Shown in pieces: positions 1 through 64,000 of a stretch of 64,000 bases of DNA (positions within the stretch are counted from its first letter, which is position 1; every line of letters starts with the position of its first letter). Origin of the DNA: Eledone cirrhosa (taxonomy: Eukaryota); NCBI GenBank assembly GCA_964016885.1, contig OZ024740.1:34100001-34164000 (forward strand), in the 5' to 3' direction. The notes under the pieces were generated by a model. That model did no database searches. It saw only the letters and a program-made list of their open reading frames with translations, and was not told the DNA's origin. The position numbers and the translations under genes were made by a program.

Positions 1-3000
1 TTATGATAGTTGTTGTTTAACCCTAGGCCAGGTGTGATGGAGTTAAGTTATGATAGTTGTTGTTTAACCCTAGGCCAGGTGTGATGGAGTTAAGTTATGA
101 TAGTTGTTGTTTAATCCTAGGCCAGGTGTGATGGAATTAAGTTATGATAGTTGTTGTTTAACCCTAGGCCAGGTGTGATGGAGTTAAGTTATGATAGTTG
201 TTGTTTAATCCTAGGCCAGGTGTGATGGAGTTAAGTTATGATAGTTGTTGTTGTTTAACCCTAGGCCAGGTGTGATGGAGTTAAGTTATGATAGTTGTTG
301 TTTAATCCTAGGCCAGGTGTGATGGAGTTAAGTTATGATAGTTGTTGTTTAACACTAGGCCAGGTGTGATGGAGTTAGGTTATGATAGTTGTTGTTTAAC
401 ACTAGGCCAGGTGTGATGGAGTTAAGTTATCATAGTTGTTTAATCCTAGGCCAGGTGTGATGGAGTTAAGTTATGATAGTTGTTGTTTAATCCTAGGCCA
501 GGTGTGATGGAGTTAAGTTATGATAGTTGTTTAACACTAGGCCAGGTGTGATGGAGTTAAGTTATGATAGTTGTTGTTTAACACTAGGCCAGGTGTGATG
601 GAGTTAAGTTATGATAGTTGTTGTTTAACCCTAGGCCCGGTGTGATGGAGTTAAGTTATGATAGTTGTTGTTTAACCCTAGGCTAGGTGTGATGTAGTTA
701 AGTTATGATAGTTGTTGTTGTTTAACCCTAGGCCAGGTGTGATGGAGTTAAGTTATGATAGTTGTTGTTGTTTAACCCTAGGCCAGGTGTGATGGAGTTA
801 AGTTATGATAGTTGTTGTTTAACTCTAGGCCAGGTGTGATGGAGTTAAGTTATGATAGCTGTTGTTTAACTCTAGGCCAGGTGTTATGGAGTTAAGTTAT
901 GATAGCTGTTGTTTAACCCTAGGCCAGGTGTGATGGAGTTAAGTTATGATAGTTGTTGTTTAACCCTAGGCCAGGTGTGATGGAGTTAAGTTATGATAGT
1001 TGTTGTTTAACTCTAGGCCAGGTGTGATGGAGTTAAGTTATGATAGCTGTTGTTTAACTCTAGGCCAGGTGTGATGGAGTTAAGTTATGATAGTTGTTGT
1101 TTAACTCTAGGCCAGGTGTGATGGAGTTAAGTTATGATAGTTGTTGTTTAACTCTAGGCCAGGTGTGATGGAGTTAAGTTATGATAGTTGTTGTTTAACC
1201 CTAGGCCAGGTGTGATGTAGTTAAGTTATGATAGTTGTTGTTTAACTCTAGGCCAGGTGTGATGGAGTTAAGTTATGATAGTTGTTTTTCAACTCTAGGC
1301 CAGGTGTGATGGAGTTAAGTTAGGATAGTTGTTGTTTAACCCTAGGCCAGGTGTGATGGAGTTAAGTTATGATAGTTGTTGTTTAACTCTAGGCCAGGTG
1401 TGATGGAGTTAAGTTATGATAGCTGTTGTTTAACTCTAGGCCAGGTGTGATGGAGTTAAGTTATGATAGTTGTTGTTTACCTCTAGGCCAGGTGTGATGG
1501 AGTTAAGTTATGATAGTTGTTGTTTAATCCTAGGCCAGGTGTGATGGAGTTAAGTTATGATAGTTGTTGTTTAACACTAGGCCAGGTGTGATGGAGTTAG
1601 GTTATGATAGTTGTTGTTTAACACTAGGCCAGGTGTGATGGAGTTAAGTTATCATAGTTGTTTAATCCTAGGCCAGGTGTGATGGAGTTAAGTTATGATA
1701 GTTGTTGTTTAATCCTAGGCCAGGTGTGATGGAGTTAAGTTATGATAGTTGTTTAACACTAGGCCAGGTGTGATGGAGTTAAGTTATGATAGTTGTTGTT
1801 TAACACTAGGCCAGGTGTGATGGAGTTAAGTTATGATAGTTGTTGTTTAACCCTAGGCCCGGTGTGATGGAGTTAAGTTATGATAGTTGTTGTTTAACCC
1901 TAGGCTAGGTGTGATGTAGTTAAGTTATGATAGTTGTTGTTGTTTAACCCTAGGCCAGGTGTGATGGAGTTAAGTTATGATAGTTGTTGTTGTTTAACCC
2001 TAGGCCAGGTGTGATGGAGTTAAGTTATGATAGTTGTTGTTTAACTCTAGGCCAGGTGTGATGGAGTTAAGTTATGATAGCTGTTGTTTAACTCTAGGCC
2101 AGGTGTTATGGAGTTAAGTTATGATAGCTGTTGTTTAACCCTAGGCCAGGTGTGATGGAGTTAAGTTATGATAGTTGTTGTTTAACCCTAGGCCAGGTGT
2201 GATGGAGTTAAGTTATGATAGTTGTTGTTTAACTCTAGGCCAGGTGTGATGGAGTTAAGTTATGATAGCTGTTGTTTAACTCTAGGCCAGGTGTGATGGA
2301 GTTAAGTTATGATAGTTGTTGTTTAACTCTAGGCCAGGTGTGATGGAGTTAAGTTATGATAGTTGTTGTTTAACTCTAGGCCAGGTGTGATGGAGTTAAG
2401 TTATGATAGTTGTTGTTTAACCCTAGGCCAGGTGTGATGTAGTTAAGTTATGATAGTTGTTGTTTAACTCTAGGCCAGGTGTGATGGAGTTAAGTTATGA
2501 TAGCTGTTGTTTAACTCTAGGCCAGGTGTGATGGAGTTAAGTTATGATAGTTGTTTTTCAACTCTAGGCCAGGTGTGATGGAGTTAAGTTAGGATAGTTG
2601 TTGTTTAACCCTAGGCCAGGTGTGATGGAGTTAAGTTATGATAGTTGTTGTTTAACTCTAGGCCAGGTGTGATGGAGTTAAGTTATGATAGCTGTTGTTT
2701 AACTCTAGGCCAGGTGTGATGGAGTTAAGTTATGATAGTTGTTGTTTACCTCTAGGCCAGGTGTGATGGAGTTAAGTTATGATAGTTGTTGTTTACTCTA
2801 GGCTAGGTGTGATGGAGTTAAGTTATGAGAGTTGTTGTTTAACTCTAGGCCAGGTGTGATGTAGTTAAGTTATGAGAGTTGTTGTTTAACCCTAGGCCAG
2901 GTGTGATGGAGTTAAGTTAGTTGTTTAACACTAGGCCAGGTGTGATGGAGTTAAGTTATGATAGTTGTTGTTTAACTCTAGGCCAGGTGTGATGGAGTTA

Positions 3001-4375
3001 AGTTATGATAGTTGTTGTTTAACCCTAGGCCAGGTGTGATGTAGTTAAGTTATGATAGTTGTTGTTTAACTCTAGGCCAGGTGTGATGGAGTTAAGTTAT
3101 GATAGTTGTTGTTTAACTCTAGGCCAGGTGTGATGGAGTTAAGTTAGGATAGTTGTTGTTTAACCCTAGGCCAGGTGTGATGGAGTTAAGTTATGATAGT
3201 TGTTGTTTAACCCTAGGCCAGGTGTTATGGAGTTAAGTTATGATAGTTGTTGTTGTTTAACCCTAGGCCAGGTGTGATGGAGTTAAGTTATGATAGTTGT
3301 TGTTTAATCGTAGGCCAGGTGTGATGGAGTTAAGTTATGATAGTTGTTTAATCCTAGGCCAGGTGTGATGGAGTTAAGTTATGATAGTTGTTGTTTAACC
3401 CTAGGCCAGGTGTGATGGAGTTAAGTTATGATAGTTGTTGTTTAACCCTAGGCCCGGTGTGATGGAGTTAAGTTATGATAGTTGTTTAATCCTAGGCCAG
3501 GTGTGATGGAGTTAAGTTATGATAGTTGTTGTTTAATCCTAGGCCAGGTGTGATGGAGTTAAGTTATGATAGTTGTTGTTTAACACTAGGCCAGGTGTGA
3601 CGGAGTTAAGTTATGATAGTTGTTGTTTAACACTAGGCCAGGTGTGATGGAGTTAAGTTATGATAGTTGTTGTTTAACCCTAGGCCCGGTGTGATGGAGT
3701 TAAGTTATGATAGTTGTTGTTTAACTCTAGGCTAGGTGTGATGTAGTTAAGTTATGATAGTTGTTGTTGTTTAACCCTAGGCCAGGTGTGATGGAATTAA
3801 GTTATGATAGTTGTTGTTTAACCCTAGGCTAGGTGTGATGGAATTTAGTGATGATAGTTGTTGTTTAACCCTAGGCCAGGTGTGATGGAGTTAAGTTACG
3901 ATAGTTGTTGTTTAATCCTAGGCCAGGTGTGATGGAGTTAAGTTATGATAGTTGTTGTTTAACCCTAGGCCAGGTGTGATGGAGTTAAGTTATGATAGTT
4001 GTTGTTTAACTCTTGGCCAGGTGTGATGGAGTTAAGTTATGATAGTTGTTGTTTAACCCTAGGCCAGGTGTGATGGAGTTAAGTTATGATAGTTGTTTTT
4101 TAACCCTAGGCCAGGTGTGATGGAGTTAAGTTATACTAGTTGTTTAACCCTAGGCCAGGTGTGATGGAGTTAAGTTATGATAGTTGTTGTTCAACTCTAG
4201 GCCAGGTGTGATGGAGTTAAGTTATGATAGTTGTTGTTGTTTAACCCTAGTCCAGGTGTGATGGAGTTAAGTTATGATAGTTGTTGTTGTTTAAACCTAG
4301 TCCAGGTATTATGTAGTTAAGTAATGATAATTGTTGTTTAACCCTCGGCTAGGTGTGATGGAGTTTAGTTATGAT
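1..4375. repeat. Satellite, 47-bp monomer (ttatgatagttgttgtttaaccctaggccaggtgtgatggagttaag), ~93 copies, runs off the window start
   Basis: Monomer restarts at 1, 48, 95 etc. Variants are point changes and +/-3 bp (gtt) indels. Confidence 0.98.
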
Positions 4376-4414
4376 GACAGACCCTCCAGTTAGCTTTATA
4401 TCATGAACTATATC

Positions 4415-4850
4415 ATGATATTTAGATGACAATGTTGTATATTATATATACTACATATTGTATCTAGGGATATTTGGATAACAATGTTGAATATTATATT
4501 ATATTATATTATATTATAAAGATAACATTTAGACTGTTGTATATTATATTTATTACATAGTGTATCAAGAGATATTTAGATAACAATGTATATTATATAC
4601 ACTACATAGTGTATCTAGGGATATTTGGATAACAATGTTGTATATTATATTTACTACGTAGTGTATCAAGAGATATTTGGATAGTTGTAAACTGCAGTGT
4701 AACTGTCGACAATATTTAGTTAATATTGTATGATATACTTACTAAAAATGTATCTAGGGATATTATTTAGAATAGTGTTGTATAGTATACTAATACATGG
4801 TATATTGAGAGATAATATATATAATTATATAGTATATTTTTAGATAATAT
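4415..4850. repeat. Degenerate ~50-bp AT-rich tandem repeat
   Basis: Recurring gatattt(a/g)gataacaatgttgtatattatat...actacatagtgtatctaggg. Confidence 0.7.
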
Positions 4851-4886
4851 TTGATTTAACCATGATTTTGATTTTCTAATTTACAG

Positions 4887-4913
4887 TTTGAGAAAATAAG
4901 GATTTCCACTTGA
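4887..4913 (+). other. Weak candidate terminal exon of a host gene (FEKIRIST* or another frame), with possible 3' UTR to AATAAA at 5511
   Basis: Branch/acceptor-like ttttctaatttacag ending at 4886, then non-repetitive sequence. AATAAA at 5511-5516 is followed by a T/GT-rich tract. No homology recognised. Confidence 0.2.
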
Positions 4914-5579
4914 TGGCCTTCTGAACAACCAATATGATGTGAAATAATTAGTTTACTGTGATAAAATACTTGGAATGCTGTCATGAAAATTTAACTGCAT
5001 TTTTCTGTGGGCTAGTCAAATACTTAACTGAGTTCCTTTTCTGATTGTTGCTGTTAAATTTTATTGAATTCAGTTGAACTGTTTATACATCAATATTTCA
5101 ATATATGCAGATAAGGAAGATAAAAGGGTGTTTTACTTCACTTCTTTCATATAGATACTTGTGGCTGCTTTTATTGTTGATACAAATTTTAGTCTATCAG
5201 AAAGTGCCATTATAAAACACTGTTTAACACAATAGTGGTTCTTGTGATTTGTCATTAAAGAGATGTAATTTGACAATAACTATCAAGAGTATAATTCATT
5301 TAGAAATTATCACCTGCCATAAATATAATCCATTTCTCATGATTGAATTTTTCTTTCACCACTTTTATCCTAGAAAAAAAAAAAAAAGAAAAAAGAAACA
5401 AATATTTCTACAAACTGTTGTGTCATCCTGATAATAGAAGCCACTTTGTGAGTCTGTTTAGATATTTAGATTCATACTTGTAAATAGTTACTTTTAAACT
5501 GATTATATTTAATAAAATTTATTATTTAATATAATTTTTGTTTTGTATTCTTTATTCCCCATTTGATTGGCTTAATTAT

Positions 5580-5776
5580 CATCGCTACCACCAGGGTTTG
5601 GTGACTTGGTGTTGCTCTTGTGCCTTTTGAACCCGAGGGTAGCTCTGTGGATGTTTTCGAAATAGACATGGTTGATGGTGAGATGCCAGGCATCACAGTC
5701 CTCAGCTAGACAACTGGCAATGATTGATGTGACAGAGACTAATTTAAAAAAAAAAATAGTCCTATCCTTTCCTTGG
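5580..5776 (-). mobile_element. 3' end of an RTE-clade LINE (continuation of 8723-10720)
   Basis: Minus-strand translation PRKG..AEDCDAWHLTINH..FENIHRATL matches the RTE C-terminus (G.P.KRY.D...A.DR..W). It joins the LYGKLSTGH segment ending at 8723. Confidence 0.8.
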
Positions 5777-5999
5777 CACAGTGTGTAAAAATTTGGGAAT
5801 AAATTCATATCTCTGCAAAAAATTGACATAGAGAAGTCGTTAATGGCTCGTTGGAAACGTTTTGGTAAGCTGCAACTTTTGAAGATAAAATCTAATTTCT
5901 TTTTCTAGCATTTGCTGCAAAAATTGTTAAATAGCTGTGATTTGTGGTTGGCCGAAAAATAAATGTATTAGAATTGTAAATTCTGTTAATCACTTCATA

Positions 6000-7510
6000 G
6001 CGATAGATTTAGCATACTTAGAGGAGGTGTCTCTCTCTCTGGACTCAGCAAAAAAGACCAAGAATTATGGCTTGTTAATAACATTTAGACAAACGCTGTT
6101 CCAGTCCTGCATTTGCTCATCCAGTTTTGTTTGTACAAGCTGTAGAGATCAAGGTGTGTTGTCAGGGAAAGGTTTGGTTCATGTGTCTCAGTGAATGACA
6201 TAAATGGGAATATCACCAGAAAAACAGTGTTCAATGATTGATGGCAAGAAGGTATCACTTCTTCAAGGTCACTGGTGTATTCTCTCATTTATGCCATGCC
6301 ACATGAGCTGATGCAAATGACACTTCAGTAATATCTTATGGATTTCAGATAACAAAAGATTATAATTCCTGCAAGGAAGCATGGGGGAAAATTGGTTGTT
6401 GATGAGATATCATATTCTAGCAGTGAAAGGCAGGGTCAGTGCCATGGAAACATTATAAAAGCAGATTTGTATTGTTTCTCAGTCCTTCACTCAAACTGAG
6501 ATCATTAGATTTTGCTCAAAATATTTTGTATCACTTGATTGCTGGTCAAAAAACATGGGGTGGAGCTTGACATTTATTGTGATTTATTCAGCATACCAAG
6601 CAACAGTGCATTGACCATATCAGGTCAACCACTGGAGTGCTAATGGACTCACCCAGTGGAATAGGTGAGAACACCAATACACCACCATTAGCTAATGGAC
6701 TCACCCAGTGGAACAGGTGAGAACACCAATACACCACCATTAGCTAATGGACTCACCCAGTGGAATAGGGGAGAATACCAATACACCACCATTAGCTAAT
6801 GGACTCACCCAGTGGAATAGGTGAGAACACCAATACACCACCATTAGCTGATGGACTCACCCAGTGGAACAGGTGAGAACACCAATACACCACCATTAGC
6901 TAATGGACTCACCCAGTGGAATAGGGGAGAATACCAATACACCACCATTAGCTAATGGACTCACCCAGTGGAACAGGTGAGAACACCAATACACCACCAT
7001 TAGCTCACTGACTTTTCAGTCTGAAAAACTGCCAAAATGTTTTCTCATTTTGAACCAGGAAGACAAGAACAATTATGAAATATTCTTGTCTCTGACCAAC
7101 GTTGTGCTCTTGTTACACAATCAGTGAACCAGAAGAAGGTCAGGTCTAACAGATGGAAGGCACTTGGGATAGATTTAATGTTACATCTACAAAACTCATT
7201 GATGAGAGAGGCTTCTCAAAGCTGGTTATAATTCCACCATTCCTTCAAATGTGTGTTTACAGCTGGGAACGTTTTGAATAGAATGGTGGGCAGTCAATTG
7301 TGAAATAGAGTGAAAATTCACTTAATAGTTGGAACAAACACATTAGGTCATTCCAGAGAGGGTCAGCTACAAAATCTTGCCAGCTTTCAGTAAAAGACAA
7401 CATTCATGACATCTGAAGGATGCTTATAATGTCTCATCTGGAAATTTCATCAAAAAGACCTCGCCCTGGCTGCTTCATTTGTGGAGAAATAGACACACAA
7501 CTCAGTCATT
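6000..7510 (+). pseudogene. Transib/RAG1-like DDE transposase pseudogene (stops, frameshifts)
   Basis: Manual translation gives motifs in Transib order: SMIDGK (6231-6248, 2nd catalytic D); F-S-H-L-C-H-A-T (degenerate CxxC); FSVLH/KLRSLDFAQNILYHLIAGQKTW; KQQCIDHIRSTTGVLMDSPSGIGENTNTPPLAH*LFS; IPPFLQMCVYSWERFE*NGGQSIVK*SENSLNSWNKHIRSF..KDNIHDI*RMLIMSHLEI..RPGCFICGE. Confidence 0.82.
6639..7002. repeat. 52-bp minisatellite, 7 copies, inside the transposase pseudogene
   Basis: Unit gctaatggactcacccagtggaa(t/c)aggtgagaacaccaatacaccaccatta at 6639, 6691, 6743, 6795, 6847, 6899, 6951. Confidence 0.97.
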
Positions 7511-8722
7511 CAAACATAAGAATGTTTCACTTTCAAATGCCTCCATGTATTTTACATAGACATTGAGTATTGAACTTTTGAAGCACTTAATTTTTATCTT
7601 TATATTAGTTTAAAAGTCTAACTGATACGTGCATTCAGTTTCAAAATGTATAATCTTTTCTAAGTAACATTGGTTACTGCAAAGGCTCTATATTATTTCT
7701 AAATGTCAATTGTTGCTCAACATCAAGTCCCTATCATATGGTGACTATTTTAAATGGAGCTGCCTCTCTAATTTCAGGGTTTTAAACGCACTGTTTTTTC
7801 GGCCAGCATAAAATTTTCTCGATAACAGTGCCAAAACAACTGACAACCCTGAATTTACACTGGGATAATGAAATGTCTATAAATATCTATATTTAATTAG
7901 AAAGTGAACAACACAAAATATAACTACTCCATTACCAAAGGTTTCTGGATTACAGACGATAATAATATATGTCTGCATCATTCGTCAGACAGAGATGTTA
8001 TAGATAAAAGATATGAAATGGGATTTATATCTCTGTTCTATACATAGAGCACTCTTTTTTCCTTTGCTTTTCCTTTGGAATTACCTAACATATAAATATC
8101 TATATTAAACATTTCAGTCCATTTGAGTATCATTGTAATGGATACCATTAAACAAAAGTGTGTCTTAACACAAAAATGTGTTATTTTCATGGGGAACTGA
8201 TTTGTTGTAAGCTCCAATCAAGAACGTTCAAGTCAGCTTAAAACTTTTAACTATTTTTGCTTGAAAGTCCACCATAACCAGAAGATTCCAGAAAGTACTA
8301 ACTCTATAGTGTGGAATGCTGTGAAATTAAAAACATTTTGGTTTTCTGAAGACTTAGTTCGAACAAAAATGGAATAATTTCATTACAACGAACTATTAGA
8401 TTTCTAAAAGTTGCCTGATTTTTGTTAGACTTGTTTATAAAATTATAGTTAGCATGGTAAAATTCAATATATTATCTTTCAGAAAAGTGCCAGTTTAATC
8501 TCTGGTTTACTGGCTTTGATATTTTATAGCCTATTTATTTTGGAGGATTTTAAAGATTTTTTTGTTAACTAATTTTTTGTGCAAAAGTACTGTCTTTCAA
8601 TTATAAAATTCTATAGACACAATCTTTTTAGCTGTGGGTTTTTGCTTCTCGCAACAGAAAATTTGTAATAAACAATGATAGGAAAAATTTCAAAAAATAA
8701 TTTCCACTCAGGGTGCACTGTG

Positions 8723-10720
8723 CATGGTGCTGCAGTGGCCAGTGGAGAGTTTACCATACAGTGTGATCCTGAGCAGGTGATGATCCTTCATTCTGGAAAC
8801 GTGCTCTGCTCAGCATAGTTGGGAATTCAGCAGCATAGCCTCGATGCTGGTGACCACCTCCTATTCAAGGACTTCAACATTGGTGATGACGTCACACCAG
8901 TGAATGTTGAGAATAGTGCAGAGGCAGCGTTTGTGAAGTACTCAAGTAGTCGAAGGTGGTCATGTTAAGTGACCTATGACTCAGCCATATAGGAGGGAGG
9001 TAAGGACTATAGCTCTGTACACTCTGATCTTGGTACCCTTCTTCAGTGTTTATTGTTCCACACATGTTTGTACAGGCTGGAAAATGCATTGTTCACCTTT
9101 CCCATTCTGTTGTTGAATTCCTGTTGATCTTTGCAATTGATGTAATAGTGCACCACAGGTAGGTGAACCGATGAACCGTTTTCAATTCAGTCTCGCCAAT
9201 GGTGAAATGAGGCAGGTGGTACTCTTTTTGAGGTGCAGGGTGGTGGAGTACCTCCGTCTTTAAGTTGACTTCCAGCCTAAAGAGCTGAGCAGCCTCTGCG
9301 AAGCAGGAAGTGATGTGATGCAAGGTTCTTTCTGTGGGCAGCATTGTTGACAAAGAGGAGGTCTCGGATCAGTTGCTCCAGGGTGTTCGTATGGGCCTGT
9401 AATTATCGAAGATTAAACAGGCTTCCATCAAGATTTTCTGTGGCCTGCTTGAGCATCATGCTGAAAAAGATGGTGAATAGAATTGGTGTCAGAACACAAC
9501 CTTGCTTAACTCCATTGATGATCGGGAAGAGCTCTGAGAGGTCACTGCTGAGTCTGACTTGGCTATGGTGATCTTCGTGCAGCTGGATGACCATTTTCTT
9601 TGAGAGATAACCAAGTCGTTCCATGATCTGCCACATTTTTTTCTGCTCACTGTGATTTAGTCAACTAAGTCACAAATGATTTAGTTAACGAATGCTACAT
9701 ACAACCTCTTATTTTGCTTTTGGCACTTCTATTGGAACTGCCTAAGAATAAACACCATGTCTAGTGTTCTTGTTGACTCTGAAGCTGCACTAGCTCCCTG
9801 GGAGGTGTTTCTCAGTGATGGTTAGTACCTATCTGTTCAGCAGGATTTTTCCCACGATAGAGAGTAGAGTAATCCTCCAGTAATTTGAGCAGTCTGACTT
9901 TTCCCCTTTATTCTTGTACAGGGTGATGATAACTGCATCGTGGAGATCTTGTGATAGATTTCTCTGCTCTCAGCAACAGTCAAAGAGCTCGTGGGGTTTC
10001 ATATGTAGCGCTGGGCCCCCGGGAATTCCTCGACTCCTGCTGCTTTGCCACTCTTTAGCTGTTTCATAGCTATGGTTGTCTTTTCAATTGTGGGCAAACT
10101 TATCGAGTTTCACTTTTGTTGGTTGTTGGGGAATGCAGAGAATTGCTGATTTCTGGATAGTGTAGTTAGTGCTGAAGAGGGCCTGGAAATGTTCTGACTA
10201 ATGGCTTAGAGTGGATGCCCTGTCTGTGAAGAGCACTTCGCTGTCTGCATTGCGCAAAAGACTGATATGTAGGGCCATAAGCCACTTTAAGGGCTTTGAG
10301 AAGCCTCTAATATCTTCCGTGTCAGCGTATAACTGAATTCTCTCAACGAGATTGGTCTACCACTTGTTCTGGATCTCACAAAGCTTGCATTGGATGTTAC
10401 TGCATACAAGGCAGACACAGCTTTCGTCACATGACAAGTGGGCCTTATGGATGGATTTCTTCTTCACCAGCAATTCTTGAATTTCCTTATTGTCTTCGTC
10501 AAACTAGCCTTTGTTCTTTCTTTGAGGTGAACCCAAGGACTTCCCCATATGTTTTCAGAATAGCACTCGTGAGTTGCTCCCAAAGTGTTCTGGGAGAGGG
10601 ATTCGTGGCAATGCTCGCATCTTCAAACTTTGATTGAAGTGCTACGTGGAAGTTAGCTTTCACGTCAACTGACTGGAAACTGCCAACCTTGAATTTTTTC
10701 CCGATGGCCCTTCCTTTCTT
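8723..10720 (-). mobile_element. RTE-clade LINE, degraded reverse-transcriptase region
   Basis: Fragments GVKQGCVLTPILFTIFFSMML, CFAEAAQLFRLEVNLKTEVLHHPAP and IGETELKTVHRFTYL. Further upstream on the minus strand: ITLYKNKGEKSDCSNYWRITLLSIVGK. Confidence 0.9.
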
Positions 10721-10789
10721 TCGTTACTGACCTCTCCTTCATCTTCTTGCTCTTCTATATCTTTCTATTTCTTCTTTTATCTCTCATTC

Positions 10790-10830
10790 TATCTTCTGAC
10801 GAAGGACTAGCCTCCAAAACGTTAAAACTC
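10790..10830 (+). ncRNA. Degenerate minimal hammerhead ribozyme motif (Penelope pLTR remnant)
   Basis: CTGACGA(10796-10802)-a-gga-ctagcc-tcc-AAAA-cgtt. The GAAA box has decayed to AAAA (CpG-type change). Confidence 0.4.
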
Positions 10831-10914
10831 TTTTCTTTCTATATCAAGCATTAAACTAATATATATTTTCATTGTACTGTATTGTTTACTTTGTTGTTTT
10901 CCGTTTACTTTTCG

Positions 10915-11295
10915 CGCGCGTACGCACACACACAATCACACCCACCCACCCCCACACACACACAGGAACACACAAACACACACACGAACACACACACATA
11001 AACACACACACACATATATACATACATTTGGCAAGTGTGGCAGCTTTTCACATTCAATATGGCCATAGGCAAGAATTCATAACAATCTCACAACATTTGA
11101 AATGGTAAATTGAACACTCTCTCTCTCACTTTACCTCTCAACCTCACTAACTCCCTCTCTCTCACACATGCCTTCCCTTTCTCACACACTCCCTCACTCT
11201 CACATACACACAGGCACGCACGTGCACACACGCGCACTCAGGCACACACACACATACACGCACAGACACATACACCCACGCGCACACAAACACAC
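10915..11295. repeat. (CA)n/(CT)n compound microsatellite
   Basis: Direct inspection. Confidence 0.9.
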
Positions 11296-12486
11296 ATTGG
11301 TTTGAATCAAAAGTTTTTTCGTATTTCAAGCTTTAATTAATAGTTCAAACAAATTACATACGAAAAACGTTTATTCATCAAATTATATCCCATTCTATTC
11401 TATTCTATTCTATGTTCTGAGTTCAAATCCCAACGGGGTTAACTGTGCCTTTCATCCTTACAGGGTCGATAAAATAAAGTACCAGTAATGTACTGGGATA
11501 ATTGCTGGCCTTGTGCCAAGAGTAGAAACGATTATATTCTATTCTAAGGTCGGTGAGTTGGCAGTATCTGTAGAGCGTCAGACACTATGATTTGCAGCAT
11601 AGAGTTATGGCTCTTTACGTTCTGAGTTCAAATCCCGCTGAGGTTAACTTTGCCTTTCATCCATTACAGGGTCGATAACATAAAGTACCAGTAATGCACT
11701 GAGATAATTGCTGGCTTTGTGCCAAAAGTAGAAACCATTATATTATATTCTTTGTTGCAGAAACTGTGACTGAAACTCAATCCCGCGTTTATACCATTTG
11801 GCTGGTATAGAAGCAAAAATCTCCCTTCATCTGTTTTCTACCTCATCTATATTGTTGAACCTCCATCCGAGTTATGGCTCGGAAAAGGTGGTAATCTGAT
11901 GGTGCAATGTATGGACTGTAAGCATAGTGAGGTTGTATTTTCAGCCCCTCAAATTCGACAAGTTTTCGCTTGGTCAGTTCACGACGAACTTATCGTTAGC
12001 ATCTGTTCACAAGGCCGAGCTTATGGAGGCGTCGATTGATTGTGCTTTGTGAAGGATCAAGTTCTGTCGACAATGTACGAGCACTTGTTTCGAGTAAAGC
12101 CTTATCTTCCACAACAGAAGGTCCGCTAGCCTTGGTTTGTCTTCGAGGTTGGTGTCATCTTTCCTGAAACGTCTGAACCAGTTTTATGCCAAACGTTCGT
12201 TAACAGCTCCTCTGCCTTCCACATCCTTTAGTTATTTTGCCGCTGCCCTTGGACTCCTTTTTCCCACTGGTAACGTAAATGGCTCTAATTGCAAATTTTT
12301 CATCATTTATTATCAAAGCTGTAAAACGAAGAATAAACAATTAATGTTTATATGTTATATATGGAAATACAGAATAAACAGTTTAGCAACGATTAGACCA
12401 CACGTTGTATCAAATTGATGACATAACATGGAAATACAAGTTGCTAAACATCATCAATAAAAATCCTAAAAAAACTTTTGACTCAT
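11296..12486 (-). mobile_element. Mariner/Tc1 relic with TIRs, internally deleted, interrupted by SINEs
   Basis: TIR-like tgaatcaaaagttttttcg (~11303) pairs with ctaaaaaaacttttgactca (~12466-12485). Minus-strand GAVNERLA*NWFRRFRKDDTNLEDKPR (~12130-12210) resembles the mariner WF.RF..GD..LED..RSGRP motif. Confidence 0.75.
11412..11740 (+). mobile_element. Two tandem copies of a tRNA-derived SINE (octopus-type), the first 5'-truncated
   Basis: B-box-like gagttcaaatcc followed by the shared core gttaactttgcctttcatcc...gggtcgataaaataaagtaccagt...gctggccttgtgccaaaagtagaaac. Confidence 0.85.
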
Positions 12487-13011
12487 ATATATATATATAA
12501 TTTATATGACCAACTCTTAACAGATAGCATCACCTCTAAATACCAAATAGCTAACATAAACACCTATAATACTATTAATAAGGACGCCAAAGAATTAGCT
12601 ATTTTTTTTTTAAATAGACAATAGAACAGAAAAACTTGCAAAACGTAATGCCTATATCACTCTTAAAGATCACAAATCTGATTTTAATAATCGTCCCAGT
12701 TGTGGATTAATCAACCCTGCTAAGACTGAAATCGGCCTTGCTAGCAAAAAAAAAATTAAATAACATAAATAAACATATTAGAAGTAAGTCAGAATTACTC
12801 CAATAGCTCTTCTGTAGTACATTGGTTTAAAAATATTAAAGATAAAAATAGCTCTAGATTCACCCAATTTGACATTGTAGACTTATACCCGTCTATTACT
12901 CACCCTCTTTTAACGAAAGCATTACATTTTGCTAAAAAGTTTATTAATATTTCTGATATTGAAGAGAATGTCATTTTGCATGCTAGAAATACTTTACTGT
13001 TTACTAATAAT

Positions 13012-13141
13012 TGTTTCTACTTTTGGCTCAAGGCCAGCAATTATCCCAGTGTATTACTGGTACTTTATTTTATCGACCCCTTAAGGATGAAAGGCAAAGT
13101 TAACCTCGGCGGGTTTTGAACTCAGTCCGTAAAGGGACGTA
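13012..13141 (-). mobile_element. 5'-truncated SINE inserted in the Penelope RT, with 16-bp TSD
   Basis: actgtttactaataat at 12996-13011 and 13142-13157 flanks the reverse-complement SINE core. Confidence 0.92.
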
Positions 13142-15627
13142 ACTGTTTACTAATAATGATACTTGGGTAAAAATCTAACCCAGAGAACCGCTTCGATGTC
13201 TCAATGGGTTCTTTTGACAGTGCTGACGTGTGTGATTTAGTCGGCCTATTCCTCCTCTACACACTTAAAGAGAAATTCCCTAACCATACCATTGGGCTTT
13301 ATCATGACGATGGTCTAATACTTTCCCATACCACTATAGGCCATAACTTAGACAGATTCAGGAAAGACTTAATAAAAACCTTCGCTAGTTTTAATCTTAA
13401 AATTACAATTGACACAAACCTTTCTAATGTTAATTTTCTAGATATAAACCTAGATCTGCCTACTGCTTCTTATAAACCGTACCATAAACCAAATGAAAAT
13501 TTAAAATACATAAATAAAGGTTCTTGCCATCCTCTTTTAGTATTTAAAAATCTCATCCCTAATATTAGCCGTAGGATCTCCACCCTCTCTTCCTCAGAAG
13601 CTATTTTCAATAAGGCATCCCCCTACTATGATAAAACCCTTCAAAATAGTGGATTTAGTGAACCGATTAAGTATATACCCAACTTTACTAACTCCTTTAA
13701 ACAATAATAGGAAAAGAAAAATAATCTGGTTCACACCCCCTACTCTTTAGCAGTTAAAACTAATGTAGGCAAAATATTCCTAGAGCTCTTAGATAAACAT
13801 TTCCCTAGAACACATAGATACTATAAGATCTTCAATAGAAACTGTGTCAAAATCAGCTACTCCTGCGGTCCCTCTATTAAATCTTATATCCTTAATAAGA
13901 AAACACCCAGAGAATATCAAAATTGTTCCTGTAGAGTCAAAAGTGAATACCTATTACAAGGTAAATGCAACACCAAAGCCATTGTATATGAGGCCAAAGT
14001 GACAACCTACCAGCCACTAGCGAACGATATGTGGGTATGACACAAGACAAATTCAAAACGCGGTATTACTCACATGTCGCATCTTTCCGACATTCCGAAA
14101 AAAGATTTACAACAGCTCTGGCTAGCAGAATTTGGGATTTGAAGGACCAAGGTATCCAATGTAAATTAGATTGGTCAATTTTGAACCAATCTAAAGAATA
14201 CGCAAGAGGAACAAGAAGATGCGCATTCTGCATGAGTGAAAAATATTGCATTTTACAGAACCTTAAATCACCAAAAATCTGCCTAAACGCAAAAAACAGA
14301 AATTTTCACCAGTTGACCACACATGAAATCACACTTGCTTTCCAGCTCATATAAACTTAACTCACTTTCAGACATTTATCCTCCATAAACTCTTGTTCTT
14401 CACTTTCCTTAACTTACCTTCTTTATAGACTTCTTATTCAGTTTTACTTATCTTTTATTTTTACTTTACATCCACCAGTGAACCCCCGCCCTGATATTTG
14501 ATTCATTAACTTTATATCTTAACAATTATACATTATTTACATTTATTTTACTTCCCGCTTTTCTTTCACTACCAGACATCACATGTCACTTGTGTTTTTA
14601 ACTCTAGATATTTTCCGTTGTCCCTCAGCCGCTTTTATGTATGTATACTTGCGTATATTTTGTACCCATTTATTCATACGGTTGTATTTTATATATGTAT
14701 GCGTATGTATGCATGTATGTGTATACGTGTTTGTATATGTATACGAACGCATTCGTATGTGTGCATGTGTGTGTGTGTGTGTGTGCGTTTACGTATATGT
14801 GTTTTCACATGTCTATATATATACTTATATATATATATATGGTCGCGTGCGTGGGTGTGAATAGATGTGCATGTATGTATATATATATGTGTATATGTGT
14901 ATATGTATGTATGTATGCGTATATGTATGCTTTTGTGCACGTGTTTTTGTCTGTATGTATATATATTTATATATATGTATGTGTGTATGAGCTTGTTCGC
15001 GTATATGCATGTTTTCTACTTTTTATTTATTTTTTCTTGTGTTACTTTATATATTACAACCCCTCCTTCTTACTTTCTCTTTGCCTTAATTTTTTATTTT
15101 TATTCTTATATATATATATTTAATTTATTCATCATATTTTATATTTGTATCGACCTTCCGTCTGACACTGCGTTGACTTTATACACTCCCTTCCCTGTAT
15201 ATATCACATACATGTATGTGGTTGTGCGCGTGTGTATGTTTATACGCGTGCGTCCTTTCATCCTTGTATGTGTATATATTTCAGCTCTAGTCCCTAAGTC
15301 TGTATGTACGCTAACTCCATTATCTTACAATTTCTATTTTCAATATATATATATATATGTATTTGTGGTCACACATACACTAATATGTTTGCCCTCATAT
15401 ATGTACTTGCGCACACATTATTTCACTATACACATGCAGTTGTACATACACACACATGTACATATGTACATATGTATGTGCATATACTCACATTTACACA
15501 CATCCCCTTACTATATTTCTTTATTTTTATTTTTTATACATTTCTTGTATTATTACTTTTATTTATTTTTTGCCTGTTAAACTTTTAGCCTTTCTTGAGG
15601 AGAGTTTTCAAATATTTCACTGTTTTA

Positions 15628-15705
15628 AATTGCCTTGTCTGACGAACGAATGCGGTCGTTTCTTGTATACGTCTTATTCGGGAAACCTTTGGTAATGAGG
15701 TAATT
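15628..15705 (+). ncRNA. Type I hammerhead ribozyme, near-complete fold
   Basis: Stem I AATTGCCTTGT(15628-38)/ATGAGGTAATT(15695-705), 11 bp with G-U pairs. CTGACGA at 15639-45; stem II CGAAT/ATTCG; GAAA at 15682-85; stem III ACC-ttt-GGT; GTA cleavage triplet ending at 15694. Confidence 0.8.
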
Positions 15706-15744
15706 ATATTGTGTTGTTTATTATATATATATATATATATATAT

Positions 15745-18700
15745 ATGAAAATAGGAAGAAAGAGACGATTACGAGGAAGAAAAAAATATTTTTTTCCCTT
15801 TTTTTGTCTCTCTCTCTTTTTTCTGGGTTAGAAAATGATTAAAACGAAATGTTTTACTTTGTGTGAAGTGTTAAGGTATTAGTTGATTTATTTATTATTT
15901 AACAATGGCATTTATTTATCTATTTATATATTTAATTATTGTCTATTACCGGTTTCTGCATTTATATGCATTATCAAATGATAGTGAAATGTATTAGTGT
16001 GGTGTCGCACATGTTAAACAGAAGGTGCAGAAAGAATAATGTTATATACAAACAAGGTTTAAGAAGTGAAAAGAAAAGAGAAAAAAAAACAAAAAAAACC
16101 GTGCATAATGTGGAACGTAAAAAGTCAACGTGGAAGAAAAATAATGTTATTTACAAGCACAGTCATTGAAGTTAAGCAGTTCAAAATGTGTTAATATCGT
16201 AAGAGTGCTTAGTTGAATCATGGTTCCGTGAAGGAGGCAAATGGTGGACTGTGGTTTGATATGATTTCCCTTTTTAGAGAGTTAATATGCAGGAGGAAGC
16301 AATTCTTGCTGGGTGATATTTAATTTATTTAAGAAAAAGGATTAGGTAGGGTGTGAGTGAGGTAACTCTTGTAAATGTTTGATGGTTTGTTGCAGTTTTA
16401 GATTGGTCCGACTTTTAGGACATTGAGTAGTGGTTGAAATTTATTAATGAAATGTGTTTCCTTATTGGTGCGTTGGATGAAAGTAGCGTTGTCTATGAAT
16501 TTGTAAATGGGGAACATTTTAAAGTTTGGATGTTGGTTGAGAGCACAATATGTTCACTAAATGCAATCTTTCTGTATTCCTGTATTTTAATTTGTGATTT
16601 ATGGAAGGTCATACGTTGACGGAGGCTGTTTTTTGTCTGTCCTATGTAGTGCTCTTGACAACCTGAGCAGGTCAAAACATAGATAAGGTTTTCAGATGCA
16701 CATGTAAAGTTGTGTTTAACTGTGAAACATTGTCCTTGTTTAAAATGGAATGTTGAACCTTCTATTAGATTTATGCATATGCCACAGTTGGGCCTTCCGC
16801 ATTTTGTTACTGTAGGGTTTATTGTGAGGGTTTGTTGGATTTTGGCTTGTGTGAGGATGTTTTTTATGGATTTGGGTTGTCTTTTGCTCTTTATGATGTT
16901 GTGTGTTTGGAGGATATTGTTCATTCTTGGGTCTCTTTTTAGTAAAGGAATGTTCTGGAGGATGGTGTCGAATGCCTCATTGTTGAGGGAGTTGTGTGTG
17001 GAGATGTATGGTAGAGATTTTTGTTGCGGTTCACTCCTGGGTTTAGGGTATCTGAGTTCCTGGATGTCTAGTTTTAGGGCACGTTGGAATCCATTGGTGA
17101 TTAGGGATGGTGGGTAGTTTCTGCTGATAAGTATGTTTTTTAATTCTTCTAGTCGTGTGTAGCATGTGTATTTATCTGAAACTATTGTGCATCTCCTTCT
17201 GGCTAGGTTATAAGGAATTGCCATTTTGGTGTGTCTAGGGTGGCACGAGTTGAATGGAAGGTATTGTTTGGAGTCTGTGGGTTTGTAGTATATGTCTGTT
17301 TCTATTTTGTTGCTTGTTTTCTTGATGAGGATGTCGAGGAAAGGGAGTTGTTCATGGCTGTAATCCATTGTGAATTGTAAGTTAGTGTTGAGTCCATTCA
17401 GAAGGGTTTTGAACTCAAACAGTCTATCTATACTTTCATGCCAGAGGGTGAATCAGTCGTCCAGATATCTCTTCCAAATATCTTTTCTATGTGTTGGTAG
17501 AAGTGGTTGCCGTATTTGTCTAGAACTTTGTGATAGAGAATGGTTTCCAAATATCCCATGACAAGGTTGGCGTATGAGGGGGGCACTTTCGTGCCCATGG
17601 CAGTCCCATATTTCTGTCTGTAGTATTTGGCATTGAATTCGAAGAAATAGTTTTCCAAGATGAATTTGAGTTCCTCCAACACAAATTCTTTAGAGATGCG
17701 CTGTGGAAGTTCACTAGGGAAATTTTCCATCCAGAATTGTATTGCCTCTATACCTAGGTTGTGTGGGATATTGGAATATAAATTGATGACATCAAAGGTT
17801 ACTAGTAAGGTATGTTCATTATTAAGTGTTGTTGGGAGGTGGTTGAGCATGTCAAGGTTGTCCCTTATGAAGCTTTTTATATGTTTTAGGAAAGGTTTAA
17901 GCAGAATATCTAGGAAGTTGCTTAGGCGATGGGTTTCACATGTGGTGCCTGTTATTATGGGTCTTAATTTAAGGTCATCAGGAGGGGCTATATTGATGTA
18001 AACGTCTGTGGCTTGCTTGCAGGCCTTGCCTATTACTTCGCTTTTGTGTGTCTTGGGGATACCGTAGAAGAGGCTGGTTCTGCTTTTTAAATTGGGGATG
18101 TAGTTGTATTCCTTGTCTGTAAGGCCTTCTTTGTAAAGGGTTGTTAGGGATTTTAGGTTTCTCATTATTTTCTGTTGTGTGTAGTGTTGGGCCTTTTCAT
18201 AATATGTTTGATTTTCTAGAGTTGAGAGTACTAGAGTTGTGTAATAATCTGTCTCCATAAGGACTACTGCACTCCCTTTATCTGCCTCTTTGATTGTTAG
18301 GGTTTTGTCGTTTTTTAGACTGTTAAGACCATTCCATTCTTTTTTGCTTAGGTTTGGTTTTTGTTTATGTCTGTGTAGGTGGTGGTATGGGTAATTAGTA
18401 ATGTGTTCGCAGAATTGATCGAGGAATTTATTCTTGCCTTTTGGTGGGGTGTAGTTGCTTCTATTTCTAGCTATTGAGTCATCCTCATTGTATTTGTTGT
18501 ATAGTTGCTCGCTGAGTCTTAGTTTTCTACAGAATTCTGCAATATCTTCCTTCATTTCGAGGTAGTTTGGTTGTTGGGGAGTTGGTGTAAATTTTAGACC
18601 TTTGGAGAGTATGTTGATTTGGTCTGTTGTTAATTGTTTGGAGGTTAAATTGACAATTTGTATTGCATTTTGTGTCTCCTGTGTGTTTTGTGTTATCTTG

Positions 18701-19190
18701 TAATCCTGTGTCTGTGTGCTGTGTCTAAAAAATGATTACGGAAGTTGTGATGGCTGTTGAAGTTTGGATGTCTCTTATAGTTATATTGGCCCCTAACGTT
18801 GTTGTTAGATGGTGTGTAGCTGTGGTGGTTGTTGAGTTTAGGTTGTATCGTGTGGTTGTATTGAGCCCTGCTGATATTGTTGTAGGGTGTGTAGATTTGA
18901 TGGACGTGGTTGTAGGGTGTGAAGTTGTGGTGGTTGTTGAAGTTGGGTTGTAACGTTGTGGTTGTGTTGAGCACTGCTGTTGTTGTAGGGTGTGTAGACT
19001 TGGTGGTAGTTGTAGTAGGGTTGTCTTGTGTGTTCATATTGAGTCCTGTTGTTGCTGTTATATGGTGTGTAGCTATGGTGGTTGTAGTGGTTAGGGTGTC
19101 TGGTGTGGTTGTATTGTCCCCTGCTGGTGTTGTTGTAGTAGGGTGTGGTAAGTGGGGGAGGGTAGATTAGGGTTTCCTTATAGCTGGTGT
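15745..19190 (-). mobile_element. Penelope-like retroelement #2 (Neptune-like)
   Basis: Near-complete ORF plus 3' region. The 3' terminal segment 15745-15915 recurs at 28230-28397. Confidence 0.88.
16420..18660 (-). pseudogene. Penelope-like RT + GIY-YIG endonuclease, frameshifted near 17480 and 16520
   Basis: IVNL...LSKGLKFTPTP, IKEADKGSAVV, FYGIPKTHK, LRPII, TFDVINLYSNIP, GTAMGTKVPPSYANL, LPFLDI, YYKPTD, CGRPNCGIC, NLIYVLTCSGCQEHYIGQT. Confidence 0.93.
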
Positions 19191-19469
19191 GTGGTTATAT
19201 ATATATTTGTATGTATATATGAATGTTTATTTAAGCGATCGCTAACCGGAAGTGTTGGCATTTGAACATTTTAAAGAAGTCAATCTTTAAATAAGTAATA
19301 AAATATATTTAATGAACAGCCACGAACTTTAGTAGATAAATTATGTCATATTCATTCATTATTTATTCAAAGTAATCCAATTTATTTTACAAACGGGATA
19401 AAAAAAATATATTCTGGATGCAGTCCCGCACTCCTTACTTTATTATAGTTTAGATTATAATATACTCTC

Positions 19470-21600
19470 GCCTCGTCTCGACAGAACTATGCCAACCTTT
19501 TCGTCGGCCATGTTGAGGCCCAAATCTTTGCCCAATACACCGGCCCCACGCCCGAACTGTACAGTCGTTACATTGACGATTGCATCGGGGCCACGACCCT
19601 CCCCCGAGAACAGCTCGACTCCTTTCTTTCCTTCTTCTGCTCCTTCCACCCCTCCCTCCACTTCACCACTTCTATCTTCACCACCCACGTCCACTTCTTA
19701 GACATCTCCGTCGCCATCGACTCCTCCCACCGCTCCCTCATCCCCCTCGCTTTCTTCAAACCCACCGACTCCCACTCCTACCTCGACTTACCATCTCCCA
19801 CCCTACTCACACCAAACACTCCATTCCTTACTCCCAACTCCTCCGGATCCGCCGCCTCTGCAGTCGAGATGCTGACTTCGAGACCCAGGTTCTGTCTCTG
19901 GTCAGCCATTTCACCCGGAGAGGTTCGTCCCCTTGTCCACGCCCGAGCAGTCCGCCGCTCCACCGCCCTCACCCACGCCCGCGCAGTCCGCCGCTCCACC
20001 GCCCTCACCCACGCCCGCGCAGTCCGCCGCTCCACCGCCCTCACCTACGCCGCCATGACCTACCCACCATCTCCCCCTCCCCCTCATCTACCACCCCACC
20101 ACCGCACCATCCTCCACCTCTTCCGACGCCTCCAGTCCTACCCCTCCACCTCCCCATCTTCCCACCCACCCTTTCAAACGCGCGCGCAACCTCCTCATCC
20201 ACAGCCCCCCCCCCCGTTCCCTTCCCTGCTCCAGACCCCGTTGCCACACCTGCTCCCACATTATCAACACCACCACCTTCCAGGGTCCCAACGGCCTCTC
20301 TCTGTCCGTCATGCCTTCCGCTGCACCTCCTCCAACCTCGTCTATGGACTTCGCTGCACGGTGTGCAGTACGACCTATGTCGGACAGACCGGACGTCACC
20401 TGGCGGATCGGTTCACGGAGCACCTCCGAGACATTCGTCTCGGCGGGAGTTCCCCCATCGCCCGCCACTTTGGTTCTGCTGGACACTCCGCCAGCAACCT
20501 CACCGTCTGCGGCCTGATTGAATGCCATGGGACCTCCCAAACCCGACTTAGGGCCGAACAACACACCAAATTCACCCTACAGACCCCCCTCCTGAACTCT
20601 CCACCCTTCCACTTCCAGCAACCTTAGTTCAGCCCACCACTAATAATACTAACAACCCCCACCCCTTCCCCTATCACACACGCACCCATACCAGTATATA
20701 TATACACTCACACTATTCACACACCCCTACTACCACCACTAACCCTCACCCACACGTCCACATTCGACCACCCCACCACTAATAATACTAAATACCCCCC
20801 AACATACCTGCCCCCTCACAGCCCACACATGAACACACACCAGCATATATACTTTCACACACACCTACGTACACACCGATACACAACCTACTCCACACCC
20901 ACACTACCATCACTAACTCCCACCCATACACCCGTATTCGACCCCCCCACTAATAATACTAATACCCACCCTACCACACACACACGCTCACACCCAAACA
21001 TGGACACACACACACACCAGTATATTACACTCACTCATACTGTACCCAGCACCTTCTCTCTCCCTCCGTACTACCCCCCACACATCCTACTAACACCTCC
21101 ACTAATATACACACCTCAACTTTTCACACTAACCCACCTCCTCTCCTGTCCACCACACCTCCGCACACATATACACACATTCCACACACACATACAGGCC
21201 ACACCTGCCAACTACTATTCGCCTGACTGTTCCTTACCCTCTTGACTGATATCTCCTCTCTCTCGCATCCTTTGCCCTGCCTTCTCCACCCTTGCCTTGA
21301 CCTTCTTGACCACTTCCTGTTGCGCGCGCCCCACAACTTTCTACTTCCTCCTCACCAATTACACGGGTCCTACACCACTGGTTACACTCTCTGGACATCA
21401 ACCCGATTACACTTGGATTTTCACCATCCGACCACACACTCACCGGTAAAACATTCAGGAATACACACACAAACACTTACGCCATTTTCGCACACACGCA
21501 ACCATACATTCACACGTAGCCTTTTCACCGTGTCTCCTACACGGCCACTTTACAGTGTGGACTTGTGTCATCGACACAGTGTACGGAACGGGAGAGGGAA
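19470..21600 (+). mobile_element. Penelope-like retroelement #3, 5'-truncated and strongly C-rich; RT C-half + GIY-YIG at 19470-20627
   Basis: YANLFVG, YSRYIDDCIG, HFLDISV, FFKPTDSHSYL, HTKHSIPYSQLLRIRRLCS, FRCTSSNLVYGLRCTVCSTTYVGQTGRHLADRFTEHLRDI. Confidence 0.9.
19937..20046. repeat. 36-bp tandem repeat x3 (HARAVRRSTALT) within Penelope #3
   Basis: Repeated cacgcccgcgcagtccgccgctccaccgccctcacc. Confidence 0.9.
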
Positions 21601-21699
21601 GATGGGGTAGAGTGTGGGGGTAGGGTGTACATTGGGTTAAGGGGTGCTTACTGACTGTAGGTTTGTATGTAATGGTAGTTGGGTCTTCTGTACAACTGC

Positions 21700-22320
21700 A
21701 TGGCACAAAGGTCTCAATCCAGTGTCATTGTTTTAGAGAGGTGTGGGTGAGCAAGGTCAGTTTTTATCACCTCGTCGCAGGTTTTACTTGGCCTACCCAC
21801 TCCGTAGCTTCCATCAATTTTCATTGCCCTGCACTTTTTTATACAGCTGTCATCCTTCATATGCATCACATGTCCATACCAACGCAATCTCCTCCCCAGA
21901 ACACATTTGATACCTCTTATGCTTACTCTCCCTCTTAATTCGTTTATGCTTCGCCTTTTGCGCACATTACTATTGCACATCCATCGGAGTATGTAAGCTT
22001 CATTTCTTTCTAACCTACGTAGGTCTTCAGCCTAATTCTCACTAACATGTAATATCGCCGTTCGTATACAAGCGTCATACAATCTGCCTTTCATTTTTAG
22101 AGAAAAACCCCTTGTGGCCAACATCAGTATTAGTTCTCTGAACTTTTTCCATCTCGCTCTAACTCTGGCTACTACACTTTCATAGCACCCTCCTCCACTG
22201 CTGATTTTGTCACTCAGATAACGGAAGGTGTCTACTATTTCTATAGAACCATCTGAGCAGTTGAAGGAGATAACATCCAGTGGGTCCTTGCTACTTACTG
22301 CACCTGAGCATCGGCCACAT
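21700..22320 (-). mobile_element. RTE-like LINE 3' fragment
   Basis: ELRGRVSIRGIKCVLGRRLRWYGHVMHMKDDSCIKKC..GVGRPSKT. Confidence 0.8.
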
Positions 22321-22749
22321 ATAAATATATATAATATATATATATATTAGTATAGTTAACGAGAAGCATTGTGAGATATGTAATAAATGACTAGGTTTCA
22401 AAGCGCCAGTACAATGCAGTAAAAATATATAAAGGGGAAAATGATGACAAATAAAACAAAACGAAGTAATGTTTTACCCAGTATATTTCATCTTAATATT
22501 TCAGGCCTGTCACCCTCTTTTCAAAAATGAAAGGGAAACGGTTCAAAACAAAAACGAACGATCAATGTGTTCTTCCTTAACTGGTCTACGCGTCTGAAAT
22601 ACGCATGCGTGGAGACGTTATGGTAGTCAATCTGCTTTGTGCGTTTCCAATCTATTATTTATCTGTTTTTTTCTTGTTGATACTATGGCGAGCTCAATGT
22701 CTTGGCTGTGGTATTTGTCAAAATGAATTTTAACAGAAGAAGCTCTTAT

Positions 22750-22952
22750 CGTCATGTGCTCCTTGATACATAAGAAATATACTGGGCAAAATATTACAGG
22801 TTACTCTCTCATACGTAGACTCAACCCACACATAAATAATGGATTAGAACTCAGCACACAGTACTTGATACAAAAAGACACACCCACAGGTACACAAGCT
22901 AAACATCTGATACAAAAAAGAAACTTGGTTTCGCGAAATACTATATTGGCAA
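22750..22952 (+). mobile_element. Degenerate GIY-YIG (Penelope-like) fragment, target of the Helitron
   Basis: YTGQ...SLIRRLNPH-like translation. The last ~50 bp match 31160-31208, which runs on into a hammerhead. Confidence 0.45.
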
Positions 22953-23268
22953 CTAGCAGTTTAGCCCGGCGTTGGTCGGGTTTGTTCATTTGCTATGAAA
23001 AGTTACAAACAGGTAAACGTAGCTTGAAAGCGCATAAGGTTATCAATTAAGTGCATAAAGCAGTTGAACCGGTTATTAATAGTTACGAACTAATTAGCAT
23101 TTTGGACAATCAATGATGGGTTAATAATCTTCCAATAGCGAATTTAGTAGACCAAAGTTGCAAGATGGTGGCCCTGATGCCGCTGGGTGTCAGATCTGTC
23201 CGCTATGGGTGACCCTACCAGTTTTCCAGACGGCATAGCTCCAACACCTCCAACACCTGCACCAACAT

Positions 23269-26180
23269 CTATAGCACCTCTTTGTAGACGATAATGCGTG
23301 TCATTCCTTGAGGAGTGTAAGCAAAAAGTCCATTCCTGCTCCCTACGCGGGAACAGGCAACATAAAGTTGGCCATGGGAGAAGCATAGCTCCCCCAAATG
23401 GATGCCCTCCACCGACAATGTTTGCCCTTGTGACTTGTTAATGGACATGGCAAAACATGGTCTCACCGGAAATTGGGATCGCCGGAAATCGAACGGGATA
23501 TCTGACGCCGAGGGGAAAAGGTTCATCCTTGGAATGAAAACATTCTCCCCTCTCCCGCACCCCGTTACAATGGTGGCCTCAATCAAGTGGGGGCGTCAGT
23601 GACTTGATGACCATGCGAGTACCGTTGCACTGCTTTGGTGGACGCAAGTTCCTTATTAGCATAATGGGACAGCCAACCCTAAGCTTAAGAATGTGAGGTG
23701 GGAGCCCTGGGGCTCAAGGGAATTTAATAACTCAACCGGATAATTAACGATATCGTCGGGGTCTGACATCCGGTCGATAGATTTGAAGATGTGTTCTTTA
23801 CCGGGAATTTTCTCAATCAGCTGCTCGTTAATACAATTAACCATGGTATTTTTCGGAGCAAGGATGGCTCTTTCGCTGAGCCAATCGAGGTTTTTAAAGT
23901 TAGATGAGACATTAGGAAAAACTGCTTCCCAAAGGTCAGAAGGGCTGCTCACAATGTTGCACAGGGAGTCGATTGCTATGCCGCCCTTGTCATCCGCAGG
24001 GACCTTGCCCTCACCAAAGTGCTAAAATATTCCGAGCAAATGCTGCAGACATGTCACCATGCAGATGAGCACGCATATTTGTGCTCAGGGATAAACTCTT
24101 CACCTGGAGCCACAACATGGACGACTTAAGACAGGCACGCACTTCATCAGCTCTTGTCCCTTTGGGGATGACAGCCAGCGTTTGCCGAAAATCCCCTGAT
24201 AGAAGAAAGGTTACGCCACCCATAGGAGCCGTAGAATCCCTAATGTCTTTCAGGGTCCTGTCCAATGCCTCAAGGGCACCCTTGTGTGCCATTGTGCACT
24301 CATCCCAAACAATGAGGCAACATTTTTTGAGAACCAGAGCTTCGTGTGAACTCTTACTGATATTGCATGTTGGTGTCTCAGTTTTTACTAAATCCAAGGG
24401 GAGTTTAAAGGTTGAATGTGCTGTCCTGCCTCCCGGCAGCAAAGTAGCAGCGATCCCGGACGATGCAACGGCCAACGCAATTTTTTTCTCCTGAAGAATC
24501 AATTTCGTTACATAAGTTTTTCCGGCACCCCCAGGAGCATCGAGAAAGTAAATACCCCCAGTCTGATTTTGAACCGCGTCAATGATAGTTAAATAGGTCA
24601 ACCTTTGGTCCAACAGAAGTTTGGACTCATTTTCCTCTAAGTATTGGGAAAGAGATTCGATGTCATATGCTGTTTCCCGCAACAAATCCGGGGCCAACGT
24701 GTTAGCTTCCTCTCTGACGGTTGACGGCAAGCCATACGTCGCCAACTAACTCCCACCCATGTCGAGGAGGGCGTCCTCGATATCAATGAGTGCCCTGTTG
24801 TAGATAATGTCGCTGTAACCAACTTCCACTGAAGTATACTGCAGATGAGCCAGGCGCAGGAAGTCCTCAGACATGAAGTCTCTGTACTTGACCCATAAAG
24901 ATTTGGAATCACCCAATTCACACTTTTGAAGCAAAATAGCAAAGAGTTCCCGTAGACCTTTAGGTGATTTCAACAAAGCACCCTCTGCTAAAGTGGAATC
25001 CCATTGCGAATCATCTTCCAAAAGACCACGCTTAAAGCAGGCTTCCCGGTACGTATCACATATTTCTCCATCAACAGTTTTGAGGTCCTGAAAACTTTGT
25101 GGGCCTACAACTTCATGCAGAAGAAGGCGGAGATAAAAGCACTCATGCTGACTTGGGGGCACAGTGTAAACCCTTCCAAGACAGCTGTCAAATTTTACAC
25201 CAGGAGGTCTTTCAACAGCCTGACCTGACTTTCTTCGCATCCAAGTGTTTTTCGACCATATAAAGTAGGATGGAACCTGGGAGTACACAATTGTTTGCCC
25301 AAATGTATCGAACTGGCAAAGTTTGAAGAAACCCGTCAGATTGGTCTCTTTCGGATCGGCGGCCAACTTGGCGGCGGTTTGGTCCGTAAAGTAAACCCTT
25401 TGCCCATTTTCCAAATGTACCGCAAGCTGTACGATGGCGGGGTGCCGTTGGTGTAGGGGTAAACCAAATAGGCGCCAAAAAGCTTCATTGTTACTGATGT
25501 ACCGCCCCGCCAGGTATTCTGTGACCTCGTCCCTGCTATTTTCAGCTTGAAATGTGAACATTGCGGCATCAGAGCCCTTATTTACATATTTGCATATGTA
25601 ATTTATCGACTTGACGGAGTTGCAAAACTCAACGTTGATGTGGGCGTTGAACATCTTCAAGAGAAGTGGGCAGTAAGGAACCACCCATCTATTGTCGACT
25701 TGACCTCTCCTTACTGTTGTGGTGAAGCCACCGTTCTCGGGCCGTCTCCGCCTGTACAGGGGGTACCCGTGGCCACCAGTCTCAGTCTGGTCAACAAATT
25801 TTTTGGGGTATCCCTTACTGCACGCCCCCCTCCCACCCTTTGAGACACGTGTGATGCTCATTAGGACCCGACGCACACGGACCATGAATCATGTTACCTT
25901 TGACGATGTCATGTAATTCCTGGTCAGTTGCTGGGTTAGGGATTTCAGCCGAAATGAAGCTGTCTATGGCATTTGAATTGATTTTATCAGCTAACCAAAT
26001 CAAAATGTGAGCATGTGGCAGCCCTCGTTTTTGCCATTCGACGGTGAACATGTCACATTTTACAGCTCCAAATACCTGACCTTTTTGATTAAAGCCATGA
26101 GTTTACCCAGTTTCAGTCTGAACACTCTGGCAATGAGGTCATGTCTGTTCGAATAATTTTGCCCAGGAAAAAGTTCACGG
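23269..26180 (-). pseudogene. Helitron Rep/PIF1-like helicase, broken into several frames
   Basis: HUH motif VEWQKRGLPHAHILIW, YICKYVNKGSD, FLDAPGGAGKT (Walker A), [45 protein letters not shown]. Confidence 0.95.
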
Positions 26181-26289
26181 GTTACATTCCGATTCATATG
26201 TCTATAACATTAATCTGTTATATGAAGTGTTATTTTGCGGGTTGTTATTTGCAATAAGCCGATTGAAAATTCCCCAGATAAGCCGTATG

Positions 26290-26820
26290 TCAATACGGAA
26301 CGCTCCACTGCAGTGTTGTCATATAGGGAGTGAAGAGTGACAGAGAGAGTAAAGCAGTTAAATTATAGAGAGGGGGAATATACGGAACGCTCCATTTGAT
26401 CATATACATTGTTTCTCTCTCTGCAGTGTTGTCATATAGGGAGTGAAGAGCGACAGAGAGAGTAAAGCAGTTAAATTATAGAGAGGGTGAATATACGGAA
26501 GGCTCCATTTGATCATATACATTGTTTCTCTCTCTGCAGTGTTGTCATATAGGGAGTGAAGAGCGACAGAGAGAGTATGTCGTTATGACTGTTTGTTGTA
26601 TAAAATGATGTGTTGCTTAGTTATCAAATTTTTTTTTGCGTTCTCGAACGAATAGGGGGAATGATCTATTATATATAGAGAGAAGAGCGACGGATAGAGT
26701 GAAGCTAGTGTTAAACCTCGAAGCATGAAGAGAGTAAAGCAGTTAAATTATAGAGAGGAGGAATAATCTATTGTAGAGAGAGGGAAGAGCGACGGAGAGA
26801 GTAAAGCTATGGTTGTTGTG
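26290..26820. repeat. Internal ~110-bp subrepeats in the Helitron 5' region
   Basis: Repeated ctgcagtgttgtcatatagggagtgaagagcgacagagagagtaaagcagttaaattatagagagg. Confidence 0.8.
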
Positions 26821-27185
26821 TTGCTTTGGTTTCAAAGTTTGTGTCGCGTTCCTTCAAAAGAAGTTTTGTCATTGTTCTAAATTGTGATAGAGTAGTAGAC
26901 AGAGGCAGTAACCTTTTAAAGAGAGTTGCAGAGGAGATTGAGAGTGGAGTAGAGGAAAGGATGAACCTTTTAAAGAGAGTTGCAACATGTATGTAGTTTC
27001 ATATATTTTTGATGGTAGTAGTGAGAGGAATGAAGCGTGTAAGAGAGATTTAGTTTTATCGATTTTTTTTCATAGAAGCAGGAAATGTTTGGCAAAACTA
27101 ATTACGCGATGACCTGCCCTGGTAAATTTGGAGCACATTGGAAAACAAATCATCAAAATCGGTAGAAATATGTGGAAATGCATGC

Positions 27186-27241
27186 GGTGACAGTCAAGTT
27201 TGCAATTTTCAACTGTGAAAATTGCAAACTTGACTGTCACC
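27186..27241. repeat. Perfect hairpin, 26-bp arms, 4-nt loop
   Basis: ggtgacagtcaagtttgcaattttca-actg-tgaaaattgcaaacttgactgtcacc. Confidence 0.97.
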
Positions 27242-27249
27242 ACACATTA

Positions 27250-27288
27250 TGAACCTGAAGATTGCGAAAGCATGAAAGTACTTGTTCA
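27250..27288 (+). ncRNA. Minimal type I hammerhead ribozyme
   Basis: TGAAC-CTGAAGA-t-TGC-gaaa-GCA-t-GAAA-GTAC-T-T-GTTCA. Stem I TGAAC/GTTCA, GNRA-capped stem II, palindromic minimal stem III (AAGTACTT). Confidence 0.75.
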
Positions 27289-27435
27289 ATTAACACTTAA
27301 CATTTAATATTCCACCATACTATTTCATTCTAATACCATTATAAATTTTAAAGGATTGTAAATAAAACGAGTAAATCAGACAAAGTTGGAATTCCTTTTA
27401 TTAATATAATCTTCTATACACAATCATACACACCC

Positions 27436-27491
<56 letters not shown>

Positions 27492-27526
27492 ATGATAAGG
27501 GCGCTGCGGAGTTGCAAATGGGTTAC

Positions 27527-27802
27527 ATATGAAAAAAGTTTGTCCTTCATCAGTGATCTTCCAACTATCATAGGCATTTCATCGCTTTAAAGACCATATA
27601 CCTCCGGTTGGTGCGAGCAACGGCTTAAAAAAAGTCGTTGGGACACGTAAATAAAGGGGACGCGAGGGTCCCCTTTATTTACGTGTCCCAACGACTTTTT
27701 TTAAGCCGTTGCTCGCACCAACCGGAGGTATATGGTCTTTAAAGCGATGAAATGCCTATGATAGTTGGAAGATCACTGATGAAGGACAAACTTTTTTCAT
27801 AT
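27527..27802. repeat. Apparently perfect palindrome, 135-bp arms, 6-nt loop, between (TA)n tracts
   Basis: 27527-27661 is the reverse complement of 27668-27802; loop gcgagg. Confidence 0.97.
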
Positions 27803-27972
27803 ATATATATATAGGAAAATGTTTAACTCCGACGGCAGAGCTCAAGCCGTTTCGACGGCTATTTCTGGACTGAATTCTTTTTTAGCCTATTTTCCTATTA
27901 CCCACTCTACTACCCTAAGTATTGAGTACTCTGGTGCGTTATGGTCCATCTGGTTCCTTACCACACTTCCTT

Positions 27973-28038
<66 letters not shown>

Positions 28039-28069
28039 AAATTGATGGAAGCTATGGAGTAGGCAGACC

Positions 28070-28649
28070 TAGAAAAACCTGCCAGACAGTCCTATACGAG
28101 CAAGACAATCAATCTTGCCTCAAGTGGGACAATTCCCGTCTAAACCCATAGTAACGTGGAAGATAGACGTTAAACGATGATGATGATTATAAAATGTGGA
28201 GAAGGAGCACACGAGTTGGAATATATACATATATGAAAATAGGGAGAAAAAGATGATTATTAGCAAAAAAAATATATTTTTTTCCTTTTAGTTTTTCTCT
28301 TTTTTCTGGGTTAGAAAATGTTTAAAACAAAATATTTTACCTTGTGTGAAGTGTTAAGGTATTAGTTAATTTATTTATTAATTAACAATGGCATTTATAC
28401 ATTTTCTAACCCAGAAAAAAGAGAAAAAATAAAAGGAAAAAAAAATATTTTTCTTCCTAATAATCATCTTTTTCTCCCTATTTTCATATATGTATATATT
28501 CCAACTCGTGTGCTCCTTCTCCACATTTTATAATCATCATCATCGTTTAACGTCTATCTTCCACGTTACTATGGGTTTAGACGGGAATTGTCCCACTTGA
28601 GGCAAGATTGATTGTCTTGCTCGTATAGGACTGTCTGGCGGGTTTTCTA
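28070..28649. repeat. Inverted duplication, ~250-bp arms, ~77-bp spacer
   Basis: 28070-28321 vs 28399-28649, near-identical in reverse complement. The arms join an RTE-type 3' tail to the Penelope #2 terminal sequence. Confidence 0.93.
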
Positions 28650-28722
28650 CGGCTGGATGCCCTTCCTAACACCAACCACGTTTACAGTGTTTTCTTCCTA
28701 ATAATCGTCCTTTTCTCCCTAT

Positions 28723-28724
<2 letters not shown>

Positions 28725-28760
<36 letters not shown>

Positions 28761-28859
28761 TGTATATATATATATATATATTGTTATACTTTGGGAGGGT
28801 CATGTTGCCAATATATATATATATGTGTGTGTGTGTGTGAGAGTGAGTGTGTGTGTGTG

Positions 28860-28899
<40 letters not shown>

Positions 28900-28908
28900 T
28901 ACATATAT

Positions 28909-28981
<73 letters not shown>

Positions 28982-29025
28982 CACACACACACACTCACTC
29001 TCTCACACACACACATATATATATA
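28725..29025. repeat. (TA)n/(TG)n/(CA)n compound microsatellite
   Basis: Direct inspection. Confidence 0.95.
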
Positions 29026-29082
29026 GAGATGTGTAAAATCCAGACCGAAGTCAGTATTGCAACATATGTACAAACTTTATTG

Positions 29083-29171
29083 GCATATTAAAATTGGTTT
29101 GATATTGATCAGCTCAGGGTACATTCAAGTTGACGGGGCCTGACTCTTTTTCGACATCTCGTCAGATATGC
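29083..29171 (-). ncRNA. Degenerate type I hammerhead
   Basis: Minus strand: GCATAT-CTGACGA-GATGTCGA...TCAATATC-AAA-ccaattt-TA-ATATGC. Stems I and II are kept; the G of GAAA and stem III are lost. Confidence 0.55.
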
Positions 29172-29499
29172 GAGTTTATATGTGCAAAAACACACCTAAA
29201 CTGTTGACAGAGGTCCCGAGATCTATTTATATACATTTATTGATGGGTTTGTAAGGGGTGGGTGAGTAAAAGTAGGTTCACGTTTAAAGTGTGAAAGATA
29301 AAGAATAAAAAATAAAGGATAAAAATATAAAAGGTAAAGAAAGTAAAAGGTAAAAAATATATAAACAAATATATTAAAAAAATATATTAAAAGGTTTAAA
29401 TAAAAATGGTAAATAAAGTAAAAAATATAAAAGGTAAAGAAACATATGTAAAAAGGTAAAGTGGAGTTAAAAAGATAACAAAAACAATGACAAAAATAA

Positions 29500-29818
29500 T
29501 TGTTTCTACTTTTGGCACAAGGCCAGCAATTAATCCAGTGTATTACTGGTACTTTATTTTATCGACCCCGTAAGGATGAAAGGCAAAGTTAACCTCGGCG
29601 GGATTTGAACTCAGAACACAAAGGGCCGTAACTCTTTGCTACCGATACTGCCAATCCACCGCCAAAACAAAAATAATGGTTTCTTATATAGGCACAAGGC
29701 CAGTAATTTCGTGGGAGAGGAAAGTCGATTAAATCGACACCAGTGTGAGACTGGTATTTTATTTTATCGACCCCTTAAGGATGAGAGGCAAAGTTAACCA
29801 CGGCGGGATATGAACTAA
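29500..29818 (-). mobile_element. Two tRNA-SINE copies
   Basis: Reverse complement of the same core as 11412-11740. Confidence 0.85.
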
Positions 29819-30159
29819 AAAAAAAAAATCAAATAATAAAATGAGAAATGAAATAAAATAAAACAAGAAAATTTACTGGTAAAGATGAATAATGATAATA
29901 ATGAAAATAGAATCGTAGAGAAAATTCTGAGTAAGCAGGGGTTATCTGGGTGAACAGGGAACCATCTCATCTCACCCCACAATTTTCCTGCGGAGAAAAG
30001 TCAGTTTTAAGCATCTTAGAGGTTGGATTAGTTGATAGCACATGACAAATTGGATGAAAACATTTTTTCTCACACAAATTGAAGGGGGTGTTGTATAATA
30101 TAAGCCACACCAAAATACACTTAACCATGCCAGAGAACAAGATGCAGAAGATGAAGACC

Positions 30160-31160
30160 ACACCAACTGTACCACATGACACAACACCACACCACACTAC
30201 ACACAAGAAGAAAAAGAAGACTACACCATATCAACTATACCACACAGCACCGCACACCACCCACAAGAATAAGACCACTCCACACATACCACACCAACTG
30301 TACCACACGAGACCACATTTCACGTACCACACGACACCACTCCAATTATACCACACAGAAGAAGAAGAAGGAAAAAGAAGACCATATCACATCAGATCAC
30401 ACAGAAGAAGACAAAGAAGAAAAGCATATCACAACACAGAAAATGAAAGAGAAAAAGATGAAGACGCCATCACACCACCACACAGCACGTCACACCACAT
30501 CATATCCCACCACCCTACATTTCACTGCACTACAGTACACTACATCACACGAAATTACAGTACACTACACCACTCTATACAGCGCTGCACCACACTACAC
30601 TGCACTACATTGCACTACACCACACTACAGTACACAACACTACACCACACTACAATATACTACACTACACTACCCCGCACTACACCACACTCTACTACAC
30701 CACACCACTGTCCACTATATGACACTCCACTACATTATACCACACTCCACAAACACTAACATGAAAACTAGCATTAACCATAAAACTAAGCTAACATTAA
30801 CACTAAAACTAACACAAATGCTAACACAATATCTAACACTAACATTAACATTAACTTGAACGCTAACACAAAAACTAACACGAACACTAAATTGAAAACT
30901 AACACTAACCAGAAAACTAAGCTAACATTAACCTGAACACTAACACAAACATTAATGTTAACACTAACAGAAATACTAACACAAAGACTAACATTAACAC
31001 AAAAACAAAGACTAACGCTAACACAATCACTAACACTAATGGAAACACTAACACTGACCCAAACACTAACGCTAACCTGAACACTAACACTCATAATAAC
31101 TTGAACACTAATACTAACAGAAATGCTAACACTAACATTAACACAAAACCAAACACTAAC
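30160..31160. repeat. Low-complexity (CACTA/CACCA)n followed by (ACTAAC)n
   Basis: Direct inspection. Confidence 0.85.
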
Positions 31161-31340
31161 ATCTCATACAAAAAGAAAATTGATTTTGCGAAATACTATA
31201 TTGGCAATTGACGTCATTCGAGTGGAAAGCGAAGTAACCATCGAAAAACGCTTGAAAACGACTTAGAAAAAATTTAAATCAAAATCAAAATTTAATCCCA
31301 AAGAGAGGACATTGGGACATTATCCACTGAAGGTTCCTTA

Positions 31341-31380
31341 AACCCTGATGAAGGGACTTTTAGGTCCCGAAATATTGGAC
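31341..31380 (+). ncRNA. Minimal hammerhead motif in a Penelope 3'-end remnant (31160-31520)
   Basis: cc-CTGATGA(31345-51)-a-GGGAC-ttttag-GTCCC-GAAA(31369-72)-tatt-gg, with palindromic AATATT at stem III. Confidence 0.65.
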
Positions 31381-31551
31381 AGATAAAAGAACAAGAATAA
31401 CAACTAGAACAACAAGAACAAGAACAACAACAAAACAAAACAAAGATTACCAGGTAACTTTTACTCTTCGTTACCTCATCTTACAGTCCATTTTGTATTC
31501 TATCTCTTTCAACGTTATATATTATATACAATGCTTCAAGCAAACTATAAC

Positions 31552-31600
<49 letters not shown>

Positions 31601-31607
<7 letters not shown>

Positions 31608-32288
31608 TTAAAAAATAATGAATAAAACAATGAAACAGTTCCTTATATTAAACAAAAAAAGGTTCATTATTTAACGATCGTTTCTAGGATATATATGTGT
31701 TAGAATTGGCATGCATATTCAACAGATCTATGTACAAAATTATAGAAAATTATACAAACTATCAAAATTAAATATACATACCAACACATATATATGCCGT
31801 CTTCAGATTATTTCTGAAGACGGCATATATATGTGTTGGTATGTATATTTAATTTTGATAGTTTGTATAATTTTCTATAATTTTGTACATAGATCTGTTG
31901 AAACAGTTCCTTATATTAAACAAAAAAAGGTTCATTATTTAACGATCGTTTCTAGGATATATATGTGTTAGAATTGGCATGCATATTCAACAGATCTATG
32001 TACAAAATTATAGAAAATTATACAAACTATCAAAATTAAATATACATACCAACACATATATATGCCGTCTTCAGATTATTTCTGAAGACGGCATATATAT
32101 GTGTTGGTATGTATATTTAATTTTGATAGTTTGTATAATTTTCTATAATTTTGTACATAGATCTGTTGAATATGCATGCCAATTCTAACACATATATATC
32201 CTAGAAACGATCGTTAAATAATGAACCTTTTTTTGTTTAATATAAGGAACTGTTTCATTGTTTTATTCATTATTTTTTTAATATTTTA
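31601..32288. repeat. Compound palindrome with an internal 268-bp direct duplication, built from a hammerhead-containing unit
   Basis: Hairpin centres tcttcaga-ttatt-tctgaaga at ~31810 and ~32078, 268 bp apart. Outer ends aaaatatttaaaaaataatg / cattattttttaaatatttt are complementary. Confidence 0.95.
32075..32222 (+). ncRNA. Type I hammerhead with long stem II
   Basis: ATTATTT-CTGAAGA(32082-88)-cggcATATATATGTGTTG...TAACACATATATATcc-ta-GAAA(32204-07)-CGATCG-T-T-AAATAAT. Stem I is 7 bp; stem III is palindromic; the base of stem II is imperfect. Confidence 0.65.
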
Positions 32289-32420
32289 TCTTGACTCTGT
32301 ATTCCGTTTATCTTTCACCGAAAGTGATTTTTCATTGCATCTCTTCTTTCCATGATATCCGGATTACATTGAGTTCTTCATACGGATTGGACACTACCGT
32401 AAACTCTTGGTAGATTTATC

Positions 32421-32488
<68 letters not shown>

Positions 32489-32544
32489 TATATATATAAT
32501 TATTATTATAATTATTATATATATATAATAATTATATATATATG

Positions 32545-32700
32545 ATCTGAGTTCAAATCCCGCCGAGGTTTACTTTGCCTTTCATCCTTCCGGGGTCGAT
32601 AGAATAAAGTACCAGTAATGCATTGAGTAATTGCTGGCCTTGTGCCAAAAGTAGAAACAATTATTATTATTATTATTATTATTATTATTGTTATTGTTAT
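32545..32700 (+). mobile_element. 5'-truncated tRNA-SINE with (ATT)n tail
   Basis: Same core as the other SINE copies; the tail abuts the 3' end of the Dong element. Confidence 0.85.
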
Positions 32701-35700
32701 TCCTTGAATCTCAGTCATTGATGTTGGTTAACTGGAAAGTCCGTTGGATTGAATATCAAGCCACTACCTGCAGCCTCAGATATTCAGGACGTATCGGAGG
32801 GTTCTTGCCGTTCCAAGCAAGCATGCCTTTTGAAGCGTTCCAAAAAGCGTGAAGGGGACGATTTTCTTTAACCATCCCTGGAAACCTTTGGAGATAGTCC
32901 CCAGTGCGCCTATGACAATCGGGATCACTTTGACTTCATGGCAGTTCCAAATCCTTTTCACCTCCCACTTTAGGTCCTGGTATCGGTTAATTTTCTCCCT
33001 CTCCTTCTCTTGCACTCTCGTGTCGAACGGGCAGGCCACATCCACAATCAGGCACGATCTTTTTTCTTTGTCCACAACCACCAGGTCAGGTCTATTGTGT
33101 TCCAGTTTTTTGTCCGTCTGTATCCTAAAATCCCACAGCACCTTCACCTGACTGTTCTCCATCACCGCCTCTGGCCTATGCTCATACCATTTCTCAGAAT
33201 GTGGTAGATTGTTTACTTTGCACAGGTGCCAGTGGATCACCCTGCCCATCACATCGTGTCTCCAGCCCTTATAGTGGGTCTGGGCTAGGTGTTTACACTC
33301 GGACACAATGTGAGCCACAGTCTCCTCTCTCTCTCCACAGATCCTGCACAGTGGGCTAGCCTCCTCCTTGTAGATATGGTGCTTCAACCACTTCGTTTTG
33401 AGGGCCTGCTCCTGCGCAGCCATTAGCATTCCTTCTGTAGCCTTTTTGAGGTTTCCTCTTCTCAACCAGTTCCATGTCTGTGGATCTCTAAATTCAGTTT
33501 TCTCAAAGAAGGTACTATGAAGGGATTTTCCCTTAAGGCTGCTCTTCCTCCTTGATGTTATTTCCTCCTTGGGTATCCCCTGGCCTACTGTCCCCTCCTT
33601 CAGTACAGCTCTGAGCATTGGCTCCTTACTATAGGTCACGTATTTGTATAGGTTGTTTTTCTCCATCTGAACACAGTCCTCTATGCTGATAAGACCTCTT
33701 CCACCCTCAGATCTCCTTAGGTAGAGTCTATCGACATCACTCCTCTTGTGGAACATGTTGTAGATAGTCAATAGCTTCCTAGTCTTCCTATCCATTTCTT
33801 TTTGTTCAGCAACATTCCATCTCAGAATTCCCGCACTGTACCTAATAATAGACACAGCTCGGGAATTTACTGCGCTTATGGCATTTCTGCTGTTCAGATG
33901 TGACTTCAATACGCTCCTTACTCTCCGAATGTATTCAGTTCTTAACAATTCCTTCATTTTTTTGTTCTTTATGCCATCAGCCTCCAGAACGCCCAAATAC
34001 TTGTATCCTTCCTCAGAGTCAATTTCCTTTATCATCTCACCTGTTGGTATCTGGATCCCGTTACTTCTGCTCAACCTACCCCTCCTCATCACAATGACTC
34101 CACATTTACCAATACCAAACTGCATACATATATCACTGCTGAAAATACGGACAGTGTCAACAAGCACATCCAACTCCTTCTCACTTTTCCCGAAGAGCTT
34201 AAGATCGTCCATGAAGAGGAGGTGATTGATGGTAAGCTCTCCCCTTCCCAACTTGTATCCTGCTCTCACTTTTCGCAGCATAATGGTCAAGGGCATCAGG
34301 GCAAGGACAAACAACAGAGGGGACAGGCTATCTCCCTGGAAGATACCTCTCTTGATCTTCACGCTTCCCAAGGATACTCCAGTTGATGTCAACTCTGTCT
34401 CCCAGGACCCCATACTCCTGCCCAGCAACTGTCTGATGTTATCTGCCACCCTGAAGATCTCCAGGCTTTTGGTGATCCAGGAATGAGGCACCATGTCAAA
34501 TGCCTTTCTGTAGTCTATCCATCCCATGGCAAGATCAGTGTGTCTCCTCCTGCAATTCCCCATTACCATCTTATCAATAAGCAACTGGTCCTTTGTACCA
34601 CGTGACTTCTTTCGGCATCCTTTCTGTTCGTCCGGCAACAAGTTGTTTGTGTGGAGGTGATGGTAGATTTCCTCAGACACAATGCTCGTCAACAGTTTCC
34701 ACATTACGGGCAGACATGTGATAGGTCTATAGTTGGTAACATCATTACCCTTGATTCGGTCTTTCATTATCAGAACTGTGGTACCTTTTGTCAACCACTC
34801 TGGCACCTCACCCGACACCAAGCAGTCATTGAACATGGCCGTCAGCTTCGGGTGGAGGGATGTTAAATGTTTAATCCAATACCCCTGCACACCATCTGGG
34901 CCTGGTGATTTCCAGTTGGTTAGTTTTTTGGCTTGCCCCTTAAGAGTTTCAACTGTGATACTCAAATCAGTCTGTTGCTGTGCCTGCTCACCGATCTCCC
35001 TCTGTACTGTCTCAATCCACCCTGCCTGGGCATTGTGTCTAACATCCTGCTCCCATATTCCTCTCCAGAATGTTTTAGCTTGTTCCGCCCCAGGGATCAA
35101 GTCGTTGCCTCTTTCTTTCCCCTCAAGCTGTCCAAACAGCATCTTCTGGTTGTTGTCGAACATGCGGTTCTGTTTATACTGACTGACTCTGTTCTCGTAT
35201 CGCCTGATTTTGGCACTCTTTGCTACAATGCGTTGCTTCAATTCCTCTATGATAATATTTAGCTTTTTACTCCTAGTTTTGTATTTTATTTCCAGTCTAT
35301 TTTTAGTGCCTATGTTTTTTAGTGTCCCATTCAGTAGTGACTCAAGCTTTCCTATGTCATTTCTCATTTCCCCGATTTGCCCACTCAGTCGCTTCTTCCA
35401 CCACGGCTCTGCTCTTTCTTGTCTGTTGTTTCCTCTCGCTTTTATACCAAGTAGTTTCCTCACCGTATTTGCTGTTGCTTTGAGGATATTGTTGCACTGG
35501 TGAAGACTCCTCGCCTCAAGGTATGGGATGACTTTGTTTACCTTAGCTGTTGTTTCTTTTAACTTTTTCCTGTCTACAAATCTTAGGTTCATAGGTCTCC
35601 CACTATCATTGTTCAACTCATCTACCACTAAATTTAGGATGTCAACCGAATCTTGTCCTAGCCCGTCAGCATTCATCTCCTCAGTGGCCGTATCTCTGTT

Positions 35701-36230
35701 CCAGGTATTATTTATCTCAGTATTCAGATCATTGTCTGCTTCGGGTGGTTCCTCCGTTCTCAGGACCTCCTCACCTTCATTTCCCGCCGGCTCGCTTGTC
35801 TGGCATACTACACCCGCCATCTCCAAGCCATTCTCTCTGCTCAGTTCCTCCAGTTCCAGCTCGCTTATCCACCCATTAGTTCTTATTACCCGAGCCTGCC
35901 CGGCCAATTTTTGTTCATCTAATTTAAATAAACCAATCTCGTTCCAGATGTTATGCATCCGTCTCCTGTAGCCCCTCTCCTTGGGGTTACTTTTCAGGTA
36001 GCATTGCATAACAGTTCTATTCAATTCTTTCGTCCAGTTGGTTCTGGCCCCTTTCCTTCTTCTTCTTCCTCCAACATCAGCAGTATTTGGTTGACAGTCA
36101 GGTTCCTGCTGCTGAGCCAGGGGGCACCTGTTGGGTGAGAGTCTGTCACATGACGTTCTAGTCTCCATTTCACCGTTATTCGAACTGTTTATGTTCGATA
36201 TTTAAACACTCTTATCGAGGATTGGCGAAT
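32700..36230 (-). mobile_element. R4/Dong-clade non-LTR retrotransposon, apparently full length
   Basis: Single long ORF with a short 3' UTR ending at (TAA)n. The 5' boundary is approximate. Confidence 0.88.
32776..36168 (-). CDS. R4/Dong ORF: reverse transcriptase + CCHC + restriction-like endonuclease, 1130 aa, uninterrupted
   Basis: NWKSPGPDGV, YRPITCL, EQKGCRKKSRGTKDQLLID, WIDYRKAFD, GIFQGDSLSPLLF, LFMDD, CRICGEREETVAHIVSEC, RHD, RPDLVVVD..IVDVACP, EKINRYQDL. Confidence 0.95.
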   Translation of the reverse strand: METRTSCDRLSPNRCPLAQQQEPDCQPNTADVGGRRRRKGARTNWTKELNRTVMQCYLKSNPKERGYRRRMHNIWNEIGLFKLDEQKLAGQARVIRTNGWISELELEELSRENGLEMAGVVCQTSEPAGNEGEEVLRTEEPPEADNDLNTEINNTWNRDTATEEMNADGLGQDSVDILNLVVDELNNDSGRPMNLRFVDRKKLKETTAKVNKVIPYLEARSLHQCNNILKATANTVRKLLGIKARGNNRQERAEPWWKKRLSGQIGEMRNDIGKLESLLNGTLKNIGTKNRLEIKYKTRSKKLNIIIEELKQRIVAKSAKIRRYENRVSQYKQNRMFDNNQKMLFGQLEGKERGNDLIPGAEQAKTFWRGIWEQDVRHNAQAGWIETVQREIGEQAQQQTDLSITVETLKGQAKKLTNWKSPGPDGVQGYWIKHLTSLHPKLTAMFNDCLVSGEVPEWLTKGTTVLIMKDRIKGNDVTNYRPITCLPVMWKLLTSIVSEEIYHHLHTNNLLPDEQKGCRKKSRGTKDQLLIDKMVMGNCRRRHTDLAMGWIDYRKAFDMVPHSWITKSLEIFRVADNIRQLLGRSMGSWETELTSTGVSLGSVKIKRGIFQGDSLSPLLFVLALMPLTIMLRKVRAGYKLGRGELTINHLLFMDDLKLFGKSEKELDVLVDTVRIFSSDICMQFGIGKCGVIVMRRGRLSRSNGIQIPTGEMIKEIDSEEGYKYLGVLEADGIKNKKMKELLRTEYIRRVRSVLKSHLNSRNAISAVNSRAVSIIRYSAGILRWNVAEQKEMDRKTRKLLTIYNMFHKRSDVDRLYLRRSEGGRGLISIEDCVQMEKNNLYKYVTYSKEPMLRAVLKEGTVGQGIPKEEITSRRKSSLKGKSLHSTFFEKTEFRDPQTWNWLRRGNLKKATEGMLMAAQEQALKTKWLKHHIYKEEASPLCRICGEREETVAHIVSECKHLAQTHYKGWRHDVMGRVIHWHLCKVNNLPHSEKWYEHRPEAVMENSQVKVLWDFRIQTDKKLEHNRPDLVVVDKEKRSCLIVDVACPFDTRVQEKEREKINRYQDLKWEVKRIWNCHEVKVIPIVIGALGTISKGFQGWLKKIVPFTLFGTLQKACLLGTARTLRYVLNI

Positions 36231-36737
36231 GTATGTTTACATAGCCATCTGTGGATCCGCCATCCCACTTGGCCCTTGTGTGGCATTATCACCACGCTGT
36301 ATACGGACACACATAAACAAACAAACACACGGGCAGAAAGGGCCCCAAAAATGAATAAGCATAAGTTTCACTGTAATGTAGTATTCGAATGTCTGACTTA
36401 GTTTTTGTTTTTTAAGTTTTACTTTTTCCCCCCTCTTCTCTGTCCGTCCGCCTGCTTCTCTCTTCATTCTTATTTTCTTTACGTTTTTGGGGTTTCTTTT
36501 TTTGTTTTTGTTTTTCTCTGTTTTTCTCGTTTTTTACTGTTGTTGCTGTGCTGCTTTTGTTGTTTGTTTTTTCTTTTTTCTTTTGAGTCTATCTATATAT
36601 TTTGATGCCTTCCTCTTTGTTAGTAGTAGGAATTCTATAATGTGGAAGTGGTAGCCAGCAGAGACTGGCGGCGTTGGCGATACTGAGACAGTGGTGGTGG
36701 TGATGTCGATACCGAGGCAGTGGTGGCGGTGATGCGA

Positions 36738-37384
36738 CCGTATTACTGTAGTGATGGTGCTGTAGCGGTGGCAGCAGCAGTGAAGGAGTCAGGGGGTGGT
36801 GGCGGCGGTGATGGGATAGTGGTGGTAATGATGGCCGTAGTGAGCGGTGGCGGTGAAGGTGAAAATGCTGTTGTGTTTAGTGTACACAGATGATGGGGTG
36901 GGTGGTGTATCTAGTTTCTGGTGTTGGTGAGTTTCGCTGTCCTATATAGTGTAGCCAGAGGAGAGGAGGGGGGGGGGGGTTCTTCTTCTTCCATTTATAG
37001 CCATTTTATTTTTTTTTGGATATACAGTGTACAATACAAAGTTGAATATTTGAATATTTGAGCCGTATTACTGTAGTGATGGTGCTGTAGCGGTGGCAGC
37101 AGCAGTGAAGGAGTCAAGGGGTGGTGGCGGCGGTGATGGGATAGTGGTGGTAATGATGGCCGTAGTGAGCGGTGGCGGTGAAGGTGAAAATGCTGTTGTG
37201 TTTAGTGTACACAGATGATGGGGTGGGTGGTGTATCTAGTTTCTGGTGTTGGTGAGTTTAGCTGTCCTATATAGTGTAGCCAGAGGAGAGGAGGGGGGGG
37301 GGGTTCTTCTTCTTCCATTTATAGCCATTTTTTTTTTGGATATACAGTGTACAATACAAAGTTGAATATTTGAATATTTGAGCC
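36738..37384. repeat. Tandem duplication, ~325 bp x2, near identical
   Basis: ccgtattactgtagtgatgg starts at 36738 and 37063; the differences are a few substitutions and homopolymer lengths. Confidence 0.95.
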
Positions 37385-37550
37385 TTATAACAATATATTT
37401 TGGGTCCGAATTTTTTTGGGGCTCAAGCCGGGTGCTTTACGTAGCATTTGTACTAAGAGTTGTTATTTCACAAATGATTTAAATATGTTAAAAATTCAAA
37501 ACTTACGGGAGCGATTTCATGACCTCCGTCACCTCGTGCGTCTTCTTCCC

Positions 37551-37609
<59 letters not shown>

Positions 37610-37611
<2 letters not shown>

Positions 37612-38610
37612 AGCTGCATTTATCTTGCTTTATGTTCATACGAGTTATCACCAAGTCACAACCAGTGACCTCAAGAGACAACAAGGTCCGCCATGTTCAA
37701 GAAAGAACATACATACTCACACATGCATCTTTAGGTGTTTAGACTTGTGATGTACTTATATTGACAGAATCTTCCTTAGTATATGGGCAGTTCCCATTAG
37801 TACTATCTTTTGTATTTCTCCTATACGCGGGTTTCCTGGGATTTGCGATAAGTAATCATTAGACCCCTTAGGTATCATTCCCAGAGCGCCTACAACCACT
37901 GGTATTGTTTTAGTTCTCAATTTCCACATTTTTCCAATTTCTATCTCCAGGTCCTTATACTTGCTCAATTTTTCAAATGTTTTTATAGATACATTCTTGT
38001 CTATTGGAACAGACATATCAATTAGCAGGCATACCCTCTTTTTAAAGTCCTTCAATATTATATCAGGTCTATTTGCATCTATTTTTCGGTCTGTTTGGAT
38101 GCTAAAGTTCCACAAGATTGCGATGTGATCTTTTTCAAGTATGGGAGGTGGTTGATGCTCCCACCAATTCTTTTAATGGGGCAGGTCAAAATGCTTACAC
38201 ATTATCCAATGTATGTATTGGGCAGCTCTGTCATGCCTGTTTAGGTATTCGGTTGGAGCTATAGGACTGCACATTGAAATTATATGGTCAATGGTCTCTG
38301 GTTGTTTTTTACATACACGGCATAATGGGCTGCATCCATTTTTTATTATGTTGGCTTGGTAATTTTTTGTTGGCAGACACTGATCTTGTGCTGATATAAT
38401 CAGTCCTTCAGTCTCCGATTTTAGTCCAGAGGATGCCAACCACTGATGGGTTAAAGTTTTGTCAACATCAGGATTGTTAGCTCGTTCTGGGTATTTTCCA
38501 TACAGAGGCTTTTTTTGCCATTTCTTAGCCAGTTTCTGTAGCAGTTCTTTCTTTGCAGTTACTTTTACCTGCTTTGCTTTTTCTGTGTTTTCCATTTCAG
38601 CAGTAAATGG
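37610..38610 (-). mobile_element. Second R4/Dong family, 5'-truncated (CCHC + endonuclease only), flanked by (TTA)n
   Basis: LKSETEGLIISAQDQ, CRVCKKQPETIDHIISMC, RHD, RPDIILKD..LIDMSVP, KLSKYKDL. (TTA)n at 37553-37610 and 38615-38669. Confidence 0.92.
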
Positions 38611-38613
38611 GAC

Positions 38614-38657
<44 letters not shown>

Positions 38658-38882
38658 ATTATTATTATTGGCGACCTACGTAGTAAATCGTATCATCGTG
38701 AGCTTCGCAAAGGTTTGTTATTTCCGTTAGTTAAAAATTGCCATTTACGGAAAATTTTATTGTTAACTGTTTATAAGCGCACATACATTGTTTTCCGAAA
38801 AGGACACCCAAAAAGATTGGGGCCTTGTGCCCAAAATTTAAACATTTATAATTATCAAAAAAATTTCTCTGAAAAAAAAAAC

Positions 38883-40840
38883 ATGGAAGTCTCACAGCCA
38901 CACGAAGCTGACAGCTTTCCTCAAAAACTAACACCTCACACCGACACCACCATTGTAAATATTACTACGTTTGCCAACACTAAAAATTTGATGAGTAGCA
39001 ATATTTTAAATTTGTCTCAGGCAGACATTCATTTCCCGCCATTACCAATGACTGCAGGTGTTAAAGCCGCCACCACCACCACCACCACCGCGACAACAGA
39101 AACAAAAGGAAAAAATATATCAACTCGTGATGTCGAAATGTTTTCAACCAAAATGGACTCTTCCACACCGAACACCACTGACGTCACCACAACCACAACT
39201 GAAACTAAAATTAATAATAACAAAAATAACGATAACAACAACAGCAACAATGACATTAAAAAAACCACCCTGAGTTTTGCCAGAGTAGCAAAACAGTGCG
39301 AAGCATTTACGGTAACTCAGGAGGAATTAGAAAATGCCAAAAAAATGGTAAAGAAAGATGGGTACAGGGTCAGCCTCCCCCTCCCCCACCTAATAAAATG
39401 GAGCATCGGCGCCTATGCACCGTGTCGTATCGAACAATTAATGTAAAATCGCGCCGAGTGGAATGGGCATCCGAGTCCCAAATCCAAAAAGCTTTGGGAC
39501 ATGTGTGGGCAAGAAAAACCCACATCCGACGTGGGCAGAAGTATGGAACCGTGGACGTGTTCTTTGAAACACCAGAGGAGGCTAGAGAACACTCCATGGC
39601 CCCATTAAGAAGTGACGACTTCACACTCGTCCCAAGCTATTGTGGCCAGAGACTCGTAAAGATCAGGGTGACCAACGTTCCACCGGCCATCAAAATTCCC
39701 TGGCTAATAGCGGCCGTCCTCGCCGGCATCGGAGCCAACACCAAGATAATAGCAATAGCAAAAGAAAAGCAGGAGAACTGGTCCGGATCTGGGATGGAGC
39801 TCCTGATCCAAGCGGACCAAAAAAGCATTGAGGAGATCCCAGAGGTAATAGACCTCACTGACGGCAGCCATCTCACCGTAATTGTCGAGAGCAGAAGGCC
39901 TAGGTGTGTCGTTTGTGGTGAAGGAACCCACCTAAGGGCTTTCTGCCCTCAGGCTAAAAGGTTGAGGCCACCTCTCCTACCCACCCCAGTGACTCAACCA
40001 TCAACACCACCAGTAGCAGAAATGGCAGCAACAACTGTAGCAGCAACAACAGAAGCAACTATAACAGCAACAACCCCAGCAACAGTAGCAAAACCAACAC
40101 CACCACCACCAGCAAAACCAACACCACCCAACGCTTCAGAACTAGCACCAGCGCCTACACCATCCACCACGCCACAACCAAAACTAACGCCTGCGGAGGA
40201 TTTTCCACTCCCCGGCCTATCACAACTGGAGACAGATTGCGACGACGAGGAGTGGGAAACGGTATCAGGAAAAAAGAAAAAAAAAACCCCAAAAAGAAAA
40301 AATTCTCTTCCTTCCCCCTCCAAAAACAAAATACAGAGGGAAACAAATAAATTAACAAACAAAAAAGTTAAGACAGATATGCCACCATCCACACCAGCAT
40401 CACCAACCCCATCACCACAAACACCAACACCATCACCATCATTAACCCCAACACCACCATCACCTACACCACAAAAGTCACCAAAATGCGAAACAGAAAC
40501 AAACCCACAACAAAGGCAAACTAAACAAAACAACCAAAACGATACACACTACACAGCATTAAATTTGAACAACAACCAATTATTACACTACATCCAACAC
40601 AACACCAGCACCACAGAAAAAGACTACACAGCAACCCCAAAATTCACACCACCTCCACACATACAAATCACTCGCATCACACAGAAAACGTACATGACAC
40701 TAAAACAAAAATTCCCCAAAGACATCGGAGACTTCCGACAAGCACTCTCCAGGAGGATTTATAAGGACATCCTTCCTGAGGAGGCCACAAGCAGTGAAAA
40801 GGATGGAAAAACCGTCCTTCCTCTACGAGAAGTAAGGTAA
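38883..40840 (+). pseudogene. LINE ORF1 (RRM-like region, CCHC zinc knuckle, Pro/Thr-rich tail), one frameshift near 39350
   Basis: Overlapping ORFs ending at 39446 and 40840; SFARVAK, KIRVTNVPP, CVVCGEGTHLRAFC, EEWETVSGKKKK. Confidence 0.8.
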
Positions 40841-40874
40841 GTGGTCTTTCCCATCTTTTCCATTCCATTTCAAC

Positions 40875-43800
40875 ATGACCTCACTCAGAATAGGCAGCAT
40901 AAATGCGCGTGGCTTGGGGTCGTCATGGAAGCAGGGTCACCTGCTCAACGACCTCAGATCACTAAACATAGATGTAGTGGCAATCAGCGAGACCAGAATC
41001 TCCGAAGCACGGGCCTTCGCACCGATTTTCGGCGGCTACGATGTGTACGCATCTCCCAGCCGTCCGGGATCGGGGGGAGGAGTTGCTGTGCTTTTTCGGA
41101 GAGGTTTAGATCTTGCCATACGGGCCATCTTCCTGGACCCAGAAGGTAAGTTGGTGGTGCTGGACGTGACCAGCGGAGACGAGCAAGCTTTCAGGTTAGT
41201 GGCCGTCTATGCCCCGACAAGAGCAAGGCGGCCTGATTTCTTCCGGCGTCTGGAGACCTTTCTTGGAACGTCCCGCTCTTTAGTGTTAGTGGGCGACTGG
41301 AACGGGATCTTAGATGCACGCTGGGATTGTGTGGGATTAGTGGATAGGGGAGGAGGGTGCAAGAGTCTCACCAACCTGCTCAGGCGTTTTGAACTGTCTG
41401 ACAGGTACCGATTGGATTTCCTGAATGTACCAATGTGGACTTGGACAAATCGCATAGGGTCATCCAGATCATATCTAGATATAGTATTTTGTAGGGAAAT
41501 AGATAGGTCTAGCATAGGCTGTCCACAATTCAAGATAGTCAGCTACACGGACCACAAATTCGTGATCTGTGTGCTTGACTTAGATAGGCTTCATAGAAGA
41601 GGACCCGGCTACTGGAAGCTAAACGCGTCCTTACCAGCACGCAAGGCCTACAGAGACTGGATTAGCAAACTAGTTAAGCGGGCGTTGACGGGGCCCATCG
41701 TCAACAACAAGTGGTGGTTTGCTCTGAAAAGAGCAATTAGAATAGAGTCCATTAGGCTTAGTAAGGCTTTAGCAATAGAGAAAAATAGAGCAGAGGGAGA
41801 ATTAGTTAGAAAATTAGACGAGGCGCTTTGCAAAAGCATCGCGACCGACGTACTTGCGGCGAAATTGGCCCTTGACCAATTCTTCAATGCAAAGCACGAA
41901 GGCTGCGTTGTCAGAGCTAGGGTGCGTGCTCTCAGACACGAGGGGACGAAAGCCGTTCAATGGGCCCGAGTGGCGGAGGCGCGTCGTGGCAACAAAGCCA
42001 CGATCCGGTCTTTGGTGGACCACGACGGGCGCATGCTACTCGATCCCGGGCAAATGTGTGAAGCTTTTCAGCGACACTTCGCTCAACTGTTCGGGGGCAG
42101 TGGCGGGCCGGATCGAGGTATGGACTTTAGTGTCTACCTCGACGGACTGCCGCGGCTCTCGGCCACTGAGGCGGAGTGTTGCGAAAAGCCGATAACAGCC
42201 GCTGAAGTACGGGAGGCAATGACTAGCTGCACAAGGGGTAAATCGCCTGGTTTGGATGGTGTGCCCTATGAACTTTACGTACAAATGCCAGACTTGTTCG
42301 GAGGCCTCTTGGCGGACGTCTACTGCAACTGGCAACAGAACGGGAGAATTCCCAGCTCTGTGAGCCGAGGAGCGGTGGGACTGCTGAGAAAGGATCCGAA
42401 CAAGGGGGATAACATAGATAATTTTAGGCCCATAACTCTGCTAAACACAGAGTTCAAGATTTTGGCCAAGGTGCTAGCAAAGAGGTTGGCGCTTGTCGTT
42501 GGTGGTCTGGTGGGAGAGGCACAGACATGCGCCATTCCCGACAGATCCATCCACGACAACCTCCACCTCATGCGATACATCGTAGAGAGGGTAGCTAGGG
42601 AACCTGACACGGGTGGGTCTTTGATCAATTTAGATCAGTCGAAAGCCTTCGATAGGGTCGACCATCGTTACCTAGCGGCAGTCCTGAGGGCGGCTGGCTT
42701 TGGGCCCGTCTTCAGAGGCTGGATCGCTGCCATGCACAGCGACATCTGCTCTGTAGTGAGAGTGAACGGTCACCTTTCGGAACCGTTCAACATCATGCGC
42801 TCGGTCCGCCAAGGATGTCCCCTCTCGTCCCTATTGTACGTATTGACTCTCGAGCCGTTACTGCACAAACTGGAGACGTTGAGGGGGGTCCCGCGCGAAC
42901 TAGGATGCGGAAGATCCGTGTCAGCATATGCCGACGATGTCACCGTAGTGGTGTCGAACGCCAAACACATCGAGGCGATCGGCACTACACTAAGAGAATA
43001 CGAAGCGGTGACAGGAGCAATGATCAACCAGGAAAAGTCAGTGGGCCTGCAGCTCGGCACCTGGAGAGGCAGGTCCATGCCGTCCAACAGCGTCGTCGGG
43101 CGCTGGACGGACGGACCGGTTAAATTGCTAGGGGTCTGGTTCGGTCCAGACCTCCAGACGGACAAAAACTGGGACGAGGTGACGAGCAGGGTGGCTTCTC
43201 TCACCTAGAAATGGGCCGAGAGGAAGCTATCCCTGAAAGGTCGAGCGGAGGTGGCTAACGCGTACATCGCGTCCGTCATCTACTACCGCCTGACCGTCGT
43301 ACCTTGTCCTAAGCCTCGCCTGACTGCGCTGGAGCGTTTGCTCTTTCGCTTCTTGTGGAAGGGACGCGCTCCGATGGTCAGGCGGTCCATCTGCTGTCAA
43401 CACCCGCTACGTGGAGGGCTGGGCATGCCGTGGCTGATGATGCGCAGACATGCGCTCAGGCTACGACATCTCCACCTCTTCCTCGACGGTGATCAGGTGT
43501 GGTCGCCGTTTGCTAGACACGTTTTTCCCCAGCTCGTCTCCTTGACGGAGCTGCAGTCCTGGGTCAAGCGAAGACCGAGAGGGAGCGCTTGGAGACTGGA
43601 ATCTCTTCAGGCGCTCACAGCCCTCGACCAATCGGGCAATGTGATCGGTGGAAACTCCACCTTGGCGTTCTATAGGGGATTAGTGGAGGGGAAGGGCGAC
43701 GACGTACTTGGAGAAACTCTAGGCGTCGACGAAAATCAACTAGCCAATCTATTCGGAAGGACTTTCGGGCCGGGGTCTATGGACAACTTCCAGAAATCCC

Positions 43801-44294
43801 TGGCCTGGCAGTGCTACCGGGGAGCTTTGCCAGTTCGGGATAAACTCTACAGGCATGGAGGTGCCGTCAGCCGGGCATGTCCGAGATGCGCACAGGGCGA
43901 CGAAACCGTCCTGCACGCACTCGTCCAGTGTCCGAGCATTGCTGACTTGTGGGTTTATGTCGAACACCTGCTGTCACGTGTAGGACGGATCCAGCTATCA
44001 GCTGAGTCCATCGTGAGGATTGCCCCGCCCTCTTCCTTTAGCCGGGAAGGGCAGGCAGTTTTTATCTGTCTGGTGGCCATGGCGAAAGAGATAGTATGGT
44101 GGACACGTTTGAAAGGGCTGAAGACGAGCACTTACCTCTTCGGTGATGCCCTGATTAACTTTTTCAAATTTCATTTGAAAAGGAAAATCAGAGTAGAGAG
44201 GGAAGTGCTCTCTTCCCAGCATTTTGTTGAAAGATGGGTGAGAGAAGCAAGTATGGCCCGAATAAATGGGCCTTCTCTGAGTATGTGTCTGTAA
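40875..44294 (+). pseudogene. LINE ORF2 (APE endonuclease + RT + C-terminal zinc finger), single in-frame TAG at 43206-43208
   Basis: SINARGL, ISET, VYAP, VGDWN, SYLD, YTDH, PGYWKLNASL, KSPGLDG, LDQSKAFDRV, RQGCPLS, AYADD, CPRCAQGDETVLHALVQC. The reading frame continues past the stop. Confidence 0.93.
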
Positions 44295-44543
44295 ATTAAA
44301 GGTGGAAAACTGGGAGAGGGCACTTGCCCTGGTGGTCAGGGTCACTGTGGTCTTTTAATGGGCTTTCTCCACAAATGTCCCTCGGAAGTCTCCCCCCTAT
44401 TGGGGAATTTTTTTCATTGTTCTATTATTACATCCTCTGTTTCCTTTTTTTACACGCAGAAATGCCCATTTGTACCGCTCTGTATTGCCCTGTACTGTCC
44501 TTAATGTCTACTTTATGTAAACCCTTGTGGTTAATAAAGAAAT

Positions 44544-44574
<31 letters not shown>

Positions 44575-44726
44575 TTTATTATTATTATCATATATATATA
44601 TATCTAGTGTAGGTAGTACGGTGAAATACTGGTGTTGGTACCAAATCAAGCACTCTATGCACTGGCAGAGTGTATATAATAGAAAAAAACAAGGAAATTT
44701 CGTTTACATATGAAAAATATTTATGC

Positions 44727-44827
44727 GTATCGACCTGTTACGCGCGTTTCGCAGAGGATTGACTCAAGGTGACTCATAGGAGTTATGGACCCGACTCCAA
44801 TATCGATCTGCTCCTCAGACTAGTGAT
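44727..44827 (-). ncRNA. Type I hammerhead (minus-strand member of a divergent pair)
   Basis: Minus strand: atcactagt-CTGAGGA-GCAGA...TCTGC-GAAA-CGCGCG-TA-acaggtcgat. Perfect stem II base, palindromic stem III, GTA triplet. Confidence 0.78.
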
Positions 44828-44838
44828 GCGACAAAAGA

Positions 44839-44940
44839 TATCACCAATCTGAGGAGCGGATTGATATTGGAGTCGGGTACATAACTCCTATGGGTCACCT
44901 TGAGCCAATCCTCTGTGAAACGAGCGTAACAGGTCGATAC
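44839..44940 (+). ncRNA. Type I hammerhead (plus-strand member of the pair)
   Basis: CTGAGGA(44849-55)-GCGGA...TCTGT-GAAA(44917-20)-CGAGCG-TA-acaggtcgat. Confidence 0.7.
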
Positions 44941-45179
44941 GCAATAAATATTTTACATATGTAAACGAAACTTCCTCAGACTAGCAACTGCTAACTTTTG
45001 ACCGCCTTCTCGCCTTGGGCATTTCTCTCTGCTTTTCAGCCCCATGGATTGTGTCTATGATTATATTCCTTTGTTAAATTTCGAATACCTGATGCTGTCA
45101 CCAGATTCATACTGAACCCGGTCATTGAAATGTTCATAGTATAATAAATCTTTAAGGAATTCCACCAGTCCAGCCTCCT

Positions 45180-46097
45180 GTTATTTTATAATAATTAACT
45201 CCGTACTCGCACCACCAACAACACAAACGAAGACGGGTGAGTTGCTGCTTGACCCTCTGACCACTTCTCTGCACACACAGACACACAGCCCTCTCCACCT
45301 GTCATTCTCCTCTACCCTCCTCCTGCCTTGACCCTCTGACCACTTCCTGTTGCGCGCGCACCCCCACATCTCCCCTCTTACGACCAACACAATCACGTAT
45401 TACACACCATTGGTCATCGTTCCCACCATCAACTCCATCACAAGGAAAATATCCGGCAGCTCACCACATCCTCTACGGAACTACCTTAGGAACTTATCCA
45501 CGGACATACACTCACAAACATTTTTTTCCAACCACGCCACCTACATCCACAATACGTATAAACACCACACACATGTGCGTACCCCCACATATATACACAC
45601 TCAGCCGGAATCCTCTACCTCCTCCCCCACCCCTCTGACCACTCCCCATCCACACACGCGCACACACACACCGACCTACACCCCACTCCACACACACCTT
45701 TTCCTGAACATGGAACTTCGTTCTTCCCCCAACTCTCACATTCACATACACACACACACACACGTACACCTACACACATGCACCACCTTCAGCCCTCCCC
45801 GCTCGGAAACCCCGCCTCCCTCTCCCCACTCCACCCGCTACCACCCTTCCACCACTTGTTTATCTTCATGTTTATTTTTATTATTATTTTTTTATATTTA
45901 TTTTTATTTGTACCTCTTCCACCCCCCCTTCTAAATGTCTCTCCTCCACTCCTCTACACACCCCCGGAACTCTCTTCCCACACACTTTTCGCCTGAAGAA
46001 GGGCTTATGCCCGAAACGTCCCCCCACTCTCAAGAGCGTGAAACTAATAAACCTTTGTTCGTACTGCCTCTCTGTTTTGTTCCCGTTCCATTTTTTA
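45180..46097 (+). mobile_element. Penelope 3' region/pLTR remnant related to element #3
   Basis: Shares gaccacttcctgttgcgcgc with ~21310, is C-rich and ends in a hammerhead motif before (TA)n. Confidence 0.65.
45990..46022 (+). ncRNA. Minimal hammerhead core
   Basis: CTGAAGA(45993-99)-a-GGGC-ttat-GCCC-GAAA-CGTC. Stem I is not evident. Confidence 0.65.
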
Positions 46098-46112
46098 TTC
46101 CCGTTCCATTTT

Positions 46113-46183
<71 letters not shown>

Positions 46184-46189
46184 ATAAAT

Positions 46190-46900
46190 TAACGGAGTCA
46201 TATGTGGTCTATGTCTAGGGCGGGTAAGATTCCCGAGATCCATGGACGAGTTCTCTTCAGCTGTCTCTGTCCCTCATTATCGCTGCCATGTCCTGCATCT
46301 CCAAGATACCAGTGTATGTCCTTAGGGCATCAACATATGTTAACCTCGGTCTTCCTCTTCCAGTGTGTCCATGCAGGGGTTCCTACAGGAGCACTGAGTG
46401 CAGTGTCAACTCTGGATGTCGGTGAGCATGTCCAGCTAACCTCAGTCTCCTCTGTGCTACTCTGGAGCTGACATTTGGGAGGCTCCCGTACAGCTCTGAG
46501 TTCTTCATCCTCAGTGTATACTGATTAATATTCAGAGCCATCCACAGCATTTTCGTGTAGCATCCATTCACCATTTGAGTGAGTTTCTTGGTCAGTGTCC
46601 AAGTCTGAGACCCATACAACAGCACAGACTACAGCAACGAAGAGGCGGATCTTCAGGTCTTTTACGAAGGTCCGACTTCCACACCGATCTGAAGCTGTAG
46701 CACGTCGCCCAGGCTTTGCTCTTCCTCTCGACCACATCATCTTCCGTATTCCCAATCTTTGCTCCCAAGTACAGGAAGTCCTCAACCAATTCTAGCGGCT
46801 TCCCGCCTACATGAGTAATCTTCTCTGGCTTCTTAATATTCTCAACCAGATACTTCGTCTTAATCTCATTCATTCTCAGCCCCACACTCATCGACATATT
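46190..46900 (-). mobile_element. RTE-like LINE 3' fragment
   Basis: GLRMNEIKTKYL, LELVEDFLYLG, LLYGSQTWTLT, RRLRLAGHAHRH. Confidence 0.85.
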
Positions 46901-46914
46901 TATTTAGTAAATGC

Positions 46915-47190
46915 ATATGGTTTAGTGGTTAGAGCGTTGGGCTTGCAATCGTGTGGTTGGTCCTTGAACAAGACGCTTTATAGCACGTCGCTCCAATTCA
47001 CTCAGCTGTAGAAATGAGTTGCGACGTCACTGGTTCCAAGCTGTATGGGACTTAGCCTTTCCCTTGGACAACATCGGTGACGTGGCGAGGCAGGACTGGT
47101 ATACATGGGTGTTTGCTGTTCTTCAAGGAGAGCTTTCTAGGTGCAAATCCCATGGTCATTCGTAATCGAAGGGGGTCTTTACCCTTTACC
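46915..47190 (+). mobile_element. tRNA-derived SINE, second family
   Basis: A-box-like tggtttagtggttagagcg, then tccttgaacaagacgcttta...cactcagctgtagaaatgagttgc. Related copies at ~60860-60975 (-) and ~62612-62750 (+). Confidence 0.75.
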
Positions 47191-47729
47191 ATATATATAT
47201 AATGTATATGTACTTGCTTGTTATGTAAGGAGTGGTTAACGAGATTTGGGGACAGGGTGTTGAAGGAAAGAAAATTGTAAAATAATTTTACCTCCTGTAT
47301 ACACGCACATAGACACACGCATACTTATATACACATCCACACACGTATACGCCCTCCGCACACAAATGGCTGTTGAAATAAATATATAAGGACATTGGAG
47401 GTGAATATATAATGCTAATTACAATTAAAACTATATATTGATTAAAAACATTTTTTTTTCTATAGAAATATAAGTTCGAAATATTATGCACTGCTGTTGC
47501 ACTAATTACCTCCCTCTCTCTCTCATACAACAATTATCTCCCCCTTCTCTCATACATATATTATCTCCCACCTCTCTCTCATAAACTAATTAATTATCTC
47601 CCGCATTCTCTCATATACACGTGCTAGTATATTACACATCCACGTACACACACACACATGAATATATATACGTACATGCAAACAGACACATATATATATA
47701 TATATATATATATATGTGACATACAAATA

Positions 47730-47813
47730 AACACACACACACATCACACATATGTACAATCCCTATACATACGAACACATACACGCATCATACATACATA
47801 TATGTACAATCCC

Positions 47814-47848
<35 letters not shown>

Positions 47849-47956
47849 CATACATATATGTACAATCCCTATACACACACACACACACACATCATACATA
47901 TATGTACAATCCCTATACACACACACACACACACATCATACATATATGTACAATCC

Positions 47957-48007
<51 letters not shown>

Positions 48008-48010
48008 ATC
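47730..48010. repeat. Minisatellite catcatacatatatgtacaatccctata(ca)n, ~5 copies
   Basis: Direct inspection. Confidence 0.9.
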
Positions 48011-48323
48011 CATATACATATAGATACACACAATTTTATGAACTAATATATAATTATGAAGTACAGAAAATTATTGATTGATATTCTGATATATTTAAAA
48101 AGGTATAGAAATAGGGAAAACCCTTCTAATTATATGTATTAGCATATTAAATTAAAAATGTAAAATGTACCAATAAACGATATTGATACTTTTTGAACTG
48201 AGAGCGATAGGAGCAAATGTACTGAAATATATTGAAAATCTGAAGAATTTCTTAGGAGAAAAAATAAATTTAAACTGTCGCATTACATTGCATTAACAAA
48301 CATATAAGAAAGGAACACTAACA

Positions 48324-48357
48324 ATGGCAGACGATCCGTCAAACCCATTTGCTGAAG
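48324..48357 (+). CDS. Candidate first coding exon of a host gene (MADDPSNPFAE, phase-1 intron)
   Basis: Strong Kozak context acaATGG, open frame to a strong donor GAAG|GTAATT at 48358, unique AT-rich surroundings, NPF motif. No downstream exon identified. Confidence 0.5.
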
Positions 48358-48587
48358 GTAATTTTTTATGGTTTCGTTTTTTAAAAAATTGTATTTGAAT
48401 ATATATAAATGAAAAATATCCTTTAAAATAGTATATAACTTTATTAAAAAAATATCCTTATTCTATCATGGTCTCAGTCTGTCGGCTGGAACAGGTAATA
48501 GAATTGATTAGGAAATAAAAATTATATCGGGAATTTACATTGATATGGATAAACCATGTTATAAATTTGATTCCTACTCCAGACAGT

Positions 48588-48802
48588 TTTACATTTAAAA
48601 TTTTACATTTTCTTACTAGCTTTACAACATTTAAAATATTACATTTTCTTACTAGCTTTACAACATTTAAAATATTACATTTTCTTACTAGCTTTACAAC
48701 ATTTAAAATATTACATTTTCTTACTAGCTTTACAACATTTAAAATACTGCACTTTCTTACTAGCTTTACAACATTTAAAATACTGCACTTTCTTACTAGT
48801 TT
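48588..48802. repeat. 36-bp minisatellite, ~6 copies
   Basis: tttacaacatttaaaatattacattttcttactagc. Confidence 0.95.
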
Positions 48803-48867
48803 TATAATCTGCTACGTTTATGTATTTTTTTTGCAAGATTCTTGATATGTTGAAATAGATAATGTTG

Positions 48868-49200
48868 TATTTGAAGATGGTCATTTCCCCAATTTTGTCA
48901 ATAAAAACACATGGACTATTCGGTTTTGTCTTCAGCTTTATTTTTAGTTTTTGGTTAATTCATCAAATCTTTGACAAACTAATTAATAACTCATAATAAA
49001 ACTGGTATTTGAGGATGGTCATTTTGCCAATAAATACACGCGCACTATTCGGTTTTCACTTCAGCTTTATTATAAGTTATTAATTAATTCGTCAAAGCTT
49101 TGACGAATTAATTAAAAACTAATAATAAAGATGAAGTGAAAATAGAATAGCCCGTGTGTTTTTATTGGCAAAATTCGCAAAATAACCATCACGAAATATA
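48868..49200. mobile_element. Palindromic MITE-like element (49005-49200) preceded by a partial copy (48868-49003)
   Basis: Centre aattaattcgtcaaag|ctttgacgaattaatt (~49097), with imperfect arms to gtatttgaggatggtcattttgccaataaa / tttattggcaaaat...accatcacgaaatat. Confidence 0.75.
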
Positions 49201-49589
49201 ATAATATTTATAAACTGCTCGGGTTCCACTTACCATCATCACCAGACCACGAAACAGATTGTAGTGGGTTACATGGTACCTTCCACCCCAACTATGAGTT
49301 AAATAACCTCACCAACCCGCAATTGGCCAAGCGTAATGAGTATGGCTACACCCCTGACATGGCCAAAGCCAAACAGAGAGCCGTAGAGGTCAACCAGGGA
49401 GGGGTTCCTTCAACAGGAATGAGAAGGCTCTGAATTGGATTGGATTTTATTTAGTCAGAGTCGCGGTGATATCTTCTAATTCAATTTTCAAATTCCGATC
49501 AAACTTTTTTAAACATACGTTCTTTATTTAGTACTTTATTTTTTGTCAGTCACAAATTTCAAAGATTCGATCCTATTACATCTAACATC

Positions 49590-52500
49590 TGTAAGACCAA
49601 TCACTATCAATATTAAGACCTTGTATGACCAATCACTATCAATATTAAAACCCATGTATGACCAATCACTATCAATATTAAAACCCATGTAAGACCAATC
49701 ACTATCAATATTAAGACCTTGTATGACCAATCACTATCAATATTAAAACCCATGTATGACCAATCACTATCAATATTAAGACCTTGTATGACCAATCACT
49801 ATCAATATTAAGACCTTGTATGACCAATCACTATCAATATTAAGACCTTGTATGACCAATCACTATCGATATTAAAACCCATGTATGACCAATCACTATC
49901 AATATTAAAACCCATGTATGACCAATCACTATCAATATTAAAACCCATGTATGACCAATCACTATCAATATTAAAACCCATGTATGACCAATCACTATCA
50001 ATATTAAGACCTTGTATGACCAATCACTATCAATATTAAGACCTTGTATGACCAATCACTATCAATATTAAAACCTTGTATGACCAATCACTATCAATAT
50101 TAAAACCCATGTAAGACCAATCACTATCAATATTAAGACCTTGTATGACCAATCACTATCAATATTAAGACCTTGTATGACCAATCACTATCAATATTAA
50201 AACCATGTATGACCAATCACTATCAATATTAAAACCCATGTAAGACCAATCACTATCAATATTAAGACCTTGTATGACCAATCACTATCAATATTAAGAC
50301 CTTGTATGACCAATCACTATCAATATTAAGACCTTGTATGACCAATCACTATCAATATTAAGACCTTGTAAGACCAATCACTATCAATATTAAAACCCAT
50401 GTAAGACAAATCACTATCAATATTAAGACCTTGTATGACCAATCACTATCAATATTAAGACCTTGTATGACCAATCACTATCAATATTAAGACCTTGTAT
50501 GACCAATCACTATCAATATTAAAACCTTGTATGACCAATCACTATCAATATTAAAACCCATGTATGACTAATCACTATCAATATTAAGACCTTGTATGAC
50601 CAATCACTATCAATATTAAAACCCATGTATGACCAATCACTATCAATATTAAAACCTTGTATGACCAATCACTATCAATATTAAAACCCATGTATGACCA
50701 ATCACTATCAATATTAAAACCCATGTATGACCAATCACTATCAATATTAAGACCTTGTATGACCAATCACTATCAATATTAATACCATGTATGACCAATC
50801 ACTATCAATATTAAAACCCATGTATGACCAATCACTATCAATATTAACACCTTGTATGACCAATCACTATCAATATTAAGACTTTGTATGACCAATCACT
50901 ATCAATATTAAGACCTTGTATGACCAATCACTATCAATATTAAGACCTTGTATGACCAATCACTATCAATATTAAGACCTTGTATGACCAATCACTATCA
51001 ATATTAAGACCTTGTATGACCAATCACTATCAATATTAAAACCCATGTAAGACCAATCACTATCAATATTAAGATCATGTATGACCAATCACTATCAATA
51101 TTAAAACCCATGTATGACCAATCACTATCAATATTAAGACCTTGTATGACCAATCACTATCAATATTAAGACCTTGTATGACCAATCACTATCAATATTA
51201 AGACCTTGTATGACCAATCACTATCAATATTAAGACCTTGTATGACCAATCACTATCAATATTAAAACCCATTTATGACCAATCACTATCAATATTAAAA
51301 CCCATGTATGACCAATCACTATCAATATTAAGACCTTGTATGACCAATCACTATCAATATTAAGACCATGTATGACCAATCACTATCAATATTAAAACCC
51401 ATGTATGACCAATCACTATCAATATTAAGACCTTGTATGACCAATCACTATCAATATTAAGACCTTGTATGACCAATCACTATCAATATTAAAACACATG
51501 TATGACCAATCACTATCAATATTAAGACCTTGTATGACCAATCACTATCAATATTAAGACCTTGTATGACCAATCACTATCAATATTAAGACCTTGTATG
51601 ACCAATCACTATCAATATTAAAACCCATGTATGACCAATCACTATCAATATTAAGACCTTGTATAACCAATCACTATCAATATTAAGACCTTGTATGACC
51701 AATCACTATCAATATTAAGACCTTGTATGACCAATCACTATCAATATTAAAACCCATGTATGACCAATCACTATCAATATTAAAACCCATGTATGACCAA
51801 TCACTATCAATATTAAGACCTTGTATGACCAATCACTATCAATATTAAGACCTTGTATGACCAATCACTATCAATATTAAAACACATGTATGACCAATCA
51901 CTATCAATATTAAGACCTTGTATGACCAATCACTATCAATATTAAGACCTTGTATGACCAATCACTATCAATATTAAGACCTTGTATGACCAATCACTAT
52001 CAATATTAAAACCCATGTATGACCAATCACTATCAATATTAAAACCCATGTATGACCAATCACTATCAATATTAAGACCTTGTATGACCAATCACTATCA
52101 ATATTAAGACCTTGTATGACCAATCACTATCAATATTAAGACCTTGTATGACCAATCACTATCAATATTAAGACCTTGTATGACCAATCACTATCAATAT
52201 TAAGACCTTGTATGACCAATCACTATCAATATTAAAACCCATGTATGACCAATCACTATCAATATTAAAACCCATGTATGACCAATCACTATCAATATTA
52301 AGACCTTGTATGACCAATCACTATCAATATTAAGACCTTGTATGACCAATCACTATCAATATTAAGACCTTGTATGACCAATCACTATCAATATTAAGAC
52401 CTTGTATGACCAATCACTATCAATATTAAGACCTTGTATGACCAATCACTATCAATATTAAAACCCATGTATGACCAATCACTATCAATATTAAAACCCA

Positions 52501-55500
52501 TGTATGACCAATCACTATCAATATTAAGACCTTGTATGACCAATCACTATCAATATTAAGACCTTGTATGACCAATCACTATCAATATTAAGACTTTGTA
52601 TGACCAATCACTATCAATATTAAGACCTTGTATGACCAATCACTATCAATATTAAGACCTTGTATGACCAATCACTATCAATATTAAGACCTTGTATGAC
52701 CAAACACTATCAATATTAAGACTTTGTATGACCAATCACTATCAATATTAAGACCTTGTATGACCAATCACTATCAATATTAAGACCTTGTATGACCAAT
52801 CACTATCAATATTAAGACCTTGTATGACCAATCACTATCAATATTAAGACTTTGTATGACCAATCACTATCAATATTAAGACTTTGTATGACCAATCACT
52901 ATCAATATTAAGACCTTGTATGACCAATCACTATCAATATTAAGACCTTGTATGACCAATCACTATCAATATTAAAACCCATGTATGACCAATCACTATC
53001 AATATTAAGACCTTGTATGACCAATCACTATCAATATTAAGACTTTGTATGACCAATCACTATCAATATTAAGACTTTGTATGACCAATCACTATCAATA
53101 TTAAGACCTTGTATGACCAATCACTATCAATATTAAAACCCATGTATGACCAATCACTATCAATATTAAAACCCATGTATGACCAATCAATTATCAATAT
53201 TAAGACTTTGTATGACCAATCACTATCAATATTAAGACCTTGTATGACCAATCACTATCAATATTAAAACCCATGTAAGACCAATCACTATCAATATTAA
53301 GACCTTGTATGACCAATCACTATAAATATTAAGACCTTGTATGACCAATCACTATCAATATTAAAACCCATGTAAGACCAATCACTATCAATATTAAGAC
53401 CTTGTATGACCAATCACTATCAATATTAAGACCTTGTATGACCAATCACTATCAATATTAAAACCCATGTATGACCAATCACTATCAATATTAAGACCTT
53501 GTATGACCAATCACTATCAATATTAAGACTTTGTATGACCAATCACTATCAATATTAAGACTTTGTATGACCAATCACTATCAATATTAAGACCTTGTAT
53601 GACCAATCACTATCAATATTAAAACCCATGTATGACCAATCACTATCAATATTAAAACCCATGTATGACCAATCACTATCAATATTAAGACTTTGTATGA
53701 CCAATCACTATCAATATTAAGACCTTGTATGACCAATCACTATCAATATTAAAACCCATGTAAGACCAATCACTATCAATATTAAGACCTTGTATGACCA
53801 ATCACTATCAATATTAAGACCTTGTATGACCAATCACTATCAATATTAAAACCCATGTAAGACCAATCACTATCAATATTAAGACCTTGTATGACCAATC
53901 ACTATCAATATTAAAACCCATGTAAGACCAATCACTATCAATATTAAGACCTTGTATGACCAATCACTATCAATATTAAGACCTTGTATGACCAATCACT
54001 ATCAATATTAAAACCCATGTAAGACCAATCACTATCAATATTAAGACCTTGTATGACCAATCACTATCAATATTAAGACCTTGTATGACCAATCACTATC
54101 AATATTAAAACCCTTGTAAGACCAATCACTATCAATATTAAGACCTTGTATTACCAATCACTATCAATATTAAGACTTTGTATGACCAATCACTATCAAT
54201 ATTAAGACCTTGTATGACCAATCACTATCAATATTAAAACCCATGTAAGACCAATCACTATCAATATTAAGACCTTGTATGACCAATCACTATCAATATT
54301 AAGACCTTGTATGACCAATCACTATCAATATTATAACCCATGTATGACCAATCACTATCAATATTAAGACCTTGTATGACCAATCACTATCAATATTAAG
54401 ACTTTGTATGACCAATCACTATCAATATTAAGACTTTGTATGACCAATCACTATCAATATTAAGACCTTGTATGACCAATCACTATCAATATTAAAACCC
54501 ATGTATGACCAATCACTATCAATATTAAAACCCATGTATGACCAATCACTATCAATATTAAGACTTTGTATGACCAATCACTATCAATATTAAGACCTTG
54601 TATGACCAATCACTATCAATATTAAAACCCATGTAAGACCAATCACTATCAATATTAAGACCTTGTATGACCAATCACTATCAATATTAAGACCTTGTAT
54701 GACCAATCACTATCAATATTAAAACCCATGTAAGACCAATCACTATCAATATTAAGACCTTGTATGACCAATCACTATCAATATTAAAACCCATGTAAGA
54801 CCAATCACTATCAATATTAAGACCTTGTATGACCAATCACTATCAATATTAAGACCTTGTATGACCAATCACTATCAATATTAAAACCCATGTATGACCA
54901 ATCACTATCAATATTAAGACTTTGTATGACCAATCACTATCAATATTAAAACCCATGTATGACCAATCACTATCAATATTAAGACCTTGTATGACCAATC
55001 ACTATCAATATTAAGACCTTGTATGACCAATCACTATCAATATTAAAACCCATGTAAGACCAATCACTATCAATATTAAGACCTTGTATGACCAATCACT
55101 ATCAATATTAAAACCCATGTAAGACCAATCACTATCAATATTAAGACTTTGTATGACCAATCACTATCAATATTAAGACCTTGTATGACCAATCACTATC
55201 AATATTAAGACCTTGTATGACCAATCACTATCAATATTAAGACCTTGTATGACCAATCACTATCAATATTAAGACCATGTAAGACCAATCACTATCAATA
55301 TTAAGACCTTGTATGACCAATCACTATCAATATTAAGACCTTGTATGACCAATCACTATCAATATTAAGACCTTGTATGACCAATCACTATCAATATTAA
55401 GACCATGTAAGACCAATCACTATCAATATTAAGACCTTGTATGACCAATCACTATCAATATTAAGACCTTGTATGACCAATCACTATCAATATTAAGACC

Positions 55501-58500
55501 ATGTATGACCAATCACTATCAATATTAAGACCTTGTATGACCAATCATTATCAATATTAAGACCATGTAAGACCAATCACTATCAATATTAAGACTTTGT
55601 ATGACCAATCACTATCAATATTAAAACCCATGTATGACCAATCACTATCAATATTAAAACCCATGTATGACCAATCACTATCAATATTAAGACTTTGTAT
55701 GACCAATCACTATCAATATTAAGACCTTGTATGACCAATCACTATCAATATTAAGACCTTGTATGACCAATCACTATCAATATTAAAACCCATGTATGAC
55801 CAATCACTATCAATATTAAAACCCATGTATGACCAATCACTATCAATATTAAGACCTTGTATGACCAATCACTATCAATATTAAGACCTTGTATGACCAA
55901 TCACTATCAATATTAAAACACATGTATGACCAATCACTATCAATATTAAGACCTTGTATGACCAATCACTATCAATATTAAGACCTTGTATGACCAATCA
56001 CTATCAATATTAAGACCTTGTATGACCAATCACTATCAATATTAAAACCCATGTATGACCAATCACTATCAATATTAAAACCCATGTATGACCAATCACT
56101 ATCAATATTAAGACCTTGTATGACCAATCACTATCAATATTAAGACCTTGTATGACCAATCACTATCAATATTAAAACCCATGTATGACCAATCACTATC
56201 AATATTAAAACCCATGTATGACCAATCACTATCAATATTAAGACCTTGTATGACCAATCACTATCAATATTAAGACCTTGTATGACCAATCACTATCAAT
56301 ATTAAGACTTTGTATGACCAATCACTATCAATATTAAGACCTTGTATGACCAATCACTATCAATATTAAGACCTTGTATGACCAATCACTATCAATATTA
56401 AGACCTTGTATGACCAATCACTATCAATATTAAGACCTTGTATGACCAATCACTATCAATATTAAGACTTTGTATGACCAATCACTATCAATATTAAGAC
56501 TTTGTATGACCAATCACTATCAATATTAAGACCTTGTATGACCAATCACTATCAATATTAAGACCTTGTATGACCAATCACTATCAATATTAAAACCCAT
56601 GTATGACCAATCACTATCAATATTAAGACCTTGTATGACCAATCACTATCAATATGAAGACTTTGTATGACCAATCACTATCAATATTAAGACTTTGTAT
56701 GACCAATCACTATCAATATTAAGACCTTGTATGACCAATCACTATCAATATTAAAACCCATGTATGACCAATCACTATCAATATTAAAACCCATGTATGA
56801 CCAATCAATTATCAATATTAAGACTTTGTATGACCAATCACTATCAATATTAAGACCTTGTATGACCAATCACTATCAATATTAAAACCCATGTAAGACC
56901 AATCACTATCAATATTAAGACCTTGTATGACCAATCACTATCAATATTAAGACCTTGTATGACCAATCACTATCAATATTAAAACCCATGTAAGACCAAT
57001 CACTATCAATATTAAGACCTTGTATGACCAATCACTATCAATATTAAGACCTTGTATGACCAATCACTATCAATATTAAAACCCATGTATGACCAATCAC
57101 TATCAATATTAAGACCTTGTATGACCAATCACTATCAATATTAAGACTTTGTATGACCAATCACTATCAATATTAAGACTTTGTATGACCAATCACTATC
57201 AATATTAAGACCTTGTATGACCAATCACTATCAATATTAAAACCCATGTATGACCAATCACTATCAATATTAAAACCCATGTATGACCAATCACTATCAA
57301 TATTAAGACTTTGTATGACCAATCACTATCAATATTAAGACCTTGTATGACCAATCACTATCAATATTAAAACCCATGTAAGACCAATCACTATCAATAT
57401 TAAGACCTTGTATGACCAATCACTATCAATATTAAGACCTTGTATGACCAATCACTATCAATATTAAAACCCATGTAAGACCAATCACTATCAATATTAA
57501 GACCTTGTATGACCAATCACTATCAATATTAAAACCCATGTAAGACCAATCACTATCAATATTAAGACCTTGTATGACCAATCACTATCAATATTAAGAC
57601 CTTGTATGACCAATCACTATCAATATTAAAACCCATGTAAGACCAATCACTATCAATATTAAGACCTTGTATGACCAATCACTATCAATATTAAGTCCTT
57701 GTATGACCAATCACTATCAATATTAAAACCCATGTAAGACCAATCACTATCAATATTAAGACCTTGTATTACCAATCACTATCAATATTAAGACTTTGTA
57801 TGACCAATCACTATCAATATTAAGACCTTGTATGACCAATCACTATCAATATTAAAACCCATGTAAGACCAATCACTATCAATATTAAGACCTTGTATGA
57901 CCAATCACTATCAATATTAAGACCTTGTATGACCAATCACTATCAATATTATAACCCATGTATGACCAATCACTATCAATATTAAGACCTTGTATGACCA
58001 ATCACTATCAATATTAAGACTTTGTATGACCAATCACTATCAATATTAAGACTTTGTATGACCAATCACTATCAATATTAAGACCTTGTATGACCAATCA
58101 CTATCAATATTAAAACCCATGTATGACCAATCACTATCAATATTAAAACCCATGTATGACCAATCACTATCAATATTAAGACTTTGTATGACCAATCACT
58201 ATCAATATTAAGACCTTGTATGACCAATCACTATCAATATTAAAACCCATGTAAGACCAATCACTATCAATATTAAGACCTTGTATGACCAATCACTATC
58301 AATATTAAGACCTTGTATGACCAATCACTATCAATATTAAAACCCATGTAAGACCAATCACTATCAATATTAAAACCCATGTAAGACCAATCACTATCAA
58401 TATTAAGACCTTGTATGACCAATCACTATCAATATTAAGACCTTGTATGACCAATCACTATCAATATTAAAACCCATGTATGACCAATCACTATCAATAT

Positions 58501-60120
58501 TAAGACTTTGTATGACCAATCACTATCAATATTAAAACCCATGTATGACCAATCACTATCAATATTAAGACCTTGTATGACCAATCACTATCAATATTAA
58601 AACCCATGTATGACCAATCACTATCAATATTAAGACCTTGTATGACCAATCACTATCAATATTAAGACCTTGTATGACCAATCACTATCAATATTAAAAC
58701 CCATGTAAGACCAATCACTATCAATATTAAGACCTTGTATGACCAATCACTATCAATATTAAAACCCATGTAAGACCAATCACTATCAATATTAAGACTT
58801 TGTATGACCAATCACTATCAATATTAAGACCTTGTATGACCAATCACTATCAATATTAAGACCTTGTATGACCAATCACTATCAATATTAAGACTTTGTA
58901 TGACCAATCACTATCAATATTAAGACCATGTAAGACCAATCACTATCAATATTAAGACCTTGTATGACCAATCACTATCAATATTAAGACCTTGTATGAC
59001 CAATCACTATCAATATTAAGACCTTGTATGACCAATCACTATCAATATTAAGACCATGTAAGACCAATCACTATCAATATTAAGACCTTGTATGACCAAT
59101 CACTATCAATATTAAGACCTTGTATGACCAATCACTATCAATATTAAGACCATGTATGACCAATCACTATCAATATTAAGACCTTGTATGACCAATCACT
59201 ATCAATATTAAGACCATGTAAGACCAATCACTATCAATATTAAGACCTTGTATGACCAATCACTATCAATATTAAGACCTTGTATGACCAATCACTATCA
59301 ATATTAAAACCCATGTATGACCAATCACTATCAATATTAAGACCTTGTATGACCAATCACTATCAATATTAAGACCTTGTATGACCAATCACTATCAATA
59401 TTAAGACCTTGTATGACCAATCACTATCAATATTAAAACCCATGTATGACCAATCACTATCAATATTAAGACTTTGTATGACCAATCACTATCAATATTA
59501 AAACCCATGTATGACCAATCACTATCAATATTAAAACCCATGTATGACCAATCACTATCAATATTAAGACTTTGTATGACCAATCACTATCAATATTAAG
59601 ACCTTGTATGACCAATCACTATCAATATTAAAACCCATATATGACCAATCACTGTCATTATTAAGATCGGTCAATGGCCAGTCACTGCCAATATTAAGAC
59701 ACATTAAGACCAATCATTGCGAATATTAAGATATATGTATGACCAATGATTGCCATTATTAAGACCTTTCTATGACCAATCATTGCCAATATTAAGACCT
59801 TGTATGACCAATATCTTCCATTATTAAGACCCATGTACGACCAAACCCTGACATTATTAAGACCCATGTATGACCAATCACTGCCAATATTAAGACCTTA
59901 TATGACTAGTCATTGTTATTGTTAAGATCTGTGTATGACCAATCACTTTACCAATATTAAGACCTTATATGACCAGTCACTTCCATAATTAATACCAATG
60001 TATGACCAATCAATGACAATATTAAGACCTCTATATGACCAATAAATGCCTATGTAAGGTGAATCAATGCCAGTATTAAAAACCTTCTATGACCAATTAC
60101 TGTTCTTATTAAGACCTGTG
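49590..60120. repeat. Satellite, 32/33-bp monomers (accttgtatgaccaatcactatcaatattaag / acccatgtatgaccaatcactatcaatattaaa), ~310 homogeneous copies to ~59640 plus a degenerate tail
   Basis: Direct inspection. Confidence 0.99.
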
Positions 60121-61599
60121 CAGTTACAATTATTATTTCTTTTTTTACCTAATGCTACCATATTTTGTTTTGTTAACTGTTGTAGAAGTGAGACATTTAT
60201 TGCTGAGAAGATTTTGTTGTGTTATCAATTTATTTGATAAATATCTTGTTTGCCATTGTAACGACATTACATTTGTTTTGGCTAAACTCTATAGGTCAAA
60301 TTTTCTTCCAGAAAGCGACTCAAAATATTTTACAAGTTTTGAGCAGCTTTCATTAGTTCGGATCCTACTGAGGATATTTGAGTTGTTGATAAACAAATTG
60401 CAGCAGGAACGAGCATGAAAAAGTAAAAATTATATCAAACAAATTCTTGGGACAATTTCATGGTTCTGGATAATACACAACTCCTATGCTTTTGTTGGAT
60501 AGAATTTTTTAAATCGATTTTGAGGTTCTTCGGCTACACATTTAATTGTTTCTAATAACGTTTTTAATAGCTGACATTTTCAATTGCTTTGTAGAAACTT
60601 AGAAATATGTTGTCTATCTACACTCCTTGGTTCAGTATACGTGCCAATATGTTTGCAAAGGATATGAACTACAATCTACATGATCTCTACTGTGTTAGTT
60701 TCCGTTGACTATCGGTTAGTAAGCCATAGGAAGAAACATTGACCTTTGTGCTGCTATAGATGATAAATATCCTTATCTTTTAGGTGATATGTGTCATGGA
60801 TATTGTTTTCTGTCAGGTTTTTGTTTTTGAAAGATCGGAAAAATAGTTGGTTATTGTATACTGGAGCAACGTGAAATGAAGTGTTTTGCCTAAGAACACA
60901 ACACGCAACCCAGGAATCGAACCCACGACATTATGATCGTAAGTCCAACTCCCTTACCACTAAGCCACTTGCCTCCACTATCTAATGATATATAGGAGAT
61001 AAATATTTAACGAGGCATTGGCTGTTAATTATTTTTGGAATTGACTGCTTGCGTGTCAACTTTGTGATCATTTTCATATCGATTTTTAATTTTTTTAATT
61101 AGTTTTATGAGTTTCATTTTTGCTACACAAATTAGCACTCGGCAGTTTTTATTTCTTTTACTTATGTTAAAAATGAAGAATTTCTTAAGGCTATCTCTTA
61201 CTTATGTTTCTACCGTGGCGTGGAAAACATTCCAATTAATTTACTGAGACGCTGTTTTCTTCCTTCACAAGGACCAACTTTCTTAATTCACTTAAAGTCC
61301 TATCTCCCAGACATCAACACAGAAGGAGAAAAATAATAAAATTAAGAAGGAATTAAAGATTTCTCCATTAGTCATGAAAATATTTGTTCACTTGGTATAT
61401 TTTTCATTTAGCTGTTGATTTTATTTTTTCCTCTGTTTTTTTTTTTTTAATAAAAAAAAATGTTCTTCCACTTCCATATAAAATAGCTCACCTGTGTTAT
61501 TCTACGATTATTACATGTGACACTGGCGATTATCACAGTTTTTAGTGCTGTTCTAGTCTGAGAAATGATAGGATTGTATTGAGTATAGACAAACATTTA

Positions 61600-62413
61600 A
61601 CTAGTTGTTTTTTGTTGTTCGGTTCCCTATCGAACAGACATTACAACTATAGCCATCTTGATTTCAGACATAATATGTCTGGGACTTAGTTATCAACGTG
61701 TCTTGCCTTTTTTAGAAGGAAGGGTGAGATTTGAGGAACATTTGGCTACTATTTCTAGAAGGCTGAATCCCCTCAGTGGCTGTGATCGGTGGGTCATGTG
61801 ATCGGTGTGTCATGTGATCGGTTGGTCATACAATCGATTGGTCATGTGATCGGTGGGTCATGTGATCGTATGCAAACAAACGTATACGTAGCCGGATGTT
61901 TGTTGACATCTAAAAGCTGTGATTCAGCTAATTTAAGACAGTAAGAGTTGTCACGATCCTGTGGTTTAATGTTTTAAAACGGCCAGCCGGTATCTGGGAG
62001 ATTTGGTATTCGATTCCTCAGAGCGGCCGATGGCAACTTCTTTTTCCGTATCTACGGGTCTTCTCTCTATTTTATAGCATTGTCGAGCACGAGCACATCA
62101 TTCTTTATCATCTCAGTGCTTTGTAAAAGTCCGAGAGATCGGCTACGCATACACCGTATTTCACTTAGTTATTCACCCTTTACTGCAATAGTGAAAATTC
62201 CAATAAGGGTTGGCTGTTGGAGAATCTCTATGCTGCTGCTTGAGCTACAAAAAACAGTAGCCAACTCTCTTACAAATCTTTCCCTACCATCTTAAAAAAG
62301 AGACACATTGGATAATATAGGCATTGCTATAAAAACAGAAGTGATGGTCACGGCTTGAATGACTTTCGATCACAGATCTTCTCAATCAGGGCTGACCGGA
62401 GGCTAAACAACTA
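61600..62413. repeat. Two diverged copies of an interspersed repeat in inverted orientation (~61600-61770 + and ~62240-62413 -), with a 16-bp x5 tandem repeat (61781-61868) between them
   Basis: ttatcaacgtgtc...agatttgaggaacatttggctactattt vs reverse complement ttatccaatgtgtc...agatttgtaagagagttggctactgttt. Confidence 0.6.
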
Positions 62414-62899
62414 CCACCACCAATCCCCACTACATACACATCTCATCTCAACCTCTCTATATATAAGCTCCTCTTTTCTCTTTCCAACTCCTACATATTC
62501 CCTTTCCATAATGGACGTCCACAGTCTCTATATAAAATCCGTCTTTATGTTCTCTTCCAGTTTTATTCTTCTCCATTCTTTCCCACCCTTTTCATTTCCT
62601 TTTATATATTGTGAAGGCGTGTGGTTGAGTGGTTAGAGAATTGTATTCACGATCTTGAGGTTGTGAGTTCGATTCCTGGACCGGGCGATGCGTTATGTCC
62701 TTGAGAAAGACACTTTATTTCACGTTGCTCCTTCTACCTGGAGTTGCGACCGATAGTTAGTATTAGCAATTGGAAAGACCAATGGAAACATTGTTTCATC
62801 GGTTCGATTTGACGAAAGTCGATCGTTCCTTTTTATATATTGTAGCGTTTTCATTTTTTGGAGATTTTTTTTGTGAAACATTCTTGTATGATAGAGCCA

Positions 62900-63488
62900 T
62901 GGATTGGCAGTATCGGTAGAGAGTCGGACACCATGCTTTCGAGCATAGTTACGTCCCTTTACGGTCTGAGTTCAAATCCCGTCATGGTTAACTTTGCCTT
63001 TCATCCTTACGGGGTCGATAAAATAAAGTACCAGTAATGTACTGGGTAATTGCTGGCCTTGTGCCAAAAGTAGAAACAATTATTCTCGTGCCCATTTCTA
63101 AATTCTCTGTTTTATTTGCGAGACTTAAGGAGAAAAGTCCGGCCCTTTATTTAGAATTTATTTTAGTTTTGTGGAGTTTTACACGAAGGAATTTTGGTAT
63201 TTTTTATGTATGATTCAAAGTACGCATCCCTCATAATTACTTTAGGCTGATACAGTTTTTACTCGTATTATTTGTCATTTTTAGGGCGGTGGAGTGTCGG
63301 ATACCATGCTTTGCAGCATAGAGTTACGGCCCTTTACGGTCTGAGTTCAAATCCCGTCGAGGTTAACTTTGCCTTTCATCCTTACGGAGTCGATAAAATA
63401 AAGCACCAGTAACATACTGGGGTCGATTTAATTGACTTCCTCTCCCCCCCAAATTACTGGCCTTGTGCCTAAACTAGAAATCATTATT
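62900..63488 (+). mobile_element. Two tRNA-SINE copies (~62900-63083 and ~63285-63488)
   Basis: Same core as 11412-11740. Confidence 0.85.
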
Positions 63489-63632
63489 TGTCCTTTTTGA
63501 GTGTGGTAGTGGTGAACCGGACGAAATTGGTCAGGTGTTGATATGAACCGAGTTCCAAGAGTAAGTTGATACGTAATATGGCATCAGCGAATGGAAGACA
63601 CCAAATAGGTGTTAAGCGTATTACTCATGCAG

Positions 63633-64000
63633 TCTTCTTCTTCTTCTTCTTCTTCTTCTTCTTCTTCTTCTTCTTCTTCTTCTTCTTCTTCTCCTCCTCC
63701 TCCTCCTCCTTCTTATTCTCCTCCTCCTCCTCCTTCTCCTCCTCCTCCTCCTCCTCCTCCTCCTCCTTCTCCTTCTTCTTCTTCTTCCCCCCCCCCCCTT
63801 CTCCTTCTTCTTCTCCCCCCCCCCCCCCCCCCCCCCCCCTCCTTCTTCTTCTCCCCCTTCTCCCCCTCCTCCGTCTCCTCCTCACCCCTTCTCCTCCTCC
63901 TTCTTCTTCTCCTCCTCCTCCTACTCCGTCTTCCCCCTCCTTCCCCTCTCCCCCCTTCTTCTTCTTCTTCTTCTTCTTCTTCTTCTTCTTCTTCTTCTTC
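63633..64000. repeat. (TTC)n/(TCC)n polypyrimidine tract
   Basis: Direct inspection. Confidence 0.97.

Follow-up and report, generated by a model that had tools for sequence, protein, structure and literature searches.

Head-to-head insertions of a Penelope-like element in Eledone cirrhosa often turn at the first base of a hammerhead-like motif

Fold-back insertions of a Penelope-like element in the genome of Eledone cirrhosa turn preferentially at a single base, the first base of stem I of a hammerhead-like motif. One of them lies in the window analyzed here, a stretch of 64,000 nucleotides (contig OZ024740.1, positions 34,100,001 to 34,164,000; coordinates below count from its first letter), and consists of a Penelope-like pLTR inserted head to head, and with no ORF, into (TA)n. 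Judging from sequence, we consider it moderately probable that both target strands primed on one RNA, that both cDNAs ran off its likely capped start, and that a duplication of 268 bp likely came later. Published work is cited for the portions of its text that were available.

Results

Layout of the insertion

Positions in the pLTR are counted from q0, the first base of stem I, which is window position 32075 on the + strand. The features of the module are:

31554..31601, no strand: (TA)n target array, left, read from the sequence
31599..31807, -: short arm, pLTR q214 to q6, with the putative fixed short priming site at its outer end
31807..31812, +: turn 1, the same in sequence as turn 2
31807..31902, +: partial sense unit q0-q95 (q1-95 at 31808-31902), inside the duplicated block
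31631..31898, +: copy 1 of the 268-bp tandem duplication, across the hairpin axis
31899..31902, no strand: duplication joint, a 4-nt microhomology with 1 exact genome match
31899..32166, +: copy 2 of the 268-bp duplication
31899..32075, -: antisense q182 to q6
32075..32080, +: turn 2; q0 = 32075, first base of stem I and probable RNA 5' end
32075..32222, +: type I hammerhead-like motif (by motif, fold and pair counts), of predicted activity only
32075..32426, +: long arm, pLTR q0 to q348-351
32290..32426, +: tail on one side only, about 137 nt, between both putative fixed priming sites
32424..32485, no strand: (TA)n target array, right, read from the sequence

Read from the left, the module consists of antisense q214-q6, a turn, sense q0/q1-95, antisense q182-q6, a turn, and sense from q0/q1 onward. 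An earlier note, made from the letters alone, had given this order with a direct repeat of 268 nt (31631-31898 and 31899-32166, 100% identical), and the order stands except that the second antisense unit is also partial. Mapping places both turns within the 5' strand of stem I, in agreement with the note. The arms it took to be identical are indeed 100% complementary where they are inverted (177 nt and 90 nt, with spacers of 5 nt), but the outer arms differ at a single base, 31609. Nor does the module stop at 32288, as had been thought: the last sense arm continues to the insertion end at 32423-32426, about 137 nt beyond 32289, and (TA)n adjoins the insertion on both sides. (BLAST queries ended at 32420, and the long end at q348-351 was read beyond them.) Because both insertion ends lie in (TA)n, no target-site duplication is readable. 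A twin hairpin outside both insertion ends amounted to a weak likeness, equalled in score by 17 of 394 control windows.

Copies of one SINE-like repeat, which we take to resemble an octopus SINE, lie at 29475-29830 and 32540-32690. From about 32700 rightwards, on the - strand, runs a coding sequence with a (TAA)n tail, presumably that of a non-LTR retrotransposon with a restriction-like endonuclease.

Parent element and family

The unit in the window shares 93% identity with each of the two pLTRs of L033/L034, between which lies an ORF of 813 aa; the repeat unit of the full element is 6,560 nt, and its 3' UTR measures about 3.6 kb. The L033 protein (P0001) carries the motifs RWR, DKT, CxCX5C, CxxC and CxH together with a GIY-YIG-like region at the C terminus. 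Its RT and GIY-YIG domains were read from motifs, because searches of Pfam and PDB gave no match. L033 also combines a hammerhead with targeting of (TA)n. The motif set, the C-terminal GIY-YIG-like EN, the hammerhead and the (TA)n targets are all shared with the Hydra clade of C-terminal EN+ PLEs (PMC8557442), the one conservative change being RWR for RWK. Elements of that clade are described as 'generally <3 kb' (PMC8557442), whereas the unit here is 6.56 kb. By the match of its motifs, the element appears to be a Hydra-clade-like Penelope element, and the family may already be contained in the supplements of PMC8557442.

The insertion agrees with descriptions of inverted 5'-truncated pLTRs in having an adjacent inverted copy and a tail on one arm, though the tail is longer than described, and the earlier view of the locus as a young Penelope-like inverted pLTR insertion is supported. 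The tail motif occurs in 6,085 genome copies (pattern search) and the intact upstream junction in 3,645. Raw reads that run from the family's short end into (TA)n number 420; they support the short end of the family, not the window locus. The extension of stem II in L033 (5721-6216) contains a donor-like site, about 33 nt past q0, that recalls the 5' intron of Penelope.

The hammerhead motif

Stem I of the motif is formed by 32075-32081 with 32216-32222, followed by the core at 32082-32088, a long stem II (32090-32202), GAAA at 32204-32207 and a palindromic stem III to 32214, with the predicted cut at 32215|32216. The CUGANGA and GAAA core, the three stems and an NUH cut site are thus present, and the free pLTR folds to this topology. 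Across 22 sequences, 96.6% of stem cells are paired, with two-sided change in 1 pair only, and at H17 every one of the 22 has U or A. The motif departs from the canonical form in its stem II of about 113 nt, in an extra A ahead of GAAA, and in the absence of G10.1-C11.1 next to G12, the closing pair of stem II being non-canonical (G-U in 13, A-U in 6 and G-C in 3 of the 22 sequences). An Rfam search gave no hammerhead match, either at the gathering score or at E up to 10; its miRNA matches, every one below the gathering score, reflect the hairpin.

By a topology scan, the + strand copy with its core at 32082 is the sole hammerhead in the module, both minus-strand hammerheads having lost the 5' strand of stem I. 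The earlier picture of a long dsRNA with ribozyme cores on both strands survives in part: read-through of the module would be predicted to give such a dsRNA, but stem I is missing from two of the three cores.

At 31345-31372 (+), another repeat, with 38 exact copies, holds a second and minimal hammerhead motif. The 3' end of that repeat enters the same (TA)n array, and it is probably another Penelope-like family. A loose scan gave three more hammerhead-like matches, at 15639 (+), 27255 (+) and 7988 (-), those at 15639 and 7988 being alike.

A turn hotspot at q0

The 3' half of the hammerhead has 7,419 exact copies in the genome, and arm ends were read in the first 100 of these matches in positional order (71 regions), a sample that replaced an initial search biased by its query. 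With the window's three arms included and one arm reclassified by hand (owing to a mutated core), 43 arms end at q-1 to q8, 4 at q-14 to -6 and 13 at q19-q120, while 40 run on upstream. Ends per base come to 0.049 at the hotspot versus 0.0011, a ratio of about 45, and by locus the comparison is 28 versus 8 loci (p=1e-24). Genome-wide, the stem I pattern gives 988 fold-back turns against 4 for the control, so the clustering of inversion points at stem I, which the earlier note had proposed as a check, is strongly borne out. The genome has 25 occurrences of the window's exact turn, which fall in 24 loci and on 13 contigs.

The modal end is the A at q0 (18 of 47 ends, with 7 each at q1 and q2). 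This end is common to solo copies and to lopsided fold-backs in which one arm only reaches q0, and it is therefore a property of each cDNA rather than of the hairpin axis. At the turns of L094, L079, L010 and L110, the first 10-37 nt are reiterated at the junction (a 13-mer three times in L094), which suggests repeated re-priming at the RNA 5' end.

Origin of the q0 end

Both cDNAs would stop at q0 if the RNA starts there, at an Inr-like A served by a pLTR-internal promoter, as in Penelope (PMC2377424). The first base of the RNA would then also be the first base of the hammerhead, and the turn would mark the RNA start and not the ribozyme reaction. In L1 insertions, capped 5' ends are marked by an extra G (PMC11702581). 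Here a non-encoded extra G precedes q0 in 8 of 43 rows, compared with 18 of 258 further upstream (p=0.019), a comparison in which 6-7 of the 43 rows are not junctions and arms of one locus are not independent. By eye, the extra G stands at q-1 in 16 of 63 rows (3 of them templated) and at q-2 in 4, after 37 SINE-insertion rows of 100 were set aside and with a pattern that excluded C at q-1. The excess is a weak to modest sign of a cap, and most q0 ends are without the G. Contrary to simple run-off, 40 of the 100 arms extend past q0, and these need read-through, or a circular or transferred template.

Perhaps q0 is instead the 5' end of the downstream product of cleavage at a polyadenylation site, with twin priming and joining otherwise the same. 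In the full element, AATAAA lies about 9 nt upstream, CA occupies q-1/q0 and a GU-rich tract follows downstream; also, 7 ends fall at q1. However, a cut after CA predicts q1 as the mode, which is q0 (18 versus 7), and an uncapped end predicts no extra G. We think this origin unlikely.

A cut at the level of DNA, in which an endonuclease (the element's or another) nicks ATT at q0 and the cut ends are joined, has in its favor that q0-q2 is ATT, that a PLE endonuclease has a preference for 5'-ATT-3' close to the ORF-pLTR junction (PMC11167929), and that older copies carry a SINE inserted exactly at q0 with duplications of 3-17 bp. But the pLTR has many other ATT motifs without a pile-up of ends, the family's own insertions lie in (TA)n, the SINE goes into this type of site everywhere (41 of 60 insertions were seen elsewhere), and the extra G is left unexplained, all of which makes such a cut quite improbable.

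These SINE insertions, in an older subfamily (L218-L230), are about 180 nt long and entered both arms independently, sometimes twice, with the 3-17 bp duplications; AT-rich sites of similar kind carry the same SINE elsewhere. They also dispose of a supposed sister subfamily with homology ending at q0: its rows (37 of the first 100) are SINE insertions with target duplications.

Three further sources of the end were considered and rejected. Hammerhead cleavage does not supply it: among 73 tail-anchored arms, 45 have an intact cut site and none of the 28 others starts at q141, the nearest starts in these truncated or variant arms being q130 (twice) and q153. Nor is there an AG ahead of q0, which an intron acceptor at stem I of the kind described in D. 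virilis (PMC4209133) would require. Lastly, strand transfer between RNAs at q0 is at odds with a four-gamete test, which gave no excess of recombination across q0 (incompatible site pairs 114/644 across q0, 289/1035 upstream, where the alignment is noisy, and 11/91 downstream).

Two cDNAs or one

The outer ends of the arms fall at two fixed places, q212-214 (short) and q348-351 (long), about 137 nt apart, and a short arm is joined to a long one in 30 of 31 fold-backs, a set that does not count the window. The arms of one fold-back are identical in 17 of the 31 and differ by at most 1 position in 25, compared with median differences of 5-15 to other loci. Arms that match each other far better than they match the median other copy fit one RNA copied twice; two RNAs derived from a single source copy, or conversion, would fit as well.

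The earlier note had attributed the fold-back to template switching or snap-back priming at a ribozyme boundary, and a specific form of this idea is that the enzyme stalls at stem I on the ribozyme structure, after which one cDNA snaps back, twice at the window locus. Self-priming on an antisense template is its published relative (PMC3846280). The turn does lie at stem I, the arms are near-identical, the 5-nt spacer makes a feasible loop, and other turns show short reiterations. However, the arm with an intact q0 end can be assigned at 8 of the 9 loci that have the window's exact turn (the ninth is ambiguous), and it is the long arm at 3 and the short arm, with a long partner, at 5. Snap-back is impossible at those 5 of 9 loci, because a longer arm cannot be copied from a short cDNA. 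Spacer-free palindromes, seen by eye in 16 of the first 50 turns listed, likewise favor two joined cDNAs. At the window locus the intact q0 end is on the long arm, and so the locus taken alone would be compatible with snap-back, although its stop at the short site would then be chance.

The part assigned to the ribozyme fares no better. The q0 end is shared by solo copies, none of the 28 arms begins at the cut site, and a neighboring, older hammerhead family (a different family, of putative type) shows no fold-back at its motif among the 30 copies examined of 38, and in 29 of these the sequence continues through the motif. The enzyme, moreover, would have copied the partner strand before arriving at the 5' strand of stem I, and the second turn has its own explanation in the duplication. 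Stalling followed by snap-back thus seems to us very doubtful.

The second turn

When one 268-bp copy is removed, there remains a unit of 555 bp. Of 10 loci tried, 8 align with this unit over its full length, at 91-99%, and the other 2 in part. The joint of the duplication is a 4-nt microhomology unique in the genome. On this comparison, the second turn is likely a tandem duplication that copied the first turn and not a second event, so that the template switching need not have been 'repeated', as had been supposed. The duplication may have arisen by slippage, during fill-in or later, or else by assembly error.

That the extra block is an artefact of assembly or library, the fold-back itself being real, is compatible with the other readings and is somewhat unlikely in our judgment. 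The two copies are 100% identical, their joint is unique, the duplicated form is present in 1 of 71 regions, palindromes are hard to assemble, and no read or contig among the matches listed bridges the joint. On the other side, the microhomology is clean, smaller duplications occur at other turns (L010, L094), and a young insertion may be absent from other individuals.

Discussion

We favor twin priming with run-off at the RNA start. Another PLE has a protein, predicted to be dimeric, that nicks and extends both strands; two internal starts define its tail, and ribozyme cleavage is not needed (PMC11167929). In the insertions described here, each target 3'-OH would be extended by one RT of the dimer, one from the short site and the other from the long site, until both reach the end of the template. 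An extra C added opposite the cap could give the 2-nt microhomology that joins the cDNA ends in the window's type of turn, after which repair would fill in. It is possible, and we offer this tentatively, that insertion of PLEs of the Hydra-like clade proceeds by true twin target-primed reverse transcription, with a single capped RNA as template, the dimer starting about 214 and about 350 nt from the cap, with run-off at a strong stop at the first base of stem I and a cap-templated base aiding the joining.

In L1 twin priming, each cDNA covers its own part of the RNA, whereas here q0-q214 is copied twice. The two cases share priming at both ends, joins by microhomology, and an extra G at full-length 5' ends (PMC11702581). 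With Poseidon PAc in vitro, the family shares two internal RT starts, an uncleaved RNA template and the extension of both strands, but here the starts lie upstream of the ORF, about 137 nt apart, and the available text of that study does not address where the cDNAs end or join (PMC11167929). Non-LTR retrozymes are also short and non-coding, with a type I hammerhead and a tandem-looking repeat (10.64898/2026.07.22.740005). The 268-bp repeat, however, is an inverted block whose units do not each hold a complete hammerhead, and it is an accident of one locus; head-to-tail units that each have a complete hammerhead are absent from the module, and a retrozyme was accordingly rejected.

Inverted pLTRs, tails and junction palindromes are already in print for EN+ PLEs (PMC8557442, PMC3846280). 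The insertion in the window agrees with them in its head-to-head arms, junction palindrome, one-armed tail, and hammerhead and Inr-like motif within the pLTR; it differs in having no ORF and in its longer tail (about 137 nt, against 30-40). Neither a hotspot counted at a single site nor a near-strict pairing of short with long arms appears in the available portions of either source. PMC3846280 favors self-priming on antisense RNA, against which the junctions here argue. A literature search that covered few subscription papers found no paper linking the inversion point to the RNA start.

The window locus is an ordinary representative of its family and adds little, its double turn being likely a local duplication. 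The weight falls on the family: about 1000 junction fossils favor two joined cDNAs over snap-back and pinpoint a single base. The origin of inverted and tandem PLE insertions has been stated to be open (PMC8557442), and the one in vitro study of PLEs leaves the later steps unvalidated (PMC11167929); the family-wide hotspot makes this mechanistic question testable. If the proposed mechanism is true, then the inverted pLTR, the one-sided tail and the junction palindrome would together form the signature of one reaction, and copies that extend further would require either read-through RNA or a retrovirus-like transfer at the q0 stop.
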